Source of the DNA: a virus
UHGV virus genome: UHGV-0132465
DNA length: 64,000 nucleotides
Strand: one strand, 5' to 3'
Shown here: positions 1 through 64,000 of the stretch, piece after piece
Layout of the letters: every line of letters begins with the position of its first letter
Position numbering within the stretch: the first letter of the stretch is position 1
Made by a program: the position numbers and the translations under genes
The notes under the pieces: generated by a model
Told to the model about the DNA's origin: nothing
What the model saw: only the letters and a program-made list of their open reading frames with translations
Databases searched by the model: none

Positions 1-192
1 GTATGACCCGTCAAGAGGATTTCCTTCCCCATCGATGCAGCCAGAAGCTCTGGCTGGATAGGTTTCAGACTGGAATGGGCAATGGAAGGCAGGATTATAG
101 GGTTCGGTTCTATAGGTGCTATGCTTCCTGGTGACCAGCAGTATGATCTGGAAGCTTATGCAACCTTTTCTCGTTAATAAAGAGGTAAATAA

Positions 193-222
193 AAAAGGGG
201 GCCGCTTGGCCCCTTTCTTTTT
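193..222. terminator. bidirectional intrinsic terminator (GGGGCC-GCTT-GGCCCC hairpin flanked by A-run and T-run)
   Basis: perfect 6-bp GC stem with T-tract on both strands; lies downstream of minus-strand gene 227-427. Confidence 0.6.
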
Positions 223-226
223 ATAA

Positions 227-427
227 TTAGTAATATTTCCAACACGACCCATCTTCAGACGGCTGGACACGCTTACCTTCATGATCGACATAGGTGTAAC
301 CACAGCCTTCACAGATAACAGGGGCCGCATAACCTTCCTTCCACTGGTCTTCTGTGATCAGTCCTTTCAGATCTCCACAGTCACGACCAAACAACTCTTC
401 AGAACAGTCTTTACAAAAATCAGCCAT
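227..427 (-). CDS. small Cys-rich protein (66 aa), zinc-ribbon-like CxxC pairs
   Basis: ORF-track ORF; CKDC and CEGC motifs. Confidence 0.5.
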   Translation of the reverse strand: MADFCKDCSEELFGRDCGDLKGLITEDQWKEGYAAPVICEGCGYTYVDHEGKRVQPSEDGSCWKYY

Positions 428-430
428 TTC

Positions 431-913
431 TCAGTCCTCGCATTTAACAAATTTTTCTACAGATCCACCAAGCACAGCTTGTTGTTTGATGGCACTTTCT
501 TCATCATAGTGGATAGACTTATGTTCCGTACCTCCAAACTTGCCTGTGTGGAAGGTGTGCACCCAAATCTCTTTAGGAAGGGATTTATTCTCTTCTTCCA
601 CCAACTCCCACATTCCCCATAAGTGATCTGTGATATCTCTGATGAAATATCCCTCGCCGAGGTTTGTATTCACACTGTAGGCCGATTCGTGATCTCCGCA
701 AATATAACGGAAGGCAGTGTACTCTTTCCCTGGCGTGAAGTGGGTATCCATTAGTATGGCTGTTAAAGAATTAGGGTCTCGAAATCCCAAAAACTTTAGT
801 TTAACAATTTCGACGTTCACACTTGCAAGATTATCCATGACAATCTCCTCTGCTTGGTTGATGAGATAATCATATATAAATCTGGTGTTGATGTCAAGCT
901 TAATTTTAAGCAA
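431..913 (-). CDS. hypothetical protein (160 aa)
   Basis: ORF in co-oriented compact block; no recognisable domain. Confidence 0.5.
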   Translation of the reverse strand: MLKIKLDINTRFIYDYLINQAEEIVMDNLASVNVEIVKLKFLGFRDPNSLTAILMDTHFTPGKEYTAFRYICGDHESAYSVNTNLGEGYFIRDITDHLWGMWELVEEENKSLPKEIWVHTFHTGKFGGTEHKSIHYDEESAIKQQAVLGGSVEKFVKCED

Positions 914-1001
914 TTTGAGAGGGTATTTTATTTAGAGAGGTAATCACACAGAGGTAGGTAGTTTATGAAGGCACAGGCCTCGTTTGAGGCCTTAAAACAG
1001 A

Positions 1002-1382
1002 TTATGACGATTTGACGTAGCGCTCTGACAAAGCTGGGAAGCCAAAAGCAGCACCTACACTACCGTACGCTATCCACCATTGAAGTTCATCGTGACACCA
1101 TTTTCCGATCAGAAAGGTGCTGGGGTAGCGAGTTAATATTTTGGCATAAGCTTTAGGGTCTGCATCCTCTGGGATAATGATGCTTGGAACATCTTTGTTA
1201 TGACCACAGCAGCAGTTTAGAGTTTTCAATCCTGCCGCCCATAGGCTCATGATAGGCTTAGCCATGCACTTATCAAGGCACACACGTTTTTTGCCGTCAC
1301 GGAGCTTTTTAGGCACATCAACGATAACATTTTGATGCTTGGCACCTTTCACTTTCCAATTATAGGATTTACACTTGCACAT
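1002..1382 (-). CDS. Cys-rich hypothetical protein (126 aa)
   Basis: ORF in co-oriented block; CxC, CLDKC and CCCGH cysteine clusters. Confidence 0.5.
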   Translation of the reverse strand: MCKCKSYNWKVKGAKHQNVIVDVPKKLRDGKKRVCLDKCMAKPIMSLWAAGLKTLNCCCGHNKDVPSIIIPEDADPKAYAKILTRYPSTFLIGKWCHDELQWWIAYGSVGAAFGFPALSERYVKSS

Positions 1383-1579
1383 TTAATCAGTCTCCATCTA
1401 GAAAGCAATACTTTACTTAAAATCTTTGTCACCTATTACGATTGCACGAATCCACTCATTGTGATGTTCAATGGCGGTAAGGTGTAACATAATGCAGTGA
1501 TTGTCATTACTAAACACGGTACGGTAAGCTTTAGCAGCACCATGATATAACTTCCACATTAAGTAATGATACCTTCGTT

Positions 1580-2059
1580 TCATGGCTCTTTCTCCGGTTC
1601 AGGATCTGGGTAATCTTCAATAATAAAAGGCCATCCATTACGCTTTGCGTCAGACTTATATTTAATCTCCTTCATTGCAAACTCTAACTGATTCTTAGCA
1701 GGAATGCAAGCCGGAGAATCATCCACCCATATGTCAGGGTAGATATCAAACTGTGCTAGGTAGGCTGCCTTCTGCACACCGCCTGTGTAGAACACACCTA
1801 CGTCCAACTCCTTGCGCCAATACTCGATGTCCACGTTGTCTTGAGTGATGAATCGGGAAGTCACAAGGTATACTGTCCACCCTTCCTTTTTCAAGTCCTT
1901 AATCAGGCGGGAGAAGATGAAAGGACTCGCATTAAATGTTCCATCAAAGTCAATGGCAATGATGTGTGTGCCGTGGCGAGTCTCATATGGGTTGCTCGTG
2001 GTGAGATTGCTGTAGTTAAAAGGGACTTCTTCCCCGCAGTAGCTGTAGTCCATATTCAC
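1580..2059 (-). CDS. HAD-superfamily phosphatase-like protein (putative nucleotidase)
   Basis: IAIDFDGTF (DxDGT motif I), LVTSR and WVDD motifs in HAD order. Confidence 0.5.
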   Translation of the reverse strand: MNMDYSYCGEEVPFNYSNLTTSNPYETRHGTHIIAIDFDGTFNASPFIFSRLIKDLKKEGWTVYLVTSRFITQDNVDIEYWRKELDVGVFYTGGVQKAAYLAQFDIYPDIWVDDSPACIPAKNQLEFAMKEIKYKSDAKRNGWPFIIEDYPDPEPEKEP

Positions 2060-2331
2060 ACCTTCTCGTTGATAAATTTACGGGCGGTTTGGTGAGTTGT
2101 TTCTGCTGTCTTCAGAATGATATTAATTTTATCGTCAAGATCATTCATCTCAGCAGTTAATTCAGGGATCTCTCCGGCATGCATGGTGAAATCATACATA
2201 GACATACCCAGGATCTCATTGATTCGGCGGTTGCATTCTGCAGCACGCTGATTCATTTTCCAAGCTAACACCAGAGCCTCTTGCGTAGCCTCCAGCGCAA
2301 AGTCTAATACGTCAGCTTCTTCTTTCGTCAT
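2056..2331 (-). CDS. hypothetical protein (91 aa)
   Basis: ORF in co-oriented block, 4-nt overlap with downstream gene. Confidence 0.45.
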   Translation of the reverse strand: MTKEEADVLDFALEATQEALVLAWKMNQRAAECNRRINEILGMSMYDFTMHAGEIPELTAEMNDLDDKINIILKTAETTHQTARKFINEKV

Positions 2332-2386
2332 CTCAGTCTCTCTTGTTGTATTGTTGGTAGGTGCATGAACACCTTATAGCTCACTT

Positions 2387-2953
2387 TTATTCAAACTGCA
2401 ATAGCAAGTCCACCACCGCACTAGGTCTGTCAACAAATTCCCCAGGCCCACATGCCCATAGAGGATATCCGTCAACATACCGCCATATCCAACCTGCAGT
2501 GTGGAGCTCAAGTAGGGCAGTGCCGTCCTTACTGTCAACCACTCTTTCCCATAGTGTTGGGCAGCGAAGCTTGAGAATCGGGTCCCCACCCTTATACCCG
2601 TCCATGTAGATACTCATTGCAAAGTTAAGCATCATCTTTTTGTGCACCGATCTTTTACTGAGGGTGCTCATCACTTCCTCTTTGTGAATGTTTGTAAGCT
2701 TCTCTTTGGCTATCCGTAGATCGTTGCAACCATTGTTCAGCAGATCTTCCAGGCACTTGATCCGAAGGTCATGAATGTCTTTGTCGTGTACCGTTGGTAC
2801 AGGGTCGTAGCGATAGAGCACCGTTGATACAAGGTTGCTCGGGTGTGGGTCTGACAGCAACCCATAACCCCAATACTCCTCTGTATCTGAAAGGACAAGA
2901 CACCCAATGTCTCTGTCAAGCTTTCCTGTGTTGTAAGCCACATTGACCGCCAT
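2387..2953 (-). CDS. hypothetical protein (188 aa)
   Basis: ORF in co-oriented compact block. Confidence 0.5.
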   Translation of the reverse strand: MAVNVAYNTGKLDRDIGCLVLSDTEEYWGYGLLSDPHPSNLVSTVLYRYDPVPTVHDKDIHDLRIKCLEDLLNNGCNDLRIAKEKLTNIHKEEVMSTLSKRSVHKKMMLNFAMSIYMDGYKGGDPILKLRCPTLWERVVDSKDGTALLELHTAGWIWRYVDGYPLWACGPGEFVDRPSAVVDLLLQFE

Positions 2954-2955
2954 AA

Positions 2956-3201
2956 TTATAGCTCCACTAGCAAAGTGCTCTCAAAATGCCTCTCATGCAG
3001 ACCACTATAAGGAACCACTTCCACAACACCGTCGCGGATGTATGGAGTCATCATGGTGACATAATCACCGAACGGGTTGGCATTATCACTAACCACGACT
3101 ACATGCTGCCCCTCCTTGGCAGAGTGCCAGATAGATCTGCACTTCATCATGTGTTCGAGAGCGCCAGGTAAAATCTTGTTACGTTCTTTACGGGTCTTCA
3201 T
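2956..3201 (-). CDS. hypothetical protein (81 aa)
   Basis: ORF in co-oriented compact block. Confidence 0.45.
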   Translation of the reverse strand: MKTRKERNKILPGALEHMMKCRSIWHSAKEGQHVVVVSDNANPFGDYVTMMTPYIRDGVVEVVPYSGLHERHFESTLLVEL

Positions 3202-3647
3202 AACAGATATAGCTCCTTATGAAAGTGGGCTTTCAATTTCTCACCGAGAAACTTCTTGATACCTTCCTCTAAAGTGTTTTCGATGTAGTCCAGCTTAACT
3301 GCTTCAATAGACATATCATAGATCGCCAGCTCTAAGCTGTCAAGTCCCATCATAGCATGAACCATAAGATTTTCATCTTCAGATACATTCAGGGGACTTC
3401 CTATAACATCGGGAGGTAGAATAGTTTCCCAATTATTCTGGGCGGTAGATCTCCCGCCATCCACCTTACGTCTCAGCTCGAATGTATTCTTAGTGTAGAA
3501 CACTTCATAAGAGACGATACGACTGTCACTTTCATAATAGACGAAGTTCAAGTAGGAGCCTAGCCGCAGTCGGCAAACTTCTACCCCAAACCATTGTTTC
3601 TTATAGGAATTTAGGCTAATGCTGTCGCATTCACGTTTGCTCAACAC
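3198..3647 (-). CDS. hypothetical protein (149 aa)
   Basis: ORF in co-oriented compact block. Confidence 0.5.
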   Translation of the reverse strand: MLSKRECDSISLNSYKKQWFGVEVCRLRLGSYLNFVYYESDSRIVSYEVFYTKNTFELRRKVDGGRSTAQNNWETILPPDVIGSPLNVSEDENLMVHAMMGLDSLELAIYDMSIEAVKLDYIENTLEEGIKKFLGEKLKAHFHKELYLL

Positions 3648-3663
3648 GGCTCTCTCCTTTTTG

Positions 3664-3897
3664 TCAATCTTCGTAAATAATGATTTCTGCTTTAGGTTTT
3701 CGTGCTTTCAGGTCCAGCTCTATCCAGTGTACCATAGCTGTTTCAAGAAAAACAGCCTGGATGCATCCGTCTTCAGCGTGCCCTACCAGCATAACAAGAT
3801 CTTCACCTTCATCATCTGCATCACGAACATACAGAATCTCTCCAGATTCAAAGTCTTTCACAACCTGATTGCTGGATAATTTACGAATTTTTGCCAT
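3664..3897 (-). CDS. hypothetical protein (77 aa)
   Basis: ORF in co-oriented compact block. Confidence 0.45.
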   Translation of the reverse strand: MAKIRKLSSNQVVKDFESGEILYVRDADDEGEDLVMLVGHAEDGCIQAVFLETAMVHWIELDLKARKPKAEIIIYED

Positions 3898-3898
3898 A

Positions 3899-4162
3899 TC
3901 AGAAACCCTCTAAAAAGCTCTTGTAGAAAATAATCTCAGTATCCACACCAGTCACGATCTTGTCGTTCCTGATTTCATCTGTAAGATAGGTGTCAAAACG
4001 CAGCACCTGTGTGGTATTGTCACACATCCACTCGGCTGTTACCATGGCAAAAATCTTAGCATCTTCATTATCTGGTGTAAATGTTACCACCTCACCGCAT
4101 TTAAACTTTTCGATAGGTTGCGTGTTAGCTTTCGGTTCTGCAATAGTGATTTTTGTAGTCAT
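3899..4162 (-). CDS. hypothetical protein (87 aa)
   Basis: ORF in co-oriented compact block. Confidence 0.45.
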   Translation of the reverse strand: MTTKITIAEPKANTQPIEKFKCGEVVTFTPDNEDAKIFAMVTAEWMCDNTTQVLRFDTYLTDEIRNDKIVTGVDTEIIFYKSFLEGF

Positions 4163-4428
4163 TACTCTTCCTTCATAGTTTCACCAAATACTTCGATACG
4201 AGCGTCAAGCTCTGTTGCTTTCAGCTCCCCAACAAAATCTTTCAGTTCTTTCTCGTCAAGATCGTATGCCCACACACAAGATGAGCATGCAGATTTCACG
4301 ATTAGCAGTGTAGATACACGGCCTGACTCTGTAATCATGCTCACAATGGTTCCTACAGGGAACGTGTTGATAGCTTTTTTAACTGGGCGTTCAGCTTTAA
4401 TTACTACCTCTGTTGCCATAAATACCAT
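4162..4428 (-). CDS. hypothetical protein (88 aa)
   Basis: ORF in co-oriented compact block. Confidence 0.45.
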   Translation of the reverse strand: MVFMATEVVIKAERPVKKAINTFPVGTIVSMITESGRVSTLLIVKSACSSCVWAYDLDEKELKDFVGELKATELDARIEVFGETMKEE

Positions 4429-4434
4429 CCTCTC

Positions 4435-5895
4435 TTACTTAGCGTACTCGATTAATTCCACAGTTTTCCCAAAGCTCGGGATATAATTTTTATTATACCC
4501 TTCGGTGAGAACCCATAAAGTATCGTACTTTTTCCACTTGTTGTCAACAGCCTTTTGTTCAAAGTTATGCTCAAAGTATAGGTCGGTCAGGACGATGACA
4601 TCTTTTGCATTCGGTATATTGGCATCCAGATACTTGAACACGCAAGCAGCTGTTGTGCCCCATGTTGAGTGGATCTCATAGTTGATCATCTCATCTATGT
4701 TACCGCGAGTGTATACTTTAACCTCTCCAACCTCAGTTGACCAACAGAACATTGTAACCTTAAACTCTTTATACAGATTGCACAATCCGGTGATTTCATT
4801 GAACATTTTCTTTAAAGTTCTTTGAGAGATCGAGCCAGAAACGTCTAAAGCCACAACAATATCTATAGTGTTTTCCGGATTACGACCAGGAACAATAACG
4901 TGCTGGTTCTTGTTTATGGCCCCAACTTTTCGCATTGTGCTGGTCAAAGACCCAGATCGGCGACCAGGTTTTCTGTAGGTCAGTTCAGCCTTTCGTTTAG
5001 ACAACATGCGTTGCTTAATAATGTCTATATAGTTGATTACAGGCTTACCTCTGTTCTTGACGAACTCACGCACCGCCTCGGGGCAACGACCTCCGGAAGC
5101 TTGCATTGCTGCCTCCAGCATGTCACCAGAGTCCTGCATGGCCTGATCTTTATCAGATTGGCTGATTACAGGTTGTGGCTGATCATACCCCATAGCCTTT
5201 CCAAGATCATCACTGGTGCCACCGTTCCCGCTCATGTGATCATCGGTTTGTCGTTTATCTCCTTGAGAGTTCTCACCTTTACCGTTCTTACTTTTACCGT
5301 TATTCTGATCTCTTTGTTTATCGAGAACTGCATAGACGTTTTCAGCAATCCATCCATGAAACTTCATGTCGCAGTAGCAATTAGCTAAGAAGCCAAAAGG
5401 CTTACCTTTTACGAACGTAGTGCTTTTCCCCTTCGGGAAGAAAACACAAGGAGGCTTGCTAAAGTCAACCACAAGGCCTGTGTTGATAACGTGATCACAG
5501 GCAATATTGAACAGCTCCGGCTCAAAGCTTTTACCACGGACCAAATGATCGCAGATAATATGCCCCACCTCATGTGACAGAAGAAAGGCCACCTCTTTCA
5601 CAGATTTTGGAGAATAGAAAACCTCAGCCATCTCAAACTGCTCGTCAGTTAGAGAGGCTTTAAGAATGGTTTTGCGCTCATCTGCCAACCCCATAATAAA
5701 CTCAGGGCTGTAATAGATGCGTTTATGGTCTGTTGCCATAGTGGAGCACCATGTGTGGTTTTCTACGAACTGCAACCCTGATAACAGTGTGCCATAAAAC
5801 GGCAGCTTTTCAAGGAGATACATACGTGCAGCCTGCAACATTCTCAGGGCATCATCTTTTTGCGAGGCAATGATTTCTGAACTTCTGCTATCCAT
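4435..5895 (-). CDS. predicted metallopeptidase (HExxH) fused to von Willebrand factor A domain (DUF2201/COG3864-like)
   Basis: HEVGHIICDH zinc-peptidase motif followed by VALDVSGSIS MIDAS motif; start moved to second ATG (MDSRSSEI) because the first ATG sits inside a GGGGCC-AAT-GGCCCC hairpin and the second has a GGAG RBS. Confidence 0.7.
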   Translation of the reverse strand: MDSRSSEIIASQKDDALRMLQAARMYLLEKLPFYGTLLSGLQFVENHTWCSTMATDHKRIYYSPEFIMGLADERKTILKASLTDEQFEMAEVFYSPKSVKEVAFLLSHEVGHIICDHLVRGKSFEPELFNIACDHVINTGLVVDFSKPPCVFFPKGKSTTFVKGKPFGFLANCYCDMKFHGWIAENVYAVLDKQRDQNNGKSKNGKGENSQGDKRQTDDHMSGNGGTSDDLGKAMGYDQPQPVISQSDKDQAMQDSGDMLEAAMQASGGRCPEAVREFVKNRGKPVINYIDIIKQRMLSKRKAELTYRKPGRRSGSLTSTMRKVGAINKNQHVIVPGRNPENTIDIVVALDVSGSISQRTLKKMFNEITGLCNLYKEFKVTMFCWSTEVGEVKVYTRGNIDEMINYEIHSTWGTTAACVFKYLDANIPNAKDVIVLTDLYFEHNFEQKAVDNKWKKYDTLWVLTEGYNKNYIPSFGKTVELIEYAK

Positions 5896-5928
5896 TAAAA
5901 CTCCAGAAGGGGCCATTGGCCCCTGTCA

Positions 5929-6915
5929 TTATTTAACGTGTTTGAAAATACTCGCCAACTCGGTCATCGTCATGCGGGTGGTCTTCATAAGGTCTGTCAT
6001 AGCTTTTTCCATAATCGGTGATACTACCATGAAGTTACCTTTAGTGAAACCTTTGTTCCAATCGGTTACCAACAGAGGTTTGATTCCTGCCCCAAGACGC
6101 TCACCAGTTAAAGCACAGCATTTGCGGATGTACGCACTCTTAAATTGGCTGAAGGACAGATCAACTTTCATACCTGCATCGTAGAACGTTTGGCAATAGA
6201 AAGTGTAAGCCTTGGCAATCTCAACATCATCAGGCAGTGCAGGAACCTCTTCTGCAACCTCCTCTTCGACCTCCTGAGGCTCTTTTTCCTCTTCAAAGGG
6301 CTGTTGCACCATTTCTTCAATTTCTTCTGTCACAGGCTCGTTTACGATGTCTGAAATGTGTTTGTTGGCTGCACGCTCTGCCATGAAATTCTTAAAGTCC
6401 TGCATTGGTGACATATCTTCCTCCTCTTCGTCAAATAGTGCTAGTTTATCTTCTTCTGTCCCGTATTGCAAGATGAAATCTTCAAAAGTATATTCATCTT
6501 TTAATTCCTCCATCCTCTCTTCGCTCAGGTGGAGCATCATTTGTTGGACAATTTTTCGATCAGTTTTGTCCTTAATCAAGATTGCGGTCGTTTTATCTAC
6601 CAGACAATCCTTGAGAGAGTTGCACCGAAGTCCCACCACACAACAGTTATCAATTGCGTAAGGACCTTCATCGTTTATCCGCTCCAAAGATGGGTAGAAC
6701 GGATTCCCCAGCCCGTTTTCATCTGTGTGCATGTCAAAAGGAATAAGGGTGTAGTCGCATACCCCCTCTCCTAAAAGTTTTTTACCGAATAGGAGGTATT
6801 CTTCCCACGACAGGTCGAACACTATACCTCGTTTTCGGGCATTATTCTGTTTGCGTCTGTATTTTTTGAGCAGGCGTTCTAGCTCTTCTGGTGTATAATA
6901 TTTTTCAAGATTCAT
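5929..6915 (-). CDS. hypothetical protein with internal duplication and acidic linker
   Basis: two related segments (GIVFDLSWEEY... and KVDLSFSQFKSAY...) separated by a Glu-rich stretch; start chosen at MNLEKYY to avoid overlap with the divergent promoter region. Confidence 0.5.
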   Translation of the reverse strand: MNLEKYYTPEELERLLKKYRRKQNNARKRGIVFDLSWEEYLLFGKKLLGEGVCDYTLIPFDMHTDENGLGNPFYPSLERINDEGPYAIDNCCVVGLRCNSLKDCLVDKTTAILIKDKTDRKIVQQMMLHLSEERMEELKDEYTFEDFILQYGTEEDKLALFDEEEEDMSPMQDFKNFMAERAANKHISDIVNEPVTEEIEEMVQQPFEEEKEPQEVEEEVAEEVPALPDDVEIAKAYTFYCQTFYDAGMKVDLSFSQFKSAYIRKCCALTGERLGAGIKPLLVTDWNKGFTKGNFMVVSPIMEKAMTDLMKTTRMTMTELASIFKHVK

Positions 6916-6946
6916 GAGTTGTCTCTTGTGCTCTGTAGGTGAAGAA

Positions 6947-6975
6947 ATCTTATCAAGTGCCTCGACAGATGTCAA
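6947..6975 (-). promoter_or_regulatory. sigma70-like promoter for the minus-strand block (TTGACA-17-TAAGAT)
   Basis: consensus -35, 17-bp spacer, -10-like hexamer about 25 nt upstream of the 6915 start. Confidence 0.5.
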
Positions 6976-6988
6976 CCTCAAAAACGTA

Positions 6989-7017
6989 TTGACTTTACTA
7001 TAAATCCACGATATAGT
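6989..7017 (+). promoter_or_regulatory. sigma70-like promoter for the plus-strand block (TTGACT-17-TATAGT)
   Basis: divergent from the 6947-6975 promoter; about 40 nt upstream of the 7058 ATG. Confidence 0.55.
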
Positions 7018-7057
7018 GCACCCATTCGAAAGAAAACGAACACAGGAGCACTTAATC

Positions 7058-7957
7058 ATGGCAAATCTTAACAGCTTTAGCACTCGGTGGAAACAAGATA
7101 TCACAACCAATCTCTCAGCAGGTGATATCCTTTCTGCAATTTACGAGGCTTTGGATGATAAAGCTACTTCAAAATCGGTTTGTACCAACCCGCTAATTCC
7201 TATAGTAATGAAGGTTATTGAGCGTAGGCTGGTATCCGGATCTGATAAGTGGACATATCTGGATAATGGAGGCCACACTTACTCCAATGGCTATGTCGAT
7301 ATAAAAGTAGAATATGCGGTATCATATCGCCGGAGCGGCTCTGTAACTTTCAACTTCTCTGGTGGTTTCCGATCTCTGGCAACTTCACCTTTTGTTTCCT
7401 CAGAGGAGAAGTTTGAACTTCCGTTCCTTTGGATGATGGCTAACGCGACAGGCAAAACCCCCGTAAGCATTCGCGTAAAATACAACTACAACGGATCTAG
7501 TAAGATCTATGCCGAGAGTGTCTCAGCAAGTTTTTATTTTGTGATGGGGGATGGAATCCTCAAACATATAAAGATGTGCGATATGCATGATGTTATAAAT
7601 GAAGTGACTGATAAGAATGTTCTGGTGAAGGATCTCAACAATTTTTATACACCTGGAGACTATTACGTCAACCGTCCACTGTGTATCTTTAATGCCGCAC
7701 ACCCTTTAGGTGAGTATCTGATCGCCAATAGCGATATTGCCAATAACCGCTTCGAGGTAGCAAGAGTGCAGAATGAGGTGTTGACATCTTGCAAGAGCGG
7801 TGATAAGTTTACCGAAGAAGAGATGGGTGTTTTAGAAATGATGGGATATAAGTGTAGCCTTTGGGTGGATGAGGTGTTTAATGACGGCATCTACGGACAG
7901 GGTATTTACCCGTTAAAGAAGTATACTGATTCCAGTCTAATTTACGCGGAGATTTGA
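7058..7957 (+). CDS. hypothetical protein (300 aa)
   Basis: ORF with CAGGAG RBS; start moved from 7016 to the RBS-preceded ATG. Confidence 0.55.
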   Translation: MANLNSFSTRWKQDITTNLSAGDILSAIYEALDDKATSKSVCTNPLIPIVMKVIERRLVSGSDKWTYLDNGGHTYSNGYVDIKVEYAVSYRRSGSVTFNFSGGFRSLATSPFVSSEEKFELPFLWMMANATGKTPVSIRVKYNYNGSSKIYAESVSASFYFVMGDGILKHIKMCDMHDVINEVTDKNVLVKDLNNFYTPGDYYVNRPLCIFNAAHPLGEYLIANSDIANNRFEVARVQNEVLTSCKSGDKFTEEEMGVLEMMGYKCSLWVDEVFNDGIYGQGIYPLKKYTDSSLIYAEI

Positions 7958-8232
7958 CTATGATGAAGTCATGTGGTAGTGTATATTATGTTGGTGAGAA
8001 TGTTCAGGCAGACAATGTGTGGAAATCCATTAAGTCCACCACCGACGATGCCTTCTTGAGTGGGTTATGTTTCCCAAATCCAGGAGACATTCTCCCCCAC
8101 TCCGGAGATTTTGTTGTCAACAAGACGGACGGTTATACCGTGTGCCTGATGGTTGAAAAAATCTTTTTAGACACTAGACACAATCACCGCCTTGTGTTAA
8201 AATTTCAAGAATGTAAAATGACAGTTGCCTAA
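7954..8232 (+). CDS. hypothetical protein (92 aa)
   Basis: ORF overlapping upstream stop by 4 nt. Confidence 0.45.
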   Translation: MTMMKSCGSVYYVGENVQADNVWKSIKSTTDDAFLSGLCFPNPGDILPHSGDFVVNKTDGYTVCLMVEKIFLDTRHNHRLVLKFQECKMTVA

Positions 8233-8244
8233 GGAGGCCTACCA

Positions 8245-8601
8245 ATGTCTAAAGTTACTTATCGTGCAGCTATTTACTGCAATGAGCAACCAATCAACAG
8301 TGATGGTCACTGCTTTTTTAAAGAAAATCAGTTGGGCTGTATTGCCCTCCTTGATGAAGGGGAAGGGTATATGATTGCATTGACAGGGTTTGAGCCTGAA
8401 GCCTTGGAAGCCAATCTGGACTACCTGGTAGAGAAGGGTGCTGCAGACTTGGTTGCCAATGGCCTCTCTATAGGCCTTGAAGAAGTGGAGCGCTTCATGG
8501 GCAATTACCGTGTAGTGCGTGAGTTTACTATCGAGGTGGAAACTCCAGAGTGGGGTAGCACTGAAACTAATGCTGAAGAAAAAGAAGAGGGGGTAGAATA
8601 A
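8245..8601 (+). CDS. hypothetical protein (118 aa)
   Basis: ORF with AGGAGG RBS. Confidence 0.5.
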   Translation: MSKVTYRAAIYCNEQPINSDGHCFFKENQLGCIALLDEGEGYMIALTGFEPEALEANLDYLVEKGAADLVANGLSIGLEEVERFMGNYRVVREFTIEVETPEWGSTETNAEEKEEGVE

Positions 8602-8858
8602 TGAAAGTACAGATCTTGACCAATGCCGAGAAGATGTTTATTGAAGATACGCCTTTTGAAACTGGTGAGCTACAGTTTGTATATTTTGTTGACTTAGATA
8701 AGGTTTTTCCTGCGCTGAATTTAGGCTTGGAGAAAGTACCTTATAAAACCCTGTGCCAGGTTGTCCGTGCCTTAGCGGCAGATGGGGAGTTCCACACCCT
8801 TGAAGATATTCAGACCTATGGGTATCTTGAACTGCAACGAGAAGAAGAGGTGGATTGA
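8601..8858 (+). CDS. hypothetical protein (85 aa)
   Basis: ORF in co-oriented compact block. Confidence 0.45.
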   Translation: MKVQILTNAEKMFIEDTPFETGELQFVYFVDLDKVFPALNLGLEKVPYKTLCQVVRALAADGEFHTLEDIQTYGYLELQREEEVD

Positions 8859-9241
8859 TAATGGCCCAGTGGAAGACAACAGTTGACCTTCATGATCAGT
8901 GGTTAGGACGCATAGCTGAAGACGGGAAACTGGTAGAGTGGGACAACAAGCATGTTAGCGAGTTGGCAAGTATTGTGGCTGGCAAGTTACGCTCCAAGTT
9001 CCCTGAACAACTGGATCCTGATAGTTCAAAGTTCGATCCTGAGTTGGAGGATGTTGTATACTACTTCGATACCGTTGATGACTACGACGCGTGGTTTGCA
9101 GCACTGGAGCTTTACCCACAAGGCTCTGCTATGCGCCAGATGGAAGAAGATTATCCTCCGTGTGAGCAATTCAATAGTGCAATGACTTGCCTCTATGATT
9201 GGGCAGATAAGAACCTTGTCTGGATTCGGACTGCATTCTAG
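8855..9241 (+). CDS. hypothetical protein (128 aa)
   Basis: ORF in co-oriented compact block. Confidence 0.5.
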   Translation: MIMAQWKTTVDLHDQWLGRIAEDGKLVEWDNKHVSELASIVAGKLRSKFPEQLDPDSSKFDPELEDVVYYFDTVDDYDAWFAALELYPQGSAMRQMEEDYPPCEQFNSAMTCLYDWADKNLVWIRTAF

Positions 9242-9285
9242 TGGGCAGGAATGGCGGCAAGGATGCTGCTTAAGGAGCAGTAGAT

Positions 9286-9555
9286 ATGTTATACCAGCAG
9301 TACGAACTTCATGCAGAAAAAGAATTAAATTTTGACAGAGATATTCACAGATATTATTATGGGAAAGTTAGAGGTCAAGCAAGAAAGTGTACTCCAACAC
9401 TCTTTTATGCCAGCAGACGACTAGCGCCAGAAGAGGCAACAGCAGAAAGGGTTGCGTACAACTGGAGAGTCACGTATGATATTGACAGATCCGATGTGAT
9501 ATCTGTTTTGGAAAACTTTGAAAACACTTACACACAAGTAGAGGACTTTTACTAA
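9286..9555 (+). CDS. hypothetical protein (89 aa)
   Basis: ORF in co-oriented compact block. Confidence 0.45.
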   Translation: MLYQQYELHAEKELNFDRDIHRYYYGKVRGQARKCTPTLFYASRRLAPEEATAERVAYNWRVTYDIDRSDVISVLENFENTYTQVEDFY

Positions 9556-10739
9556 TGTCAAGAAATGTATTCGAAAGTGGTCAAATCACTGTCCGCGAGT
9601 TGCCAGCTATTATTCAATTTGCCCAGCGTCATAACCGATCTGTCCTGATTTTAGGACCGATGGGTGTGGGAAAGAGCCAGGTGATGAAGCAGATTGCTGA
9701 TAATATGTTCGGTGAGCGAGATGACAACCTGGTTGACGTGCGGCTGTCAGATAAAGATCCTGCTGACTTATCCGGACTGCCTATCCCTGTAGAGTCAGAT
9801 GGAACTACACGTACAGTGTTTGCAATTCCAGAATTTTGGCCTGCAGATCCGAACTGGAGCGGAATTATCTTTCTGGATGAGCTTACTCATGCAGATAACT
9901 ACCTGCAGAAGGTTGCAATGCAAATTATGCTCGACAACAAGTGCGGCACCTATGCATTTCCTAAGGGCTCTGTTTTTGTAGCTGCAGGTAACCGTGCTAC
10001 AGATGGTGCTGTTCTTTCAGCGCTCGAAGCCCCTCTGGCTAACCGCTTTATCATTGTAGAAGTTACAAGCAGTGCAGAGGTATTTATTGAGGACTACGCA
10101 TTCCTTAATGGTGTACACTCCTCTGTAATTGGATATCTGAAAAGAGTTCCATCAGCTATCGATAATTATGAGGCTATGGCTGAGATTAATTGTCCATCTT
10201 TTGCCACACCGCGATCTTGGGTTGCTGCATCTGACATCTTGCACGATTTTGACAGCGGTATTATTTCTGACGCTATGGCTCGTGTTCTTCTGCAAGGTGC
10301 TATTGGTCACACTGCAGCGGTGGAAATCTGGACCTACCACACTAAGAAACGAAACTTGCCAGAAATCGGTCGGATTATGGCAGGGGGTTGCAAAGAATAT
10401 GTAGGTCCTAAGCAGCCAGATATCTTGTGGATTCTTGGGTCTGAAGGTTGTATTGCTATTCGGAATATGATGGAAAATGCAAGTGTCTCGGACGAAGACC
10501 TTGTTAGCTGCGTGGCAAACTTCCTCGATTTCCTTTGGGAAAATTTCAAAGATGAAAACCGAGACTTTGTATTCTCAGTCTTTATGGCGATGATGAAACC
10601 AAACGCTCTAGGAAATGCCTTGCTTATTGGTAAAGGCAGGGACAAGATCGTTGCTCAGCTGATCAAAGCATACCCAAACCTGATGAAGATTGTAAAAGAG
10701 TTTGGTGAAGAGTTTAGCGCCATTTTAGCTAAAGCTTGA
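9555..10739 (+). CDS. MoxR-type AAA+ ATPase (AAA_5-like)
   Basis: Walker A LILGPMGVGKSQ, Walker B IIFLDELTHAD, size and layout typical of MoxR/CoxD ATPases. Confidence 0.65.
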   Translation: MSRNVFESGQITVRELPAIIQFAQRHNRSVLILGPMGVGKSQVMKQIADNMFGERDDNLVDVRLSDKDPADLSGLPIPVESDGTTRTVFAIPEFWPADPNWSGIIFLDELTHADNYLQKVAMQIMLDNKCGTYAFPKGSVFVAAGNRATDGAVLSALEAPLANRFIIVEVTSSAEVFIEDYAFLNGVHSSVIGYLKRVPSAIDNYEAMAEINCPSFATPRSWVAASDILHDFDSGIISDAMARVLLQGAIGHTAAVEIWTYHTKKRNLPEIGRIMAGGCKEYVGPKQPDILWILGSEGCIAIRNMMENASVSDEDLVSCVANFLDFLWENFKDENRDFVFSVFMAMMKPNALGNALLIGKGRDKIVAQLIKAYPNLMKIVKEFGEEFSAILAKA

Positions 10740-10748
10740 GGAGGTTGT

Positions 10749-11129
10749 ATGGCTAAAGCAGGTAAGAGGGGAAACTACCTGGTGATATTGACCGAGGAGC
10801 CGGAGAAGGAGTACGAATGCAGCTCCACTTGCGTGATCGATATCCGAGAAAAAGATGTAGATGAAATCTGGTTTAAAATATTGGACGCTTGCGACAGCAG
10901 TGACTATTTCTTCATCTATGTCAACGATAAAGCGGGGTTCTTCCATGACGATGGTGAGTTACCGTATGAAATCTATGAACTTGTAGAGGCTTGCCATCGT
11001 GGAGATGCGGAGTTGTTTGGTCTACGGCTGAAAAGCGGTAAATTCTTCTATCAAGATGAATGCATGAATCTTCACAACTTCGTAGAGGGGACTTGCAACG
11101 ATGGAGAGATTTTGGCACACTACGATTAA
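10749..11129 (+). CDS. hypothetical protein (126 aa)
   Basis: ORF with GAGGAGG RBS. Confidence 0.5.
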   Translation: MAKAGKRGNYLVILTEEPEKEYECSSTCVIDIREKDVDEIWFKILDACDSSDYFFIYVNDKAGFFHDDGELPYEIYELVEACHRGDAELFGLRLKSGKFFYQDECMNLHNFVEGTCNDGEILAHYD

Positions 11130-11178
11130 TTTCTAAGACACACCCCGCTTCGGCGGGGATTTTCTATTTGGAGTTATT

Positions 11179-11679
11179 GTGAAAATTAAGATCTTTGCTA
11201 TTATTTTGAGCGCATTTTTATCGCTGCCTGTTGTTGCAGCACCAAAACAAAAAGTGTATCACACCTGCAAGCCGTCTGATACTAAGGAAAACATTCTGGC
11301 ATGCAATATCTACAGGGAGGCTAGAGGGGATGGCACGATGGGTATGCTGGCATCTGGGTTTGCCACACTAAACAGGAAATCTCACCCCAAATACCCAGAC
11401 ACTATAAGAAAGATTGTCTACCAACCTAACCAGTTTTCGTGGACAAACCACGGCAAAACTTTTAAGGTGACAGAAAAAGATTCATGGGATCACGCTAAAA
11501 GTCTTGCAAAGATGCTTCTAAAGGTCTATAATAACAACCATGTTGCATACATGGCTATGGATATAACAGGTGGAGCAACACACTACCATACAACAAAAGT
11601 ACGACCGAAATGGGCAAAAAAGATGCAGAGGACAGCTCAATTCGGGAGTCATATCTACTACAAGGAGCGCAATAAATGA
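11179..11679 (+). CDS. secreted SleB/CwlJ-family cell-wall hydrolase-like protein
   Basis: N-terminal signal peptide MKIKIFAIILSAFLSLPVVAA; NIYREARGD ... NR ... QPNQFSW ... HYH pattern characteristic of Hydrolase_2; GTG start with GGAG RBS. Confidence 0.7.
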   Translation: MKIKIFAIILSAFLSLPVVAAPKQKVYHTCKPSDTKENILACNIYREARGDGTMGMLASGFATLNRKSHPKYPDTIRKIVYQPNQFSWTNHGKTFKVTEKDSWDHAKSLAKMLLKVYNNNHVAYMAMDITGGATHYHTTKVRPKWAKKMQRTAQFGSHIYYKERNK

Positions 11680-13658
11680 TTGTAAACAGCAATGAAACTA
11701 AAGCGGTGCTAACTGGGAATATGGAGGTAACCAGGGGATCAATTTCTCTGAACAAAGAGACTTTTGGGCTAATCATCAAAGGGATTTATGAAGATAAGGT
11801 ACTGGCAAGCTGCCGTGAACCGATCTTCAATGCTGTGGACTCCCATGTTGAGTCTGGACGGGGTGATGTTCCGATCATCATTCACTCCCCTACAGACCTT
11901 GAACCATACTTCTTTGTGCAGGACGTTGGATTAGGCATGTCAGAAGAGATGGTCCGCAACACCTTCATGAACCTCGGAGAGTCAACCAAGCGCAACAGCA
12001 ACGCTCTGGTAGGCAATAAAGGTGTTGGTTCAAAGGCCCCGTTCAGTATGGTGGACACTTTCGATGTAATCAGTGTGCACAACGGTGTGGAAAGCACATA
12101 CCTATTGTTCTTGGACCAGGGTATCCCAAATGTCACCAAGATCCGTGAGCGGAAGACTGAAGAGCACAATGGGGTAAAAGTTCAGTTTCATGTTAAGAAA
12201 GAGCATGTTCTGAAATATCGCACCGCTATTGCATCATGCCTGCGCTATGCAAAATTTCCGTTCACTGTCACCGATCCGATGACGAGCAAGATGCTGGAGG
12301 GGGACAAAGTAGAGGCGCAGTATTATTATGAAAAAGATGGTTGGAAGATGACCATCCTGAAGGGCTACACCAGCTCTGACGAGAGTCGTGTGGTAATGGG
12401 TCACCAACCTTATCGTTCTAAGTTCCTGGAGACACTAACAGATTATCCTGCAATTTGTGTAGAGATCCCTATCGGAGATTGCAATATTAACCCAGGGCGT
12501 GAATGGACCATAGAAGGTCACGACGATGGTGGATTCCAAGAGCGTTTGGAAGCTTTTGTCAAAGAAGGCATTCGCCTTCGTGGAGCAGAAGTTGTTGCAG
12601 AATTGGAGACAGCAAAAACATCCTCAGAAGCACGCGAGATGATGAAGAACAGCGGAGTGTTCGGGCACATCTTCGGTAAGAATTTTATGTATGACCGCTG
12701 GGAAGAAACAGGGCTAGGGAATTTGGGAGACTGCGAGATCTTCGCAGGTGGCTTAAACAAAGGCCGCATAGGCTACTCTTGTTACGGAAAGGTAGAATTC
12801 CTACGGGGAATCTATTTAGTATTTAACGACGGAGACGGAAAATACAACCGGAATAAATGTAACTACTTAAGCGAGATTACCGGACGCAACGTTTTCTATT
12901 GCCGTAACACGGATCTGGTGAAAGAGTTTAAAGAGGCGGCACACCATCCGTTTTTTGCAGATACGGTCAAATTGTTATCGGAGCTTCCACGCCGACCTAC
13001 GAAGAAAGGTGAAACCAAAACCCGTTATGAGCCCGGTTATTGGGTTAAAAAACTTGAGAAGGATGGTTACTTCCGCCGTGAGCGTATTACTAAGGCAGAG
13101 TTCAGGAAGATTAAGCACTGCATTCCTTATGAGGGAGATATTCAACGTGGAAGTTGTTGGCTGGGACAAATGAGTAACATCTACCAGCAAGATTATGACC
13201 GTGTTCGTGCGGCACTCCAGATTCCTGAAGGGGAAGACCTATACCTAGTATCGGAATCTCGCCTGCTTTGGACTGATCCTGATTGCCAGTATGTTACAGA
13301 GAAAAATGTGGAACATTTGTTGAAAGAGGATGCTTGGAAATTCTTACTAACTCGCGCAGCAAATGAAACTTCATATGACAGCCTGTACAGACAGTTAGGT
13401 AAAATTATCCCCATGCAGGATTTTGGAAATTATCGGCCACATTTCCACAAGTGGGAAGGTAGCACCACGTGGAAGTACGGTGAGCTAAATCATCGTGCCA
13501 AAATCTTAATCGCCAACCGGGTTAAGTGCGGGAAGGCCTATATTGCAAGATTGGAAAAGAAATATCCACTTTTGAAGCATGTAGGCTTGAAATATTGGGA
13601 CACTCCTGCTATGATTGAATACCGTGAACTGATTGATACAAAGAATAACATCAAATAA
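11676..13658 (+). CDS. rIIA: rIIA-like protein with N-terminal GHKL ATPase domain
   Basis: GHKL boxes NAVDS, DVGLGMS, GNKGVGSKAPF...DTFDVIS resembling T4 rIIA; immediately upstream of an rIIB homologue. Confidence 0.7.
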   Translation: MIVNSNETKAVLTGNMEVTRGSISLNKETFGLIIKGIYEDKVLASCREPIFNAVDSHVESGRGDVPIIIHSPTDLEPYFFVQDVGLGMSEEMVRNTFMNLGESTKRNSNALVGNKGVGSKAPFSMVDTFDVISVHNGVESTYLLFLDQGIPNVTKIRERKTEEHNGVKVQFHVKKEHVLKYRTAIASCLRYAKFPFTVTDPMTSKMLEGDKVEAQYYYEKDGWKMTILKGYTSSDESRVVMGHQPYRSKFLETLTDYPAICVEIPIGDCNINPGREWTIEGHDDGGFQERLEAFVKEGIRLRGAEVVAELETAKTSSEAREMMKNSGVFGHIFGKNFMYDRWEETGLGNLGDCEIFAGGLNKGRIGYSCYGKVEFLRGIYLVFNDGDGKYNRNKCNYLSEITGRNVFYCRNTDLVKEFKEAAHHPFFADTVKLLSELPRRPTKKGETKTRYEPGYWVKKLEKDGYFRRERITKAEFRKIKHCIPYEGDIQRGSCWLGQMSNIYQQDYDRVRAALQIPEGEDLYLVSESRLLWTDPDCQYVTEKNVEHLLKEDAWKFLLTRAANETSYDSLYRQLGKIIPMQDFGNYRPHFHKWEGSTTWKYGELNHRAKILIANRVKCGKAYIARLEKKYPLLKHVGLKYWDTPAMIEYRELIDTKNNIK

Positions 13659-13668
13659 GGAGACCAAG

Positions 13669-14874
13669 ATGATTTTCATCTACGAACATTTCAAAACTCG
13701 TAAAGAAGCACGTGACCGCCGTGCAGAGCTTGAGAAGAAGGGTTTCACATGCGCTATTGAGAAAGGTAACACAACCTGGACACTGGCAGTGGGTGCCCCA
13801 GAGTTGTTCGATCCTGACCGTGACAGCGTCTGCTACACCCGTGAGGATTTTGAAACCCGTGAAGAGGCCCGTTTATTTCGATATGGGCTGGAAGATAACG
13901 GTAAGTACGCCATGATCTTAGACTTAGGAGAAGGTTCCGTTAAACGTTGGAGCGTGGTATATCCACTGTGTGTTGTTCACGGTGTAGGGTTCACCGGGGT
14001 AGCAATCAAATCAGAAGAGCCTTCGGTAGAAGTCAAAGATCCGGTGCTGGAGGTGGTGAGTAGTGTGTCTCAACAACAGACCCGAAGCATCGAGCCTTTG
14101 GTGGTTATTTGCGGGGAACTCCTCCAGATCACCTGCAACGAAGGTATTTTTGAAATTCGCCGCAGTGAAAGTGAGGAAGTTTACCAGAAAGTCTTCGACC
14201 ATATCTCTGTTCAGGAATATGACGAGGCAATTGGTGAAATCCTTGTCTGGTTGGAACGCAAGAATGAGTTCACTACACTTGCAGACAACCTAATCATGAA
14301 AGATGGTAAGCTCTACTACTACGGTGTAGAGATGCGATCCACCATTGCAAAGAAAATTGAGAAAGATTATGCAGACGGAACACTGGATGACCGCTATGTG
14401 AAATTCCTCGTTCGCCTGCTACGCAATCCTTCTGCAAAATCTGTAAACATGCTCTACGATTTTATGCAGGCAAACGACATTCAGATTGCAGAAGATGGTC
14501 GAATCATTTGCTACAAAGGGGTTCAGTTTAACGGCGACAAGTGGGTGGATTGGCACAGTGGTAAAGTCCCACAATACCAGGGAGCTTTTGTATCCATGCC
14601 TCGTAACTTTGTAGAGGATGATCCGGAAGCTGCATGCTCTTATGGTCTGCACTGTGCCAGCAAAGAGTATGCAAAGAGCTACGGCACTGTGATGACGGTT
14701 ATGGTTGACCCTGCCGATGTAGTCAGTGTACCTTACCAACACAACAGCGCTAAGTGCCGTGCATGCCGCTACGAAATCGTAGTAGCTCCAGAATCGCGCA
14801 AAGATGGAGACCCAATCGAGTACGTGGTTGACCGCGACGGTAACACTATCGACATTATCTACGAGGAGGCGTAA
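13669..14874 (+). CDS. rIIB: rIIB-like protein
   Basis: C-terminal half aligns by eye with T4 rIIB (NPSAKSV..LYDF..ANDI.I.EDG, MPR..VEDDPEAACSYGLHCASKEY, VDPADVVSVP...AKCRACRYEIV); start set at RBS-preceded ATG. Confidence 0.8.
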   Translation: MIFIYEHFKTRKEARDRRAELEKKGFTCAIEKGNTTWTLAVGAPELFDPDRDSVCYTREDFETREEARLFRYGLEDNGKYAMILDLGEGSVKRWSVVYPLCVVHGVGFTGVAIKSEEPSVEVKDPVLEVVSSVSQQQTRSIEPLVVICGELLQITCNEGIFEIRRSESEEVYQKVFDHISVQEYDEAIGEILVWLERKNEFTTLADNLIMKDGKLYYYGVEMRSTIAKKIEKDYADGTLDDRYVKFLVRLLRNPSAKSVNMLYDFMQANDIQIAEDGRIICYKGVQFNGDKWVDWHSGKVPQYQGAFVSMPRNFVEDDPEAACSYGLHCASKEYAKSYGTVMTVMVDPADVVSVPYQHNSAKCRACRYEIVVAPESRKDGDPIEYVVDRDGNTIDIIYEEA

Positions 14875-16244
14875 TGGAAAAAGGGCAGTACGATGTAGGC
14901 ACAGATGCTGCCCTTGTTGCAATCATGAGTGGTGAGAATGTCTTCGTAAGCGGACCTGGTGGGACCGGGAAGACATATCTTATCAACATGATCCAGTCCA
15001 TGTATGGAGACTCTTGCATAACGGTTGCCCCGACAGGGGTAGCCGCTTTAAACGTTAATGGAGCAACAGCTCACCGAACTTTCGATCTTGCCGCAGGTGT
15101 GAGCATGGAGTCAGACTGGACAGCGATAAGGGCAAAAACAGCAAAGCCTCTGAAAAGCAAGGCATTTACCATTCTAATTATCGATGAAATCTCTATGATC
15201 CGTGCTGACAAGTTCATAGAGATGGATAGAAAACTCCGCTTTCTTCGGAAAAATGACAAACCTTTCGGAGGCATTCAGGTGCTATTGTTTGGAGATTTCT
15301 ACCAAGCACCTCCAGTTGTCTCTTCCATGGAGAAGGAAGCCTACTTCAACTTCTACCACACAGACCTGTGTTGCTATACAGAATCCTGGGAGGATCTTAA
15401 TCTTCACAACATAGCCTTAGTAGACCAGTTCCGTCAGGAATCTGTTCGCTTCGCCACAATGTTGAACTGTGTTCGTGAAGGCCGTCGCATAAAAGAGGTT
15501 GTGGCAGAGCTTAACACCCGTTGCTATCATGGTGGTGTCCCAACAGATGCCTTGACCATCTGTGCCACCAATAAGCAAGCAGAGGAGGTGAACAGACGTT
15601 TCTATGATGCCATCAAGGCCCCAGAGAGGACCTACATTGGTAAAATGAAAGGTAAGTTCCCTTCCACACTGCCTGTGGAGCAGGAAATGAGGCTGAAGAT
15701 AGGTATGAAGGTTATGATAACCTCAAACGATGTTGACCCTACTCATAAAGTTCCGTATTATGTCAACGGGACACGTGCCACAGTGGTAAAATTCAAGACC
15801 AAATCCGTGGTAGTTGAGCTAGAAGACGGAACACAGGTTGAAATTGAGCCGAGATTGTGGGAGAATAACGAGTACAAACCTTCCCAGAGGTACAATATTG
15901 CCGAAAGGAAGATGGAGAAGTTTATAGAGAGGGTTGTGATCGGATCTTATGAGCAACTTCCTTTGAAATCTGGGTACGCAGTAACATCGCATAAAAGTCA
16001 AGGACTTACGTTAGATTGTTACAACCTAGACCTCGGAAAGAACGGAGCTTTCTCTCCCGGAATGACGTATGTTGCCTTGAGTCGGGTTAAGACGATACAA
16101 GGAATAAACTTGTTGCGTCCATTAAGAGAGGTGGATATTATTGTTGACCCGAGAGTCGTAGAGTTTTATAATACAACTTTCCCTGGCTTAGACGAGAAAG
16201 TCAGGAAAGATTTTGAAACTAGAGCAGAAAAGGGGGACGTATGA
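14874..16244 (+). CDS. dda: Dda/RecD/Pif1-like SF1 DNA helicase
   Basis: Walker A SGPGGTGKTY, APTGVAA, Walker B IIDEISMI, VTSHKSQGLTLD and YVALSRVKT motifs. Confidence 0.85.
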   Translation: MEKGQYDVGTDAALVAIMSGENVFVSGPGGTGKTYLINMIQSMYGDSCITVAPTGVAALNVNGATAHRTFDLAAGVSMESDWTAIRAKTAKPLKSKAFTILIIDEISMIRADKFIEMDRKLRFLRKNDKPFGGIQVLLFGDFYQAPPVVSSMEKEAYFNFYHTDLCCYTESWEDLNLHNIALVDQFRQESVRFATMLNCVREGRRIKEVVAELNTRCYHGGVPTDALTICATNKQAEEVNRRFYDAIKAPERTYIGKMKGKFPSTLPVEQEMRLKIGMKVMITSNDVDPTHKVPYYVNGTRATVVKFKTKSVVVELEDGTQVEIEPRLWENNEYKPSQRYNIAERKMEKFIERVVIGSYEQLPLKSGYAVTSHKSQGLTLDCYNLDLGKNGAFSPGMTYVALSRVKTIQGINLLRPLREVDIIVDPRVVEFYNTTFPGLDEKVRKDFETRAEKGDV

Positions 16245-16579
16245 GTTTGTGGAGAAATATAGTTAACTACGTGTGCGGTAATCCAAATCCTGAAGAGAAG
16301 GATGTTGTGATTCACGATTTTACTAAAAGATCTCGTGAAAAAGACCTCCTGCTAACAAAGGTGATCGATAAAGACCCTATAGGGGACTGGGCAGGGTTTG
16401 CGTTTACATCTGACAAATACACCTTTAACAAAGGTGACTACCTTGTTGTGGATTTTAACGAAGACATCGAGGGTGCTGAACCTTACTATCAGACCCTTAT
16501 CGTTGCAGAGTGTGTTGAGCTCTCTGCAAACATGCATAGTTTGATTCTTTTTGAGCTTGACTCTGAAGACCTTGAGTAG
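16241..16579 (+). CDS. hypothetical protein (112 aa)
   Basis: ORF overlapping upstream stop. Confidence 0.5.
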   Translation: MSLWRNIVNYVCGNPNPEEKDVVIHDFTKRSREKDLLLTKVIDKDPIGDWAGFAFTSDKYTFNKGDYLVVDFNEDIEGAEPYYQTLIVAECVELSANMHSLILFELDSEDLE

Positions 16580-16639
16580 TAAGATGTGAGTCTAAAGGGG
16601 AGGAGTTCCTCCCCACAAAAACTAAGGAAGCACTAAACG

Positions 16640-16942
16640 ATGAAACGTTATAAACCATACACTTTTGAAATCGATTTCGAACTTGACGATATGCTTACTG
16701 TGGAGGCTCAGGCAGTTGTCCAGTTGCCAGACCCGGAGTGCCGTGATTCTGATGTTGATTATTACGGATTTAGACAAATTACCGATGTGCATGTTTACCA
16801 CAACGGTGAAGAGGTGGACTTCCACCAACTGCCAAACGATATGCGCCACTCGATTTACAAACGGGCAGCACGTGAACTAGAGTCCTATCTGGATGCAGCA
16901 ACAACAGCGGCTGCATTTGCTGAAGAGACAGGAGGTTTCTAA
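16640..16942 (+). CDS. hypothetical protein (100 aa)
   Basis: ORF with AAGGAAG RBS. Confidence 0.5.
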   Translation: MKRYKPYTFEIDFELDDMLTVEAQAVVQLPDPECRDSDVDYYGFRQITDVHVYHNGEEVDFHQLPNDMRHSIYKRAARELESYLDAATTAAAFAEETGGF

Positions 16943-17337
16943 TGATTACAGATGTGAAGATTATCCAATACCACCTAACCAAATTAGAAGATGCTGAAAA
17001 AGAGCTTTCAGAAGTTCTGAACAGTGGGTATACTTTACTGACATGCTCCTGTTCAGACACATACATTGTGTGGACACTTGCTAAGAAGGAAGAACCAGCC
17101 GGAATCTTGGTGCCAAACCCTAAGATTATTAGTGAGGTGGACTACTACTCTCAAGATGGCCTGCCAGAAGGCTGGGAAGCATGGGAAGGTGGTGAAAACC
17201 CTGCACCAGGTAAGTGGGTAAAATACAAACTACGTAGCGGTGCACAGTATGCTGACTACTCTGATGACCTAGACTGGAGTCACTCTTCACCAGGATCATC
17301 TGCAAGTGCATATGATATTGTTGCTTTTCAGGAATAA
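16942..17337 (+). CDS. hypothetical protein (131 aa)
   Basis: ORF in co-oriented compact block. Confidence 0.5.
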   Translation: MITDVKIIQYHLTKLEDAEKELSEVLNSGYTLLTCSCSDTYIVWTLAKKEEPAGILVPNPKIISEVDYYSQDGLPEGWEAWEGGENPAPGKWVKYKLRSGAQYADYSDDLDWSHSSPGSSASAYDIVAFQE

Positions 17338-17349
17338 GGAGAGAGTGTT

Positions 17350-17832
17350 ATGTCAGATTTTATGTGGAAGGTAGGTTATGCCTCTCCTGAAATGTGTGAG
17401 GCTTGCTTTGTGAAAATAGGCCGCGAGGATATTGACAAAGTGATCCTTAAGTTTCGTGATGTGTCTGTAATCGGCAACCGAGTTCTTAAGCACTTAAAGA
17501 ATCTGAAGCTCACCAAGAAGAAGTTCTTCGGACTTTTCGAAGAGAAAGTTGATGCTTGGACCCATTGCATTCAGGAAGCTAAATCTCACTACAGTGCTAT
17601 CGTTACTCCGGAACGGGTAGCCAAGATGGAAGGATTCATCAACAGCACGGAGTTTGAGTGCCTAAAGGCTGCCCTTGATAGCTATCCAAAGTGCCTCAAA
17701 CACCTTGACAAGTATGTAGAAAAGGATGGTGAAATGTATCTCACCCTAGACGCATACTATGAGATGCAAGAAATTTTAAATTTAGATTTGACATTGGTAT
17801 CTACCGAGTATACAATAGGTATCCGGGTTTAA
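17350..17832 (+). CDS. hypothetical protein (160 aa)
   Basis: ORF with AGGAGAGAG RBS. Confidence 0.5.
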   Translation: MSDFMWKVGYASPEMCEACFVKIGREDIDKVILKFRDVSVIGNRVLKHLKNLKLTKKKFFGLFEEKVDAWTHCIQEAKSHYSAIVTPERVAKMEGFINSTEFECLKAALDSYPKCLKHLDKYVEKDGEMYLTLDAYYEMQEILNLDLTLVSTEYTIGIRV

Positions 17833-17838
17833 CACTAG

Positions 17839-17865
17839 GCCCTGCCCGAAAGGGTGGGGCTTTTT
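17839..17865 (+). terminator. intrinsic terminator (GCCCTGCCC-GAAA-GGGTGGGGC + T5)
   Basis: GC hairpin with GNRA loop followed by TTTTT; identical copy at 27998. Confidence 0.7.
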
Positions 17866-17883
17866 GCATTAGGAGACAGCAAA

Positions 17884-18648
17884 TTGAAATTTATCTACAA
17901 AGAACACTACCACAAAGGTGTTGTGTGGAGTCTATTTGACGGGTCTGGTGGTGCAGTTATTGACTGGGCAAAAGCTGGGTACCTGTGCCTGTGCTTTAAT
18001 GCAGAAGGTGCTGACCACGGTAGTTATGCAGAGGTGATAACCGATCATCCTAACATTCACTATGTGGATTATTGGATTGATCCATGGTTCCCTCAAGAAA
18101 CTTTTTGCATGTATCCAGCTCCAGACTTTATTCTTGCATTTCCTCCGTGCACGCATTTAGCAGTATCCGGAGCTGCACACTTTAAGAAAAAGCTGGCTAA
18201 GGATCCTCTGATCCAAATTAATGCTGTGAAAGATGCTCGGGTTGCAGAAGAGTTGGGAGAGATTTACGATTGCCCGTGGCATGTAGAGAACCCTGTAGGA
18301 GTTATGTCAACACTGTGGCGAAAACCTGATTACCGTTTTCATCCTTCGGATTATGGCGGGTATTTACCAGAGGATGATGTAAACCCATGGTTTCCTGAAT
18401 TTATAGCTCCACGTGATGCCTACCCAAAAATAACTTGCGGTTGGATAGGTAATGGATTTATAATCCCCGCCACAAAACCTGTCCCGCAAATAGTTGATGC
18501 GGTTAGCGGTTATTCCATGCAACACGCTAAGCTAGGTGGAAAGAGTGCAAGGACGAAGATGATTCGAAGCCTTACACCACGTGGCTGGGCAAGAGCTGTA
18601 TTCTTAGCAAACGAGCCTGCAGTAAGGAGAAGAATTAATGGGCAGTAA
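17884..18648 (+). CDS. C5-cytosine DNA methyltransferase-like protein (compact, no obvious target-recognition domain)
   Basis: LFDGSGG (motif I-like), FPPC (motif IV-like Pro-Cys), HVENPVG (motif VI-like ENV) in canonical order; start proposed at TTG 17884 after AGGAG RBS because the ORF-track GTG lies in the terminator stem. Confidence 0.5.
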   Translation: MKFIYKEHYHKGVVWSLFDGSGGAVIDWAKAGYLCLCFNAEGADHGSYAEVITDHPNIHYVDYWIDPWFPQETFCMYPAPDFILAFPPCTHLAVSGAAHFKKKLAKDPLIQINAVKDARVAEELGEIYDCPWHVENPVGVMSTLWRKPDYRFHPSDYGGYLPEDDVNPWFPEFIAPRDAYPKITCGWIGNGFIIPATKPVPQIVDAVSGYSMQHAKLGGKSARTKMIRSLTPRGWARAVFLANEPAVRRRINGQ

Positions 18649-20716
18649 ATTCATGGCATCTGCATACAACCGTTTCGGTGAGCCAAACCCGAAAGCAACT
18701 AAGTATAAAAGTGGGGGAAGTGTGAAACGAGACTATCGTGATGAAAAAGAAGTTGAAACTGTAGAGACTGTTTTAGAAAATACTAAAATTGTCCCTGTTC
18801 CACAACAAAATATTGGACTGATGGCTGCACAATATTTTGGTGTACGATCATCGCTATCTCAAGAGGATGGTGTAACTGTTACTGCCACCTACTTCCCGTA
18901 TTATGACCGCTACGGTAATCTATCCGGCTTTAAAAAGCGGGACTGGACAATCCCTAAAGAGCAAAGGGGCCATTTCTCGGTTGTTGGCATAGTAAAGGCC
19001 AACTCCCAAATGTTTGGTCAAAAGCTGTGTGCATCCTCCAACAACCGTAAGCAGATTAACGTTTGTGAGGGAGAAGGTGATGTTATTGCAGCATGGCAGG
19101 CTGCATATCAGGTGCAAGTAAAAGGAATTCTCACCAATGCTAAAGCCCCAGCGAAGGTGAAGCAGTGGGCTAAAGAGGTCCAGGATGGGATCGATGCAGT
19201 TATCAACGGCGGCGATCTTGCAGGAAAACCCTGCCTACCTTTTGTTGGAATTAACTGCGGGTGTGCAAACGCAGTAGACACTTTTGCGAACAATGAGAAA
19301 TTTATCCGTAGCTACGGAACAGTGGTCCTTGCAATGGACAACGATGCAGCTAACGAGGTAGAGAAGCAAAAACACGTTATCAAAGGTGTTGAAGCCACAC
19401 ATAATATCGCAGCATTTTTGATGGCTGATAACGTTTACCACGTGGAATACCCAGGTGAGGTAAACGACCCTGATGGTGTAAAAGATATTCGTGACATGCT
19501 GAAGGCTAAAAAGCTGGAAGATATTGTCAACATGTTCCGTCACCCAGTCAAATATGTGCCTGATGCTGTATCTGATTTAGAAGACTTCTCCATTGAATCT
19601 CTTCGTAAGAAGACTTCCAATGGCGTGGATATTAGTGCAGAGTTCCCTAAACTGCAGAAGATGCTGAAAGGACTCCACAAAGGCACCTTGATGATGCTGA
19701 CAGGCCCGTCTGGCGGTGGTAAAACAACTGTAGCCAAGAAGCTGGAACATTGCATTGCAAGATACTTGATGGATCCAACATGCCCTAAAGCTGATGATTA
19801 TGAAGAGGATGATCGCCTGTGCCTGATTCACCTTGAAGAGGATCCTGAGGAAGCAATCAACTCTCTGTACGCTAACCAGCTGGGGTTTGATGTTAAAGAG
19901 TTTGTTGAAGACCCCAGTCAGTTCCTGACCGATCAGGAGCACGCTGAGATTCATCAATCTTGGGCCAAGGCCGGAAAAATCAAAGTGTTCAAGCATTTCG
20001 GCTCCATCCCTGTAGATGAGCTGATCACTAAGCTTAAACAAATGGTGTGCCTGTATCACTGCCGTTACATTGTGCTGGATCACTTGTCTATGGTGATTTC
20101 AGGGCTTAATGTTAAGGATGAGCGTAAAGAGCTTGACATGGCTATGACTCAACTAGCCGCGTTCTGTAAGCAGTTTAATGTGTTTATCTTGGTGATTGCT
20201 CACCTGAAGCGCACAGAGATTGTACCTCCGAAGGATAAGGATGGAAATCCGTTACCTTTCTGGTACCCTGTACGAAAAGAGAACCTTCGTGGTAGTGCCG
20301 GATTGGAGCAACTTAGCTGGGTGGTTGTCGGGGTAGAGGCAGAGGAGATGGTGGATCGTTCCCGTGGACGTGTCCGACTGGTAGGTCTTAAAAACCGCCC
20401 AGCAAAAACCTTAGGTATTGCAGACACTCTAGTTATGGATCCCCACACAGGCAAGTTCCATGATGCCAGCAACTGGTACTGGGACAAAGAAATGCAGATG
20501 TTTACAGACGGGGAAGGTGGGGAGGTTGTTTGGAGACCTCAGGCTATGTTTGAGGATCAGGAGCATGCAGTTGTAGAAACACCTGTAGGCAAGGTTGTGG
20601 CTGATAAGGTTATAACCCCTGCTGTTAACCCTGTTGACACACAGGAAGATCTTCAGTATGATGATCCGTCCTCTAACCACGTTCCTGGTTTTGAAGACGA
20701 CGAAACACCTTTTTAA
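18638..20716 (+). CDS. bifunctional primase-helicase (TOPRIM + DnaB-like helicase)
   Basis: TOPRIM-like CEGEGD and MDNDAANE; Walker A GPSGGGKTT; Walker B-like IVLDHLS. Confidence 0.85.
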   Translation: MGSKFMASAYNRFGEPNPKATKYKSGGSVKRDYRDEKEVETVETVLENTKIVPVPQQNIGLMAAQYFGVRSSLSQEDGVTVTATYFPYYDRYGNLSGFKKRDWTIPKEQRGHFSVVGIVKANSQMFGQKLCASSNNRKQINVCEGEGDVIAAWQAAYQVQVKGILTNAKAPAKVKQWAKEVQDGIDAVINGGDLAGKPCLPFVGINCGCANAVDTFANNEKFIRSYGTVVLAMDNDAANEVEKQKHVIKGVEATHNIAAFLMADNVYHVEYPGEVNDPDGVKDIRDMLKAKKLEDIVNMFRHPVKYVPDAVSDLEDFSIESLRKKTSNGVDISAEFPKLQKMLKGLHKGTLMMLTGPSGGGKTTVAKKLEHCIARYLMDPTCPKADDYEEDDRLCLIHLEEDPEEAINSLYANQLGFDVKEFVEDPSQFLTDQEHAEIHQSWAKAGKIKVFKHFGSIPVDELITKLKQMVCLYHCRYIVLDHLSMVISGLNVKDERKELDMAMTQLAAFCKQFNVFILVIAHLKRTEIVPPKDKDGNPLPFWYPVRKENLRGSAGLEQLSWVVVGVEAEEMVDRSRGRVRLVGLKNRPAKTLGIADTLVMDPHTGKFHDASNWYWDKEMQMFTDGEGGEVVWRPQAMFEDQEHAVVETPVGKVVADKVITPAVNPVDTQEDLQYDDPSSNHVPGFEDDETPF

Positions 20717-20774
20717 TGTTTAACCAAGAGTGGGAGGGGTAGTACAACCGCCTCCCCTTTAAGGAGAACTGTAT

Positions 20775-23552
20775 ATGAGTATGTGGTCTTTCGATTTTGA
20801 GGCCTCTGGCCTGCTGGAAGATCCAGATCTTTATTATCACTGCGGTTTGTTTAAAGAGTTGAATAAGAACCGTTTTATGCTGTTCCTTCCTCTAAATGAC
20901 CGCACACACTACTCTGAAGAGGATGTGGAGAAAGCTAAGAACTTCATTCTGGCAAAGAAGACCCTTTATACAGATTTTGATGTTCGCATAGCAGATTTTT
21001 CAGAGTTGGAGGGTTGGCTTACAGGTAACTCAGACTGGTCACCTACAGCTTTGAACTGTCATAACTGCTACAGCTACGACTTTATGCTGATGGAGAGATT
21101 ATCCGGTATTCATTTTGATATGTTCCGTGATCCTAAATGCATGGGAACTATCAACGACCACCAGGTTAATCTGTTTGATACGTTAGCGATGAGTCGAATC
21201 TTGTGGCCTGACCGCCCTTTGCCAAAAGGTTGTCCGGACGCAGTATTCAATCCAGTTACCAAGAAAATGCAGCCTGTTGGACCTCATGGTCTTATGGCAT
21301 GGGGCTATGCCCTTGGTAACCAGAAAGTTCAAATCGATGACTGGCGTGAGCTTCCGCTGTGGAAGTATGTGGATCGTGTGTTCGAGGACGTTATCATTCA
21401 GGAGTTGCTCTGGAAGGAGTTGGTAGCGGAATCAAAAGGTGTATTCTACGGCAAATCTGACATGCAGAACTTTATGTACGATCCTGCCAAAGAGAAGCCG
21501 AAAGGCTTCAAGAAGATCACCTGGAAGAACGCATTACGCCGAGGCATGTTACAGCACTTCCTGATGGAGCTGCAGGCTCGACAGGGGGTGTATTTCGACA
21601 TAGATGGGGCTATTGCTTTACGTGACCGTTGCGATGCGTGGATGAAAGAGATCGCTGATCGTGTTGAACCACAACTTCCTTTAAAAGAGCTATCAATGTC
21701 TCAGCGGCCTAAGTTTCCTGAAAAGCCGTTTAACCAGGATGGGACAATCTCCAATAATGGTTGGAAATGGTTAAAAGACAAGCTTGGCTACCCTGTAGAC
21801 ATGAGTGCTTTAGAGTTCAAAGCTCCTCCTAAGCGAGCATTTACCTCCACAGGGGATGTAAGTAAGATGGGGATAAAATGGTGTGAAGAGATGGGCTGTA
21901 AAGACCCCGATAAGATGGCTGATTTCTTAAGGGGGTATATCAAAGGAACTTCTACACCACACCCTTTACCTAAAGAGCTGATGGATCAGGCGATAAGTGA
22001 CCTACAGCAGAAGCGAATGCCTGACTGCAAGATACCTATGAAAATCAGCAATCAGGACGACATCAAGCGATACCTGATCAGTGCTGGTTGGCTCCCAACA
22101 ATGTGGAGAACTAAGGATGTAACTAAGGACAGCAAGAAGAAAGCTTTACCTGATGCAGATGTTGATGCACGAGTATATGCATATATGGACGAGCTTTTGG
22201 AGTCAGAGTATTGTGACCTAATTATCAACTTCTGGAACAAAACTGATGCTAAGTTTCAGACAACTGTACATAAGTTCAGAAGCTTCCCTAACTCTGAAAG
22301 AATTAAAAAGGAAGTGTTCGGGAAAATACGTAGAAAAGCCAGAGCGCTTATTACTTCTCCGCAACTGAAAGATACGTTTGGACACCTATGTCCGAATCTT
22401 GAAAAATTGAACGGAGAGATGGCTAAAGATATCGTTTTGTGGTTATCATTGCGAAACCGCAGATCGGTCCTTGATCCAATCAAGGAAGATAAGGTCGATA
22501 CTGGTCTTCTTAATCATCCACGTTTGAAGATTGACCACAAGCTTCCTGCTAAAAGTTCTGGATTAACAAACACTTCCAGACAGAAACATAGTATTTGTGC
22601 AAACATGCCTAAACCATCTCCTAAAGTGGTTATGGGTAAAGAGATGCGTAGTCTGTGGGGTGTTCCTCCGGGATACTTTGAGATCGGTATTGACGGATCC
22701 AACTTAGAGCAACTCATCGGGGCCTGGGGTGCCTTTGAGTTTGACAACGGTCTGTATTATGATGTTGTAAGTAACGGGGACGCGCACCAAAACAATGCTG
22801 AGGCATATACAAAAGTAGCAGGTAGAGAGGTGTCTCGTAACGATGGTAAACCTATCACGTATGGGGTTATGTATGGGGCACAAAAAGATAAAGTTGCAGA
22901 TATGCTGGATATCTCTCCAGAACTGGGGCAGAGAGTAATTGATGCTCTCTGGGATGCCAACCCAGGTCTTAAGGGGCGCAAAGAGGATCTGGAGAAATTC
23001 TGGGAAGCAACAGGTAAGAAATTTATCTACTCTTTTGACGGGCATGCCATTTGGACCCGCTCTAAACACTCTTTGCTTAATGCATATCAGCAAAATGGCG
23101 GTGCATCGTTGTGCGACTTGGTCGGAATCCTCATGCACCACCAAATGGTGAAGCGTGGATGGTATGATGAAGGTGTTCGTCGTATTATTTATTACCATGA
23201 CGAATATCAGCTTCAAGTGCCTGACACCCCTAAGTATAAAACTGTATACACCTTCGACACAATTGAAGAGCTGGAAACATTTAAGGCCAAGCAGGAGGCT
23301 AAACTTCATGTGTTCGACGGTCATAAGTACAAAAAGGCACGCAAGGATGAGGATGGAAACGAAGTGGTTGACAAGGACGGAAATACGGTATATGATCCTA
23401 TCTTGAATGATGACGGAAAGCTTGAACTTATCTGGAGCCCTGTGGGCGAAATGGTGGTGCATTGCTTCTGGCAGGCTTCTAAAATGATGGGCGTTCCGTT
23501 CCAGATCACAGGTGAATACTTGTGCGGTCGTAACTGGGGCGATTGTCACTAA
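20775..23552 (+). CDS. family A DNA polymerase with 3'-5' exonuclease domain
   Basis: FDFEASGL exo motif; motif B R..K....YG (REVSRNDGKPITYGVMYG); motif C YYHDEYQ; AAGGAG RBS. Confidence 0.9.
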   Translation: MSMWSFDFEASGLLEDPDLYYHCGLFKELNKNRFMLFLPLNDRTHYSEEDVEKAKNFILAKKTLYTDFDVRIADFSELEGWLTGNSDWSPTALNCHNCYSYDFMLMERLSGIHFDMFRDPKCMGTINDHQVNLFDTLAMSRILWPDRPLPKGCPDAVFNPVTKKMQPVGPHGLMAWGYALGNQKVQIDDWRELPLWKYVDRVFEDVIIQELLWKELVAESKGVFYGKSDMQNFMYDPAKEKPKGFKKITWKNALRRGMLQHFLMELQARQGVYFDIDGAIALRDRCDAWMKEIADRVEPQLPLKELSMSQRPKFPEKPFNQDGTISNNGWKWLKDKLGYPVDMSALEFKAPPKRAFTSTGDVSKMGIKWCEEMGCKDPDKMADFLRGYIKGTSTPHPLPKELMDQAISDLQQKRMPDCKIPMKISNQDDIKRYLISAGWLPTMWRTKDVTKDSKKKALPDADVDARVYAYMDELLESEYCDLIINFWNKTDAKFQTTVHKFRSFPNSERIKKEVFGKIRRKARALITSPQLKDTFGHLCPNLEKLNGEMAKDIVLWLSLRNRRSVLDPIKEDKVDTGLLNHPRLKIDHKLPAKSSGLTNTSRQKHSICANMPKPSPKVVMGKEMRSLWGVPPGYFEIGIDGSNLEQLIGAWGAFEFDNGLYYDVVSNGDAHQNNAEAYTKVAGREVSRNDGKPITYGVMYGAQKDKVADMLDISPELGQRVIDALWDANPGLKGRKEDLEKFWEATGKKFIYSFDGHAIWTRSKHSLLNAYQQNGGASLCDLVGILMHHQMVKRGWYDEGVRRIIYYHDEYQLQVPDTPKYKTVYTFDTIEELETFKAKQEAKLHVFDGHKYKKARKDEDGNEVVDKDGNTVYDPILNDDGKLELIWSPVGEMVVHCFWQASKMMGVPFQITGEYLCGRNWGDCH

Positions 23553-23603
23553 TGTAAACTATCAACACACGGAAGTGTTGTTAGACAAAGAGAGGAGACT
23601 TTT

Positions 23604-23888
23604 ATGGTAGTAGAACCAACAAAAACATTTACCTCCATGACTATCCCTGTCATTATGCAGGTAGAGTGCGTTCAGGTGTCCCAAGTGTGGCCCGGTACTA
23701 AAATTCCAACAGGGCCTGATTTCTTTCAGGTCGGCAAAGTGTATAATGTCTGGAAGGCACCGGATTGTTACCCTTTCATTAAAGATGACCGTGGAATGTT
23801 ATGGTATCTGGGGAATGATTTGACACTGCATCTTGGAAATGCTATTATTGCAGTGTTCCGGCTCAACAAGAAGGAGACAGATCAATGA
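23604..23888 (+). CDS. hypothetical protein, tandem paralogue 1 of 3
   Basis: shares GKVY...DD.G..WY motif with the next two ORFs. Confidence 0.5.
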   Translation: MVVEPTKTFTSMTIPVIMQVECVQVSQVWPGTKIPTGPDFFQVGKVYNVWKAPDCYPFIKDDRGMLWYLGNDLTLHLGNAIIAVFRLNKKETDQ

Positions 23889-24112
23889 CAACTTTGGTTA
23901 AAGCTACGTTTGTAGAAGAAAAGATGACAGACCTGTCATTCTTTGAAGAAGGTAAGGTCTACAAGGTTTATTACGATAAGGATCGCAGGAACAATATGAT
24001 CGAAGACGAGGACGGTATCTCCTGGTATATCTCCCATCTGGCAAATGGTGAGTATCATATCTATGGGACCACCCTACTTGCCAAGTTTGTAGTTGTTGAA
24101 GAGGATCTATGA
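23885..24112 (+). CDS. hypothetical protein, tandem paralogue 2 of 3
   Basis: overlapping stop/start; shared motif. Confidence 0.5.
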   Translation: MTTLVKATFVEEKMTDLSFFEEGKVYKVYYDKDRRNNMIEDEDGISWYISHLANGEYHIYGTTLLAKFVVVEEDL

Positions 24113-24303
24113 AAGTAAAGTATCTGGCTGAAGGTATGAGTAGGTATTTTACCCTTGGGGAAGAGTATTGGCCCTTCACGGAAAATGGAGATGTATACGT
24201 GAAGGATGACCAAGGTGTGCCGTGGTTTCTGCACCATAATGGGTTGGGATATTCCATCTACTGCGGTGCGGTGAACAACACAACCCTTGCAGAGTTTGTA
24301 TAG
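24109..24303 (+). CDS. hypothetical protein, tandem paralogue 3 of 3
   Basis: overlapping stop/start; shared motif. Confidence 0.5.
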   Translation: MKVKYLAEGMSRYFTLGEEYWPFTENGDVYVKDDQGVPWFLHHNGLGYSIYCGAVNNTTLAEFV

Positions 24304-24313
24304 AGGAGGTAGA

Positions 24314-24685
24314 ATGTTAGTAAAAGGTACCCACACAGTCAAGCAACGTATTGAAGTTGAGATTGATGACTGCGAGCTGAAGCATATTTTACAGTCATGC
24401 TCCAACGTTTTGCTCCTCAGTATTCTCCAGGAGCGAGCGGAGAACGAGTTCTTAAATGCACTGGCAGGCCGCCCCGGTGACTTCTGTGTGCGTAAGCGTG
24501 GTGACAACAAGTCATGGTTGTGGGAAATCGATGCCGACTGGGATTACCACAAAAATGAGGGTATAGATGAGCCTATTCGTGAATTGACAGACAAAGAGAT
24601 TCAGATGTACAATGAAGTTTGTCATTGGGCAAAACGCCAACAAATTTACCTCGACCCTGTGTGGCTGATTGAAAATAGCCATTGA
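24314..24685 (+). CDS. hypothetical protein (123 aa)
   Basis: start set at ATG after GAGGAGG RBS. Confidence 0.5.
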   Translation: MLVKGTHTVKQRIEVEIDDCELKHILQSCSNVLLLSILQERAENEFLNALAGRPGDFCVRKRGDNKSWLWEIDADWDYHKNEGIDEPIRELTDKEIQMYNEVCHWAKRQQIYLDPVWLIENSH

Positions 24686-24760
24686 CAAGAAGTAAGATTA
24701 GATATAAGATGCTTCACACAAACAGAGCGTTGATTTCAAATAATTAAGGAGACCTCCAAG

Positions 24761-25015
24761 ATGAAAATCACTTTGAAGCCAGAATGCGTTGCAAATGACC
24801 GAGCTTTTAAAGATTGCACAGTCGGTGCAATTTATGAAGCAGAGTTTTGTGAGAATCCCCTGGTAAAAGCCCTTCTGGAAGAAGGGGCCCCTTTATCACA
24901 AGAAGAGATTGATGAGCTGGAAAACTCAGCACAGTGCCTTACCTTTAAAGATGATGAAGGAGACTCTGTCTGGTGCACTGTTAATGAAGTAGTTTTTGTA
25001 AAACCTGAACATTAA
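24761..25015 (+). CDS. hypothetical protein, paralogue pair A
   Basis: shares DRAFKDCT...KDDEGD motif with 25079-25351. Confidence 0.5.
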   Translation: MKITLKPECVANDRAFKDCTVGAIYEAEFCENPLVKALLEEGAPLSQEEIDELENSAQCLTFKDDEGDSVWCTVNEVVFVKPEH

Positions 25016-25018
25016 TAC

Positions 25019-25047
25019 TTGACAACAGTGATGGGGCCTAATATAAT
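25019..25047 (+). promoter_or_regulatory. sigma70-like promoter (TTGACA-17-TATAAT)
   Basis: perfect consensus hexamers with 17-bp spacer upstream of 25079. Confidence 0.6.
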
Positions 25048-25078
25048 GGCCCTATCAAAACGAAAGGAGACCACAGCA

Positions 25079-25351
25079 ATGACCAAACAATATCAACGAA
25101 TTAAAGCCAAGGTTAAGCCAGACTATCTGGAGAAGGACTCTGCTTTTCGGGACTGCACAGCAGACAAAATTTACACAGGGGCCGTCCTGCTAAACGATGA
25201 ATTTGAAGTGGATGTGCTAGGTAAGGAGGCTACTATCAAGGATGACCAGGGAGATTATGTTTGCTGCACCACACGTGAGCTAGAAATCTTAGAATACTTC
25301 GGTGAAATCTTCACCTCTCTTGATGATTACTTAGATGACGAGGCAGAGTGA
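25079..25351 (+). CDS. hypothetical protein, paralogue pair B
   Basis: start at ATG after AAGGAG RBS; DSAFRDCT...KDDQGD motif. Confidence 0.5.
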   Translation: MTKQYQRIKAKVKPDYLEKDSAFRDCTADKIYTGAVLLNDEFEVDVLGKEATIKDDQGDYVCCTTRELEILEYFGEIFTSLDDYLDDEAE

Positions 25352-25752
25352 TGAAAAACATTTGGGATATTAATATCTTTGAAGCCTCTGAGCTTGACGG
25401 TGCCGATGGGGTTATTATAGTTTCTGATGGAAAGGCAACACTGACCTCTGGACTGACCTATGAGGACACTACCTACGCACTGGGAGATCTTGCCTTGTTG
25501 AAATCAACAGGTGACTCTCTGGAAGAACGTCTGCAAGGATTTGCCTTTAAAGAAGGCACAAGCACCACACTGATGTGCACTACACGCACTGTTCAGTTGG
25601 GCAACGGGGTCTATATGGTCATTGCAGTGTGCCCCAAATTTAGCAACATCAATAAAGATGATGCTGACGCTGTCAACGACGTGGTTGTCCTCTTCGTTGG
25701 TGACGCTATGGCAGATCTGATGAATGCAGGAGAAGCAGCAAATGAAGACTGA
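25348..25752 (+). CDS. hypothetical protein (134 aa)
   Basis: ORF in co-oriented compact block. Confidence 0.5.
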   Translation: MMKNIWDINIFEASELDGADGVIIVSDGKATLTSGLTYEDTTYALGDLALLKSTGDSLEERLQGFAFKEGTSTTLMCTTRTVQLGNGVYMVIAVCPKFSNINKDDADAVNDVVVLFVGDAMADLMNAGEAANED

Positions 25753-26044
25753 AAACATCAACCCAACAGGATTCTTGAAAGTATACCGTGAACTGCTGTA
25801 TACTACAGAAGATAGTGTTCTAGAGTATCCAGAATATCTTTTGCTGTATAAGTATCTACAGGAAGCTGGTGAAAATCTACCAGTTAGTGCAGAAGGCGGT
25901 CCGAACTGGATATACAGCGCATGGAGAAAGGTTGACATTCTCCCAGATCCAGGAAAAGATATGGTAGTTTGGCAGCTTATCAACAACATCGGGATTCCAA
26001 TCTTTGATGAGGCTGTTAAAATCTATTTTGAACTTGACGATTAA
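25742..26044 (+). CDS. hypothetical protein (100 aa)
   Basis: start at ATG after GGAGAAG RBS, overlapping upstream stop. Confidence 0.5.
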   Translation: MKTENINPTGFLKVYRELLYTTEDSVLEYPEYLLLYKYLQEAGENLPVSAEGGPNWIYSAWRKVDILPDPGKDMVVWQLINNIGIPIFDEAVKIYFELDD

Positions 26045-26061
26045 TATCAGGAGACCTTAAG

Positions 26062-26307
26062 ATGGCTGAAGTAGTTGCTCGCGCAGGACAGAAAGTACGT
26101 TGTGTTGAAGTTGGTTTCGGCGGCAAAGGTTGCCAGAACCTAACACAAGGTAAGGAATACGCTGTTATTTCTGGTGGTGGCGATAAGAGCATTGTGTTCG
26201 ATGACCATATTCTGGATGTTGAAAACTTTGAAATAATTGACGATGATGGTGATCCGATCACCTGCCTGCTGAACGGGAGTTGGGGTACTTTCGAAGTAAT
26301 TGGCTAA
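26062..26307 (+). CDS. hypothetical protein (81 aa)
   Basis: ORF with GGAGAC RBS. Confidence 0.5.
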   Translation: MAEVVARAGQKVRCVEVGFGGKGCQNLTQGKEYAVISGGGDKSIVFDDHILDVENFEIIDDDGDPITCLLNGSWGTFEVIG

Positions 26308-26390
26308 CAAATACCTGTTGTAATTTGCAGAAGGAGATGCTAAAATGGTGTCTCCTTCTATGTTGTTCAAATAAAATCGGAGATTCCATA

Positions 26391-26756
26391 ATGGAACAAA
26401 TGAACGATCAAGCGTCGGTTGCGATGAACGAGCAAGAACAACCTCAAGAATTTTTCTTAGGGTTAAGTAAAGATCAAGTGTCTCTTCTGCTAGTGCTTTC
26501 TTCTTTCATGGGAAGACTTCAGGAGCTTACACAACAGCCAGAGGCTGAACAATTATTCCAGGCTCTGCGTGAAGAAGAAAAATATCGTCGTTTGGACTAT
26601 GCCTTAGGTTGGGTAGCTCAACAACGAGATATGCTGATGGCCCTCTCTGGGACCACAAGTTTTGCAATGGGCCTGTTGGCTCAAGTTCAGGACAAATTAA
26701 TTCAAGCAGGGTTTGCACACACGGCAAACACTAACGAAGAACAAGGAGATAAATAA
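26391..26756 (+). CDS. hypothetical protein (121 aa)
   Basis: start at ATG after GGAGA RBS. Confidence 0.5.
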   Translation: MEQMNDQASVAMNEQEQPQEFFLGLSKDQVSLLLVLSSFMGRLQELTQQPEAEQLFQALREEEKYRRLDYALGWVAQQRDMLMALSGTTSFAMGLLAQVQDKLIQAGFAHTANTNEEQGDK

Positions 26757-27982
26757 TGAGCGTTATTCAACAATTCGCTAACCCGATGAATCCGCGTGAA
26801 ACTGTTTTACTGGCTCACGGCATGATTAAACGTGTCAGCATCAAGCCTATCAAAGGTGCTGATCCTACAACAGGTATTAAAACCACTGTGTGGCAAGGTA
26901 AGAAAATTGAATCCAGCCACACCATCTCTTTACTGATTTCTGAACTGGATTCCTCTGATAACCTGCTTCAAGGTGGTGAAGAAGTTTGGATCAGTATGGG
27001 TGATAAGCTGCTTAAACCGGGTCATCAAGACTCTGTCTCTGTTAAAATTGATGACAAGTGGGAAACTGTAACGCCAGGATGGATCGTAAATATCCCTTTG
27101 AAGGCAAACGAGCATAACGGTAAGACCTATTACAAAGGCTCCCTGGCTAAGATGGTCAAGCTGGGTGCAGGAGAGGCTCCAGCAGCGACTCAGCAGCAAA
27201 AACAGCAACAAGGTGCACAATCACAAGGCCAGAAGCAGAAACCTCAGCAGAATGCCAATCAGGACGTTTTACGCATCTATGGCGATGTGACTCAGATTGT
27301 TGGCAACGTGGTTACTGTCAATGATCACAAGATTGGTGAAGGTGCTATGGTTGTCTCTGATGAGCAGCTTAAAGACCTGGTGGTAGGTGGTCGTGTTGCA
27401 GCTATTGTTGACAAAGACACCGGGAATATTATCAGCGGTTTTAAAGCCTACCCCCCAAAGGCAGAGAACAGCACTCAAGGCTCTGGTGGTAAGCGTAAAT
27501 CTTCTTATGATCCTATCGGTGTAGAAACAGGGCATAGCATCAATGCGTTGCAAATCATCCTGGATCGCGGGTTTAAGGTAGACAATCCTTTAGACGTGGC
27601 TAAAACACTACACGTTGTCACCATTGAGCTTAAGAAAGAGTACGCTCAAGCCACCAACCGAACTGAAGATGAAGTAGGTGCCAGTGTTGGTAATGCGGTA
27701 TTGAACGCTTGTCGCCGTATTGACAAGAAAACGAAAGTTGACGATTTTGCAGTAGCAATTACTGCAGAAGCAAAAGATGTCTTGACTAATCTTGCTGAAC
27801 CGTTGTATGATTGGATCAAGAACGGTGCTGGGGCCACTGACCATCAAGAACCTCAAGCTGCCAAACAGGAGGCCGCTCCACAGCAAAACACTGTAGACGC
27901 TCCTCCTGTAGATGATGGGGAAGACGACCCTATGGATCAGAATCCAGCACAGTACGCCTTTGATGATGACATTCCTTTTTAA
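26756..27982 (+). CDS. ssDNA-binding-protein-like protein with Gln-rich linker and E. coli SSB-type C-terminal tail
   Basis: ends in AFDDDIPF, matching the E. coli SSB C-terminal DDDIPF tip; Gln-rich low-complexity linker; N-terminal fold not recognisable by eye. Confidence 0.55.
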   Translation: MSVIQQFANPMNPRETVLLAHGMIKRVSIKPIKGADPTTGIKTTVWQGKKIESSHTISLLISELDSSDNLLQGGEEVWISMGDKLLKPGHQDSVSVKIDDKWETVTPGWIVNIPLKANEHNGKTYYKGSLAKMVKLGAGEAPAATQQQKQQQGAQSQGQKQKPQQNANQDVLRIYGDVTQIVGNVVTVNDHKIGEGAMVVSDEQLKDLVVGGRVAAIVDKDTGNIISGFKAYPPKAENSTQGSGGKRKSSYDPIGVETGHSINALQIILDRGFKVDNPLDVAKTLHVVTIELKKEYAQATNRTEDEVGASVGNAVLNACRRIDKKTKVDDFAVAITAEAKDVLTNLAEPLYDWIKNGAGATDHQEPQAAKQEAAPQQNTVDAPPVDDGEDDPMDQNPAQYAFDDDIPF

Positions 27983-27997
27983 CATCTAGTTAACATA

Positions 27998-28025
27998 GCC
28001 CTGCCCGAAAGGGTGGGGCATTTTT
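27998..28025 (+). terminator. intrinsic terminator, second copy of the 17839 hairpin
   Basis: identical GCCCTGCCC-GAAA-GGGTGGGGC stem-loop followed by T-run. Confidence 0.7.
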
Positions 28026-28044
28026 GTATAAGGAGGCCTGAAAA

Positions 28045-28461
28045 ATGACATTAGAAGATATCATTGTTAAACCTGAGAACTATGACCAATACAATCTATC
28101 AACTCAATCTGTGGACCTTGGATGCGCCACTGTCAGTGCGTGGCTGGTTAACGGAAAAGAGCTGGATAAATGCTTAGAAGCTCACATAACTGTTAACAAG
28201 TTCCTTGATGAAAATACTCACTGGCTTGAGGGTGCAGGTGTATACGCTTCGTGGCTAGAGAGTATGGGATTTGACTACCAATCTGAAGAGGGGTGGTGGA
28301 GCTATCTGGCTATCTGTCCGGAGACGTTGCAATGCTTCATGAAATATTCTGAGGATTTGGAGTACCGGGCGGTGGTTGACAGTGCTATTGCCCGTTATAG
28401 CCGCAAACCTTTTTCCCACGACATTAAAACTGTGGGAGAATTTGTTGAAGTTTTCTGTTGA
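28045..28461 (+). CDS. hypothetical protein (138 aa)
   Basis: ORF with AGGAGG RBS. Confidence 0.5.
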   Translation: MTLEDIIVKPENYDQYNLSTQSVDLGCATVSAWLVNGKELDKCLEAHITVNKFLDENTHWLEGAGVYASWLESMGFDYQSEEGWWSYLAICPETLQCFMKYSEDLEYRAVVDSAIARYSRKPFSHDIKTVGEFVEVFC

Positions 28462-28557
28462 CACAGGTTGTAAGGTGTGCAATTATAACCTTGTTGAGCT
28501 GGAGGATGTGATGAACGAAGAAAACTGGGATGTGTAACTAACAGGAGGCCACTGCCC

Positions 28558-28755
28558 ATGATTTATCGAATCCGTGTGAGAGAAGATGCACCAGGTTGTT
28601 ACTTTGACTGGCGTGGGTGGTGGTTTCTCCACCCAATGGATGGACTCACAGATAGAATGCTAGATGCTGCCCTTTACACAGATACTGACATAGAGTATAA
28701 TCTTTACTTGAAGGATGGTATCGATAACGGCCTGTTTGAAGCAATTCCTGCGTAA
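28558..28755 (+). CDS. hypothetical protein (65 aa)
   Basis: ORF with AGGAGG RBS. Confidence 0.45.
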   Translation: MIYRIRVREDAPGCYFDWRGWWFLHPMDGLTDRMLDAALYTDTDIEYNLYLKDGIDNGLFEAIPA

Positions 28756-28820
28756 GAGAATGTGATCGCCATGTTTTATGATCTTCCTGTAGCACCACCT
28801 ATTGATCCTGGAGAACTACG

Positions 28821-29246
28821 ATGATTTATGAAATGCCAAAACTGATTCGTGACGATGCACGAAACGCCCACACCTTTATTATGGGCAAGCGCATGGATAT
28901 TATTTGTCACAAAGACTTCTGGGAAGGGAGCTACTTCACAGAATATTTTGGAAAAATGGATGATGGCCTACTGATCCAGTTTTACACCGATGCGGAAAAC
29001 AACATTAGTTGGGAGTTCGAGACCGAAGATATCCATAAACTTTTCACCTTCCTAGACATTAAGGTTAAGGCCAAGTTTGAAGAAGGTGAGTGCGACGATT
29101 GTGGATTTTATGAGGTAACAGATTTCTATCTTCCGAGCGGTAAAAACCTTTACTATGAAAGCCACTTCGGTAACTCCAATATGCCACAGTGCTGGACTGA
29201 GTTTTTTGAAATTGTGGAAGAGGAGCTGGAATATCGTGATTATTGA
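28821..29246 (+). CDS. hypothetical protein (141 aa)
   Basis: ORF in co-oriented compact block. Confidence 0.5.
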   Translation: MIYEMPKLIRDDARNAHTFIMGKRMDIICHKDFWEGSYFTEYFGKMDDGLLIQFYTDAENNISWEFETEDIHKLFTFLDIKVKAKFEEGECDDCGFYEVTDFYLPSGKNLYYESHFGNSNMPQCWTEFFEIVEEELEYRDY

Positions 29247-29694
29247 TACTGTGGAGGGAGATTTAATCTCCCTTTTTAAGAGCGGTGCTGGTCACCTGAT
29301 CCACGGTTGTAACTGCTTCCACACAATGGGTAAGGGTGTAGCGAAACAGATTGCCCGTGAGTTCCCTCAAGCATTGGAAGCTGATAAAATGACTATGCAC
29401 GGTTGCCTAAGTAAACTGGGCGCGTTCTCCCGCTGGGAGCACTTATCTCCGAGAGGTATTGTCTACGGAATAAATCTGTATACTCAGTTCTACCCAGGGC
29501 CTAATGCTGAATATTTCTCAATACTGAAAGGCTTTGAGCGAGTCAATGAAGTATTTGAGGGGTCGATTTTACCATTCTACATCCCTAAGATCGGGTGCGG
29601 CATAGGTGGTTTGAAGTGGGAACATGTAGAGGACATTATTAACCTTGCCACTTTTGATATAGATATTATCGTGGTGGAGTACAAAGAGTGTTGA
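29236..29694 (+). CDS. TARG1/OARD1/DarG-like macrodomain protein (putative ADP-ribose hydrolase)
   Basis: GDLISLF...HGCNCFHTMGKGVAKQIAREFP and IPKIGCGIGGLKWEHVEDII align by eye with human TARG1 (GDLFA...[38 protein letters not shown]); GTG start after GGAG. Confidence 0.7.
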   Translation: MIIDTVEGDLISLFKSGAGHLIHGCNCFHTMGKGVAKQIAREFPQALEADKMTMHGCLSKLGAFSRWEHLSPRGIVYGINLYTQFYPGPNAEYFSILKGFERVNEVFEGSILPFYIPKIGCGIGGLKWEHVEDIINLATFDIDIIVVEYKEC

Positions 29695-29748
29695 CAGCTA
29701 TATTTTAAGGTGGTATAGTCACCACAACGATTAAGACAGAGGAGCACT

Positions 29749-29949
29749 ATGGAGACTAAAATCTTAATTCTAGCTGTGATAGATACAACAGAAGGAGCCA
29801 TGTTTGAATCTGCAGGAGGGTATTTCTACCTGCCCTACGGAAAAAGAACTTCCGAGCCGAGTAAAGATTCAATCCTCAAAGTGTTCCCGTGTGCTTTCTG
29901 GCTGGAGATCCTGGTAGAAGATTGCAGAGGATTGGGGAGAGAATTATGA
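29749..29949 (+). CDS. hypothetical protein (66 aa)
   Basis: ORF with GAGGAG RBS. Confidence 0.45.
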   Translation: METKILILAVIDTTEGAMFESAGGYFYLPYGKRTSEPSKDSILKVFPCAFWLEILVEDCRGLGREL

Positions 29950-30140
29950 GAAACAAGAAAGAGCTTTACTCTGGTGAGTGGATAAACGATCAACAGGTAG
30001 GAGAGGTAACCTGCTTCCGGTGCTTTACTCGGTACAATCTTAAAACTGCACCAAAAAGTGTTCCAAAGACTGATGGTTATTACATAAAAGAACCTCATTG
30101 CCCAAAATGCAAATGCCGAGTATACTGGAGTAACCTGTAA
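29946..30140 (+). CDS. zinc-ribbon protein (64 aa)
   Basis: CFRC ... CPKCKC cysteine pairs; ATGA stop/start overlap. Confidence 0.5.
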   Translation: MRNKKELYSGEWINDQQVGEVTCFRCFTRYNLKTAPKSVPKTDGYYIKEPHCPKCKCRVYWSNL

Positions 30141-30203
30141 AAGGTTGACATCTGAAAACTGCGGTGTATAATATAAACATAAACTAGCAGAGAGGGATAA
30201 ATT

Positions 30204-30395
30204 ATGGTAATTTTTAATCGAGACGGTATCATAGTTAGACAGCACCCATTCCTTGAATACTATCAAGTTGAGCAATGGTGTTACGGGGATTGCAGTCATT
30301 CCTATGGGCAAAGTTGGGGATATCGAACAGTTTTTGAATCAACAAATCTTGATAAAGTAAAACAGAAAGTCTTAGAACTTCTTAACAACAAGTGA
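30204..30395 (+). CDS. hypothetical protein (63 aa)
   Basis: ORF with GAGAGGG RBS. Confidence 0.45.
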   Translation: MVIFNRDGIIVRQHPFLEYYQVEQWCYGDCSHSYGQSWGYRTVFESTNLDKVKQKVLELLNNK

Positions 30396-30405
30396 GTATT
30401 ATACT

Positions 30406-30738
30406 ATGGTAACATTAGAAAGACGTAAAGCTATCGCCGCCACACTGGCAGATATCTTTTGGGATTGCAATTTAAAAGATACTCGAAATTGTGGCGCATC
30501 TGTAGATGTATTATTTCCACGACCTACCATTATTGCGATGGGTAACCTGCTGGATACAGTTACAGGTGCATGGGATAAGGAGGGCGGTTTCTATATCTGG
30601 CAACCTGTCTACGGAGCCTGGAAAGAGGTAAGAGGCGCTGATGACTTTGGGCCTACAGCCGCTAAGATGGATGGTTGGAAAATTTATGTTGGGAACGATA
30701 TGAAGCTGAAAGGTGAGATTGTTTACTGGTTACCTTAA
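30406..30738 (+). CDS. hypothetical protein (110 aa)
   Basis: ORF in co-oriented compact block. Confidence 0.5.
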   Translation: MVTLERRKAIAATLADIFWDCNLKDTRNCGASVDVLFPRPTIIAMGNLLDTVTGAWDKEGGFYIWQPVYGAWKEVRGADDFGPTAAKMDGWKIYVGNDMKLKGEIVYWLP

Positions 30739-30758
30739 TAAAACGCAGGAGATAAAGT

Positions 30759-31004
30759 ATGAACAAAGGGTGGACATTTGTAGACGGCGTTAAAAACATG
30801 CCTCTCGGAAAGTATATCGTAGCCATGGCTGACGAGAATGGTAATGTGGATTTCGGAGTTTGCGAGATTGTTCTTGCAGGATCTGGTGACTATGCCCACA
30901 AAACTGGGATAATTAACGGTCATTTCTACTTTGATTACAACCCTGTTGTGGCGTATATGGCTATGCCAGAGTTAGAGCTCCCAAAGGAGGGTGCAGATGT
31001 TTAA
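30759..31004 (+). CDS. hypothetical protein (81 aa)
   Basis: ORF with AGGAG RBS. Confidence 0.5.
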   Translation: MNKGWTFVDGVKNMPLGKYIVAMADENGNVDFGVCEIVLAGSGDYAHKTGIINGHFYFDYNPVVAYMAMPELELPKEGADV

Positions 31005-31194
31005 GCTTAAATCTGCATGGAACATTGCTGTGGGTGATGAGATCCGCATTCCGGGTGGGAAGACCGTTATGAAGATATCCCGTATTGAATACGAAGGCGA
31101 CCGTGTATTCCACATCTTTGCAGAAGATGGTCGGGAAATTTATGTACAAGCAGGCTCTCACATCTATATCCGTAAGAAAGGGGGTGACAAATGA
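30991..31194 (+). CDS. hypothetical protein (67 aa)
   Basis: ORF with AGGAGGG RBS. Confidence 0.45.
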   Translation: MQMFKLKSAWNIAVGDEIRIPGGKTVMKISRIEYEGDRVFHIFAEDGREIYVQAGSHIYIRKKGGDK

Positions 31195-31520
31195 CAGAGA
31201 TCATTATTTCAACTGCAGGGTATGTATTCCTGACAATCATTGCTCTGACCATTTTGGTGGCGGTATATGGATTTGTTATTCTACCTATTCTTGAGACAAT
31301 TAGTTTGTGTCGGTGTTGGAGAAAGGCTTACGGTCCACAGCCGTGGAGGGACTGGCCCCACCTGGTTCGCATAGCGTTCTCTTATGCTTATGATCACGCC
31401 AGCAGTGCATGCATAACCGGGTATCACGCTCACAATTGGAACTGGGAAGGGTTGGGTAGATGGAATGTTATAAAGACCATACCTCTACGTATGCACAAGC
31501 CTAAAAACAAAGACAGTTGA
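31191..31520 (+). CDS. hypothetical membrane protein (109 aa)
   Basis: hydrophobic N-terminal segment; ATGA overlap with upstream stop. Confidence 0.5.
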   Translation: MTEIIISTAGYVFLTIIALTILVAVYGFVILPILETISLCRCWRKAYGPQPWRDWPHLVRIAFSYAYDHASSACITGYHAHNWNWEGLGRWNVIKTIPLRMHKPKNKDS

Positions 31521-31550
31521 TACTTGAAAATCCCTGGCACATCAAGTATA

Positions 31551-31583
31551 AGGAGGATTTCTAAAATGGATTTCCTCCTTTTG
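31551..31583 (+). terminator. candidate intrinsic terminator (AAGGAGGA ... TCCTCCTT stem + TTTT)
   Basis: 8-bp inverted repeat followed by T-run after last gene of the block; could alternatively be RBS plus start of a 35-aa hydrophobic ORF (31566-31673). Confidence 0.4.
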
Positions 31584-31832
31584 ATATTTTACCTGGCCGG
31601 ATATTTTAAAATCCTTAGAAAATCAGAAAATGGATCGAAAACTAAAATGGATTTTTCAAGACAGGCGCGATAAGATGTGCTGCTCATTCTATCGTTCGCA
31701 CCGTACTTTAAGTCACTATTCCAGATTTTCCGCACATACTCTCACCCTTCTACCAGAACTTTCCCAGCTTACCTCTGACCTTTTATAACAATAAGTCCAT
31801 TATTATCAGAAAGTTTCGGCACATCTCTCTCG

Positions 31833-32010
31833 GTACTCGATCTGTTTTTCATTTCAAAGACCTGATTTTCTGAAAATTTTTCTCGATAAATTTCTTAGTA
31901 CTCGATCTGTTTTTCGTTTTCTGAATCAGATTTTCTGGAAATCGTTCCGGCGCTCGACCTAAAATTTTTGGGGACGAAATCGATTTTTCGTTTTCAGAAA
32001 TGGATTTTTA
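31833..32010. repeat. three spaced direct repeats (GTACTCGATCTGTTTTTC and derivative) with adjacent AT-rich tract
   Basis: exact 18-bp repeat at 31833 and 31898, degenerate third copy near 31980, about 65-bp periodicity, in an ORF-free 600-bp region. Confidence 0.6.
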
Positions 32011-32161
32011 AAATTTATATATGGGAATATTTTATTGGATATTGTTTTATAGGAAATTGTTACGGAGGGTAATTAGCATGCTAATTAAATTTATTAAATG
32101 CGAGGAGTTCTCATTTAGAATTTTGAATGATAATCATTCTCGTTTGCAGAATAACGGGCAC

Positions 32162-32313
32162 CCCCGGTGATTGTCTCCCGGCCCCTGTTGCCCCGGCTTG
32201 TTATTATAGTATCACACAGGACAAAGAAAGCAAGGATTTTTTGCATGAATTTTTAAACGATAATGATAACAGTTCTCATCTCATGCAACGCCCATCCCCG
32301 GTGGTTGTCTCCC
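32162..32313. repeat. GC-rich island with two direct repeats CCCCGGTG(A/G)TTGTCTCCC
   Basis: 18-bp repeats at 32162 and 32296 with one mismatch; all six frames open because of composition, no RBS. Confidence 0.5.
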
Positions 32314-32541
32314 CCGTCACCGGTGCCTGCCGTCCTTCCGATAAGTATATTGTGCCACCTAGCGGGGCCGCTGTCAACACCTTTTCAAAAAATTTTCTAA
32401 CCTGGTTCGTCCACCGCCGCAACCTGGCGGGGCCAACCATGCCGGGGGGCAAAATTATAAAAGTGGTTGCGCCTGGTCCTGAAAGGCAGTATAAAAGAAT
32501 CAGGAAAGAGAGATACCCAACAAGGCGAGGAGGAAAATAAA

Positions 32542-32712
32542 ATGAAAGGTAAAAATAAAAAAGATATCTCAATGAACTGCAAGGATATTAATGCAAAACG
32601 TGAAAAAGCGGCCCGTGATGCCCTGGTCAACTGGTTGGACTATGAAAAAAGGATGGTTGAAGCTGCAGGAGCTGCCGCCGGAGCTTTTTACCCTAAAAAT
32701 AATTTAAGATAG
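32542..32712 (+). CDS. small basic protein (56 aa)
   Basis: ATG after GAGGAGG RBS; first gene of the small-gene array. Confidence 0.45.
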   Translation: MKGKNKKDISMNCKDINAKREKAARDALVNWLDYEKRMVEAAGAAAGAFYPKNNLR

Positions 32713-32801
32713 CTATTGACAACGTGGCGAGTAACCTGGTATTCTTATCCACAAGATGAACAACACCGCTACACCATGCAGCTAACAGAGAGGAAAACAG
32801 C

Positions 32802-32999
32802 ATGAACGCATACGGCATTAAAGTACGTCGCAATATTCGCCAGGTGGTCACCGATCAAATGGTTTGCCGGGTGGATGTAACCATCAACAATGGGCAAGGT
32901 CTTTATAAATTCCGTCGCGGTCAGAGCTATACCCGGCAACAGCTTAATCGTTGCGCCCTGACAAAAGGACAGATCAACCACTGGTTTAATAAAAAATAA
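32802..32999 (+). CDS. hypothetical protein (65 aa)
   Basis: own promoter-like element and RBS. Confidence 0.5.
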   Translation: MNAYGIKVRRNIRQVVTDQMVCRVDVTINNGQGLYKFRRGQSYTRQQLNRCALTKGQINHWFNKK

Positions 33000-33003
33000 G
33001 TAT

Positions 33004-33032
33004 TGACATATAGTCCGACACCAAATACACTA
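33004..33032 (+). promoter_or_regulatory. sigma70-like promoter (TTGACA-17-TACACT)
   Basis: consensus -35 and spacing upstream of 33064. Confidence 0.55.
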
Positions 33033-33063
33033 AAAGCACAAAAGACACTGAGAGGATAAAATC

Positions 33064-33462
33064 ATGAAAACCACTACCTTTAATTTTGATAATGCGGACT
33101 TTTCTTTTTCTGATGTCAAGAACTGCCGTCGTGATCGTGGATTTTACAAGGCTTATAATCTGGTGGGCCTGGACGATGACAATAATTTGCACGAAGTAGC
33201 TGAGATCCGGTATTATGCCGCCGCCAGCGGGAACACTCAATACTGCGTTTTTTGGATTCACGACAACAAGAACAATAAGTACGGTTATACTGGCGGGAAG
33301 GCGAGCGGTCACGGTTACGATAAAGCTAATGCAGCACTTGAGAGCGCATTAAATGCTATGGGGATCACTGCCAACGGCTGGATCTATGAAGAAGAGTTTT
33401 TGTCGGCACTTGCTAACCACCTGGGCTATAAAAAGCACATTGTAACATGCGCCCACGAATAA
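33064..33462 (+). CDS. hypothetical protein (132 aa)
   Basis: ORF with GAGAGG RBS. Confidence 0.5.
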   Translation: MKTTTFNFDNADFSFSDVKNCRRDRGFYKAYNLVGLDDDNNLHEVAEIRYYAAASGNTQYCVFWIHDNKNNKYGYTGGKASGHGYDKANAALESALNAMGITANGWIYEEEFLSALANHLGYKKHIVTCAHE

Positions 33463-33468
33463 AAATTG

Positions 33469-33497
33469 TTGACACGCTGCAAAATTCAAGTAAACTA
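33469..33497 (+). promoter_or_regulatory. sigma70-like promoter (TTGACA, -10 TAAACT)
   Basis: consensus -35; -10 resembles the one inside the 45-bp repeated element. Confidence 0.5.
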
Positions 33498-33506
33498 ATC
33501 ACAAAA

Positions 33507-33525
33507 GGCGGGAAACATTCCCGCC
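33507..33525 (+). promoter_or_regulatory. 5'-UTR stem-loop GGCGGGAAACATTCCCGCC
   Basis: perfect 7-bp GC stem between promoter and RBS; near-identical copy at 36060. Confidence 0.6.
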
Positions 33526-33544
33526 AACACAAAGGAAAAAGATC

Positions 33545-33949
33545 ATGAATAAGAACGTACGCCGCATCATGAACGAGCTGGCAAACGATGAAAAAATTAT
33601 TGACATGCATTTGATCAACATTTGCCGCCGTTGTGTAACATATAACAACCGCGCCGCAAAAGCGCGTGAGATGAACGCAAAAGGCACCTTAAAGCCCTTC
33701 CAGGTGGTGGTAAAGGCCATTAAAGATGTAACTAATACGGCAAACCAGGTACAGGGGAACACCAACGAGAGTACCAGTATTGATCCGGCTTACATCATGA
33801 AACGGATCCGGACCTGCAAGAACAAAGAGCAAGTGTATAACGTCATAGACTGGTTGGATTCCATGGGCGACGTGGTGTACAATAGGTTTTCTGCAGCTAT
33901 CGAGATCCAGCTTGACAGGTTGGACGGGAAAGTACTGAAAACTTACTAA
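33545..33949 (+). CDS. hypothetical protein (134 aa)
   Basis: ORF with AAAGGAAAAAG RBS. Confidence 0.5.
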   Translation: MNKNVRRIMNELANDEKIIDMHLINICRRCVTYNNRAAKAREMNAKGTLKPFQVVVKAIKDVTNTANQVQGNTNESTSIDPAYIMKRIRTCKNKEQVYNVIDWLDSMGDVVYNRFSAAIEIQLDRLDGKVLKTY

Positions 33950-33951
33950 GT

Positions 33952-33996
33952 TTATTTTTAGATGGCCTTGACTCCAGGGCCATCAATAAAGTAAAC
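33952..33996 (+). repeat. 45-bp conserved intergenic element, copy 1 (TTATTTTTAGATGGCCTTGAYTCCAGGGCCATCAATAAAGTAAA)
   Basis: contains inverted repeat GATGGCC/GGCCATC and promoter-like TTGAYT ... TAAACT; copies at 34582 and 38318. Confidence 0.7.
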
Positions 33997-34029
33997 TAAT
34001 CTCAGTTAAGCGAAAAAGGGGGCTTTAAG

Positions 34030-34149
34030 ATGAGCACTACACGCCAATACACAAAGGTAACTATTATCGTTTGCGTTGTCGGTTACATCCTGGCGCAAAT
34101 GTTAATGAGTAGCGCTAACAGTTTTGCAAAATTTTTCTTAAATTTTTAA
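34030..34149 (+). CDS. small hydrophobic peptide (39 aa)
   Basis: RBS-preceded ATG; predicted single transmembrane segment; below ORF-track cutoff. Confidence 0.35.
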   Translation: MSTTRQYTKVTIIVCVVGYILAQMLMSSANSFAKFFLNF

Positions 34150-34176
34150 TTGACAAGCTAACTTAGATTGATATAC
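34149..34176 (+). promoter_or_regulatory. sigma70-like promoter (TTGACA-16-TATACT)
   Basis: consensus hexamers upstream of 34229. Confidence 0.55.
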
Positions 34177-34228
34177 TTAAACACGTAAACGGGAAAACTT
34201 CCCAGAACACACAAAAGGAGAAAACATT

Positions 34229-34579
34229 ATGAATACTTCCATCACTATGACCGCCGAAGAAAAAGCCCTGCAGATCGCCGCTCTGAAAAAACAGATTGCA
34301 GAACTTGAAGACAAGATCGACAATTTTGAAATCGACGAAGACAAATACGACGATAAATATGATGAATGGCTAGACGAAATCTATGGCGAAATTATGATCG
34401 GTTGTATCTCTTTTCTTCCGTCGCATATCCTCAAAGAGCTAGATCCTATCGCTTACCGCTGTGGCTTTAGTGATTATATTGATAGCCTAGATATTGAAGA
34501 TGACGAAGACTATCAGGAATTGCAAGCGGAGCTTGAAGAAGTGAAAGAAGAGCTTGCAGAACTGGAAGAAAACGAGTAA
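34229..34579 (+). CDS. acidic hypothetical protein (116 aa)
   Basis: ORF with AAGGAGAAAA RBS; Asp/Glu-rich. Confidence 0.5.
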   Translation: MNTSITMTAEEKALQIAALKKQIAELEDKIDNFEIDEDKYDDKYDEWLDEIYGEIMIGCISFLPSHILKELDPIAYRCGFSDYIDSLDIEDDEDYQELQAELEEVKEELAELEENE

Positions 34580-34581
34580 GC

Positions 34582-34626
34582 TTATTTTTAGATGGCCTTG
34601 ATTCCAGGGCCATCAATAAAGTAAAC
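34582..34626 (+). repeat. 45-bp conserved intergenic element, copy 2
   Basis: near-identical to 33952-33996. Confidence 0.7.
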
Positions 34627-34668
34627 TTTACACTGTTAACACTGAACTAATACAGAGGAGTTAAAACC

Positions 34669-34914
34669 ATGGCCGCACTAATTACCAAATATTATGCCCC
34701 TACCAACACCAAAAGCGCCCGTATCATGGTAAAAGGCTTCGGACGTAAAAAGGTTTACACCTGGGATTATTCCCTAGACATGGAAGACAACTACACCAAC
34801 GCAATGACCGATTTTATTAATGATCTGAATAAACAGATCTTGACCGACTACAAAGTGACCGATATTGCCTACGTCGGGGAAGGCGGGATCTGTTTTGTAG
34901 GCATTGTGAAATAG
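34669..34914 (+). CDS. hypothetical protein (81 aa)
   Basis: ORF with GAGGAG RBS. Confidence 0.5.
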   Translation: MAALITKYYAPTNTKSARIMVKGFGRKKVYTWDYSLDMEDNYTNAMTDFINDLNKQILTDYKVTDIAYVGEGGICFVGIVK

Positions 34915-34989
34915 TTATTTTTTCGGTGGTCCTGGCTGCAGGGCCATCTATAAAGATAATTTATTAACACCATGAAAGGAGAAAGTAAC

Positions 34990-35343
34990 ATGATCAGCGG
35001 TGCAAGTTTTATCATTGGCGCTATTGCTACGGCTTTAATTGTAAACAAGATCCAATCCAAAAACGAAAAAGAGAGCAACGCCTTTACAGAATACCCATTT
35101 TGGGTATTCAACGACAACGAAGACTATATAATCAAGTACAAGGATGAGAAGGGCGACCAGGTAACACCACGACCGATCCCGGCTTACAAGATGCAAGAAA
35201 CACTATACCGCCTAAAGGCTGGAGGCGCAAAAATCGTAGACTTTTGGGGATATGATTGCAAGGATCAGGAGGTTATAAAACGGCGTATCCGTGCGATTCA
35301 GGCAAATATTGAAATCAGTAAAGGGGGAAGTTATGAAAATTAA
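34990..35343 (+). CDS. hypothetical membrane protein (about 117 aa)
   Basis: start at ATG after AAAGGAG; N-terminal hydrophobic segment. Confidence 0.5.
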   Translation: MISGASFIIGAIATALIVNKIQSKNEKESNAFTEYPFWVFNDNEDYIIKYKDEKGDQVTPRPIPAYKMQETLYRLKAGGAKIVDFWGYDCKDQEVIKRRIRAIQANIEISKGGSYEN

Positions 35344-35530
35344 TTTCGAAAAAATTGTAAAGCGCCCTCATGATTCCGAAGAGTTGCCGAAACGCCGCCA
35401 GCGTAACAATAAACTGAATAAGCCAAAAAGGTTTGGGAAGATCTGGCGGAATCACTATGATCGCAAATTACCGGGCCTGCTTTTGGAACGTGAACGACAG
35501 GCAGAACGATACCGCCATAAAGACAAATAA
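35333..35530 (+). CDS. small basic protein (65 aa)
   Basis: ATG after AAGGGGGAAG RBS; Arg/Lys-rich. Confidence 0.45.
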   Translation: MKINFEKIVKRPHDSEELPKRRQRNNKLNKPKRFGKIWRNHYDRKLPGLLLERERQAERYRHKDK

Positions 35531-35538
35531 CAACCAAC

Positions 35539-35566
35539 GCCCCGCCATTGTGCGGGGCTTTTTATT
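35539..35566 (+). terminator. intrinsic terminator (GCCCCGC-CATTGT-GCGGGGC + T-run)
   Basis: 7-bp GC stem followed by TTTTTA. Confidence 0.65.
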
Positions 35567-35711
35567 TCTATCCCGCCGATAGCGCCCCTGGTTGGCCCCA
35601 CAAGCCCCCTAAAAGCCCCTACCTATGCAATCCCCTTTCTTAACCTGAAAACAGCGCCCAGGGCCGTTTTATGGCGTTAAAAATATTATTGACAGTGATT
35701 TTATTTAAAGC

Positions 35712-35739
35712 TTGACATCTTAAACAGGTTAGATATACT
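35712..35739 (+). promoter_or_regulatory. sigma70-like promoter (TTGACA-16-TATACT)
   Basis: consensus hexamers upstream of 35772. Confidence 0.55.
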
Positions 35740-35771
35740 AACCACATCAAAGAGAGAAAGGAGTAAACGCC

Positions 35772-36032
35772 ATGCGTAAATTAAAAAATTTTGATAAGGT
35801 TGATGTTGTCCTGAATAATTTTTACTACTGCAACAACAAGGCCATTTGGTGGCGTGATAGTTCCACCGATAAAGTCAAGGCGCGCTTTCTCCAGGGGCAC
35901 TGGCAAGGCCGCCCAGTGATTAAAATCATGGGGCAATTGGCAGCGTTTAAAAATTGCCGCCGTGTTGATGACGTTGAAGAGATTTTAAACATTTTGCGCC
36001 ACAATAATTTAAAAAATAGCGTTGACAAGTAA
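35772..36032 (+). CDS. hypothetical protein (86 aa)
   Basis: ORF with AAAGGAG RBS. Confidence 0.5.
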   Translation: MRKLKNFDKVDVVLNNFYYCNNKAIWWRDSSTDKVKARFLQGHWQGRPVIKIMGQLAAFKNCRRVDDVEEILNILRHNNLKNSVDK

Positions 36033-36049
36033 ATCTAGATAAGTATACT
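36022..36049 (+). promoter_or_regulatory. sigma70-like promoter (TTGACA-16-TATACT)
   Basis: consensus hexamers upstream of 36107. Confidence 0.55.
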
Positions 36050-36059
36050 TAAACACACA

Positions 36060-36078
36060 GGCGGGAAAACTTCCCGCC
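36060..36078 (+). promoter_or_regulatory. 5'-UTR stem-loop GGCGGGAAAACTTCCCGCC
   Basis: perfect 7-bp GC stem about 10 nt after the -10 element; paralogous to 33507. Confidence 0.6.
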
Positions 36079-36106
36079 ACTAACAAAGAAAATAGGAGAA
36101 AATATC

Positions 36107-36730
36107 ATGACCACCGTTAACATTACCACAGGTTACAATTTATCTTTCGACGTGCTGACCGATGAACAAAAAGAAAAAGCTATTGAAATGGTCCGCGAAA
36201 GAGAAGAACACAGCGGGGATAACTTTTTTGCAGAAAGTGTAATTGAAGACTATAAAGAATATATCTTTCCAGAGTATGGCCTTGAAGATACCAAGGTACA
36301 TTGGTCCGGCTTTTGGTGCCAGGGTGACGGCGCGTCAATCAGTGCGGAAAACGTGGATTTAGAAAAATTCTTGCGTAAAGTCAAGTCTCTGACTAAATTC
36401 CGCTCAATTCGTCACTTGTTCGGCACAATGCACGATGGCGAGCTATCCGCAAGTGTTGAGCGTGATCCATATAGCCGCTATAGTCACGAAAACACTGTAA
36501 GCGGGTACATCGATACTACATGGCTAGACCTGACAGCCAAGCAAGAAAGTAAGGTTGAAGAGCTGGAAGAGTTGATCACCGAGACGGTGCGGGAGCTATC
36601 CCGCAAGGTTTACGTAGACCTGGAGCAAGCTTATCTTGAACAATTTACTACCGAAAACCTGATCGGCCTTATCGAGGCCAATGATTGGCGGTTTGATGTG
36701 GATGAATATGGCGAGATGACTTTTTCATAA
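36107..36730 (+). CDS. hypothetical protein (207 aa)
   Basis: ORF with AGGAGAAAA RBS. Confidence 0.55.
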   Translation: MTTVNITTGYNLSFDVLTDEQKEKAIEMVREREEHSGDNFFAESVIEDYKEYIFPEYGLEDTKVHWSGFWCQGDGASISAENVDLEKFLRKVKSLTKFRSIRHLFGTMHDGELSASVERDPYSRYSHENTVSGYIDTTWLDLTAKQESKVEELEELITETVRELSRKVYVDLEQAYLEQFTTENLIGLIEANDWRFDVDEYGEMTFS

Positions 36731-36818
36731 ATAAAGTGTTGCAATAACCTAAAAACCTGCTATATTAAAACTCAAGGGGCAAGACGTTTGCCCCACACAA
36801 AACAAAGAGGAAAACATT

Positions 36819-37199
36819 ATGAAAAGCACCACTAAAGCCATTGACACCGTTATGTTTAACCTGGTTACCTTTCGTGAGGATATGAAAGATCTTCCACGTG
36901 AAACAGTGTGCGATCACATCGAAAACTATCGCAAACTGATCAAACAACTGCCTTTAAAACGTGACCAATATGCGGCTAACGCTATGCTTAACGCCATGAT
37001 CAAAAAGATGATCCAGTGTGATTTAACTCTGGCCTATGATTATGCAGGCGGTCGTTTTGCAGTATACAATCAGCCCGTGCCCGGTATGAGCACCACTGAA
37101 GAATTGCACGCGTTAAATCTAAAACAAGATGTATGGGATAGCATGCCCCGCGTGGTGGTGTGGGCAGAAAGCGGAAAGATTTACGGCGATAATTTTTAA
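36819..37199 (+). CDS. hypothetical protein (126 aa)
   Basis: ORF with AAGAGGAAAA RBS; upstream UTR hairpin GGGGCAAGACGTTTGCCCC. Confidence 0.5.
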   Translation: MKSTTKAIDTVMFNLVTFREDMKDLPRETVCDHIENYRKLIKQLPLKRDQYAANAMLNAMIKKMIQCDLTLAYDYAGGRFAVYNQPVPGMSTTEELHALNLKQDVWDSMPRVVVWAESGKIYGDNF

Positions 37200-37266
37200 T
37201 CAGGTAACAGGCGGCGGCATATTTGCCGCCTTATTGTTAAGCAGAATTGTAAGAGAGGTACACAGA

Positions 37267-37638
37267 ATGGAATTTATTATTTTGGCTGTATTAGTTGCCT
37301 TGTTCAACGCCTGGATAGCTGGCAAAACAGGTAGATCCGCTTTTCTATGGTTTGTTATATCTATTTTCCTGGGAGTGGTTGCAACCATTGTATTAGTTAT
37401 CCTTGCAATTGTTGACAAGGATAATAATAAGAAAGGTAAAGTATTTTCCGACCTGTATGACGCTCAAACTTTTGTTAACGCCTATTATAGTGATCTTCCG
37501 GTCTCCTTGCGCTGCAGCCTAGCGCAACAAGTTTTCGATGAAGCTAAAACCAGAGAACAGGCCCATGAAATATGTCTAACCGAGGCAGATCGCCTATTCG
37601 AGAGGAATAGAAAATATGTGGACCAGCCGTTTAAATAA
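37267..37638 (+). CDS. hypothetical membrane protein (123 aa)
   Basis: start at ATG after GAGAGG; two predicted transmembrane segments. Confidence 0.5.
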   Translation: MEFIILAVLVALFNAWIAGKTGRSAFLWFVISIFLGVVATIVLVILAIVDKDNNKKGKVFSDLYDAQTFVNAYYSDLPVSLRCSLAQQVFDEAKTREQAHEICLTEADRLFERNRKYVDQPFK

Positions 37639-38113
37639 TGCCACGTTAATTAATCCCTTTAGTGAAGATTTGAAGCCAGCGGCCTGGCGTGAGGGATTCA
37701 ACACAGAAAGATTTATTTTCAGGCCTGACCTTGAGGAATTTTATAACAATGGATCGAACAACGACAGAGATAATTTTTCTTGTAATGTGCGTGGTGATAA
37801 TACTCCTGGGGGCCATTACAAACCACGTCACTGCTAACAGGAGGAAAGGGGGAGACGATGACAACCAAGGATAAGCCCCGCACCGATAAGGTGCGCCGTG
37901 TTATGGTATGGCTTGAGATCATCGCCCTTGAAATATTGTTAGGCGTAGGGATGTACTTTATCGCTGTAAGTAACTGATAACGGCCCCCAATCCCTGGGGG
38001 CTTAACTTTTTCAAAAATTTTTCTTCTAGGGTGTTGCAATCCGGTCCGGAATATGGATAATAACAATCAACGGGGAGCAATCCCCACCACAAAGACTAGA
38101 AAGGAGAAACAAA

Positions 38114-38314
38114 ATGAGTAACAATATCCGCGTTATTAACTTCAAAAAAGAAGAAAAAATTGCCGTGCTGATTGACGGTCAAGAAATCTTTAAAGGTGAT
38201 TATGAAGATCATCAAACGGCGATTAGTATCACTCGCGTGATTGGTTACCATAATTTTTACCCTCAAGGCGCTGAGGCAGCAGTAAAACGAATTAAAGAGA
38301 TTGTAGGCCTGTAA
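38114..38314 (+). CDS. hypothetical protein (66 aa)
   Basis: ORF with AAAGGAGAAA RBS; upstream UTR hairpin GGGGAGCAATCCCC. Confidence 0.5.
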   Translation: MSNNIRVINFKKEEKIAVLIDGQEIFKGDYEDHQTAISITRVIGYHNFYPQGAEAAVKRIKEIVGL

Positions 38315-38317
38315 AAT

Positions 38318-38361
38318 TTATTTTTAGATGGCCTTGATTCCAGGGCCATCAATAAAGTAAA
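38318..38361 (+). repeat. 45-bp conserved intergenic element, copy 3
   Basis: near-identical to 33952-33996. Confidence 0.7.
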
Positions 38362-38399
38362 TTTAAACCCTGTTAAAATAATCAGTGCAAAAAGGAGTA

Positions 38400-38717
38400 A
38401 TGATCATGTTTATCCAGGCTAATAATCTTTATTTCTTTGATGGTCAGATCGTAGACGGCGTGGAGGTGGAAATCACTGGGTGCCCTGGCGGTCAGGTTAT
38501 GACTTTTCGGAATAATGCCTTTGATGATTCTCATATCGTTATGAGAATGGAAGTTAGTAAGCTGGATGATAAGAAAACATTGATTGACTATTCCGTCAAA
38601 GATCATCCAGACTACCACATGATCTATGGTGATTTGTGCATTGTTGACCGTGACAAGGTGAACGGCATTGTTATAGCCATTGTGAACGATGTTTTCTCTG
38701 AGTATTCCGGCAAATGA
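38400..38717 (+). CDS. hypothetical protein (about 105 aa)
   Basis: ATG after AAAGGAG; exact start (38400 or 38406) uncertain. Confidence 0.5.
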   Translation: MIMFIQANNLYFFDGQIVDGVEVEITGCPGGQVMTFRNNAFDDSHIVMRMEVSKLDDKKTLIDYSVKDHPDYHMIYGDLCIVDRDKVNGIVIAIVNDVFSEYSGK

Positions 38718-38928
38718 TGCAAAATAAGGCCCCTGGCAGGGCCTGCAGCGATATAATCACATAAAGGCTATGCGGTTGCATGGCCTTTATTATTTTAGCG
38801 TTACAGCTGCCCCCAAGGCGCTTAAAAAATTTTTAAAGAAGTACTTGCATCAAGCCCCACAATATGGATAATAAGAGTTGTCGAGGGGGCTATGCCTCCA
38901 ATCATTAACAGAAACAGGAGTTAAAACT

Positions 38929-39213
38929 ATGGCTATTGTTACCGCTGGCGATGTAGTAGAAATGGAAGCAAAATACTTAAAAGCGGGTATGCATATCCTA
39001 CGGAATGATCAAGAGTTATTATTAACGATGGTCGACTATAATCCCGGCCAGGATTATCCAAGCATCGACTACTTTTTTGAGTATGTTGATGAAGAGTTGA
39101 AAGAGGATGAGGCCTATTGCGGTGAGTTCTGCAACTTCTTTTGTCCTGATGAGGTTGTAAAGGTTATTTATCAACCTGGCGTAGCTTTCCCGCTGCACGC
39201 TATCAATAAATAA
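38929..39213 (+). CDS. hypothetical protein (94 aa)
   Basis: start at ATG after ACAGGAG RBS. Confidence 0.5.
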   Translation: MAIVTAGDVVEMEAKYLKAGMHILRNDQELLLTMVDYNPGQDYPSIDYFFEYVDEELKEDEAYCGEFCNFFCPDEVVKVIYQPGVAFPLHAINK

Positions 39214-39268
39214 ACCTGGCGGGGCCGAAAAGGCCCCCAATTATGAAAATAAAGATAGGTTAATCATC

Positions 39269-39502
39269 ATGATGGAACAAATTAAACGCGCCGAGGCTAT
39301 TAATGGCAATGTGATCTATTCTGTCAGCAAAAACGAAAAAGGCGTACCATATGCGGCGGTAATAGTACAGCCTGACGGCGATTATTGGCTTACTGTGTAC
39401 GGCGCGTATTCTTTCGGTCGTCCAGTGCATGATAAAATTTTGAAAGTAGCTAACCCTACGGGGAAGAATATCACGGCAGAAAAATTTTTTGAAAATAATT
39501 GA
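39269..39502 (+). CDS. hypothetical protein (77 aa)
   Basis: ORF in co-oriented block. Confidence 0.45.
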   Translation: MMEQIKRAEAINGNVIYSVSKNEKGVPYAAVIVQPDGDYWLTVYGAYSFGRPVHDKILKVANPTGKNITAEKFFENN

Positions 39503-39574
39503 CATGACCGCCTGAAAGTGTAGTATATAAATCAAAGGGCAAGCCCCGCCAACCACAAAGAGGATAAAAAAATC

Positions 39575-39754
39575 ATGGCTATTATTGCAAAGACCGAGAT
39601 TGCAGGTTTAGATTCTATTCTCCTGGCATATGAGGAAGCTATAGAAATGTATGTGGTTTCCTATGGTGAGTATATCCGTGAATATACATCTATTGATCTG
39701 GCTTTTGAATGTTATATCCGCCAGGTAAATAAAGCATATGATGATTATCGTTAA
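39575..39754 (+). CDS. small protein (59 aa)
   Basis: own TTGACA promoter, UTR hairpin and AGAGGA RBS; below ORF-track cutoff. Confidence 0.4.
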   Translation: MAIIAKTEIAGLDSILLAYEEAIEMYVVSYGEYIREYTSIDLAFECYIRQVNKAYDDYR

Positions 39755-39845
39755 AATAGTTTGACAACAAACAACTATCTAACAAAGCATAATACATAAG
39801 GTGGTAGAATGATCCGCCACCTGGAACAAAGAAGAGGTAAACACC

Positions 39846-40091
39846 ATGAAAAGCAATAAAGGTTATAACGGTCACAAAAACAAAACTCATTGGAATGTAA
39901 GCCTTTGGATTAATAACGATGAATCATTATACTTATACGCTGTAGGCTTAATAAATGAGTGCGGCAATAAAGATAAAGCGGCGGATCTAATGTGCTACAG
40001 ATTAAAACAGGACGGAATCACTCATACACCTGATGGTTTCAAGTATAGTAAAACTGCAATCCGTGCCGCTATGGTAGGAATGAAACACTAA
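39846..40091 (+). CDS. hypothetical protein (81 aa)
   Basis: ORF with AGAGG RBS; upstream UTR hairpin. Confidence 0.5.
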   Translation: MKSNKGYNGHKNKTHWNVSLWINNDESLYLYAVGLINECGNKDKAADLMCYRLKQDGITHTPDGFKYSKTAIRAAMVGMKH

Positions 40092-40165
40092 AAGCACATA
40101 GCCGCCTTACCCTGGGGCTGTGGTAGCGGCCCCATGAATAAGGTTACTAACAAAGAATAGAAAAC

Positions 40166-40270
40166 ATGAAACAGAAATTAATTGATGCGGTAATCCTGGT
40201 TATTGCCCTGGGTATTGGCCTGATTGCAACCATGGCTAATATGATCTTGTCTTCCAACGGTATCGGATAA
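40166..40270 (+). CDS. small hydrophobic peptide (34 aa)
   Basis: RBS-like purine tract; predicted single transmembrane helix. Confidence 0.3.
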   Translation: MKQKLIDAVILVIALGIGLIATMANMILSSNGIG

Positions 40271-40279
40271 GGTGGGCAA

Positions 40280-40495
40280 ATGATCACCAACAAAACAGGC
40301 AAAACAGAATTTTTACGCAACTTGCAGATCGGCAAGCCCGAGATCTGGTATTGCACTAAAACACCACGTGACGAAATGAAAGACTTCACCGCCACGCTGC
40401 AACGGGTAAAGATATCTATCACGCAGAAAAAAGCCTTGATAGTGGTTGAAGGTGAGATCCCTCAAGCCGTTGTTATAATTGAGCGTACAGCATAG
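40280..40495 (+). CDS. hypothetical protein (71 aa)
   Basis: ATG after AAGGTGGG RBS. Confidence 0.45.
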   Translation: MITNKTGKTEFLRNLQIGKPEIWYCTKTPRDEMKDFTATLQRVKISITQKKALIVVEGEIPQAVVIIERTA

Positions 40496-40586
40496 TTTAA
40501 TTTATACAGATACCCGAAAATTAACCAACAAAGCATAAACAGGCGGTTACCGCCGCCTTAAACGTAGCAGAAAGAGGATAGACAAC

Positions 40587-40871
40587 ATGAAAAAGATGAT
40601 CGCAGTGGTTGCCCTGGTTGTTGGACTTAATGCGCCTGTAATGGCTAAAGAGCTGGCAAAAGAGGTTGATCTAACGGATATCCATGCCGTCAATCAAATC
40701 GGGGTTACTTATCGCTTATGCCTTGCCGCTAAAACTTTTAATGACGGTACAACAGAGTACTACGGATTCGAGGGTATCCGGTGCGGTGAGCTTGCTCGCG
40801 ACCTTAAGGAAGATCCAGACCTGGAGGATCTGCCCATCACCGTAAACGGTAAAGCTTACGTAAACCGTTAA
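40587..40871 (+). CDS. secreted hypothetical protein (94 aa)
   Basis: signal-peptide-like N terminus MKKMIAVVALVVGLNAPVMA; AGAGGA RBS. Confidence 0.5.
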   Translation: MKKMIAVVALVVGLNAPVMAKELAKEVDLTDIHAVNQIGVTYRLCLAAKTFNDGTTEYYGFEGIRCGELARDLKEDPDLEDLPITVNGKAYVNR

Positions 40872-40873
40872 CC

Positions 40874-41008
40874 ATGAGAAAGATGATCATCACCTTGGGG
40901 ATTGTGGCGGGATTGCTGGCGCTCTTTCCCCTTATGGTTAGGTATGTGCTGATCAGTGTTGTCCTGGTAGTCAGCGATCTAATGTTATATATTAACTCAT
41001 TGTTTTAG
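40874..41008 (+). CDS. small hydrophobic peptide (44 aa)
   Basis: immediately follows upstream stop; two hydrophobic stretches. Confidence 0.3.
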   Translation: MRKMIITLGIVAGLLALFPLMVRYVLISVVLVVSDLMLYINSLF

Positions 41009-41016
41009 GTGGAATA

Positions 41017-41208
41017 ATGACAGCAGAAGAAGTTAAAAAAGTACTGGCAGTACTACGTTACCATAATCATTGTAAGGTGAAGAATGATCCTGATTATCTC
41101 GATTCATCCCTTGAAGAGGATACACTACAAGCCATAAGTAACATGCAAGAATTGCTAAAGCGCATGACAGAGAAAAACCGACCGGACTACATAGGCGAAA
41201 AAATATAA
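41017..41208 (+). CDS. hypothetical protein (63 aa)
   Basis: ATG after AGGTGGAA RBS. Confidence 0.45.
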   Translation: MTAEEVKKVLAVLRYHNHCKVKNDPDYLDSSLEEDTLQAISNMQELLKRMTEKNRPDYIGEKI

Positions 41209-41419
41209 TCCTTATTGACTAGAAAACAGGGCTTGCAATGGTCCTGTTTTTTGTTATACTTATTCCACGGCAGGCACCTGGCGACGGGGGGAGACAATCA
41301 CCGGGCCTGCCTGTCATATAAGAACTATAAAAACCGTTGACATCTGCCAGGGGGTGGGGTAACATTTATCTTGAAGGGGCAAAAGTGCCCACACAACAAC
41401 CAGAAGAGAGGAAAACATT

Positions 41420-41692
41420 ATGTCAAGCTGGATTAATCAAGAAGTCGAATCACGTTTTAATGCTATCTGGGATCTCGTAGAAAAAGAGGACGGAACATCA
41501 AGCCCCTACCTCAACAATTTGGAATTCCATTTTGTGGAAGCGATGAACGCAGAACATGATCACGAAGGTGGCGCGGATGAGTTCGCTAAAGGTTATGGCT
41601 TTAACAATGCCAACGAAATGATCGAGTCGGTTGTACTCCAAGCCGAGGAAGATTATCAATTAAAAACGCTTGAATTCTGCCGCCGCAAGTAA
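41420..41692 (+). CDS. hypothetical protein (90 aa)
   Basis: own TTGACA promoter, UTR hairpin GGGGCAAAAGTGCCC, AGAGAGG RBS. Confidence 0.5.
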   Translation: MSSWINQEVESRFNAIWDLVEKEDGTSSPYLNNLEFHFVEAMNAEHDHEGGADEFAKGYGFNNANEMIESVVLQAEEDYQLKTLEFCRRK

Positions 41693-41752
41693 TAAGATAA
41701 TGACAAGGGCCGAAAGGCCCACTAATCAGAACCGCACAAAGAGGAAAACATC

Positions 41753-42016
41753 ATGAAACGTCTTGATCAGCTCAAATTAGTTCAATATATGGCTTATCGT
41801 GTTCTTGAAGTACAGAAAGGCAGCAAAAAAGAAGTTTGCGAGAAAGCGTACAAGATCTTTACTCGCAAAAAAGACGATTGGATGTTACGCCAGACTAAAA
41901 AGGCTGACATCTTGGGGTACCTGGAAGAAGAGATCCGGCTTGAAGAACAAGAAGAGATCCGCCGTAGTGAGGCAGATTATCAGGCAGCTTGGGAAAACTG
42001 GATGAGCAACAAATAA
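41753..42016 (+). CDS. hypothetical protein (87 aa)
   Basis: UTR hairpin GGGCCGAAAGGCCC then AGAGGAAAA RBS. Confidence 0.5.
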   Translation: MKRLDQLKLVQYMAYRVLEVQKGSKKEVCEKAYKIFTRKKDDWMLRQTKKADILGYLEEEIRLEEQEEIRRSEADYQAAWENWMSNK

Positions 42017-42158
42017 TACAACAAGTTACATGGTCAGGGGCAATAAAGCCCCTTGATCACACAAAAATTATGCTATCCTTGTTGACAGAGATCGGCAGTT
42101 TTGCTATATTCTTTTTGAAGGGCAGTTGTAAGAAAATTAACTAAGAGGTAAAAACACC

Positions 42159-42578
42159 ATGAACATTAAATCTGATAATCCGGCATATAGCTTTGATAAC
42201 GCTTTTTGTCACGGTCCGGCGGCGAAAGGATTCGAAATCGATGGTAAACTAATTATTGTCAATGTTGACGGGGAAGAGGTTGCAGTATATCCGGTGGCAG
42301 ACGTTAAAAGCCGTCTACAATGCCGCATCGATGTTACCGCCTACCAGCTTGATCCGGTCCGGGTAGTTGCCCTGGTCCTGGAAGAAGAAATTAAAGCAAT
42401 GCACCACAGCAACAAGTTTATTGGTGACGCTCAAGATAATATGCAGGTATGCCGCTATAAAGTTAATGAAGTGCTTAAAGAGTACGGCTATAAGGATTTA
42501 ATGATCAAGCGTGATGAAAAATTCCGCTACCGTAACGACCTGGCAAATCGGATTTTTGAAATATACGAATCATTATAA
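42159..42578 (+). CDS. hypothetical protein (139 aa)
   Basis: ORF with AGAGG RBS; last gene of plus-strand array. Confidence 0.5.
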   Translation: MNIKSDNPAYSFDNAFCHGPAAKGFEIDGKLIIVNVDGEEVAVYPVADVKSRLQCRIDVTAYQLDPVRVVALVLEEEIKAMHHSNKFIGDAQDNMQVCRYKVNEVLKEYGYKDLMIKRDEKFRYRNDLANRIFEIYESL

Positions 42579-42596
42579 TTTCTTAACTGAATTATC

Positions 42597-42623
42597 AAGG
42601 GGCTTAAAGGCCCCTTTCTTTTT
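42597..42623 (+). terminator. intrinsic terminator (AAGGGGC-TTAAA-GGCCCCTT + TCTTTTT)
   Basis: GC hairpin and T-run after last plus-strand gene. Confidence 0.7.
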
Positions 42624-43208
42624 GTCTGCTCTTCTCCTACCATAAACGGCCCTACCTGGCAAGTGGAATAATTGACTAGCCATCAATCCCACACACTGTA
42701 TAAATATACATGGAAAATAACTATTGCATAATTTTTCATTGTGTGGTAGCAAGGCCATTTTTACCCGTTTTCTCTCCCAAAATTGCACGTAATGCCGCTA
42801 TTGCACAAAATTTAACCTGATGCACATCTTCAACATCTTGTCAATAACTAAAAATCTTTATAAGTCATACACTTACACAACCATAAAGCCGTGTTCTACG
42901 TGAAAAATCGAGTATAACTATAGCCGCCAGATCTCAGAATTTACGTACGTTCACCATTCTATAGCCTGCAAAGTATTTATTCCAACCACAGAATAACGGA
43001 ATAGTCAATACCTGCATAAAATAATTATTCGTGTAAACTGCATAACATAAATCAGCTCAGGTGTCAACATTTTTCGTAAGCAGTTCGAAATTGTCACGAT
43101 AAGTTATTATACACAAAGAAATCTTTAGTCGTCTAATGGTTACTATACATTACTAATCTGACTGGAATCATTAGATGACTAAGAGAAAGATAAGAAATAA
43201 TTAATAAT

Positions 43209-43518
43209 GTAATTGTTTTACCTGTAACAATAAGGCAACTATGCAAACGAATGGCATGGCGCGACGGAGTCGCGACATAATATAAAAGCAGTAACCATCA
43301 CCCCCGTGATAGTTTTTCTGCAATCTATTACTCAGATCATAGTTGCCTTGTATTTAGTTAATCATGACATAACAAGCAAGGCAACTATAGATCTTCTAAT
43401 AGTTGCCCTGCTTTTATATTATGTCATAGAAACGCCCGAAGGGGTGACCTAGTCACCTGGCATAGCCAGCGAAAGATTATTATCTTGTTAATTGTTTTCA
43501 TGCAAACGAATGTCATGG
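43209..43518. repeat. cluster of palindromes and iteron-like repeats (AAGGCAACTAT / ATAGTTGCC x4; GCAAACGAATGNCATGGC x2; GGTGAC-cta-GTCACC)
   Basis: multiple direct and inverted copies within 300 bp of an ORF-poor region between convergent gene blocks. Confidence 0.6.
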
Positions 43519-44268
43519 CTTATCATCTATGCGTGAACTATCCAGGCGTAAACAGTCTATGCGGGAACAATCTATACGGGAACAGTGAGGCATGCAATAG
43601 TAACAACTGTTATTGTATCCGGTGTGTTGAGTATGCCCGGTGTGTCACTATTATGTCACATTATGTCAGACAAGTTTTTCTCCTCTTTGTCAAGTGCTGC
43701 ATGAAAAATTTACAAACTGGTATGGTAGCATTTTTGCGGCCCTGTTTACATTCAGAAATGTATGTATAATCCTTGGTGTGTGGGCGTTTAGACGTCTGGA
43801 CGGTCAGAAGTCCGCAGGTCAATATCTAATCTATTGGTTGCTAACTATATCCCACACAAATAGTAAGAAATATAATTGTTATGTGCGTAAACAGTAACCC
43901 ATGTTATCAATCCCTGTATGTATCGCCAGTGGTGCGCATAATGGGTATTATGTTAAATTGCCCGTAATGATAACTATTCTCACAATGATAGGTATTCTCA
44001 TTCATCCCCACAAGATAGATTGCAAATGTTGTGCCACTGTGTGAACGGCCTGGTCTATTAATTTGCCTCACTGCCTCGATATTTGAGAATTATTATAAAA
44101 ATGAGAAGTATTCCCATTCCGTCCGCCTGGCAGCACTCCTGTAGGACAAGCACAAAATCGGGGCATAACTGACCTGTTCAGATATTTCTGGCTGACTCTT
44201 CAGGTCTGTGTGGGAAAAGCCAACCTCTCCGGCGGCGGGGTAGGGGTCAATTAAAAAATTTATGCGGT

Positions 44269-44325
44269 GTATGAAACCCTCTTCAGGCAAGGTGTGTATT
44301 ATGGTATGAAACCCTCTTCAGGCAA
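44269..44325. repeat. exact 22-bp direct repeat GTATGAAACCCTCTTCAGGCAA x2, 35 bp apart
   Basis: perfect duplication; flanked by related G-rich motifs at 44226-44250 and 44371-44396. Confidence 0.7.
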
Positions 44326-45084
44326 TGATATTTGTGGGTGTGATATTTGCTGGAAAGCCAGATATGACGGGACTCCCGGCGGGGCAGGGGTAGTACAGAC
44401 AGGGAAAATGTGGGGATGTAGTTGGGGAAATTGATCAGACAGGTAGAGTATGGAATATGTTATGAATATGTTAAATATGGAGGGTGAATATCTGTAGGAT
44501 TTGTGTGTAAAATCAAAGACTTAAGTGGTGTTGTGGTATTTTCTATAAATAATTCAAGTTTAATAGGTAATATTTGTCTCTATCCACTTTGTGTGGTAAA
44601 CAGATTTAGATGAAATTGGTTTACAAGTGTATACATAATATACAAATTAAAGATACAAGAAACCCCCCTCCCCCTTCGGCTACCATTCACCTTTTCCTCT
44701 GACTGGTACTTAAACACTTATTCAGACTCTTCAGGTTATCACCCATATACTATATGGCAGTGACTGGTGTCCTCCGGCCCCTCTTTCGTCACCCGTCCGC
44801 TTCGCCAAGCTAATGCCATAGCCAAATGTTCGGTTGTTCACCCTGTTCACTCAGGTGTATCTCCATACCCCTTCAAACCGAAGAGAACAGAAAACCCGAA
44901 TTACTCGGTAAAAGAAAAGAGAAGAACTTAATTTTATCAAGATAGGCAAGAATGTCAAGGGATGACTGCTCACTAAACAAGCAAACAGTCATGTGTGGTA
45001 GGTAAGTGATTGTAGTGGTGGAAAATTTAGTTGAAAGATGTGTTATAGTGCTCCCAGCACTTTAGCCGGGCAGCTAATTGTGTG

Positions 45085-45300
45085 TCAGTCCAGAGGTTCA
45101 TCCTCCACTTCACTGAAATCAATGTTCATGGTCTCTTCCCAACCATCGATCTCAGCACAAGAGTGAAGTTCTTTAGGGTTTACTCCCAAAGCCTCAGCAA
45201 CAGAGTCTATATTTAACACCTCTGGCAGGTATGATTCATCAAATTCAAGGTAAATCAGGCCACGAGTGTTGTCAGCCCCACCAAATATTTCTATTTTCAT
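45085..45300 (-). CDS. small acidic protein (71 aa), MK(I/V)-family member
   Basis: ORF with GGAG RBS; starts MKIEIF like several downstream paralogues. Confidence 0.5.
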   Translation of the reverse strand: MKIEIFGGADNTRGLIYLEFDESYLPEVLNIDSVAEALGVNPKELHSCAEIDGWEETMNIDFSEVEDEPLD

Positions 45301-45419
45301 GAAATCTCCTCTGGAAATGAGAGTGTGAACAGGGTTATACGTTCCAATATGATGGAATTATGCACGTTTGCCTCTTCAGGCCATGCTTTAGCATGATAAA
45401 CTTATGTGGGCTCGGTGCT

Positions 45420-45632
45420 TCATAGTCTCCCACCTCTGAACTCTTCGTGCTCAGGCATAATAGAGAACCAGATATCTACGATGTCTTCCCACGTTAGGTC
45501 ATCAGCCTCAGGATCTACCTGGAGCGAAGATGGAGAATCTTCAGAATCGAAGTTTTCCTCTTTCACTGGCTCAGCCAAGGGACATATGGTCACTCCTTTG
45601 GATGTCTCTTCAGATGCATGTGTGTTGATCAT
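45420..45632 (-). CDS. acidic hypothetical protein (70 aa)
   Basis: ORF in co-oriented block. Confidence 0.4.
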   Translation of the reverse strand: MINTHASEETSKGVTICPLAEPVKEENFDSEDSPSSLQVDPEADDLTWEDIVDIWFSIMPEHEEFRGGRL

Positions 45633-45939
45633 GTTCCACCCGTGAGTATTCCGGCAACAGCTGCTATGGACGTGATGATCATCAGGATCACCACTAAAAC
45701 CTCTGACAATGTTTTCATTGTGTATTCCATATTATCCAAACAATGTGTGGATATTATCACAGGAGCGGTAATGTGTCAACAGAAGCGCCGCGAGGGTTTG
45801 GTTAAAATCCGAGCGTATGGTGATTTGGGTCAAAACGGACGTGCGTTCTCGCTACGCTCGAAATAGAGAGTTGTTTACAGGCCGTCCTTAAACGCTCTGT
45901 AATAAGATTATCCATCTAAGGTATGCAATCGTGCACCAG

Positions 45940-45968
45940 ATAAAGAAAAGGACGCCACAGAGCGTCCT
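45940..45968 (-). terminator. intrinsic terminator on minus strand (AGGACGC stem + U-run)
   Basis: 7-bp inverted repeat followed on the minus strand by TTTTCTTTAT, just downstream of gene 45993-46304. Confidence 0.55.
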
Positions 45969-45992
45969 AGGTGCCTTAAATTTGATATTTTG

Positions 45993-46304
45993 CTATACCC
46001 ATGAGGGCTTGTCCAGGTTGGAGTAACTGAAAGGGGTCAAAAGGTGACTGTCAAAATCTTTCAAACTGTCCAGATCTTTTTCCTCGTCCTGACACCATCT
46101 GTGTCTACATTTATTGTTGTAGTGCATGGAATGCATAGCGTTCTGCAACTTAATAGGCACAAGTGATTCAGGAGTAGATAGAATTGTTGGGTATGCCAGG
46201 ACTATCTCAAACAATGGAAACACATCGAAACTGAAGTCTATTTCTGCTGAGGTTGCTGGCATATAGGAGTATTTAGCTGTCGTTGTAGACATAATCCACC
46301 TCAC
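45993..46304 (-). CDS. hypothetical protein (103 aa)
   Basis: ORF in co-oriented compact block. Confidence 0.5.
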   Translation of the reverse strand: MRWIMSTTTAKYSYMPATSAEIDFSFDVFPLFEIVLAYPTILSTPESLVPIKLQNAMHSMHYNNKCRHRWCQDEEKDLDSLKDFDSHLLTPFSYSNLDKPSWV

Positions 46305-46633
46305 ACAGGCTTGATAATACCTTCACCGAATAACTCTTTATATTTAATCTTATCAGGATCCCACTCCTGGATAATTTCGAAGACAATATCCAGCCCGGGG
46401 ATAATCACTTCTCCAGTATCAAGTCTGGCAAGAACAAAACCGGAAGGTTGAATGGTTTCCCAGTTACGGCGATCAGAATAGAATACTTCGAAAATATCAC
46501 CAACCTCAATCCGTTTCTGTTGCTCAAGATGATCCAGGTTCTCTTTCATGCGGATGCAGCGTATTTTACGTGCAGGCCACAGGCCACCTGCATCACGTTC
46601 ATTTAGCTCTTTTACAGTAATCGGCATTAACAT
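46301..46633 (-). CDS. hypothetical protein (110 aa)
   Basis: ORF, 4-nt overlap with downstream gene. Confidence 0.5.
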   Translation of the reverse strand: MLMPITVKELNERDAGGLWPARKIRCIRMKENLDHLEQQKRIEVGDIFEVFYSDRRNWETIQPSGFVLARLDTGEVIIPGLDIVFEIIQEWDPDKIKYKELFGEGIIKPV

Positions 46634-46652
46634 CTCTGATCTCCTTCATAGG

Positions 46653-46682
46653 TAGTAAAAAGAGGGGCTTTGAGCCCCTCTT
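46653..46682 (-). terminator. intrinsic terminator on minus strand (AGAGGGGC-TTTGA-GCCCCTCT)
   Basis: 8-bp GC stem followed on the minus strand by T-run. Confidence 0.65.
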
Positions 46683-46687
46683 TGTCA

Positions 46688-46993
46688 TTATTCTACAGAG
46701 CGTTTGAACAGAATGTCTGCTTCAGACATGTGCTCAACCTCCTCTTCGATTTTAGCTCGACGTTTTTCAGCTTCGTAGCGGATATCGAACTCGGTAGCCA
46801 CCAATGACTTGATAAACTTAGGAGAATACAAGTGATCCTGTTTCTCGACAAGAATAATATCCTTGATAGCGTCTTTCAGATCTTTAATCTGAAGCTGAAG
46901 TTCCACCAGCTCTTCAATTGTTTTACGGAGGCGATCACGCTCTGCAATGTCAGAAGGAAGAGAGGTGAACAGTTCAACTTTAGATTTAGCCAT
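46688..46993 (-). CDS. hypothetical coiled-coil-like protein (101 aa)
   Basis: ORF; heptad-like charged sequence. Confidence 0.5.
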   Translation of the reverse strand: MAKSKVELFTSLPSDIAERDRLRKTIEELVELQLQIKDLKDAIKDIILVEKQDHLYSPKFIKSLVATEFDIRYEAEKRRAKIEEEVEHMSEADILFKRSVE

Positions 46994-47021
46994 AGTAAGA
47001 GTCTCCTTATATTGTTTTAAA

Positions 47022-47273
47022 TTAGCGTTCTACAAAAATACCGTTCAGTTCGATAACCAGGAATTTCTGGTCTTCACTATCGTCACGTGCCAGCACCTCA
47101 CAGACGTAACGGTCATCTCCGTCATCATCGCAGTCAAATACAAGGCTGAGGACTTTATCATGATAAACCTTCGCCACTACCGCCTCGTAAGTGTTGCCGA
47201 TTGTGAATCCAAGATAGTCCCCGATGCATTTGACAACAACATGGTCGCCAGCATTTAAGTCAATCTTCGCCAT
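47022..47273 (-). CDS. hypothetical protein (83 aa)
   Basis: start moved to ATG after AAGGAG RBS. Confidence 0.5.
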   Translation of the reverse strand: MAKIDLNAGDHVVVKCIGDYLGFTIGNTYEAVVAKVYHDKVLSLVFDCDDDGDDRYVCEVLARDDSEDQKFLVIELNGIFVER

Positions 47274-47400
47274 TACTGTGCTCCTTGGGTGATAATATGG
47301 TATGTAAAACTTTAACCAGAGATGTGAATAACGCCCCAAAACACACAGATAGCGCTAAAACGGATAAGGCCATCATTAAAGCTTCAGTAAAATCAGTCAT
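47260..47400 (-). CDS. small hydrophobic protein (46 aa)
   Basis: ATG after AAGAGGTGAGGA RBS; hydrophobic core; below ORF-track cutoff. Confidence 0.35.
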   Translation of the reverse strand: MTDFTEALMMALSVLALSVCFGALFTSLVKVLHTILSPKEHSNGED

Positions 47401-47428
47401 TCCTCACCTCTTGTTAGTAACTATACTA

Positions 47429-47692
47429 TCATTTATCTTTGCCGTCAAGAACTTTTTTAAATCTCTCAGGAATATCTCCTGTTCTTAGATAGTTCATGAC
47501 CTCACAAGGTTCCCACTTAAACTTCTTACACAGCAGGGCGGCTGAGATTGTCTCATTGCGAAAAGAAAGGATATCAATATCCCACTCTGAGAACCCTAAT
47601 TTCCGAAGAGTGGCTATAGAAATCCTCACAGCAACCCAACAAGAGAGGCACGCAACAAACGCTACTGCTACAACCCACACCAAGATGTTCAT
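47429..47692 (-). CDS. hypothetical membrane protein (87 aa)
   Basis: N-terminal hydrophobic segment. Confidence 0.5.
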   Translation of the reverse strand: MNILVWVVAVAFVACLSCWVAVRISIATLRKLGFSEWDIDILSFRNETISAALLCKKFKWEPCEVMNYLRTGDIPERFKKVLDGKDK

Positions 47693-47781
47693 ACAGCCCC
47701 CTTAATGAAATACAAGACATAGTGCCAAGGTCACTATCCCGCAAATAATTAACAGTGTCGTTGCAACCTTGGCAAGATTTA

Positions 47782-48069
47782 TCATAGCGTCTCTAAAATT
47801 TCATACCCTTCGGGTCGGAAAACAAGCCACTCAGGTGCTCCATTTGGTCGATACGCTTTATACAGAACAACCTGATCTCGGCACATACACATTGCTACAT
47901 AGTTTTCATCCACACCTGCAGCCTGCATTGCATCTTCTTCTCCGGCAACCGCTTTGCTTACAACTTCCTTGGTAGGCAGGTGGGCGATCAGCTCGTCACC
48001 ATCGTTAATTCCAAAATGGCTGAGTTCTCCATTGGTGTCTTTAATCTTGATCTTAACCAAATCTTTCAT
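47782..48069 (-). CDS. small acidic protein (95 aa), MK-family-like
   Basis: ORF in compact block; ends YEILETL. Confidence 0.5.
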   Translation of the reverse strand: MKDLVKIKIKDTNGELSHFGINDGDELIAHLPTKEVVSKAVAGEEDAMQAAGVDENYVAMCMCRDQVVLYKAYRPNGAPEWLVFRPEGYEILETL

Positions 48070-48398
48070 TAGTCTTCCCCCAAGTTCAAAGGTCCTAAGA
48101 TCTCATATGCCAGATTAGAAGTTACCAGAGGATCTTCTGCATCTTTAGTATTATACCACCCGTGAATAACCAGAGTCCCACTTTGCTTCATGTCTAACTG
48201 GAACTGTTCTGCCGTTTCCTCATCCATCTCCAAGATCTCCATGAGGTATTTGATGTTAGGAAGGTATGCAGCTGTTACAGTCCCCTCTACTAGGCCTTCA
48301 GGCCAACCTACATCCGGATGACAAGTAGGGACCAGAGAGGTCAGCTTGATAGTGTATGCTTTTTCTGCACGAGCCTTCAGTAACGGATCAATTTTCAT
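48069..48398 (-). CDS. small acidic protein (109 aa)
   Basis: ORF abutting neighbours. Confidence 0.5.
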   Translation of the reverse strand: MKIDPLLKARAEKAYTIKLTSLVPTCHPDVGWPEGLVEGTVTAAYLPNIKYLMEILEMDEETAEQFQLDMKQSGTLVIHGWYNTKDAEDPLVTSNLAYEILGPLNLGED

Positions 48399-48748
48399 TA
48401 TTCTTCCTCCTCTTCGGTGCCTGCTTCCAGTAGTAAGTTAAGAACATCTTCAGCAGAAGGTTCGTAGAACTCTTGGCCTTCGTTGTCGATGATACGATAG
48501 TCATCACCACGAATAATCAGAGGATCGTTATCAAAACCTTCAAGACCTTTAACAACGACAACACGGTCGATTGCCATCATTGTAAGAACTTTATCAACAT
48601 CTTCCTCTGCCACACCATACTGCAGCAGGATGTCTTTGGTAGGAGGAACAGCATCAACCACAACACCGTTACCAAAACCTTCCGGAAGTTTAGCTAAAAT
48701 ATCTTCCGGAACCGCATTCATATCAAAACCTGTGATCTCTACTTTCAT
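48398..48748 (-). CDS. small acidic protein (116 aa)
   Basis: ORF abutting neighbours; poly-Glu C terminus. Confidence 0.5.
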   Translation of the reverse strand: MKVEITGFDMNAVPEDILAKLPEGFGNGVVVDAVPPTKDILLQYGVAEEDVDKVLTMMAIDRVVVVKGLEGFDNDPLIIRGDDYRIIDNEGQEFYEPSAEDVLNLLLEAGTEEEEE

Positions 48749-49009
48749 TTACAGCACCTCTTCGTCAACTACTTCATAAAAATGGCTTGGGATTGCAATG
48801 GCGTTCTCGCCTTCACCTAAGAACACTGTCCCACTAACGATTAACATTAGAAGAACGTCTGCGATACCTTCCTCGGGTACGTTGCCAAAACCTTTAATCA
48901 GCTCGTAGGTTGGAAGATTTACCTCTAAGATGTCACCATCCTTAGAACGGAAATCAACACCGTCCTGAATCTCTGCCGTTTCAAGGTTTTTCAATTTAAT
49001 CTTCATCAA
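48749..49009 (-). CDS. small acidic protein (86 aa), MKIK family
   Basis: MMKIKLKNLE start, EVVDEEVL end as in paralogues. Confidence 0.5.
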   Translation of the reverse strand: MMKIKLKNLETAEIQDGVDFRSKDGDILEVNLPTYELIKGFGNVPEEGIADVLLMLIVSGTVFLGEGENAIAIPSHFYEVVDEEVL

Positions 49010-49085
49010 TCAGTCTCCTGTCTTGTTAAGATGGAGGTATTATTGCACACAGGGTTGGTGTTGTCAACACCTGTGTGGCATAAAA

Positions 49086-49481
49086 TTACTGAAATAGTGC
49101 AGATAAATTACCTTCTGGTGGGAACTTATCTGCCAGGAATGGGGTTAGAACAGTGGCCTTCTGAATATCAGGGGTCCACTCATTGTTCAGAACATCCCAG
49201 TAGTACGCAATGTTACTGTGTGGGTGCCGCATTACGAACTTTTTCCCTTCGTAGTCAGTTGAAACCTCTACAGAAGAAATAACAACAGAGTCTTCAAGGG
49301 TTTCTTCATAGAAAGATCCACCCTCAAATTTCCAACGAGATGCAAGAGCTCCTGCCTTGAACGCTGCAGATAACGGACTGTCTGCAAGAACATACATTTC
49401 TTGCACTCTGTCACTGCGATCTTTGCTTCTTACATTGTATACAGTATCCGAGCTATACTCAACACGGTATAGACTTACCAT
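49086..49481 (-). CDS. hypothetical protein (131 aa), paralogue of 51288-51686
   Basis: shared FV(M/I)(R/V)HP.S...(Y/H)YW(D/N)....(E/K)WTP motif. Confidence 0.55.
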   Translation of the reverse strand: MVSLYRVEYSSDTVYNVRSKDRSDRVQEMYVLADSPLSAAFKAGALASRWKFEGGSFYEETLEDSVVISSVEVSTDYEGKKFVMRHPHSNIAYYWDVLNNEWTPDIQKATVLTPFLADKFPPEGNLSALFQ

Positions 49482-49813
49482 TACCTAACCTCCTCAATAA
49501 CTTCCACATCTGAACCCACCACAAATGCAAAAGGGCAGGTTTCATGAAAGATATCCGGATCTCCACCAAGCTTGCTAACTATCTCTCCACCACTAATAAA
49601 CACAAGCTCACCAATATTCATCAGATTGCTAAAATAGTAGCCATAATGATTGAAGAATGCAGCTGGGTCAGGTAGACTGGTGGCCTCAAGCTCTACATTG
49701 CTTGAGATCACTTTCTTATCATACCCTCTCGCCTTTTGAGATGCAAGATCTGCAGAGTCTTCAGGAGACCGGAGATGCACAGGAATTGTTTCACCAATAA
49801 AGCGTACTTTCAT
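49481..49813 (-). CDS. small acidic protein (about 110 aa), MKV family
   Basis: start moved to MKVRFIGE after GGGGTGAG RBS; ends EVIEEVR. Confidence 0.5.
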   Translation of the reverse strand: MKVRFIGETIPVHLRSPEDSADLASQKARGYDKKVISSNVELEATSLPDPAAFFNHYGYYFSNLMNIGELVFISGGEIVSKLGGDPDIFHETCPFAFVVGSDVEVIEEVR

Positions 49814-49817
49814 ATTC

Positions 49818-50081
49818 TCACCCCACAATCATAGCTTCAAAAGGTGTCATAAACGAATAAACAGCATCATCATCTGCTTCAGGGAATGCCCCCAAAGACT
49901 TTATGTCTGATCCCTTGACAAATACAAGGTTTTGATCAAAAGCTTCTTGGGGATCAATCCGATACATATCTCGTAGGATATTGCTTACCTCCTCATCAAG
50001 AGGTGAGTATGCTGTGCACGTTTTTCCAATCAAGCTTTGAGAATCAGGGTATCCACCTGAAGTTTTAAAATAAACAATCAT
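49818..50081 (-). CDS. hypothetical protein (87 aa)
   Basis: ORF in compact block. Confidence 0.45.
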   Translation of the reverse strand: MIVYFKTSGGYPDSQSLIGKTCTAYSPLDEEVSNILRDMYRIDPQEAFDQNLVFVKGSDIKSLGAFPEADDDAVYSFMTPFEAMIVG

Positions 50082-50172
50082 ATAGTATCACCTCTGGCAA
50101 GAGATGGGGATTCCTTTCCCACAAATAATTACAAACCTTCCTTATCGAGGAAGCATGCTAATCCAAGCAGGA

Positions 50173-50442
50173 TTATTCCTCTACAATCTCATACACATCA
50201 GGAGTTACAATCAACTCTTCTCCGTTACCCGGTGCAACAAACACCACCAAGCCTTCAGGTGTGTGCTTTTTAGCCATCTCGATAACATCTTCTCGCAGAG
50301 CTGGCTCCATCAGATCAAAGCCTTCACCCAGGGCATCACGAACCACCTTCATATAGTCCACTGGTTGTGCTTCAACAATCATGCCTTCAACCAGTCCACA
50401 GTTTTTGTCTGCCAGCTCAGTTTTGAATAATTTAATTTTCAT
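50173..50442 (-). CDS. small acidic protein (89 aa), MKIK family
   Basis: MKIKLFKTEL start, YEIVEE end. Confidence 0.5.
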   Translation of the reverse strand: MKIKLFKTELADKNCGLVEGMIVEAQPVDYMKVVRDALGEGFDLMEPALREDVIEMAKKHTPEGLVVFVAPGNGEELIVTPDVYEIVEE

Positions 50443-50468
50443 TTAGAGGTCTCCTCAATTATTTGATA

Positions 50469-50570
50469 TTAATAGCCGTAACCTAACACATTAACTACAA
50501 CTACGATTGCAAACATAATTTCAAAGCATGCAATCTCTACATTTGGGACTAATTTCTTAATCATACCCAT
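50469..50570 (-). CDS. small hydrophobic peptide (33 aa)
   Basis: ATG after GGAGAATGAGGTG RBS; single hydrophobic helix. Confidence 0.3.
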   Translation of the reverse strand: MGMIKKLVPNVEIACFEIMFAIVVVVNVLGYGY

Positions 50571-50579
50571 TGTAGCACC

Positions 50580-50897
50580 TCATTCTCCAAAGTCAATCTT
50601 TACTTTGCCTTTCCCCTTACCTTTCTTTCCACCACATTTAGCCAACTGACGTGCTGCAACATCTACCATACGGTCAGTTGCCTCGTAAGCATCACTGCCT
50701 TTAGCTTTGGCAATAACTTCTTTTCCGGAAGTGTCAAAAATGAACGCCATAACTTCCTGGTGATCATTTTCAACTTTTACACTCACACGTGCATAGTTGG
50801 CAGAGGGGTGCAAACGCTCCAGCTTAGACATTTTGTGGGAAATGAAAGACACCATACCTTCAGTGATTTCTACGTTGCCAGTGATTTCAATTTGCAT
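50580..50897 (-). CDS. hpf: ribosome hibernation promoting factor / RaiA (YfiA)-family protein with Lys/Gly-rich tail
   Basis: MQIEITGNVEIT...KLERL...A.VSVKVE N terminus and ...ATD...DVAARQL.K matching E. coli HPF by eye; extra C-terminal GGKKGKGKGKVK tail. Confidence 0.8.
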   Translation of the reverse strand: MQIEITGNVEITEGMVSFISHKMSKLERLHPSANYARVSVKVENDHQEVMAFIFDTSGKEVIAKAKGSDAYEATDRMVDVAARQLAKCGGKKGKGKGKVKIDFGE

Positions 50898-50979
50898 AAC
50901 GTGTTCCTTTTAAAGAAGAGGGAACCAAACCCTCTTTGAAAACAATGATACTAAATCTGAAGCGTTGTGTCAACAGTTT

Positions 50980-51270
50980 TTACAGCTTGTCGTCGATAGT
51001 TTTTAAAATATCCACAGCAAGATCTGCCATTTTTCGAACATACTCTGCAAACTCAACAGGATCCTTGATCAAAGAATTCACAGGGTCGTACCCTAGAGCG
51101 TTCAAAATGGCTGCAGCATCTACAACCTTCTCATCATTTGCGAAGATCTCTCCATCAAACTTGTAGGTCCATTTTGAGTCAATCTTGGCAGAGAAGGATT
51201 GGTCAACGCTTGTTACACCATCCTTTTTAAACTCTCCAGTGTTATCAGTGTCCAGAACTAAATCCATCAT
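50980..51270 (-). CDS. hypothetical protein (96 aa)
   Basis: ORF in co-oriented compact block. Confidence 0.5.
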   Translation of the reverse strand: MMDLVLDTDNTGEFKKDGVTSVDQSFSAKIDSKWTYKFDGEIFANDEKVVDAAAILNALGYDPVNSLIKDPVEFAEYVRKMADLAVDILKTIDDKL

Positions 51271-51287
51271 GTTAGTACCTCACTGTT

Positions 51288-51686
51288 TCAGTCTAGCTTT
51301 TCTTCAACAACCCCATAACTTGGGGCAGAGTCAAGAGCTTTCTGGTTTAAAAGTGGCGTAGCAGAATCTGCAAACGGTGTCCAAGTTTTTGTTCTGGCAT
51401 TCCAGTAATGCTTCACTCTGGAATCTGGATGCACTATAACAAAAACTTTTTCACTTGTCAACACATTAATTTCTTCTACACCCTTGCTGATAATTTCTCC
51501 GTCATAGCCACCAGTCTGGTATCCTTCGTACCAGGTTCTTGCATATGCATAGCCAGCCTGCCAGCATGCAGCCTCCTCCGAGGTGGAGACTACGTAGAAG
51601 TCTTTCTCAAATTCTGGGATACGCCCTTGCTTTACGCTCCAAGACCCGCGAATTTTCATTGTAACTTTGAACAGTTTATTTTTCAC
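51288..51686 (-). CDS. hypothetical protein (132 aa), paralogue of 49086-49481
   Basis: shared motif with 49086-49481. Confidence 0.55.
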   Translation of the reverse strand: MKNKLFKVTMKIRGSWSVKQGRIPEFEKDFYVVSTSEEAACWQAGYAYARTWYEGYQTGGYDGEIISKGVEEINVLTSEKVFVIVHPDSRVKHYWNARTKTWTPFADSATPLLNQKALDSAPSYGVVEEKLD

Positions 51687-51698
51687 AACGGTTACCCC

Positions 51699-51953
51699 TC
51701 ACAGCTCTACAATCTCTGCATCTGACCCTGCCCCAAAGGCATAATAGGATTCTTCCCCGAAATAATATTCCGGTGCACCAGCAGCGATCAGGTCTGATCC
51801 CAAGATAAACACCACGTTGTGGCCTACATAACTGTGATGTTGCCGCACAGGATCATCCCACGGCAACCCTTCAAAGTATACCGCAGGAACGACCTTTCCA
51901 TTCAGGAAGGATTGTCCCAAGTAGACGTTAGAATCAAGAATTTTAACCTTCAT
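51699..51953 (-). CDS. small protein (84 aa), MKVK family
   Basis: MKVKILDSNVYLGQ ... SDLIAAGA ... EIVEL. Confidence 0.55.
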   Translation of the reverse strand: MKVKILDSNVYLGQSFLNGKVVPAVYFEGLPWDDPVRQHHSYVGHNVVFILGSDLIAAGAPEYYFGEESYYAFGAGSDAEIVEL

Positions 51954-52170
51954 TCTCGTCCTCCACTATCTCTACATCCTCACCAAGGGCAAAGTTGTAG
52001 GTCCACTGACTGTCAAAGCAGTCCTGAGATGCACCAGCGGCAATAAGATCTGCACCTTTTATTTTTAAAAGGTCAGGATAATCTTCGTTAGGGATAGCGG
52101 TAAACACTTTCCCCACTAAGGGCTCCTGACCAATATAGAAGCTTGAATCTAAAACTTTAACTTTCATCAA
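51943..52170 (-). CDS. small protein (75 aa), MKVK family
   Basis: MMKVKVLDSSFYIGQ ... ADLIAAGA ... EIVED; tandem to 51699-51953. Confidence 0.55.
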   Translation of the reverse strand: MMKVKVLDSSFYIGQEPLVGKVFTAIPNEDYPDLLKIKGADLIAAGASQDCFDSQWTYNFALGEDVEIVEDENEG

Positions 52171-52451
52171 CGGTCTCCCTCAGGCGGTTGTGGAACGTAA
52201 ACACTGTTACGAATCTCGTCAGCAGTGTAGTAACAAGTTTTCCCCTCTCTGCCCCTGGCAGCAATGTATTCAGCTATACCAATAAGTGCCATAGCCTTGG
52301 TGGCGTATCTCTTAAGCTCGTTAGCTCCCCAGCAAAATCTCTGCCAAAACGGTATGAAACCGAATAGGTACACCTTCTGTTTCACTATCCAATAAGTTCC
52401 TTTACAGATCACTTTAAACTCTGCAGCACTATTGCTAACACCATTGCTCAT
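52167..52451 (-). CDS. hypothetical protein (94 aa)
   Basis: ORF, 4-nt overlap. Confidence 0.5.
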   Translation of the reverse strand: MSNGVSNSAAEFKVICKGTYWIVKQKVYLFGFIPFWQRFCWGANELKRYATKAMALIGIAEYIAARGREGKTCYYTADEIRNSVYVPQPPEGDR

Positions 52452-52463
52452 TATCTTCTCCTT

Positions 52464-52748
52464 TTATTTTTCTGGGTTTGGCAGATATTGCACATTGGCA
52501 GGAGGAACACCGGATAGCTCCCAAACAACCATAGTGCTGTACCCTGGCACACTTCTAACATTTAAAAGAGTAGGAGCACCAACACATTTAAACTTCCTTT
52601 TCCCAAATCCGTTCTCCATCATAACCCAGTATCCGGTATCCTGATCACCGGGAATTTGTGTTCCATCATCGTCCACCCAGCGGACGGTCCATTTCGATAC
52701 AGCAACGGCTCGGTATTTAAACTTTTTAAACCACTCAAACAGTTTCAT
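52464..52748 (-). CDS. hypothetical protein (about 94 aa)
   Basis: start moved to MKLFEWF after GAGG RBS. Confidence 0.45.
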   Translation of the reverse strand: MKLFEWFKKFKYRAVAVSKWTVRWVDDDGTQIPGDQDTGYWVMMENGFGKRKFKCVGAPTLLNVRSVPGYSTMVVWELSGVPPANVQYLPNPEK

Positions 52749-52932
52749 CTTCAGCCTCGCTTGGCAGCCCTTCCATTTTGACATACCGGAAAGTGTTGCC
52801 GTAATAGTTGATCCATGACATCAGCTCACTTTCTTGCTCTTCCTCTGGGATGGACTCTCTAACGCTGACAAGTTTTAAGAAAACCCAATCACAATCCACC
52901 CCCATCCTACCAGACAGACAATAGTGCTTCAT
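52735..52932 (-). CDS. hypothetical protein (65 aa)
   Basis: ATG after GGGAGGG RBS; 14-nt overlap with downstream gene. Confidence 0.4.
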   Translation of the reverse strand: MKHYCLSGRMGVDCDWVFLKLVSVRESIPEEEQESELMSWINYYGNTFRYVKMEGLPSEAEDETV

Positions 52933-52950
52933 AAAACCCTCCCGCCTGGT

Positions 52951-53145
52951 TTAGAATATTGCTTCTTCCATTGCACCTGAGAGCAACAAAGAGGTAATCT
53001 GGCTAACATTCATCTCAGACTCCACTTCCTCTCCTTTGAAAGGTTCGCGGCAGAATAGGACTGTTTCAGGATTTTTACTTCGAACAATATAATACAAATC
53101 ATTCAAAGTGTTGTAGTAATAAGTGTTAAAATGTAAGTTTTTCAT
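52951..53145 (-). CDS. hypothetical protein (64 aa)
   Basis: ORF in compact block. Confidence 0.4.
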   Translation of the reverse strand: MKNLHFNTYYYNTLNDLYYIVRSKNPETVLFCREPFKGEEVESEMNVSQITSLLLSGAMEEAIF

Positions 53146-53429
53146 TTTCTAGTCCCCTTTTTAGATTTTTGTGCAGAAACGCTTTCTGCAATACGAGACA
53201 GGCGTTCTTCTGAAGCTTTACCTACCCCAGGTTTCTTGAGCGGGTTATCTTTATGACCGCAATCCAATTGGATGCTAGATACATCCCCAACCTTGTAAGT
53301 CAATTCTAGCAAAAGGTTGTCGTCCTTGTCAAATGTTTTTACGATAAATTTTTTATCGTCCTCCTTAACTTCATATCTAGTACCTGCAGTATACAGCATG
53401 GTGCCATCAGCGTAGGATATCCAGATCAT
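53142..53429 (-). CDS. hypothetical protein (95 aa)
   Basis: ORF, ATGA overlap. Confidence 0.5.
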   Translation of the reverse strand: MIWISYADGTMLYTAGTRYEVKEDDKKFIVKTFDKDDNLLLELTYKVGDVSSIQLDCGHKDNPLKKPGVGKASEERLSRIAESVSAQKSKKGTRK

Positions 53430-53773
53430 TGCACCTCCTTCTGCTGCAACAGCATCAACTCTTTGTTGGAAATCTTTACTGCTGTCTTTATTGTCCCATC
53501 TTCACGGAACCACGACCAGAATTCTACAGTATCACCACTATCAAGCAAGGCATGACCATGGTAAAAATCTTTGTCCTTAGACAGTTTCTCATCTATATCT
53601 GCATCGACACATTCGTGATCCATAGCATTCTGCCTGAATGCATCGGTTATGCCAATGCACGCCTTACTCTCAAGGCTGGTATACCCAATATCTTTTAATT
53701 CAGTTTCCCAAGTCCAGTATCCTACAAAAGCTACAACAGCCACCCACATTAATATAGATTTAATCTTTGACAT
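53426..53773 (-). CDS. membrane-anchored hypothetical protein (115 aa)
   Basis: N-terminal hydrophobic helix ILMWVAVVAFVGYW. Confidence 0.5.
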   Translation of the reverse strand: MSKIKSILMWVAVVAFVGYWTWETELKDIGYTSLESKACIGITDAFRQNAMDHECVDADIDEKLSKDKDFYHGHALLDSGDTVEFWSWFREDGTIKTAVKISNKELMLLQQKEVQ

Positions 53774-53833
53774 TCTCTCTACCTCTTTCTTAGTTTATTT
53801 AGTTATGGCACATCCTTTGTGCCATAATGCACA

Positions 53834-54295
53834 TTACTTAAACAACAGTTCAAAATAGTGCAAAATTAACAGAAGTTGAATTACGCCTAGCACAACTGCA
53901 AGTATGTTGATCTTAGAATCAAAAAACTTCTTAACTTTTACCCTAAAAGGCTCCTTAATGTCCTTTACGATCCTATTTATAGATGATTTCATATCCCTGA
54001 TTACCATCCTAAACATTAGAGACGGATCTTCCTTCTCTGTAACGGAATCGAAAACATACTCTCTTCGGTCATAAGGACCTCCAGATCTGCGTATTAACCT
54101 CTCCACAGATACCTCGTACGACACACCTGTAACGTAATCATCTATGACAAGTAGTGACGGGTCTTTATCGTCCAAAGGTATCAAAGTTATCTTTCCAGAT
54201 TTTGTTAAAATTTCTCCTTTTTCAAGCAGTGTGTACCAATGCTCTCTACCAAGGTTGTTGAGGCACGTTTTTACATATTTAACAAACATCGTCAC
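53834..54295 (-). CDS. hypothetical protein with C-terminal transmembrane segment (153 aa)
   Basis: ORF; hydrophobic C terminus. Confidence 0.5.
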   Translation of the reverse strand: MTMFVKYVKTCLNNLGREHWYTLLEKGEILTKSGKITLIPLDDKDPSLLVIDDYVTGVSYEVSVERLIRRSGGPYDRREYVFDSVTEKEDPSLMFRMVIRDMKSSINRIVKDIKEPFRVKVKKFFDSKINILAVVLGVIQLLLILHYFELLFK

Positions 54296-54477
54296 CCCTC
54301 ATCGCACGTCTGATATAGCCATTCTATGAAATCTTGATACCACTCTCCCTCTGAGCGCTCCGTAGGCCAATAATCTTCCCCCTCTCTTGCATTAAAATCT
54401 GAGTATTCAACTTTCCACTCCTTTACCAGCTCGTGGAGAAGGTTTTCAGCCTGTTCTAAGGATTTATTTTTTGTCAT
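54292..54477 (-). CDS. hypothetical protein (about 61 aa)
   Basis: start moved to ATG after AGGGGA RBS. Confidence 0.4.
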   Translation of the reverse strand: MTKNKSLEQAENLLHELVKEWKVEYSDFNAREGEDYWPTERSEGEWYQDFIEWLYQTCDEG

Positions 54478-54712
54478 TACTGTCCCCTTTTTCAAGATAA
54501 TTATACATCAGCGCCGCGCCACCTAAAATGGCTACCAGCAGTAATACCCCAGAGAGCATTTCAATAAACATGGCTTGAAACATTAGAAGGCCCCCTAATT
54601 TCACGCACCATTTTAAATACATATTCTTTTCCCATAAAGGTGCCCGGCTAAGATCTGCGTAGAATGCAATCTCTTTAAGAACAGTATAAACAGTTTTAGG
54701 TGCGGTATCCAT
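54464..54712 (-). CDS. hypothetical membrane protein (about 82 aa)
   Basis: start moved to MDTAPK after AAAAGGAGAG RBS; two hydrophobic segments. Confidence 0.45.
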   Translation of the reverse strand: MDTAPKTVYTVLKEIAFYADLSRAPLWEKNMYLKWCVKLGGLLMFQAMFIEMLSGVLLLVAILGGAALMYNYLEKGDSNDKK

Positions 54713-54932
54713 CCCTACTCTCCTTTTTCCCCTTACGGATATTCTTGTGGTAATCAACTAGGCACATTATTACGATGAAGATAACAACAGGCCAAAAGGG
54801 CGCAGCAGTGATGATGGTGATAAAATCATCAAACTTCACCCTTCGTGTAGACACGATGCATATACCTGCCAAGATTACTGCTGTTAGAACAGCTACTACC
54901 AGGTAACCTATCAGCACAGCATCTATACTCAT
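54696..54932 (-). CDS. hypothetical membrane protein (78 aa)
   Basis: two hydrophobic segments. Confidence 0.45.
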   Translation of the reverse strand: MSIDAVLIGYLVVAVLTAVILAGICIVSTRRVKFDDFITIITAAPFWPVVIFIVIMCLVDYHKNIRKGKKESRDGYRT

Positions 54933-54950
54933 TGGCTCCTCCTTTGTAGG

Positions 54951-55496
54951 TTAAATTGTACACTGCAGGTGGTTGCCGAGGGTGTCAAGAAAATTATCCC
55001 GTTCTTTCTCAGAGTTTTCATGGGTGTAGCTGAAAAACATATCTAGAATAACCTTATTGATATATTCCAGCTCCTCTGTGTTCAGGTACTTAGCAGGATC
55101 TACAATGACATCCCAAATATCATACAAACCGCACTCATGATACCCCCAACGCCGCTCAATTGTCAAACTGAGCGGCAAATCTTTACCATCACAAACAACC
55201 TTCCATCTGCAGATGTTGGTATCTGGACGTACCTGTGTACGGTATACCTGTACAAAATCCAATTTGAATTGGAGGTACTCGTCATACAATTTAAGTACAA
55301 AACTCTCGATTTGTGGAGATACTTTTGCAGCAAACTGTGCGTATTTGTACTTGCACTGGATGATCTTTCTGCGTTTTGCAGTTAAATTTTTTGCAGCCAG
55401 TTGTTCTTCAGTGTACCTCCACCTACGATCAACAAACGCAACAGGGTCTTTGTCCCCATAGAGGTCTTCCCAGTTAATCAGAAGCATACCTGCCAC
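54951..55496 (-). CDS. hypothetical protein (181 aa)
   Basis: ORF in co-oriented compact block. Confidence 0.5.
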   Translation of the reverse strand: MAGMLLINWEDLYGDKDPVAFVDRRWRYTEEQLAAKNLTAKRRKIIQCKYKYAQFAAKVSPQIESFVLKLYDEYLQFKLDFVQVYRTQVRPDTNICRWKVVCDGKDLPLSLTIERRWGYHECGLYDIWDVIVDPAKYLNTEELEYINKVILDMFFSYTHENSEKERDNFLDTLGNHLQCTI

Positions 55497-55726
55497 TCCT
55501 CCACAACTTCAAGGCCTTTGCCGCCTCGTTCTGGTAGATTACTTAAAGACAGGTAATACGTATAGTCAGGAGAGATCCTGCCAGACTCTGCACCTGCAGC
55601 TAGTAAATCTTTTCCCTTAACCATGACAACATTATCGTTTGCAGATAGCCGTTTTGCTTCCACAATTTTACCAACGCAGTCAACCAAGGAAGGGTACCCT
55701 AAATCTGTAAGAAATTTAACTTTCAT
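55478..55726 (-). CDS. small protein (82 aa), MKVK family
   Basis: MKVKFLTDLGYP ... KDLLAAGA motif. Confidence 0.55.
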   Translation of the reverse strand: MKVKFLTDLGYPSLVDCVGKIVEAKRLSANDNVVMVKGKDLLAAGAESGRISPDYTYYLSLSNLPERGGKGLEVVEEWQVCF

Positions 55727-55765
55727 GCTACCTCCTGCTTTTACCGTCCCTGGTAAGATAAATTA

Positions 55766-56164
55766 TTACTGAACAGATCGCGGAGCTGGGAAGGATAACT
55801 CTTCTAAAGAGAAGATTTCATTTCCCACAATCCATGTTGCCGGATCATCCGGGTTGACTGGATAGATAATCATCACCTCGTCCGTGTTACATACTCGCTT
55901 TTTACCTGTGGAGTTATCAGCAACTAGCATGCGAGGCTCTTCAGAGATACACAAGTATCCACCACGTCCAACTGTCCCTTCTACAGGATCCTGGCCTTTT
56001 ATCACGATGAATATCTTCTCTCCTGAGGTGATATTACCTTGCACACTCACCGTTTGACCAACCTTGGATGTGCCAATCTTAGTGACTTCGAACATTACAT
56101 CACGGATAACTGTTGCATAGTTACCAGAGACTTTCTTACCTTCTTCAGTAATCTCAATCTTCAT
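55766..56164 (-). CDS. hypothetical protein (132 aa)
   Basis: ORF in co-oriented compact block. Confidence 0.5.
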   Translation of the reverse strand: MKIEITEEGKKVSGNYATVIRDVMFEVTKIGTSKVGQTVSVQGNITSGEKIFIVIKGQDPVEGTVGRGGYLCISEEPRMLVADNSTGKKRVCNTDEVMIIYPVNPDDPATWIVGNEIFSLEELSFPAPRSVQ

Positions 56165-56433
56165 AATCTAGGCTCCTTAAATGAATCTATATAGTCAATT
56201 AAATCCCAAGCATCCCTATGACCTGTCAGAGGGTATACTTCTCCAAGAGGGATCATAGCAATAAGCCTATCAAAAACCCAGTCTGGACGCAACATTTTAT
56301 GATGATATTCCCACTCACCTTCCACAGATTTTTTCTGAGTGATCAGAATCTCTGTGTAGTGTTTTGCCTGTCTTGAGTAAATTGAAAATGACTTATACAT
56401 AGATGACCCCCTCTTGTTGAAAACAAAATACAC
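56161..56433 (-). CDS. hypothetical protein (90 aa)
   Basis: ORF, 4-nt overlap. Confidence 0.5.
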   Translation of the reverse strand: MYFVFNKRGSSMYKSFSIYSRQAKHYTEILITQKKSVEGEWEYHHKMLRPDWVFDRLIAMIPLGEVYPLTGHRDAWDLIDYIDSFKEPRL

Positions 56434-56435
56434 TA

Positions 56436-56720
56436 CTACCAGGTCACTGTCAAGTAGGCAACTGTGTTATTTTTCTCCGGGGAGATGCCAACAACATCCA
56501 CCTGCAGACCTCCTGCCCTCAAATCCCCAACGATGTGTGGGAAGTAGTCTGAGAGGTGTGATGGAAGATTTATCGAAAATCCGCATCCCAGAAAGCCTGC
56601 TAACGCCTTATTTTGTATCTCCCCTACAATCGCATCATAAATGGAGTTAAGCTCGTCAGGGAGAGTTACAGGACGTTTTAGCGCTAACTGGTGCAACTTG
56701 TCCTTAGCACTCATTTTCAT
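56436..56720 (-). CDS. hypothetical protein (about 94 aa)
   Basis: start moved to MKMSAKD after GGAGG RBS to abut the upstream gene. Confidence 0.5.
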   Translation of the reverse strand: MKMSAKDKLHQLALKRPVTLPDELNSIYDAIVGEIQNKALAGFLGCGFSINLPSHLSDYFPHIVGDLRAGGLQVDVVGISPEKNNTVAYLTVTW

Positions 56721-57250
56721 TTCAAGTCTGCCTCCGGAGGTGCCAACCACATAAATGGTGGTAGGTCTAAACGGTTCTTCTTGTCCCACACAAAATATGC
56801 ATATGCTTGCCCGTCAGTTCTGCCATTCGATTGGAATGATGGACGCTTAGATATTGTGATCACAGTGGTAGGGGCATTATCAAGCCACCATTCAAATCTG
56901 GCCTTGCTTTCCAGAAAATTAAGACGCAAAAGCATAATAACTACGTCGGCATCTTTCAACGCCTTGTCCACAAACTCACGAGCCAGGCTGTACGGCGGGT
57001 TGGTGATAATACAGTCAACATGGTTGTATTCTGTATTCAGATAGTCAACACCTTCTTGGATTTCTCCCCATGCAGATCCTAACGGCATACGGGAGTAGAA
57101 CACACCTGAGGCGCTATTCCTGCAAGGCTCCAAATAGGTCCAATCTTCTGGGAACGGAATGAGGTCATACAACCCTTCTGCACACCACTCTGGTGTCACA
57201 TATTCATCATAGGCGTTACGTTGTTCGTCAGGTTTTCTAGCACAAGTCAT
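56717..57250 (-). CDS. phage Dam-family DNA N6-adenine methyltransferase
   Basis: YVTPEW...LEPC... then CIITNPPYS (NPPY catalytic motif), size about 177 aa as in small phage Dam proteins. Confidence 0.65.
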   Translation of the reverse strand: MTCARKPDEQRNAYDEYVTPEWCAEGLYDLIPFPEDWTYLEPCRNSASGVFYSRMPLGSAWGEIQEGVDYLNTEYNHVDCIITNPPYSLAREFVDKALKDADVVIMLLRLNFLESKARFEWWLDNAPTTVITISKRPSFQSNGRTDGQAYAYFVWDKKNRLDLPPFMWLAPPEADLK

Positions 57251-57261
57251 GCAAATCTCCA

Positions 57262-57290
57262 GATCATAAAAGCCCTCCGAAGAGGGCTTT
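57262..57290 (-). terminator. candidate intrinsic terminator on minus strand (AAAGCCCTC-UUCG-GAGGGCTTT)
   Basis: 9-bp stem with UUCG loop downstream of the ClpP-like gene. Confidence 0.5.
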
Positions 57291-57301
57291 AAGATTAATG
57301 T

Positions 57302-58351
57302 TTAAGCTTCTTCGATAATTCCTGCGCCCAGGATTTTTTCATTGAGCTCTTTTGCTGTTTTAATAATATTGTCCACCAGACGCTTGCGGGTCTTATCTTT
57401 AACCTGAACTTCTTCACCTCCGTTCAGGGTGGTTTTCAATTGGGACAAAATGTCCTGAAGCTCTACCACAGAGAATCGCTGCAGATCTTCCGAGGTAATC
57501 TCACTCAGTGCAATCTTAACGGTCTCACCACTCTCCATCTGCAGATTCAGGAACACAGTGTGAACATCACCTTTCATACCATTTGCTTTTGCAGACTCAA
57601 CAGCGTGAACCAGCTCGTCCAGAGATGTGCATTGGTGAATCTCTGGCAGGCCTGCTTCGCCTAGCACACCTTCTTCATCACTTTTTGCCAAAAGCTTTTT
57701 CGGTTTCTGCCCATTCTGAATGCGCTGAATGTTTTCATCGTCCAGAATGATAGCACCAGTTCGAGCTGCCAGCTCTTCTCCATCCAACCACACTTCTCCA
57801 CCAGCCGTGATGGATGCGATCTCATCTTCTGTCAGAACCCCACCGTAGTATTTTTCGATCAGGCGTTCAAAACGTTTCTTCCAGTAGTTGACCTGAGTAT
57901 TCATGTTCACACCGTTGCCATAGGTGCCACCTTGATAGTAGTGGAACATAAACTCTGTGTCCGGAGCCACAGTTCGTTCTTTGCAACCCAGCCATAAGAT
58001 TGTTCCTGCTGAGCAGCACATCCCTTCAGCGTGTACAACAACGCTTGCCTGAGACTCGCGGAATGCCTGCAAATACGCCATGGCAATGTGGACGCAACCA
58101 CCAGGGCTGTTAACAATTACACGGATACTTTCTTCCGGCTGTGCCATACGAATTGTTTGCAAACGGGACATATGATCCTGCAAATCATCAAGATCGTCAA
58201 TATAAAGCACGTGGTCAACAACTGGCGTTGGGTAGCTGTATGTTTCCATAATACCACCAGGCATACCAAACATTTTATTACTCATCGGTTCGAAGCCGTT
58301 CTGTTTTTCTTTCATGCCGTGTACCATGGTGCTGCGAGGTGTTAAATTCAT
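57302..58351 (-). CDS. ClpP-family serine peptidase with C-terminal extension
   Basis: VNSPGGCVHIAMAYL and GMCCSAGTIL matching ClpP nucleophile region; 349 aa. Confidence 0.8.
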   Translation of the reverse strand: MNLTPRSTMVHGMKEKQNGFEPMSNKMFGMPGGIMETYSYPTPVVDHVLYIDDLDDLQDHMSRLQTIRMAQPEESIRVIVNSPGGCVHIAMAYLQAFRESQASVVVHAEGMCCSAGTILWLGCKERTVAPDTEFMFHYYQGGTYGNGVNMNTQVNYWKKRFERLIEKYYGGVLTEDEIASITAGGEVWLDGEELAARTGAIILDDENIQRIQNGQKPKKLLAKSDEEGVLGEAGLPEIHQCTSLDELVHAVESAKANGMKGDVHTVFLNLQMESGETVKIALSEITSEDLQRFSVVELQDILSQLKTTLNGGEEVQVKDKTRKRLVDNIIKTAKELNEKILGAGIIEEA

Positions 58352-58411
58352 GTGAGGTCCTTAATGTTGGAAAGTTAAAAGCGATCTATTTAAACCTGAT
58401 TCTCATTTACT

Positions 58412-58723
58412 TTATTTAGCAATTACCATGGAATACTTACAATTGTCAGAAGCATCACAGGTCAACGATTGCCAGTCTACCACATACCACGTGTCATTGT
58501 CAACAATTACTTTATCCCCTGTTCTGTAAAATGTGTTGCTTTCAATAACACGGGACTCAGTGAAGAATCGGTGTCTTCGCTCACGTAGTAGCGCCAAGTT
58601 GATTATGTTACCACCGCTGTCCTTAATCCACACATTCTTGTATCCTTTGTTTGCCAAAATTGTCTCACCGTTATAGACAAATAGGCAGTATATCTTATTC
58701 AGTCTCTCTTGTATTGTAGCCAT
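58412..58723 (-). CDS. hypothetical protein (103 aa)
   Basis: ORF with AAGGAG RBS and own promoter. Confidence 0.5.
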   Translation of the reverse strand: MATIQERLNKIYCLFVYNGETILANKGYKNVWIKDSGGNIINLALLRERRHRFFTESRVIESNTFYRTGDKVIVDNDTWYVVDWQSLTCDASDNCKYSMVIAK

Positions 58724-58748
58724 ACTGTCATTCTCCTTGTTTTGTTCG

Positions 58749-58777
58749 ATAATACCTAAAACTTATCTGTTTGTCAA
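58749..58777 (-). promoter_or_regulatory. sigma70-like promoter on minus strand (TTGACA-17-TATTAT)
   Basis: consensus hexamers about 25 nt upstream of the 58723 start. Confidence 0.55.
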
Positions 58778-58822
58778 TAATTGTTTTAGATATTTAAGGG
58801 TGGAATAACCACCCTTTTTGTA

Positions 58823-59611
58823 TTACTCGGAAACAGGCGTCCAAATATGATTTGCACGATCCTTAATAAGATTGAGTGCAATCTGACGACCCAACCCGGA
58901 ACGAACGACATCATCTGGGCTATCAAAGCTAATCATCCCAACCTCAGGATCTGGATGACGAGTAAAGAAATCCGTTACCCATGCAAGCCCAGACTTACCA
59001 GGGATGTCACGTTGGCTATTATCACCCATGATTACAAGTGTGGCCTGATCAGAGATCCTTGTGATAATTGACAACATCTCTTCAGGGTTAGTTTGCTGTG
59101 CCTCGTCAATTAGGACAAAGCATCGCTCATCGAAACTACGACCACGAATGCTTTCAACTTCACAGATCTCGATACGACTGTTCTGACCATCTCCCAGCAT
59201 TGCGGCAAAAGCACCTTTGCCAACACGACGACAAATCGTGTCCATCATGCTTCGGAGATAGGGCCACAGTTTCTGCATTGCGTTTCCAGGTTTAAACCCT
59301 GAAGTCTTTCCTGTCTGAACGTAAGGGCGTGCAACAATGATCTTATCAATCTCGTTCTTACGCAAAAGATCACCTGCATATGCGGATGCCATGAATGTCT
59401 TACCGGATCCAAACACACCGTTTACAATAATAATCTTACGCGATCCTAGATAATCAAGATACTTTTGCTGCTTTTTGTTCATTGGTCTGAGAGCTGGAGC
59501 TGTGTGCTCTCGTTCGTCAGCAAATTTCTCAGCAGCCTTACGCAGACGATCAGATTTGCGAGCCTCTTTGGCTTCATCACGCATGCGTTTTGTTTCTTTA
59601 GCTCGACCCAT
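58823..59611 (-). CDS. phoH: PhoH-like ATPase
   Basis: Walker A GVFGSGKTF, Walker B CFVLIDEAQ, LVIMGDNSQ; 262 aa. Confidence 0.9.
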   Translation of the reverse strand: MGRAKETKRMRDEAKEARKSDRLRKAAEKFADEREHTAPALRPMNKKQQKYLDYLGSRKIIIVNGVFGSGKTFMASAYAGDLLRKNEIDKIIVARPYVQTGKTSGFKPGNAMQKLWPYLRSMMDTICRRVGKGAFAAMLGDGQNSRIEICEVESIRGRSFDERCFVLIDEAQQTNPEEMLSIITRISDQATLVIMGDNSQRDIPGKSGLAWVTDFFTRHPDPEVGMISFDSPDDVVRSGLGRQIALNLIKDRANHIWTPVSE

Positions 59612-59649
59612 GTTGGGACTCCTTTCAGATTGAGATGTGTCAAGAACTT

Positions 59650-60000
59650 CTACTGCAACAGTTTTTCAATAGCCGCTTCCATGCTGCTTGCAACAGCCTG
59701 AACTCGGATATTCATCTCTTCTTGGCGGATCAGCTCCTTAAGCTCTTTAACGGTGAATTCTTTGGAGAAACCTTCCACCATAATCTTGTGCAAGGCTTCT
59801 TGCGTGTCTACTTGCAAGAACTTTTCCAGTTTGTTGGCAGAGGCCTCTAAATCGGCCCGAATACGTGGGTCATCTGTTCGGTTCAGCATTAGGCGTAAGC
59901 CATCAAGATTGGTAGAAATAGCGTCTGCATGTTGAGTAACCAACCGTGGCAAAATGAGATCTACAAACTTACTGGCTAAATCAATACGCTCTTGTGTCAC
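59650..60000 (-). CDS. hypothetical protein (116 aa)
   Basis: ORF (GTG start) in co-oriented block. Confidence 0.45.
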   Translation of the reverse strand: MTQERIDLASKFVDLILPRLVTQHADAISTNLDGLRLMLNRTDDPRIRADLEASANKLEKFLQVDTQEALHKIMVEGFSKEFTVKELKELIRQEEMNIRVQAVASSMEAAIEKLLQ

Positions 60001-60172
60001 TGTTGCACCCCCTCTTCATCTCCATGATATTTCTTTTCACGCTTGTGTTTTTTCTTAAGCTCAAGCGCAATCTCTTTCTTGTACGCCTTCTTCAAGGCTT
60101 TTTTAGCCATTTGGCACCTCCTCTGCTTTCATTACGATAATTATAACCAACTTACCAAAGCTTTGTCAACGA

Positions 60173-60646
60173 TTAGTCAACCTGAACCCAACCGCCTGCT
60201 ACCTTTTTAAACATTCTTTGGTTATCGCTGCCTCGGAATGGTTTCTTTGTTGGTAAATCTTTTACATACTTGCCATCAATGATGATATCAGCCAGCTCAA
60301 GAACATCACTAGAGATATGCTCAAATGTGAACCCAGTATACACAAGAATAGTTTTCTTGTCACCAAACTTTTCCTTAATTCTCCTCATAAGTTTAATAAT
60401 ACCGGGCTCATTATACGTAGCCAAAGGCTCTCCACCAAGCAAAGAAATACCGCATATAGATTCATTGTCTAAATCTGACAAAATTCTCTGCAAATCTTCT
60501 TCGGTGAATTCTCTTCCCTTATCTTTTGACCAAAATGCTTGATTAAAGCAACCAGGACAAGCGTGTGGGCACCCAGATACCCACAAGGCCGTCCTGAGAC
60601 CTGGCCCTTCGGTGTAGGATATTTCTGTGTATCCGACAATATTCAT
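60173..60646 (-). CDS. nrdG: anaerobic ribonucleotide reductase activating protein (radical SAM)
   Basis: GPGLRTALWVSGCPHACPGCFN cluster, GGEPL, YTG, RGS.NQ matching E. coli NrdG. Confidence 0.9.
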   Translation of the reverse strand: MNIVGYTEISYTEGPGLRTALWVSGCPHACPGCFNQAFWSKDKGREFTEEDLQRILSDLDNESICGISLLGGEPLATYNEPGIIKLMRRIKEKFGDKKTILVYTGFTFEHISSDVLELADIIIDGKYVKDLPTKKPFRGSDNQRMFKKVAGGWVQVD

Positions 60647-60759
60647 AAGTACTCCGCATCACATTTAGGACAATGCCAAATAAAATCGTCCAGTGCCTTG
60701 CACCAACGAAGATTGCAATGACAACCACACTTGCAAATTTTATAAATACCTGACGACAT
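60643..60759 (-). CDS. small zinc-ribbon protein (38 aa) between nrdD and nrdG
   Basis: ATG after AGGAGGTG RBS; CKCGCHC ... CPKC cysteines; stop overlaps nrdG start (ATGA); below ORF-track cutoff. Confidence 0.45.
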   Translation of the reverse strand: MSSGIYKICKCGCHCNLRWCKALDDFIWHCPKCDAEYL

Positions 60760-60822
60760 ACTGCACCTCCTAGTTTACTGTGTAACAACAATATGCCACA
60801 TCCTTGTGGCTTTTGTCAAGTA

Positions 60823-62946
60823 TCAGCAACCACAGCTTCCGTAGTGCTTAACCCGTTCTATAACTTCCGCTTGCTTACCTTTGTTGTAAGGTCGGGAGTT
60901 TGGACTGGACAGATACCCAGATACACGTCTAATCACACTGATCGTTCCATCTTCATGGTTTCCGCACTCTGGGCATACAAAGCCTTTAGCTGTTGCACTG
61001 AACTCACCAGAGAATCCACACTTAAGACATTTATCCACAGGTTGGTTAATACCAAAATACATAATGTGTTTATACCCGAAATCGACAAGGGATTCCAAAG
61101 CATCCAGGTTGTTTTTCAGGTTAGGTGTTTCTATGTATCCAATGTTGCCGCCAGAAGAGATCATAGCAAAACCTTCCTCATACTTCCACTTGTCAAAAGG
61201 TGAGCTATTGATCCACACGGGTTGGTGGAAACTGTTGGTAAGGTATTCGTGCTCGTGCTTCAACACTTCAGGATATTCACGATCTAGACATGTTGCAGCC
61301 TTATAGCACAAGCTCTCTGAAGGAGTGCCGTACAAGCTGAATGCCAGACCACTTTCTTTTTTGTACCGATCACAAGCGTCTTTCATGTGTTGAAGGATCC
61401 CAAGAGCTAAGGACTTGTCTCCCTCTCTGCCTAAAATCTGGCAGGTTTCATACACACCAATATACCCAATACTTATGGAAGCATACCCGTCATAGAAGAG
61501 TTTATCAATACTCTCTTCAGGATCCAGGCGAGCAAGGGCCCCTTCACACCACATGATGGGGTTCTGCCCTGCCTTTGTTCCTTTTAGACGGTTAACCCTT
61601 ACAAGGTGAGCCTCGTATGCCAGATCCAAGTACTCGTCAAGAACTGCAAAGAAATCAACACCTTCCGTTTTAGCTTTTGCCGCAATCATTGGTAGGTTAA
61701 GGCTAACAACACCTAAGTTGAATCTGCCAAGGTATTTCTCCTCTCCTGTTTCCAAGTCATTGTATTTGCTAAGAAAACTCCGGCAACCCATGCTTGTGAC
61801 ATTACCTTCTGTTGAACCTGTCACTTTTCTATTTAGTGGTACAGATACGAAGTCAGGATAAATCCGCTCTGCAGAGCATTCCAGAGCTAATCGTTTCAAA
61901 TCATAGTTAGGATCCCCGGGGTTCATGTTGATACCCTCCTCCAGGAAGAACAGCACCTTAGGGAACACAGGTGTGATACGTTCTTCACCAAGACCCATTT
62001 TGTGGACTTTCAGGTAGTTTTTGGTAATCATTCTACCAAAGATTGAGGTATCCAGTCCTAAACTTAATGTGATGAATGGGGTTTGCCCGTTGACAGAAGT
62101 TAACGTATTGATTTGGTATAGCAAAGTTTGCATACTATCAAACACGTCTTTATCCGTCATTTGCATTGCAACAGTCTCAGCATCAGGCAACCATTGTTCC
62201 TGACAAAATTTAAGATTCTTCTCATAGGTTGCTTCAGCATACTGCGCCAGATAATGATCAATATGGCTCATGGTCTGACCACCATATTGAGCACTAGCTA
62301 CTGCACTAGAGATTTGGCTGAGGATTGTTGTTGCAACCCCTATTGACTTCGGCTTACTGACATGGGCGTTGCCAATGTTGAATCCGTTTTCCAGCATATC
62401 CGGATAATTCACCAAACAACAGTTTGTTAACGGACTGATCAGATAGTCAAGATCATGCACATGGATGAATCCCTTGTTGTGCTCTTCGGAGACACGATCT
62501 GGCAGTATCTGTGTTGATGCAAGGTGTTTGCTAAGGATACCTGCAAGCAGGTCACGATGAGTATGTACATGATTAGTGGGCTTATTTGCGTTTTCTTTTG
62601 TAAATTCATCACAAGTTCGATCCAAGAAGCCACTAATATCTGCAAGCAGTTTTCCACCTGCCTCTCTGTTATTATCTCTTGTCTGTCTATACTGGATATA
62701 TTCTCTGGCTGCACATTTTAAACCCATATCCATAAGAGCATCTTCAACAAGGATATGGATATTTTTTACAGAGATCGTGCACTGGTCGGTTGGTAGATTG
62801 TTGGCAACAACTTCATTAACCGCACAAGCGATCCGGTAAGCTTCTTCTTCAGTATGCCCAGATTCAAGTAAGGCGGACTCTGCCGCCTTGATTACCTTAA
62901 CTCCGTTATAGACCTCTTCTCTACCGTCCCGTTTTACAACTTTCAC
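60823..62946 (-). CDS. nrdD: anaerobic ribonucleoside-triphosphate reductase (class III)
   Basis: N-terminal ATP-cone MKVVKRDGREE; C-terminal CxxC zinc site and glycyl-radical motif RRVSGYL. Confidence 0.9.
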   Translation of the reverse strand: MKVVKRDGREEVYNGVKVIKAAESALLESGHTEEEAYRIACAVNEVVANNLPTDQCTISVKNIHILVEDALMDMGLKCAAREYIQYRQTRDNNREAGGKLLADISGFLDRTCDEFTKENANKPTNHVHTHRDLLAGILSKHLASTQILPDRVSEEHNKGFIHVHDLDYLISPLTNCCLVNYPDMLENGFNIGNAHVSKPKSIGVATTILSQISSAVASAQYGGQTMSHIDHYLAQYAEATYEKNLKFCQEQWLPDAETVAMQMTDKDVFDSMQTLLYQINTLTSVNGQTPFITLSLGLDTSIFGRMITKNYLKVHKMGLGEERITPVFPKVLFFLEEGINMNPGDPNYDLKRLALECSAERIYPDFVSVPLNRKVTGSTEGNVTSMGCRSFLSKYNDLETGEEKYLGRFNLGVVSLNLPMIAAKAKTEGVDFFAVLDEYLDLAYEAHLVRVNRLKGTKAGQNPIMWCEGALARLDPEESIDKLFYDGYASISIGYIGVYETCQILGREGDKSLALGILQHMKDACDRYKKESGLAFSLYGTPSESLCYKAATCLDREYPEVLKHEHEYLTNSFHQPVWINSSPFDKWKYEEGFAMISSGGNIGYIETPNLKNNLDALESLVDFGYKHIMYFGINQPVDKCLKCGFSGEFSATAKGFVCPECGNHEDGTISVIRRVSGYLSSPNSRPYNKGKQAEVIERVKHYGSCGC

Positions 62947-63221
62947 TTTTTCTCTCCAAAACCATTCTTAACAAAAGAGATGAAATCGTCAGCACCACCT
63001 ATGTGGACACTATCAAGGTTGCTTTCCAAGAAGATCTGAGGCAACGTTCTGGGAACAAATGGACTACACTTCTCAATAAGCTCTTCTTTTGTGTATCCTT
63101 CACCGAGCGTCTTGTATACGAAAGGTATACCTTTGCTTGCTGCAAATTCTTTTGCTCTTACACAATGTGGGCAGTTATCCTTACCGTAGATGATAATGAA
63201 AAAAGATTTTTCACAGCTCAT
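62943..63221 (-). CDS. glutaredoxin / NrdH-like redoxin
   Basis: CPHC active site in IYGKDNCPHCVRAKE; 92 aa; adjacent to RNR genes. Confidence 0.75.
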   Translation of the reverse strand: MSCEKSFFIIIYGKDNCPHCVRAKEFAASKGIPFVYKTLGEGYTKEELIEKCSPFVPRTLPQIFLESNLDSVHIGGADDFISFVKNGFGEKK

Positions 63222-63224
63222 GTA

Positions 63225-64000
63225 TTAAAACTCCCAAATTTCTTCTTCAGCGTCATTAACAGTTGTGTTGACGCGATAGTCGGTGTTAGACATTTCCTGG
63301 TTAGCCGTCTGTTGCAGTGAAGGTTTCATCCACACCTGCATAAACGGTAACGGGTCTTTTGTTGGCGGCACAAAGTCTTTGTCGATGTTATAGTAATCAT
63401 AAATCGGTGAACAGTTATAGTCAACCCATTCTTTAAGTAATGGTGAGTTAAGCCCTATAATCGCCCTTCCTTCGCTGAAAATATAGTCACTCCAACCGTA
63501 CTCCTTGATCCGTACTTCGTCAAGAATCTCTTTTAACTCTCCCTTAATCTCAAGAAAGCTTTGCTCCCATGTAGGATCATCAAGCAGGATATCGATGATA
63601 GCAAAATCACCTTTCGAATGCAGCATCTCATCAAGCATAATTTTTTGAACGAGTTGTGCAACTTGAACAAAAATACCTTGCTCAGCTACTGCGAACGTAC
63701 ATGCAAAACTTGCAATAAACTCAATACTCTCTAGAGCTAAAAGTGCAAAAAGTGCTCTAAGGATACATTTCCGTACAACATCTTCTTCAACACTGGAAGG
63801 ATCCAGTCGGTATTTTGCACCAATAACCTCAAGCTCTTGCATATATTTGACAATAACTCCAGACCTGCTTAGCACGTTCTGGTTTTCCTGAATCTCTTCT
63901 ATAATCTCACGAGCATTAGGAAGGCATTGTCTAACAATCTCTGAGTAAGTTAGTGCATGAAGAACCTCGATCTCAGACTGCTTCATCAACAAGGTGAAAA
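63225..64000 (-). CDS. nrdB: class I ribonucleotide reductase small subunit, C-terminal part (gene continues beyond window end)
   Basis: LESIEFIASFA...DE..H di-iron/ferritin-like pattern; ORF open to window edge, so the ORF-track M at 63992 is probably internal. Confidence 0.7.
   Translation of the reverse strand, partial: FTLLMKQSEIEVLHALTYSEIVRQCLPNAREIIEEIQENQNVLSRSGVIVKYMQELEVIGAKYRLDPSSVEEDVVRKCILRALFALLALESIEFIASFACTFAVAEQGIFVQVAQLVQKIMLDEMLHSKGDFAIIDILLDDPTWEQSFLEIKGELKEILDEVRIKEYGWSDYIFSEGRAIIGLNSPLLKEWVDYNCSPIYDYYNIDKDFVPPTKDPLPFMQVWMKPSLQQTANQEMSNTDYRVNTTVNDAEEEIWEF

Follow-up and report, generated by a model that had tools for sequence, protein, structure and literature searches.

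Two genes that lie apart on opposite strands of a phage genome, one coding for a MoxR-class AAA+ ATPase and the other for a metallopeptidase carrying a vWA domain, raise the question of whether they still serve a single machine and, if so, which client it acts on. We addressed this question in a 64,000-nt stretch of the virus genome UHGV-0132465 (hereafter, the window), which belongs to a Vequintavirus, an rV5/FV3-like phage infecting E. coli. The starts of the two genes are 3,660 nt apart. The two-gene chaperone module is real, but it had already been described, as gp24/gp25 of phage N4. What is particular to the rV5 lineage is that this known pair was pulled apart by an inversion and now sits on two arms diverging from a promoter region.

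Both open reading frames were found where a first-pass annotation of the sequence had placed them (Table 1). The longest ORF of the metallopeptidase-vWA gene spans 4435-5916(-). The start at 5895 was preferred because a GGAG lies five nt upstream (5904-5901), because the homologue P0121, 99% identical, is 486 aa long, and because a GC hairpin holds the ATG at 5916 in its loop. Residue numbers of this protein count from the 5916 ATG. Its layout comprises an N-terminal zincin (~10-200), a disordered acidic/Gly linker (~205-250), a helical middle, and a C-terminal vWA domain (~350-490). Pfam matches were obtained for DUF2201_N (2.7e-28, 99.8 bits for a cutoff of 23.2) and for the vWA-like DUF2201 (3.2e-10, 40.6 bits for a cutoff of 26.4). 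In 33 homologues, with identity down to 21%, neither the zincin residues H115, E116, H119, H124, and D141 nor the MIDAS residues D358, S360, S362, T421, and D445 showed any variation. The proposed fusion of an HExxH metallopeptidase to a vWA domain with an intact MIDAS was thus borne out. Structure searches recovered the vWA fold, with NorD-vWA among the matches, and left the N-terminal domain unplaced, the result lists being filled by vWA matches; no long "finger" insertion was obvious in the compact vWA model. Taken with the Pfam match and the motif, weak M48/minigluzincin profile matches (E 0.01-0.1) point to a peptidase, whose third zinc ligand may be H124 or D141.

On its own, the ATPase matched Pfam AAA families below threshold: AAA_5 reached 17.7 bits for a cutoff of 22, bpMoxR 15.6 for 27, and AAA_3 also fell short. 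Homologues matching it at E~1e-44 carry AAA_3/AAA_5/bpMoxR, a profile search matched it to Midasin at 2e-10, and the best folds for its model (pLDDT 83.7) were NorQ, including NorQ–NorD complexes, and CbbQ, with TMt values of 0.62-0.66. These observations place it in the MoxR class, as the first-pass annotation had suggested. Clamp loaders reached a TMt of only ~0.3 against these values, and this identity was rejected. In the model, the AAA+ core bears two hairpins, the helix-2 insert (76-89) and the pre-sensor-1 hairpin (129-134), and the C-terminal part is a helical extension (~270-394). K40, D108, E109, N146, R164, and R220 did not vary among aligned homologues and, judging by its motifs, the ATPase appears catalytically intact.

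Table 1. Coordinates of the gene pair and of its surroundings in the window
Feature	Position	Strand	Remarks
Metallopeptidase-vWA co-chaperone gene, 486 aa	4435..5895	-	rV5 ORF12; N4 gp25 orthologue
MIDAS residue D445	4582-4584	-	downstream of DVSGS
MIDAS residue T421	4654-4656	-	downstream of DVSGS
DVSGS codons, DxSxS part of MIDAS	4831..4845	-	from translation
HEVGHIICDH codons, zincin active-site motif (H115, E116, H119, H124)	5545..5574	-	from translation
Srd-like anti-sigma factor gene, rV5 gp11	5929..6915	-	phrog_3118/1400/4592
Divergent intergenic region, 142 nt	6916..7057	.	between the two gene starts; back-to-back sigma70-like sites (consensus scan)
Sigma70-like site TTGACA-17-TAAGAT	6975-6947	-	rV5 P11; predicted
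Sigma70-like site TTGACT-17-TATAGT	6989-7017	+	predicted
Two sigma70-like sites within 89-aa ORF preceding the ATPase	9332..9509	+	predicted
MoxR-class AAA+ ATPase gene, 394 aa	9555..10739	+	phrog_1297; rV5 ORF4; N4 gp24 orthologue
Walker A GPMGVGKS	9654..9677	+	G39, K40, S41 invariant
Walker B FLDE (D108, E109)	9870..9881	+	D108, E109 invariant
Terminator-like site: GC hairpin, then T-run	11143..11158	+	after ATPase and 126-aa ORF

Co-occurrence of the two genes is almost universal. Of 70 informative viral loci, 68 have the ATPase gene directly followed by a co-directional DUF2201 gene. Of 75 informative bacterial loci, 58 have the pair adjacent and co-directional, a number that rises to 63 when five stop-to-stop frame overlaps are taken as adjacency, and none has the genes on opposite strands. 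Among rV5-like records at ≥95% identity, both are kept in essentially all close records (ATPase, n = 118; partner, n = 119). Identity to the window, given as ATPase/partner, was 43%/40% for the related locus L006, 35%/35% for L007, 31%/30% for L001-type genomes, and 23%/24% for N4-like phages, a pattern of parallel divergence. Collectively, these data uphold the view that the two genes are one module, and they mark them as a true cognate pair.

The divergent arrangement, with ~3.6 kb between the genes, was seen in Vequintavirinae-type genomes only. The arrangements form a series, from adjacent genes in L007, through four inserted ORFs in L006, to divergent genes in L008, L011, and the window, and synteny shows the hydrolase and PIF1 genes changing arm relative to the ATPase. 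The split is a lineage-specific inversion of the ATPase segment across the bidirectional promoter region. The ancestral state is an adjacent operon, ATPase first and metallopeptidase-vWA second, which N4-like podophages (gp24/gp25), many bacteria, and jumbo phages share. The opposite strands, the spacing, and the divergent promoter region noted at first all stood; they reflect the inversion and not a deliberate "divergent" architecture.

The intergenic region corresponds to the bidirectional promoters that the rV5 annotation and paper place between rV5 genes 10 and 11. Its minus-strand site is predicted to drive the Srd-like gene, with the metallopeptidase-vWA gene behind it, and its plus-strand site the arm holding the ATPase. 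Closer to the ATPase, the predicted promoter 9332-9360(+) has 11/12 consensus matches, and that at 9482-9509(+) is the site annotated P4 in rV5. Five of the ORFs between the pair are small; the first-pass description of small, uncharacterized ORFs did not hold for the Srd-like anti-sigma factor (rV5 gp11) or for a 299-aa protein with a fucosyltransferase-like annotation. The Srd-like gene occurs only where the pair is split and is context, outside the two-gene module. The label "early" given to the region is plausible from the predicted sigma70-type promoters, but in N4 the orthologous pair belongs to the middle class, for which the phage RNAPII is the polymerase.

What might the pair do? We consider it somewhat probable, largely by analogy, that it is a NorQD-like AAA+/vWA remodeling machine equipped with a zincin and acting on a non-virion client in early or middle infection. 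In it, a MoxR-class AAA+ hexamer would work as one subunit and a vWA co-chaperone bearing an N-terminal zincin as the other. If NorQ–NorD is a guide, the vWA domain would bind to the ATPase ring, and an acidic client residue would be held at its MIDAS site. ATP-driven rotation or stretching, transmitted via the flexible linker, would then bring the client within reach of the zincin domain, to be cleaved or processed. The pair flanks sigma70-type bidirectional promoters, outside the rV5 late genes 27-66, and in six lineages its neighbors serve replication or nucleotide metabolism, with no capsid or tail gene among them; neither protein is listed in the rV5 virion MS table. This gene context and the probable timing suggest that the client is an intracellular protein of the early-to-middle (replication) phase and not a part of the virion. 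Such a pair would act as a two-component analogue of FtsH, in which an AAA+ domain is fused to an M41 zincin. FtsH is a single membrane-anchored polypeptide from another AAA+ clade and lacks a vWA domain, and the likeness, an AAA+ ring with an HExxH zincin, is functional only. Characterized MoxR–vWA pairs mostly serve metal insertion or complex remodeling, not protein degradation.

Another possibility is a metal-cofactor insertion or enzyme-activation chaperone working without proteolysis, as NorQD, CbbQO, CobST, and CoxDE do. The HExxH domain would then serve to bind metal or client, and the client would be a metalloenzyme or a redox enzyme, such as one of nucleotide metabolism. NorQ and CbbQ are indeed the closest solved relatives of the ATPase. 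Neighbors linked to redox or metal chemistry recur: 28 of 79 bacterial loci encode a NifQ-like protein directly upstream, others nearby are flavodiiron protein, ArsC/Spx-like, and nitroreductase genes, thioredoxin and ferrochelatase genes adjoin the L004 pair and a glutaredoxin gene that of Atu_ph07, and phage neighbors include ThyA/ThyX and dCTP deaminase. However, these links are weak, some neighbors being DNA enzymes (PIF1, ExoX), and no single candidate client enzyme co-occurs across all lineages. Moreover, the invariance of HExxH, catalytic Glu included, in 33 very divergent sequences favors catalysis over mere metal binding, and we regard this reading as unlikely. A virion-assembly chaperone-protease that folds, assembles, or proteolytically matures structural proteins is about as unlikely. 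It was proposed for this very family in jumbo phages (Iyer et al., 2021), to which BLASTP against the Atu_ph07 pair assigns the window proteins; there is a precedent in the p618/p892 pair of Acidianus two-tailed virus, and, since chaperones may go unpackaged, their absence from virions does not settle the matter. Against it stand the position of the genes in every lineage examined, among early, middle, or replication genes and outside structural modules (in rV5, outside the late genes), the middle transcription of the N4 orthologues, the absence of both proteins from the rV5 virion table, and the presence of the same cassette on chromosomes of bacteria that have no virion to build.

The first-pass annotation had raised a conflict or anti-defense role, in which the pair would remodel or destroy a host factor such as a defense protein. 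A zincin with an unfoldase is a plausible means of removing a host protein, and the genes lie near promoter-proximal ends of non-late units, adjoining the Srd-like anti-sigma factor, rIIA, and other host-interaction genes. Yet, PADLOC yielded only trivial P-loop matches, and anti-defense genes are usually accessory and patchy, whereas this pair is core in N4-like phages and kept in three phage groups whose hosts differ greatly. Since the same operon is also encoded on bacterial chromosomes and the third component of MoxR–vWA conflict systems is missing near the pair, this role is left without support and we find it quite improbable. It is more improbable still that the genes became independent after the split, or that one is decaying, so that their pairing would be historical only. 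They do occupy separate transcription units, and the ATPase is preceded by its own promoter-like sites, but the catalytic residues are all intact in both, both persist in close relatives, they diverge in parallel, and the bidirectional promoter region still links the two. The zincin-bearing remodeling machine thus remains our preferred reading.

Among known systems, the MoxR–vWA-centric ternary conflict systems (Kaur, Burroughs, Iyer & Aravind 2020, eLife 9:e52696) share the core couple and, rarely, fuse an effector-position metallopeptidase to the vWA. None of their third components (VMAP, iSTAND, beta-propeller, or FtsH) was found near the pair, a two-gene cassette without hypervariable effectors that also belongs to phage core genomes. 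Closer in structure are NorQ–NorD and CbbQ–CbbO, devoted to metal insertion or Rubisco reactivation, which include the best structural matches of the ATPase; NorD-vWA resembles the partner vWA, and both partners share the order N-terminal domain, disordered linker, vWA with MIDAS. NorQD is described as working by finger-in-pore docking and linker stretching (PMC13036017). In contrast to the window partner, NorD and CbbO lack a zincin domain; the sequences are only 15-20% identical, and the window ATPase has a ~125-aa additional C-terminal helical region. In viruses, the p618 (MoxR)/p892 (vWA) pair of Acidianus two-tailed virus has a demonstrated link to tail development; it is likened to the window pair by description, comes from an archaeal virus, and lacks a peptidase domain.

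The arrangement had been thought undescribed, but the module is known. The 2013 annotation of rV5 already names "MoxR-ATPase" and "DUF2201_N", and a jumbo-phage MoxR–vWA pair, the vWA fused to an N-terminal metallopeptidase, was reported by Iyer, Anantharaman, Krishnan, Burroughs & Aravind (2021, Viruses 13:63). It has the same two families and domain architecture, and its adjacent members in Agrobacterium phage Atu_ph07, ASV44729.1 (4e-35) and ASV44728.2 (4e-33), match the window proteins over nearly their full length. The window phage, unlike these, is a 137-kb rV5-like myophage and not a jumbo phage, its genes are split and divergent, and the proposed assembly role fits their context poorly. 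The N4 pair, gp24 (AAA ATPase) and gp25 (vWFA protein), is among the 14 core genes of N4-like phages (Schitoviridae). The window ATPase matches gp24 at 2e-20 (tblastn) and its partner matches gp25 homologues, the two pairs being orthologous; both pairs occupy a non-late region adjoining replication and nucleotide-metabolism genes. Identity is 23-26% only, the N4-like genes are adjacent, and the Vequintavirinae proteins differ by a ~40-aa insertion ahead of the active-site helix of the metallopeptidase-vWA and by a longer C-terminal region of the ATPase.

The window is a close relative of the Escherichia phages rV5 and FV3 (genus Vequintavirus), and its 7.2-kb segment 4000-11200 matched 122 phage records at 90-95% identity, with HMD-6 the closest (95.3%). 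The ATPase gene of one IMG/VR contig was 100% identical to that of the window. Sixteen records named "Campylobacter phage" (e.g. MG065646, phage D1, host given as C. jejuni) also matched rV5-like coliphages, with 90-95% DNA identity and ~99% protein identity to those of E. coli. These names probably reflect host mislabelling or contaminating coliphages.

Single-sequence searches of Pfam, NCBIfam, PADLOC and PDB returned generic P-loop or Clp matches only and could not place the ATPase, so that homologue profiles and a structural model were needed. In Pfam, the sequence alone gave sub-threshold generic AAA matches, with AAA_5 scoring 17.7 bits where the cutoff is 22, and AAA_3 missing from the list. 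Homologues at E~1e-44, however, carry AAA_3 (PF07726, the MoxR family proper), AAA_5 (PF07728) and sometimes bpMoxR, and a 26-sequence profile of the family matched the Midasin AAA modules at 2e-10. Invariant in the family were K40 in Walker A, D108 and E109 in Walker B, N146 at sensor 1, R164 as Arg finger and R220 at sensor 2. The model (pLDDT 83.7) showed a helix-2-insert hairpin (76-89) and a pre-sensor-1 β-hairpin (129-134). Its best solved neighbours were NorQ, including NorQ–NorD complexes, CbbQ2 and cso-CbbQ (E 4e-8), with target-normalised TM-scores of 0.62-0.66 as against ~0.3 for clamp loaders (RFC). Motifs, homologues, Midasin profile, model hairpins and folds together identify a MoxR-class AAA+ protein of the CbbQ/NorQ type, and on TM-scores we reject a clamp loader, the first-pass annotation's example of an unrelated AAA+ family that would refute the idea.

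The partner was recognized by Pfam directly. It matched DUF2201_N (PF13203, "putative metallopeptidase") at 2.7e-28, with 99.8 bits against a gathering score of 23.2, and DUF2201 (PF09967, "VWA-like") at 3.2e-10, with 40.6 bits against 26.4. Of the domain profiles suggested at first pass, DUF2201_N thus held, while AAA_5 fell below its cutoff for the window ATPase. H115, E116 and H119 of the HExxH motif (numbered from the upstream ATG at 5916), and also H124 and D141, were invariant in 33 sequences of 21-82% identity; the worry that the motif might not be conserved in homologues was therefore unfounded. The vWA fold was present and its MIDAS complete (DxSxS + T + D). In fold searches vWA matches filled the lists, so the N-terminal domain received no solved-zincin match, and the partner gave no match in a single-sequence search of PDB. 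For this domain, profile searching gave weak matches only, to selecase MJ1213 (0.012), HtpX and BepA/M48. Its model, with a three-stranded sheet, the HExxH helix and a second helix carrying D141, was compatible with a zincin. A DUF2201 profile search collected 33,729 cluster representatives, 15,198 of them with E<=1e-30; a narrow bacterial DUF2201 alignment was left out as too redundant. Vequintavirinae-type proteins carry a two-helix insertion of ~40 residues between the β-sheet and the HExxH helix (residues ~75-105), which is absent from N4-like, marine and bacterial homologues.

The true start of the partner is almost certainly 5895, the start first annotated, rather than 5916: GGAG lies five nt upstream, a 99%-identical cluster representative has 486 aa, and the ATG at 5916 sits in a hairpin loop. 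This perfect, GC-rich hairpin separates the Srd-like stop codon (5929) from the partner start and has no clear T-run after it on the gene strand. Between the two cistrons it could serve as attenuator, or in RNA processing or stability. In the rV5 reference (DQ832317), the partner gene (7756-9217) is split into ORF12 (441 aa, 7756-9081) and ORF13, which overlaps it and stops at 9217. Since 9217 is the exact end expected for a window-like 486-aa protein, a frameshift or sequencing error in this reference is likely.

Features of the region around the two genes (window positions)
Feature	Position	Strand	Remarks
Partner, longest ORF	4435-5916	-	ORF call
Hairpin before partner start	5908-5924		7-bp stem, AGGGGCC-AAT-GGCCCCT (gene strand)
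Divergent intergenic region	6916-7057	both	142 nt; back-to-back sigma70-like consensus sites, predicted
(-) promoter site	6975-6947	-	coincides with rV5 P11; predicted
89-aa ORF	9286-9555	+	phrog_13164; overlaps ATPase start
Sigma70-like site upstream of ATPase	9332-9360	+	best consensus site; predicted
Sigma70-like site upstream of ATPase	9482-9509	+	equals rV5 P4 by alignment; predicted
ATPase	9555-10739	+	phrog_1297, "ATPase"
126-aa ORF	10749-11129	+	rV5 ORF3; just downstream of ATPase
Hairpin and T-run after ATPase	11143-11158	+	sequence scan

ATPase and partner are clearly a pair. The nearest non-Vequintavirinae homologues of the ATPase, on ~150-kb phage contigs, had a DUF2201_N+DUF2201 gene directly downstream, and the same order was found in the Sulfurivermis fontis chromosome and in an N4-like Sulfitobacter phage. 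For a viral census, 80 IMG/VR loci were anchored on the ATPase and their six-frame ORFs searched with HMMs of both families; 70 were informative, the 10 others ending at a contig edge. The partner lay at most 400 nt downstream on the same strand in 68 of these 70 loci, which contradicts the possibility, raised at first pass, that the two genes never co-occur in related genomes. The two exceptions to adjacency were Vequintavirinae-type loci only. A bacterial census covered 80 loci, mostly on Campylobacterota chromosomes (Sulfuricurvum, Sulfurimonas, Aliarcobacter), at 33-37% identity. The genes were adjacent in 58 and overlapped in stop-to-stop frames in five more; about ten loci had a same-strand partner at a distance of 0.6-5.5 kb, two had no partner, and none of the 80 had the two genes on opposite strands. 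Lineage by lineage, identity to the window dropped in parallel for both proteins, and among sequenced phages partner and ATPase occurred in nearly the same genera and had equally many close relatives (119 and 118 records, respectively, at ≥95% identity). As an adjacent operon the cassette is ancient, and three phage groups and bacterial chromosomes share it.

In 28 of 79 bacterial loci, the gene immediately before the ATPase encoded a small Cys-rich NifQ-like protein (L094-L172; e.g. L121, 5597-5932). Genes for a flavodiiron protein, an ArsC-family protein, a nitroreductase, an ExoX-like exonuclease and a PIF1 helicase recurred nearby in Campylobacterota. These neighbours may hint at the client or cofactor in bacteria.

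The window lacks the adjacent co-directional layout: its two genes are divergent, with starts 3,660 nt apart. Intermediate related loci formed a series of layouts. In L007 (ATPase 35% identical), the two genes were adjacent, 37 nt apart, and in L006 (about 42%) they shared a strand but were separated by four small ORFs. In L008 (49%) and L011 (54%), as in the window, they were divergent and ~3.6 kb apart. L006 and L007 carried a SleB-like hydrolase and a PIF1-like helicase on the arm opposite ATPase and DUF2201; in the split genomes the ATPase was found on the hydrolase/PIF1 arm, with DUF2201 still on the other. Most simply read, these gene orders reflect a lineage-specific inversion that moved the ATPase segment to the other side of the divergent promoters. 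Only split-type genomes had the Srd-like gene that now precedes DUF2201. The pair of jumbo phage MIJ3 was similarly loosened by insertion, including that of a homing endonuclease.

Promoter-like sites across the region numbered 18 as against 12.9±4.0 expected, that is, not above chance. The sites are therefore predictions, and it is their positions alone that are suggestive. In L008, an IS605 OrfB/TnpB gene (8081-9178, Cas12f1-like_TNB domain) sits between the two genes, beside an RlaP-domain ORF, a mobile-element insertion in the promoter-proximal region of a lytic phage. The 89-aa ORF was considered as a third component and rejected, being absent from L008, L011 and more distant relatives. 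The 126-aa ORF was not kept beside the ATPase in more distant relatives; for its rV5 counterpart, the rV5 supplementary table gives similarity to the phage T5 hypothetical protein T5.083 (6e-22).

Across six lineages, the pair's neighbours were replication, nucleotide-metabolism or host-interaction genes, and capsid or tail genes were never found beside it. These neighbours included 5'-3' exonuclease, ThyA/ThyX, dCTP deaminase, DNA polymerase I, RNA ligase, glutaredoxin, PIF1, DnaB, rIIA and Srd. [quoted passage not shown] It identified gp11 as an Srd-like anti-sigma factor and gave genes 27-66 as late, and the rV5 virion MS table lists nothing that corresponds to ORF4 or ORF12. N4 gp24 and gp25 are two of the 14 N4-like core genes and are middle transcripts (PMC4193335, PMC2784036). 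Gene context, N4 timing and the rV5 virion data, together with the bacterial chromosomal copies, speak against a role as virion-assembly chaperone-protease, as proposed by Iyer et al. The anti-defence protease suggested at first pass is also disfavoured, by core-gene status, by the bacterial copies, by the lack of PADLOC matches (short P-loop matches at E>5e-4 for the ATPase, none for the partner) and by the absence of a third component. Kaur et al. 2020 give such a component for the ternary conflict systems built on MoxR–vWA, whereas the window lacks it and its bpMoxR match is sub-threshold; no VMAP, iSTAND, beta-propeller, FtsH or effector domain was found among the neighbours in the window and eight related loci.

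A metal-insertion chaperone acting without proteolysis would fit the similarity to NorQ/CbbQ and the redox and metal genes nearby, but the invariant catalytic Glu makes us disfavour it. Nor do we favour independent functions acquired by the two genes after the split, as both were co-retained with intact motifs. Our preferred reading is a machine that remodels and then cleaves, since the partner combines a NorQ–NorD-like domain order with a putative zincin whose catalytic Glu is invariant. In NorQ–NorD, the ring receives the vWA domain on its concave face, a finger entering the pore (PMC13036017). [quoted passage not shown] By homology and structure, the ATPase would form a MoxR-type hexamer and the partner would be its vWA co-chaperone, with NorQ–NorD as the best template. 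This ATP-driven machine would remodel a client, probably an intracellular protein from the early to middle phase, and then cleave or process it. We infer here the interaction, the proteolysis, the timing and the client. It is a further, rather unlikely step that a MoxR ring with a zincin-vWA adaptor-protease constitutes a so far uncharacterised class of two-component ATP-dependent protease, with a MIDAS-selected client, indispensable to at least three major phage groups (N4-like, rV5-like, jumbo), and to many bacteria, for their replication phase. If true, finding the client, be it a host factor or an enzyme of phage replication or nucleotide metabolism, would provide a function for >15,000 DUF2201 clusters.

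The main value of the pair is practical. The natural separation of its genes allows either to be deleted or mutated with no polar effect on the second, and E. coli phages with the unlinked pair offer a way to the role of N4 gp24/gp25-type proteins. The rV5-like phages infecting E. coli K-12, together with N4, are convenient systems for the function of the family.

The rV5 record annotates ORF4 as "MoxR ATPase" and lists ORF12 with PF13203 DUF2201_N, and newer records often call the partner "VWA-like domain-containing protein" or "putative metallopeptidase". In PHROGs the partner family, phrog_1314, bears the name "HNH endonuclease", which has been copied into records; other records give "DNA repair ATPase". 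Both names were rejected as annotation errors, since no HNH or repair domain was detectable with Pfam. In SSBI34 the MoxR ATPase goes by "ribosomal protein uS19", in Kashira by "replication factor protein", and PHROGs labels the 89-aa ORF "ATPase". Misleading labels for the pair are spreading through annotation pipelines.

The pair is real, but it is a known and widely distributed phage and bacterial cassette: the module, whose arrangement was taken at first pass as undescribed, was annotated in rV5 (2006/2013), among the N4-like core genes (2009/2014) and as a jumbo-phage couple (2021). In the literature searched, with most subscription journals outside its scope, no paper discusses the two rV5-type genes together or reports their separation, and nothing relevant was found on DUF2201, COG3864 or rV5 with MoxR. 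Our analysis adds the placement of the rV5-type genes in the same family as the N4 and jumbo-phage pairs, the likely origin of the divergent Vequintavirinae layout by inversion across a bidirectional promoter, and the arguments against virion assembly. The window ATPase matched N4 gp24 at 2e-20 (tblastn) and the partner matched PhAPEC7 gp25, labelled "similar to N4 gp25", at 6e-11; judged by these similarities, the pair is orthologous to gp24 (ATPase) and gp25 (vWFA). In jumbo phages, Iyer et al. 2021 described a MoxR–metallopeptidase-vWA couple and proposed for it a role in virion assembly with peptidolytic processing; against their Atu_ph07 exemplars, the window ATPase matched ASV44729.1 at 4e-35 and the partner ASV44728.2 at 4e-33. 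In N4-like phages and in Atu_ph07 the two genes are adjacent, whereas in the window they are divergent.

Follow-up and report, generated by a model that had tools for sequence, protein, structure and literature searches.

Gene content of the hydrolase-rII locus

The window, i.e., the whole stretch of 64,000 nucleotides that was analysed, comes from a Vequintavirus, the rV5-like type of E. coli phage, and is 98% identical to known phages. [quoted passage not shown] The hydrolase gene (positions 11179-11679) has a GTG start preceded by a GGAG SD sequence at 11170-11173 and encodes a SleB/CwlJ-family (Hydrolase_2) murein hydrolase of 166 amino acids that corresponds to rV5 gp2. The Pfam profile PF07486 (Hydrolase_2) matched it over profile positions 2-100 of 100 with 70.4 bits (E=2.1e-19; cutoff 27 bits), and PHROG 938, labelled 'endolysin', with E=1.7e-27. 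The SleB catalytic domains 4f55 and 4fet were matched by sequence (E=2.5e-6, 19-24% identity) and also by fold: a Foldseek search of the PDB with the AF2 model (pLDDT 88.7) returned these two structures alone (E=1e-5, target-normalised TM 0.72-0.79) and no other fold at E<1. By sequence and fold, the family assignment is well beyond chance.

The putative catalytic residue, Glu47 (codon GAG, 11317-11319, plus strand), lies in a Y-R-E-A-R-G motif that aligns with YGESRGE of SleB in 4f55 and 4fet. In SleB this glutamate, located on the N-terminal helix in the motif Y-G-E-S-R-G-E, is essential (PMC12331253). E47 was invariant across an alignment of eight phage homologues and nearly invariant in a second alignment, and about 20 further positions are invariant among distant phage homologues. 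The PG_binding_1 N-terminal domain of SleB was absent, Pfam giving Hydrolase_2 alone. Upstream of the catalytic domain there is just the predicted signal peptide with a linker of 17 residues, and the protein is therefore SleB-like or CwlJ-like and not a SleB orthologue. The gene and its counterpart in phage isim differ by 13 synonymous and no nonsynonymous changes (dN=0, dS=0.136), and homologues 99% identical to the hydrolase occur in 72 phage records. As judged from such comparison, the gene is under strong purifying selection.

The hydrolase gene and rIIA (11676-13658, plus strand) overlap in the tetranucleotide ATGA, which holds the TGA of the former and the ATG of the latter, and the AAGGAG SD sequence of rIIA lies within the hydrolase 3' end. 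The 660-residue rIIA protein has an N-terminal GHKL/HATPase_c_3 domain (PF13589, E=1.8e-8) and matches PHROG 612 over residues 1-658 (E=2.7e-124). For rIIB (13669-14874, plus strand; 401 amino acids) the match to PHROG 609 covers the C-terminal 240 amino acids (E=1.6e-61). The ATG at 13669, with an AGGAG SD sequence 8 nt upstream, matches the annotation in relatives and is the rIIB start; the TTG at 13633 given by the ORF finder was rejected. Two conserved beta-alpha-beta-beta repeats precede the C-terminal core of rIIB. Against the Pfam SPOR profile the whole protein scored 19.2 bits, which is below the cutoff, and the isolated N-terminus 22-23.6 bits. Foldseek gave a weak local match of the N-terminus to the CwlC SPOR domain amid generic beta-alpha-beta-beta matches, and a sequence search of the PDB with the N-terminus gave no match; used alone as query, it retrieved two fragments and no other homologues.

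The next gene encodes a Dda/Pif1-like helicase (14874-16244, plus strand; PF05970, E=1.8e-33; PHROG 325), whose place downstream of the hydrolase/rII module is conserved, by synteny, throughout Vequintavirinae. The block is flanked on its other side by a MoxR-like ATPase, in agreement with the original placement of the hydrolase in an early/replication block. The same order is found in Vequintavirus generally, i.e., a T5.083-like gene, the t003 terminator, hydrolase, rIIA, rIIB and helicase. The 'cell wall hydrolase' gp2 of rV5 and orthologues such as ECP26DNA_00024, isim_65 and the slur16 'endolysin' are likewise 166 amino acids long and 99% identical, with no substantive difference, and the window represents another isolate of the same genus. 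In rV5, gene 2 ('cell wall hydrolase', Hydrolase_2) has been annotated beside gene 1 (rIIA) and gene 238 (rIIB) since 2013, and the hydrolase-rIIA-rIIB arrangement is annotated in at least 85 GenBank relatives and in more than a hundred relatives overall; what the sequence-only reading had taken for an unusual arrangement is therefore standard. Adjacent rIIA-rIIB pairs also occur in Mydovirus, Henunavirus and Seunavirus. A conserved upstream partner, such as a possible inhibitor or immunity gene, was not found, the genes before the hydrolase in eight phage lineages being non-homologous; in Stenotrophomonas phage Mendera, tail-fibre and head-fibre genes lie upstream of the homologue.

Expression and export signals

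A sigma70-type promoter (TTGACT-17-TATAGT; 6989-7017, plus strand) scored 10/12 in a consensus scan and is identical to rV5 P010 (rV5 Table S4). It probably starts a rightward pre-late unit that includes the hydrolase and rII genes. The rV5 late-promoter motif TGGTAAAATA did not occur between 7000 and 15600. An intrinsic-terminator-like hairpin, CCCCGC-TTCG-GCGGGG followed by ATTTTCTATTT (11143-11169, plus strand; -13.1 kcal/mol, z=-3.0), is identical to rV5 t003 and ends 1 nt ahead of the hydrolase SD sequence. When folded separately, the sequences of Mydovirus, Henunavirus, Certrevirus and Seunavirus gave a hairpin and U-tract at the equivalent position with other stem sequences, i.e., the hairpin before the hydrolase gene is kept in five genera. 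RNAalifold, applied to the upstream hairpins of six phages, produced an alignment out of register and no useful consensus. Hydrolase starts are GTG or TTG in Vequintavirus, Mydovirus and Henunavirus. Pre-late timing and low dosage of the hydrolase are suggested by these signals. The proposed coupling to rIIA/rIIB was borne out, as physical coupling, by the stop/start overlap and by the intergenic regions, in which there was no strong GC-rich terminator between hydrolase, rIIA and rIIB and only weak consensus matches.

Residues 1-20 (11179-11238, plus strand) form a predicted Sec signal peptide with cleavage between VVA and AP, as indicated by sequence features and homologue alignment. The N-terminus, MKIKIFAIILSAFLSLPVVA followed beyond the cleavage site by APKQK, has a basic n-region, a 12-residue h-region (IFAIILSAFLSL; mean Kyte-Doolittle 2.71) that runs into P-V-V-A and then A, and a V-x-A site. 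It has no cysteine and thus no lipobox. All eight aligned phage homologues begin with a comparable hydrophobic segment that has a small-x-small site, and 134 of the 150 nearest family cluster representatives have the same type of N-terminus. The n-h-c signal is common to Vequintavirinae, Stephanstirmvirinae and T5-like homologues, and in the Pakpunavirus homologue the hydrophobic segment at the N-terminus is longer. A cysteine pair (C30-C42) is kept in six of the eight. The n-h-c N-terminus and the Hydrolase_2 match uphold the earlier description of the protein as a hydrolase with a Sec-type signal peptide, export remaining a prediction. A SAR endolysin was considered and rejected: the published features of such proteins are an uncleaved, weakly hydrophobic, Gly/Ala/Ser-rich TMD that spans some 18-20 residues, and in a comparison by eye the h-region is short, strongly hydrophobic and followed by a V-x-A site, so that the signal looks cleavable and not SAR-like.

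Lysis genes elsewhere and in sister genera

No holin or spanin adjoins the hydrolase gene in this genome, which agrees with the earlier remark that it lies outside a recognisable lysis cassette. Relatives 93-98% identical to the window carry a lambda-R-type endolysin together with i- and o-spanins. This endolysin, LysECP26, is cytoplasmic and has no signal peptide, and the purified enzyme was lytic on 29 of 29 Gram-negative strains (PMC9728275). Phage records with a copy at ≥80% identity number at least 92. One 97.7%-identical genome has this gene about 70 kb from the hydrolase gene and has the spanins too; in relatives the endolysin gene falls about 14 kb past the position of the window end, and the spanins are likewise outside the window. 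A tblastn search of the 64 kb with lambda R found no canonical endolysin. A protein of 78 amino acids whose C-terminus is basic and in which a hydropathy scan showed two TMDs (54696-54932, minus strand; PHROG 10061, a family of unknown function) is a homologue of rV5 gp129, the holin candidate of the rV5 paper, and its gene sits 43 kb from the hydrolase gene. The suggestion that a canonical endolysin-holin cassette might exist elsewhere is thus partly confirmed: endolysin and spanins are present in relatives, but they form no tidy cassette and the holin is a candidate only. Because near-identical relatives have a separate, active lambda-R-type endolysin, the hydrolase is probably not the main endolysin. 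Its signal-like N-terminus, its ATPase, rII and helicase neighbours and its sigma70-type promoter also set it apart from a canonical holin-dependent endolysin. The text of the rV5 proteomics does not name gp2 among the virion proteins. Many annotation pipelines call the hydrolase an 'endolysin', which runs contrary to an accessory role; the label may mislead enzybiotic screens, since the validated endolysin of the genus is a different protein.

SleB-like hydrolases are conserved in all Vequintavirinae genera (PMC7344957). In Certrevirus, the homologues of Pectobacterium phage CB7 (gp83) and Cronobacter phage CR3 (gp087) are SleB-like, have a signal peptide and lie upstream of the same helicase block. 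A signal peptide and toxicity upon expression were reported for the Certrevirus homologue in 2020 (Buttimer et al., PMC7344957), the toxicity of CB7_83 being observed in E. coli. The annotation of the hydrolase described here adds nothing new, Hydrolase_2 having been assigned in 2013 (rV5 gene 2) and the signal peptide in 2020. The Certrevirus proteins and the hydrolase share about 50% identity. There is no rIIA/rIIB in Certrevirus, where the hydrolase gene is overlapped by that of a class II holin candidate (CB7_82; PMC7344957), whereas here the overlap is with rIIA. In Seunavirus, Mydovirus, Henunavirus and Certrevirus, a gene for a holin-like protein of 51-77 amino acids with two TMDs directly follows the hydrolase, often with rIIA-rIIB next, and in Seunavirus and Mydovirus this protein also has a basic C-terminus. 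In these four sister genera the two genes look like a genuine endolysin-holin pair, an observation that speaks for a secreted endolysin and against an accessory role. The two-TMD gene has no homologue relocated within the window and does not resemble the gp129-like holin candidate, and the small protein of Hena1 had no relatives in the phage collection.

Hydrolase homologues also occur in the early/replication block of T5-like phages, Pakpunavirus, Stephanstirmvirinae and a Vibrio phage. A Hydrolase_2 protein is paired with a distinct endolysin in PaP1 (g029 with g072), Phapecoctavirus, Certrevirus and PVP-SE1 (gp146; PMC3352856). [quoted passage not shown]

Proposed role and comparison with known systems

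The sequence-only reading had left the choice between a signal-peptide endolysin and a periplasmic remodelling factor; the evidence speaks more for an accessory enzyme than for a principal endolysin. On balance, and with moderate confidence, we regard the hydrolase as an exported SleB/CwlJ murein hydrolase, most likely a SleB-like lytic transglycosylase, that probably serves as an accessory enzyme of wall degradation. What we infer about its export and enzymatic activity, its low dosage, its timing and its role in the cell is as follows. Host RNA polymerase would start at the sigma70-type promoter and transcribe the rightward pre-late unit, and only transcripts reading through the intrinsic terminator would reach the gene. 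Little protein would be made because translation starts at a weak GTG, and ribosomes finishing the hydrolase would re-initiate on rIIA via the ATGA overlap. After Sec export and cleavage by signal peptidase I behind VVA(20), the mature protein, basic, of 16.9 kDa and possibly with a C30-C42 disulfide, would nick or remodel the sacculus during the latent period. The cell would finally be lysed by the lambda-R-type endolysin, which is separate and cytoplasmic, together with spanins and a holin, for which the gp129 homologue is a candidate; the pre-exported hydrolase may make this lysis faster or more robust.

Rather unlikely, in our view, is that the hydrolase is a true Sec-secreted endolysin of the kind of Lys44 from Oenococcus phage fOg44, similar in function to SAR endolysins, which would be exported early, held inactive and released when a holin or pinholin collapses the PMF, with rIIA/rIIB guarding against premature collapse. 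The cleavable-type predicted signal peptide, the toxicity of CB7_83, the two-TMD gene directly downstream in four sister genera, with CB7_82 as class II holin candidate (PMC7344957), and the endolysin label in PHROG 938 and many records would all fit. However, the Vequintavirus locus has no holin-like gene, nor does the window hold a homologue of it, the experimentally active LysECP26 exists as a conventional endolysin, and the short, strongly hydrophobic h-region with its V-x-A site is not SAR-like. We know of no PMF-dependent restraint on free periplasmic enzymes of Gram-negatives once the signal has been cleaved, which also speaks against such an endolysin. It is unlikely as well that the enzyme has a non-lytic periplasmic job, i.e., muropeptide release or precursor redirection, a septation block or cell enlargement, or the hindering of superinfecting phages. 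Its early/replication-block position in many unrelated large virulent phages and the precursor accumulation in PAK_P3 infection point that way, and a terminator plus a weak start, as limits on dosage, suit an enzyme that is not meant to cause lysis; its occurrence beside holin-like and rII genes in Vequintavirinae, on the other hand, points to lysis control, and the homologue is toxic when expressed.

SleB needs muramic-delta-lactam, which E. coli does not have, and this weighs against the accessory-hydrolase reading. This absence of the natural SleB substrate, like the missing N-terminal PG-binding domain, could suggest a degenerate or non-catalytic protein whose sole activity is peptidoglycan binding, or a remnant that the phage can do without. 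We consider this very improbable, as the catalytic glutamate and about 20 positions are invariant among distant phage homologues, 13 synonymous changes stand against no nonsynonymous ones, and no Vequintavirinae genus lacks the gene. A further, improbable proposal is that the hydrolase, the two-TMD protein of the sister genera and rIIA/rIIB make up one ancestral Vequintavirinae lysis-timing module. The hydrolase would be pre-exported, a pinholin-like protein would trigger it by depolarisation, and the co-translated rII proteins would keep the membrane energised against premature release, such as abortive-infection systems might cause. In Vequintavirus, the pinholin would since have been lost, and an acquired lambda-R-type endolysin with gp129 would now be used. 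If so, the rII proteins would gain a concrete mechanistic partner. The repeats at the N-terminus of rIIB, which are weakly SPOR-like, might be in keeping with a role related to peptidoglycan.

Returning to the accessory enzyme, numerous large virulent phages of Gram-negatives, among them rV5-like, PVP-SE1-like, phi92-like, T5-like and PAK_P1-like ones, have in addition to a conventional endolysin a second murein hydrolase that is SleB-like, predicted to be exported and encoded among non-late genes. If it pre-weakens the wall, or is a PMF-gated back-up lysin, the holin-endolysin-spanin model would be refined, and its conserved linkage to rIIA/rIIB in Vequintavirinae might be explained.

With the spore-cortex enzymes SleB and CwlJ of Bacillus, the hydrolase shares the catalytic-domain fold and the glutamate motif, and like CwlJ it is single-domain. 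It differs from SleB in having no PG_binding_1 domain, in the absence of a muramic-delta-lactam cortex from the host, in being encoded by a virulent phage that infects a Gram-negative bacterium and in its predicted periplasmic Sec signal. Secreted or SAR endolysins that act with pinholins include Lys44 of fOg44, Lyz of P1 and R of phage 21. The hydrolase resembles these in that N-terminal targeting would bring a muralytic enzyme to the wall without a large-hole holin, and in the adjacent two-TMD gene of sister genera, but it belongs to an unrelated family, its signal looks cleavable, no holin gene adjoins it here, and it lies in a pre-late operon of a phage type with a second, conventional endolysin. 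LysECP26 (rV5 gp89) is a small, basic muralytic enzyme like the hydrolase, but has another fold family and no signal peptide.

Identity and predicted export of the hydrolase

The region 11179-14874 holds three closely packed genes, all on the plus strand. The first (11179-11679, +) encodes a protein of 166 aa and has a GTG start preceded by a GGAG Shine-Dalgarno sequence at 11170-11173. The protein matched the Pfam family Hydrolase_2 (PF07486, SleB/CwlJ 'Cell Wall Hydrolase') with 70.4 bits at a cutoff of 27 (E=2e-19), and PHROG 938 'endolysin' (E=2e-27). The only PDB sequences found by phmmer were the Bacillus SleB catalytic domains 4f55 and 4fet (E=2.5e-6), with SleB Y-G-E-S-R-G-E aligned under the motif Y-R-E-A-R-G. 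An AlphaFold2 model based on 11 sequences had a mean pLDDT of 88.7. When it was compared to the PDB with Foldseek, SleB structures alone were matched (E 1e-5 to 1e-4, target-normalised TM 0.72-0.79), all non-SleB matches being at E>2.

The counterpart of the SleB catalytic glutamate is the putative catalytic residue E47 (codon 11317-11319, +), which is unchanged across eight aligned phage homologues (36-55% identity), as are about 20 further positions. In SleB this glutamate is said to be essential for lytic transglycosylase activity (PMC12331253), and the phage protein is probably a lytic transglycosylase. Residues C30 and C42, kept together in six of the eight homologues, bracket the point where the catalytic helix begins, an arrangement that would be compatible with a periplasmic disulfide.

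The N-terminus, MKIKIFAIILSAFLSLPVVA/APKQK, shows the tripartite n-h-c organisation expected for Sec/SPase I cleavage, i.e., two lysines, a 12-residue h-region (mean Kyte-Doolittle 2.71), a proline at -4 and V-x-A at -3/-1. It contains no cysteine and therefore no lipobox, and a hydropathy scan of the protein revealed no second hydrophobic segment. Sec export is thus predicted. A HMMER search of 1.84 billion cluster representatives gave 11,334 relatives at E<=1e-3, of which 2,946 reached E<=1e-10. Because 134 of the 150 nearest family representatives carry a signal-peptide-like N-terminal hydrophobic stretch, a signal peptide with a single Hydrolase_2 domain is how the members of this very large family are ordinarily built.

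Expression context and the rII genes

The sequence-only observation of a Hydrolase_2 gene with a predicted signal peptide directly upstream of rIIA and rIIB was confirmed, with one coordinate refined. The gene for rIIA (11676-13658, +; PHROG 612, E=3e-124; HATPase_c_3 domain at the N-terminus) overlaps it by ATGA, the rIIA ATG sharing bases with the hydrolase TGA, and its AAGGAG Shine-Dalgarno sequence lies within the hydrolase 3' end. For rIIB (+; PHROG 609, E=2e-61) the start was refined to the ATG at 13669, which has an upstream AGGAG Shine-Dalgarno sequence and agrees with the annotation of relatives; the TTG at 13633 proposed by ORF finding was rejected.

The first 100 residues of rIIB (13669-13970) are made up of a pair of conserved beta-alpha-beta-beta repeats, which share the motif F-x-[ST]-R-x-[DE]-A-R ... 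W-x-V. Scanned alone, the repeats scored 22-23.6 bits, just above the Pfam SPOR cutoff of 21, and Foldseek matched this part weakly and locally to the CwlC SPOR domain. A candidate peptidoglycan-binding-type fold in a protein without export signal, encoded beside a murein hydrolase, is curious.

The hydrolase gene falls inside the rightward unit that the rV5 authors define as genes 10-1-238-164 (PMC3606486), which starts at the sigma70-type promoter P010 (6989-7017, +). A GC-rich hairpin with U-tract, CCCCGC-TTCG-GCGGGG-ATTTTCTATTT (11143-11169, +; -13.1 kcal/mol, z=-3.0), ends 1 nt before the Shine-Dalgarno sequence of the hydrolase and has the same sequence as the predicted rV5 terminator t003. 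The gap between this hairpin and the gene is too small for a promoter, and the rV5 late-promoter motif did not occur within 7000-15600. Four further genera have a stable hairpin with U-tract at this site ahead of the SleB-like gene, the stem sequences differing: Klebsiella phage KB57 (Mydovirus, -11.3 kcal/mol), Erwinia phage Hena1 (Henunavirus, -13.6 kcal/mol), Cronobacter phage CR9 (Certrevirus, -16.7 kcal/mol) and Cronobacter phage GAP31 (Seunavirus, -12.1 kcal/mol). The start codon is GTG in the window and TTG in KB57 and Hena1. We infer that hydrolase expression is deliberately held low, by the need to read through the terminator and by the weak start codon, as would suit an enzyme whose excess is toxic. 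Strong purifying selection acts on the protein, since comparison with phage isim gave 13 synonymous and no nonsynonymous differences; dN/dS against the same phage was 0.03 for rIIA and 0.02 for rIIB.

Other features of the surrounding DNA were also recorded. The gene directly upstream (10749-11129, +) encodes an acidic protein of 126 aa (PHROG 12370), the rV5 counterpart of which is listed as a T5.083 homologue (Table S3 in PMC3606486); other genera do not keep it in that position. At 9332-9360 (+), within ORF 9286-9555 and just upstream of a MoxR-like ATPase gene, the sequence TTGACA-17-TATTAT matches the sigma70 consensus at 11 of 12 positions and is absent from the published rV5 promoter list. 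At 17788-17862 (+), a near-consensus sigma70-type promoter, TTGACA-17-TACAAT (P231 of rV5), has a strong terminator hairpin (t232) about 20 nt downstream; this is either a source of a very short transcript, or the terminator of the upstream unit overlapping the next promoter.

Relatives and locus layout

Over the 4.3-kb region, identity is 98% with Escherichia phage S127 BCL3, 97.7% with vB_EcoM-ECP26 and 93-96% with dozens of further Vequintavirus (rV5-like) myophages. The region matched 121 phage records, and in 85 of these the match spans 80% or more of the query. Hydrolase identity reaches 99% or higher in 72 records and falls between 95% and 99% in another 44; the annotations read 'cell wall hydrolase', 'SleB' or 'endolysin'. 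In rV5, gene 2 is listed as 'cell wall hydrolase, 166 aa, PF07486', rIIA as gene 1 and rIIB as gene 238 (Kropinski et al. 2013, Table S3, PMC3606486), and SleB-like homologues are present in all Vequintavirinae genera (Buttimer et al. 2020, PMC7344957). The window gene is a further copy of rV5 gp2, and it and most of what the sequence-only reading described are already in the literature and GenBank. The additions made here are small: a terminator-like hairpin kept in five genera, with weak GTG or TTG starts in three of those; full amino-acid conservation of the hydrolase relative to phage isim; and a gene with two transmembrane domains (TMDs) between hydrolase and rIIA in sister genera that is specifically absent in Vequintavirus.

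In Henunavirus the order is hydrolase, a 77-aa protein with two TMDs, rIIA, rIIB and Pif1 helicase; in Mydovirus it is hydrolase, an unannotated 51-aa ORF with two TMDs, rIIA, rIIB and helicase. Seunavirus (GAP31, PVP-SE1, LNA4) has a 57-aa protein between hydrolase and rIIA, and Certrevirus has hydrolase, a holin candidate and helicase, with no rII genes. In the Vequintavirus window, rIIA overlaps the hydrolase gene and the small membrane gene is absent; no homologue of it was detectable anywhere in the 64 kb. The Seunavirus protein, MKSILLLCVCIIPYLVILSLTQWMFWEQVSGAYALGLLAGIYIVRKARKRNPINNCK, carries two TMDs, of which the second is rich in Gly/Ala, and ends in a highly basic C-terminus, features typical of a class II holin or pinholin. 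The ORF of 51-57 aa (KB57 142823-142975, L004:5036-5191 in our KB57 locus; GAP31_002, L013:3001-3174 in our GAP31 locus) is conserved in 60 records from Mydovirus and Seunavirus, at identities of 47-100%. Many of these records leave it unannotated; it is a candidate class II holin or pinholin. The sister-genus loci look like an endolysin-holin pair set next to rII.

In Stephanstirmvirinae, T5-like phages, Pakpunavirus, a Vibrio phage and Menderavirus the hydrolase is not beside rII, and the genes preceding it are unrelated from lineage to lineage. The rII linkage is therefore a trait of the subfamily and no general rule.

Between 16 and 19 GenBank 'Campylobacter phage' records (e.g., MG065655, MG065659 and MG065677; host C. 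jejuni) also match 10700-15000. They are 93-99% identical to E. coli Vequintavirus there and carry an endolysin of the LysECP26 type; these records look like coliphage contaminants or mislabelled entries.

Conventional lysis genes and the role of the hydrolase

Gp89 was called the 'obvious lysin' of rV5 (PMC3606486). Its orthologue in ECP26, LysECP26, is 98% identical, lambda-R-like by sequence and without signal peptide (PHROG 90 'endolysin', E=8e-56), and the purified protein lysed 29 of 29 Gram-negative strains after outer-membrane permeabilisation (PMC9728275). In ECP26 its gene (87949-88419) and that of the hydrolase (17374-17874) are about 70 kb apart, and i-spanin and o-spanin genes adjoin the terminase. 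Homologues of at least 80% identity occur in at least 92 phage records. A tblastn search of the 64-kb window with lambda R gave no match; by collinearity with relatives, a gp89-type endolysin would be expected about 14 kb beyond the window end.

The rV5 authors found no holin homologue and proposed gp129 (78 aa, two TMDs, basic C-terminus; PMC3606486), the sole published holin candidate of this phage. Its homologue lies at 54696-54932 (-) and has 78 aa, two TMDs and a Lys/Arg-rich C-terminus (PHROG 10061 'unknown function'). The 68-aa 'putative membrane protein' right after LysECP26 (ECP26 88483-88689, L003:38483-38689 in our ECP26 locus; PHROG 4641, unknown function) has one N-terminal hydrophobic segment containing cysteines (FMAACLACG) and resembles a signal or lipoprotein more than a holin. 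The canonical endolysin-holin cassette that the sequence-only reading had considered as the alternative source of lysis was thus found in part: relatives have a proven canonical endolysin and spanins, yet no tidy lysis cassette.

Present knowledge goes no further than the choice offered by the sequence-only reading, a signal-peptide endolysin or a periplasmic remodelling factor; the existence of a validated endolysin elsewhere tips the balance toward an accessory enzyme. On present evidence we lean slightly to an accessory murein hydrolase that would be exported and kept at low dose. Its synthesis would precede the late phase, with co-translation of rIIA, and the enzyme would pre-condition the sacculus or aid its degradation, while the lambda-R-type endolysin, holin and spanins would carry out lysis. 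Published observations on homologues offer indirect support. For the Certrevirus homologue CB7_83, a signal peptide, an overlapping class II holin candidate and toxicity upon expression in E. coli were reported (PMC7344957). During PAK_P3 infection cell-wall precursors accumulate, which the authors tentatively credit to the Hydrolase_2 homologue gp151.

The main rival is that the protein is itself a genuine endolysin, secreted through Sec and held in check by the energised membrane. The holin-like neighbour in four sister genera supports this reading, which would also give the rII linkage a rationale; we consider it unlikely. A non-lytic periplasmic role is less supported and rather improbable, and a non-catalytic remnant, for a protein with E47 intact, very improbable.

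An accessory role would agree with phages that encode two muralytic enzymes. Phapecoctavirus has proteins with PF00959 and with PF07486, and T5 is known for its M15 endolysin (PDB 2MXZ). PaP1 encodes the hydrolase g029 and the purified endolysin g072, Certrevirus an M15 or lysozyme-like enzyme besides the SleB-like protein (PMC7344957), and PVP-SE1 the characterised endolysin gp146 besides the Hydrolase_2 gene (PMC3352856). Across lineages with a signal-bearing Hydrolase_2 gene, the SleB-like protein is constant and the family of the second enzyme varies. Endolysin families typically vary between phage lineages. A constant SleB-like protein with a variable partner argues for a conserved role distinct from that of the principal endolysin.

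Follow-up and report, generated by a model that had tools for sequence, protein, structure and literature searches.

The DNA analysed here, a stretch of 64,000 nucleotides from the virus genome UHGV-0132465 (hereafter the window), encodes at positions 17884–18648 a protein of about 254 amino acids with the signature motifs of C5-cytosine methyltransferases and little room for a target-recognition domain. The locus raises the question of whether so compact a protein is a working cytosine methyltransferase, and whether it modifies the phage genome together with a second, adenine-specific enzyme encoded on the other arm of the window. The original prediction considered a minimal C5 methyltransferase or a cytosine-modifying enzyme of different specificity, and paired it with a Dam-family N6-adenine methyltransferase in a scheme of dual DNA modification for restriction evasion. 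The explanation that we favour, with a probability of roughly 0.8, is that an orphan minimal C5 methyltransferase and a gamma-class GATC N6-adenine methyltransferase together place a narrow methylation pattern on virion DNA. The features of the window on which the following discussion depends are:

17788–17816, plus strand: sigma-70-like promoter with matches at 11 of 12 positions (TTGACA-17 nt-TACAAT), located within the last part of the upstream ORF.
17837–17862, plus strand: terminator-like GC-rich hairpin (11 pairs, 7 of them GC) followed by a T-run, between the promoter and the ribosome-binding site.
17872–17876, plus strand: conserved Shine–Dalgarno sequence AGGAG, 7 nt 5' of the TTG at 17884.
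17884–18648, plus strand: C5-methyltransferase gene, 254 aa, from TTG at 17884 to TAA at 18646–18648.
18638–20716, plus strand: primase-helicase gene, starting with ATG at 18638 and preceded by its own AGGAG at 18625–18629, 8 nt 5' of the ATG.
56717–57250, minus strand: N6-adenine methyltransferase ORF, 177 aa, a gamma-class core without a separate recognition domain.

Over the 4 kb around the C5 gene, identity reaches 98.8% with Escherichia phage S127 BCL3 and 93–98% with FV3, rV5 and numerous further Vequintaviruses, and 123 phage records match; both methyltransferases belong to an rV5-like E. coli phage. The gene is present in about 120 Vequintavirus genomes and lies in a replication module that runs in the order PIF1-like helicase, small ORFs, C5 gene, primase-helicase and DNA polymerase. 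Directly 5' of the PIF1-like helicase (14874–16244), two plus-strand ORFs occupy 11676–14874: the first encodes 660 aa and includes an ATPase domain of the GHKL type (HATPase_c_3, E = 1.8e-8), and the second encodes 413 aa for which Pfam gave no match. Further downstream, a 179-aa ORF (29155–29694, plus strand) matches the Macro domain PF01661 with E = 2e-7, and is possibly an ADP-ribose-removing counter-defence enzyme. Among the database records, 16–39 entries labelled as Campylobacter phages (host C. jejuni), such as the 143-kb MG065690 'Campylobacter phage A135', share about 97% identity with E. coli Vequintaviruses or T1-like phages and are probably mislabelled or contaminant genomes.

The predicted TTG start of the C5 gene agrees well with its surroundings. 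The TTG, the Shine–Dalgarno sequence, the hairpin, the promoter-like site and an 11-nt overlap between the methyltransferase stop and the primase-helicase ATG are all kept in FV3, rV5 and S127 BCL3, and the annotations of FV3 and rV5 place the start and stop of the gene at equivalent coordinates. An alternative in-frame GTG at 17854, which would lengthen the ORF, falls within the hairpin and has no ribosome-binding site. The overlap had also been taken to suggest translational coupling with the primase-helicase; coupling is possible but not required, because the primase-helicase has an AGGAG of its own.

The 17788–17883 segment has the order promoter, terminator-like hairpin, Shine–Dalgarno sequence and TTG, and this order is the same in rV5, FV3 and S127, with the hairpin identical in the three related phages. 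The equivalent of the promoter is annotated in rV5 as P231. Transcripts from this promoter would reach the hairpin and T-run within about 15–45 nt, and the hairpin could serve either to attenuate expression or to stabilise the 5' end. The arrangement resembles the 'promoter-early stem-loop' cassettes of T4-type phages.

The motifs of the C5 protein occur in canonical order, as had been predicted: F18-D-G-S-G-G23 (motif I), F86-P87-P88-C89 (motif IV) and E135-N136-P137-V138 (motif VI). The last of these had been described as ENV and is literally ENPV, with Val replaced by Pro-Val. Cys89 aligns with Cys81 of HhaI, and the ENPV segment with E119-N-V. We assessed conservation in 73 diverse family members with 32–54% identity to the window protein. 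Cys89 and Glu135 are present in all 73, as are Pro154, Tyr180, Trp187 and Pro195; within motif VI, Asn is found in 69 and Pro in 72 of the 73. Another 13 positions (F86, P87, T90, G96, N136, P137, D178, K182, T184, R228, S229, P232 and G234) are conserved in at least 90% of these sequences. The whole protein matches PHROG 757 ('DNA methyltransferase') with E = 6.5e-87 over residues 2–252, and its homologues number more than 4,183 clusters when grouped at 90% identity. Given this match, the size of the family and the invariance of Cys89 and Glu135, the motifs are not a product of chance.

Motif I is a partial exception. Its consensus among the 73 members is L-F/Y-D-x-T/S-G, so the perfect FxGxGG of the window protein is partly luck. 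In the close relatives P0002, P0004 and P0005 (78–80% identity), Gly22 of the motif I loop is replaced by Glu or Asp, an unusual change for an AdoMet-binding loop. Position 39, at the end of strand 2 where the ribose-binding acidic residue is expected, is Asp in 69 of the 73 members and Asn in the clade of the window protein. Asn39 followed by the invariant D44-H45-G46 was found in 26 of 26 aligned members from enterobacterial phages, including an orthologue of a C5 methyltransferase whose activity has been demonstrated (see below); Asn39 is therefore probably compatible with activity.

Other canonical features are absent or changed. A target-recognition domain, for which some 80 residues or more would be expected from motif VIII to motif IX, was not found: the corresponding segment, 188–227, measures 28–53 residues in the 73 members, with a median of 36, compared to about 100 in M.HhaI. 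The prediction of little room for such a domain was thus correct. The QxRxR of motif VIII was not found; the equivalent strand-loop reads R177-D178-x-Y180-x-K182, with D178, Y180 and K182 each conserved in at least 94% of the 73 members. Motif X (the GNxV helix, which in canonical enzymes forms part of the AdoMet pocket and closes it) is also absent, as the chain ends 11 residues past N243 (family median 5, 73 members). A motif-IX-like segment, R228-SLTPRGWARAVF-240, can be matched by eye to RKLHPRECARVMG of HhaI; this unscored match pairs R228-S-L-T-P-R-G-W-A-R-A-V-F with R272-K-L-H-P-R-E-C-A-R-V-M-G. An hhalign comparison of the family profile with the single M.HhaI sequence (100% identical to PDB 10mh) gave a weak match, E = 0.098, which pairs FPPC with GFPC and ENP with ENV.

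These features place the family at some distance from the canonical C5 methyltransferases M.HhaI, M.HaeIII and E. coli Dcm (PF00145). The Rossmann-type fold, motif I, the PC loop, the ENV-type Glu and a motif-IX-like R-x-L-x-P-R-x-x-A-R helix are shared, in the same order. However, the C5 protein is ~75 residues shorter than HhaI, it has neither motif X nor QxRxR, and about 36 residues stand in place of a recognition domain of 80–100. PF00145 gave no match to the protein even at E up to 1, nor did NCBIfam or PADLOC match it, and only 2 of the 73 family members reach PF00145 at E < 0.01. Sequence searches of the PDB returned marginal matches to DNMT3B and HaeIII, restricted to motifs I–IV (E = 1 with the single sequence, E = 0.4 with the profile). 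The structural model, on the other hand, is predicted to have the AdoMet-methyltransferase fold with known C5 enzymes as its closest counterparts, DNMT3 nearest of all, and DNA C5 enzymes rank above RNA ones in this comparison. Identity to the catalytic domains of DNMT3A and DNMT3B is only 13–15%; DNMT3 functions as an oligomer assisted by DNMT3L and retains motif X, which the C5 protein does not have. Set against the formal definition of the canonical family, the protein falls short on several counts, yet it clearly has the C5 fold and catalytic residues.

This rank order and the activity of a tested homologue on DNA, described below, together with the GATC methylation of phage DNA by an orthologue of the adenine enzyme, make RNA a scarcely credible substrate (with m5C formed in tRNA or rRNA, in the manner of DNMT2).

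The family is large and widely distributed. At E ≤ 1e-3 the searches returned 2,030 representatives of 50% identity clusters, the best 150 of which are nearly all 200–260 aa long and match end to end, and tblastn located the family in 1,506 deposited genomes of phages of Escherichia, Klebsiella, Salmonella and other hosts. Existing annotations of its members include 'DNA cytosine methyltransferase' and 'Dcm', and two BASEL Vequintaviruses, JeffSchatz and RudolfGeigy, have theirs listed as 'Dcm-like C5 cytosine methyltransferase'; in the paper on Certrevirus CB7, a homologue was named a cytosine methylase on the basis of HHpred alone.

Could the missing parts reside on another polypeptide? In split C5 methyltransferases of the M.AquI and M.EcoHK31I type a partner supplies the recognition domain and motif X, both of which the C5 protein lacks, and the gene is packed tightly between its neighbours. 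Family members occur in the lambdoid nin region, where Dam, NinG and RusA are close by, in early regions of both T1-like and RB49-like phages, and in the replication module of rV5-like phages. A comparison of these neighbourhoods found no neighbour gene common to them, and the ORF that precedes the gene in the window bears no relation to its counterpart in a lambdoid prophage. The absence of a shared neighbour indicates that the protein acts alone. The motif-IX-like segment is moreover carried on the same chain, and the homologue discussed next was active when expressed by itself. The idea of a split enzyme was accordingly rejected as very improbable.

The most direct information about function comes from a relative in the T1-like phage K42. 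In a study of retron Ec86 (10.1101/2023.08.16.553469, given in the reference lists of later papers as Cell Rep 2024;43:114857), all four K42 escapers examined carried mutations that disrupted, or lay just upstream of, a 711-bp dcm gene. Expression of K42 dcm was toxic only with Ec86 present. When expressed alone, K42 Dcm raised the 5mC content of the retron msDNA, as measured by LC-MS, and triggered Ec86, and a variant with C82A, E128A, K175A and K176A, all four together, was inactive. The authors modelled the enzyme on DNMT3A and treated K175 as substrate-binding; its CCWGG specificity was assumed from the host Dcm and probed only by mutation of the msDNA site (10.1101/2023.08.16.553469).

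We identified K42 Dcm through its orthologues in Warwickvirus tunus and the BASEL phage FritzSarasin, relying on the gene length and the four residue numbers and not on the K42 sequence itself. Read from an internal ATG, the tunus homologue is exactly 711 bp (236 aa), and it places C82 in FPPC, E128 in IENP and K175-K176 in FKKTC. FritzSarasin has the same gene, under the annotation name used in the Ec86 preprint. The tunus homologue is 54% identical to the window protein over 238 residues (E = 7e-87). The Dcm of K42 and KarlJaspers-type phages (Drexlerviridae) thus shares a family with the window protein, with 236 versus 254 aa, and DNMT3 is the best model for both. C82, E128 and K175 of K42 Dcm correspond to C89, E135 and K182 of the window protein, and in both the tunus orthologue and the window protein Asn, not Asp, ends strand 2 (CFN). 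Judged by these alignments, the window protein is homologous to a phage C5 methyltransferase whose activity has been shown by experiment.

There are also differences between the two. K176 of K42 Dcm is replaced by Ile183 in the window protein, and the loop before motif IX reads GYSMQH in the window clade compared to DNPGW in the K42 clade. The genomic contexts differ as well: the window gene lies in the replication module of a 137-kb myophage, and the K42 gene in the early region of a T1-like siphophage. Because this loop, the likeliest reader of DNA, differs, the specificity of K42 Dcm may not transfer to the window clade.

The second enzyme was predicted to belong to the Dam family. The 177-aa protein does contain the expected NPPY, as part of T83-N-P-P-Y87, along with Y17-x-T19-P20, E41-P42 (motif I), D69 and D79, and its structural model has a pLDDT of 88.6. 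Motif I precedes the (N/D)PP(Y/F) motif IV, and the fold is gamma-class, like that of M.TaqI and type I HsdM, whereas the Dam enzymes of E. coli and T4 are alpha-class. Matches to curated models all fell below their cut-offs: 20.1 bits versus 26.4 for EcoRI_methylase, 19.2 bits versus 28.1 for phage Dam (PF05869) and 16.1 versus 97 for TIGR01712, and no other Dam-type Pfam family matched the protein at E up to 1. Among 32 relatives of the protein, sub-threshold matches were to PF05869 in 12 and to EcoRI_methylase in 14, and also to Eco57I. These scores, together with the motifs and the model, indicate that in structure the protein is a gamma-class catalytic core that lacks a recognition domain, and that it stands outside the Dam family.

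The predicted chemistry of the adenine enzyme fares better than the family assignment. In the Vequintavirus Bas51, an 'N6 adenine methyltransferase' triggers the retrons Asa1 and Squ1 (PLoS Biol 2025, PMC12548924), and triggering is abolished by D69G, D79G and T83P. The same study reports that the enzyme is toxic on expression and that native nanopore sequencing detects GATC m6A on Bas51 phage DNA, which is nearly gone in the T83P mutant (PMC12548924). We made the link to Bas51 through the orthologue in Bas50, bas50_0175, which is 100% identical to the window protein, and through the residue numbers, as D69, D79 and T83 of the Bas51 enzyme are all present in the window protein. BASEL annotations give one product name to both a small and a large methyltransferase gene; Asp69, Asp79 and Thr83 occur only in the small protein, the large one having C/K, G/T and E/F there. 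By analogy with Bas51, the 177-aa protein would produce GATC m6A on phage DNA.

A different 'adenine methyltransferase' of related phages is absent from the window. This beta-class (DPPF) gene of 441–447 aa lies between a 112-aa and a 100-aa ORF in rV5 (ORF235), FV3, S127 BCL3 and Bas52, and is missing at the corresponding place in the window, 16579–16643. Window positions 16595–16643 match both flanks of the FV3 gene, which indicates a cassette between direct repeats of about 49 bp that contain a hairpin and a Shine–Dalgarno sequence. The cassette was lost, or never gained, in the window phage. The DPPF gene was found in 87 phage records, compared to about 120 for its flanking genes.

Taken together, the observations on the two proteins and the published work on their relatives are consistent with the following mechanism. 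The C5 gene would be transcribed with the replication genes from the sigma-70-like promoter and translated from its weak TTG start, and in view of this the enzyme probably methylates phage DNA during replication. If it follows the canonical C5 enzymes, Cys89 in the PPC loop would attack C6 of a flipped-out cytosine and Glu135 in ENP would protonate N3, followed by methyl transfer to C5. As the protein has neither a canonical recognition domain nor motif X, it must recognise DNA through short loops; the candidates are an insertion at 155–179, between the last two core strands, and the 188–227 segment of ~36 residues. We speculate that DNMT3-like oligomerisation may aid recognition. The expected pattern on virion DNA would be methylated GATC plus a cytosine motif, possibly CCWGG-like.

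Such marks would protect only against restriction enzymes sensitive to GATC m6A or to the 5mC motif, and they would also be a liability, as retrons sense these activities and respond with abortive infection: Ec86/Eco1 in the case of the C5 family, and Asa1 and Squ1 in the case of the adenine enzyme. In the BASEL work the Vequintavirinae are exceptionally sensitive to restriction-modification systems, so any protective value of the methylation is narrow. Of the proposed dual modification for restriction evasion, there remains a narrow-spectrum effect at best.

The minimal C5 methyltransferase reading is upheld by the fold, the catalytic residues and the active homologue, although motif X, QxRxR and a PF00145 match are missing. 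Its strongest competitor assumes that in Vequintaviruses the C5 protein has little or no catalytic activity on the phage genome and persists as a binder or decoy, as a regulator of replication genes, or as a methylator of host or defence nucleic acids instead of a protector of phage DNA. The weak TTG codon, the terminator-like hairpin between promoter and gene, the substitution of Gly22 by Glu or Asp in close relatives and the lack of a visible benefit against the restriction-modification systems tested in BASEL all point in this direction, and retron msDNA is the only demonstrated substrate of a homologue. Nevertheless, Cys89 and Glu135 never vary, and the residues adjacent to them in motifs IV and VI are highly conserved across thousands of clusters, indicating selection for catalysis, and the gene is kept in the ~120 Vequintavirus genomes despite the triggering of retrons seen in other phages. 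We regard this alternative as improbable.

Less probable still is that the enzyme transfers a different group, such as carboxymethyl from Cx-SAM, which CmoA produces in E. coli, or that it forms 5mC solely as a precursor of hypermodification. The selectivity of the carboxymethyltransferase CmoX depends on Arg350 in motif X, and candidate enzymes are defined by SPPC together with that Arg (at the position of HhaI Asn304); the family here lacks motif X altogether and has FPPC, not SPPC, in motif IV. The tested homologue yielded 5mC by LC-MS, scanning 10 further ORFs of the window with Pfam detected no family indicative of CmoA (a phage copy of which would be expected near a CmoX gene), TET or a glycosyltransferase, and Vequintavirinae DNA is readily restricted, unlike hypermodified DNA. 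The CmoX/Cx-SAM idea was rejected for the position of its determinant in the absent motif and for the 5mC product of the homologue.

Literature searches found no cytosine methylome of a Vequintavirus, and the palindrome statistics of the window pointed out no target motif: in the 64 kb, CCWGG and GATC have observed/expected ratios of 0.93 and 0.96, respectively, and are neither avoided nor enriched. Other sites are scarce in the window. GGCGCC, CGATCG, GCCGGC and CGGCCG do not occur, with approximately 6.5, 6.6, 2.9 and 2.3 expected, and GAGCTC and CAGCTG are depleted, with ratios of 0.33 and 0.45. The GYSxQH loop of the Vequintavirus clade, compared to DNPGW in the only tested member, leads us to speculate that a motif other than CCWGG may be methylated. 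In this more tentative proposal, to which we give clearly less than even odds, the family builds its AdoMet pocket and reads DNA unlike any solved C5 methyltransferase, one possibility being a DNMT3-like dimer that uses the 155–179 and 188–227 loops. The present analysis establishes the gene structure, the family membership, the fold and the conservation of the catalytic residues; 5mC formation, GATC m6A and the triggering of retrons come from published work on relatives, and the activity, target motif and biological role of the window C5 enzyme are inferred.

Both enzymes are already annotated in near-identical phages, as 'Dcm-like C5 cytosine methyltransferase' and 'putative N6 adenine methyltransferase', and the corresponding activities are known from relatives. 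What the analysis adds concerns the family more than the single gene. PF00145 and NCBIfam miss a cytosine methyltransferase family of about 1,500 sequenced phages, and as a consequence automated pipelines often call its members hypothetical. A structural point of interest is how these proteins bind the cofactor and choose their sites with neither motif X nor a recognition domain. Both types of methyltransferase act as infection signals for retrons, a matter relevant to host range when rV5-like phages are considered for therapy and biocontrol. Should the Vequintavirus clade recognise a motif other than CCWGG, it would produce an undescribed cytosine mark, one that may protect against a specific restriction enzyme or be sensed by a different defence.
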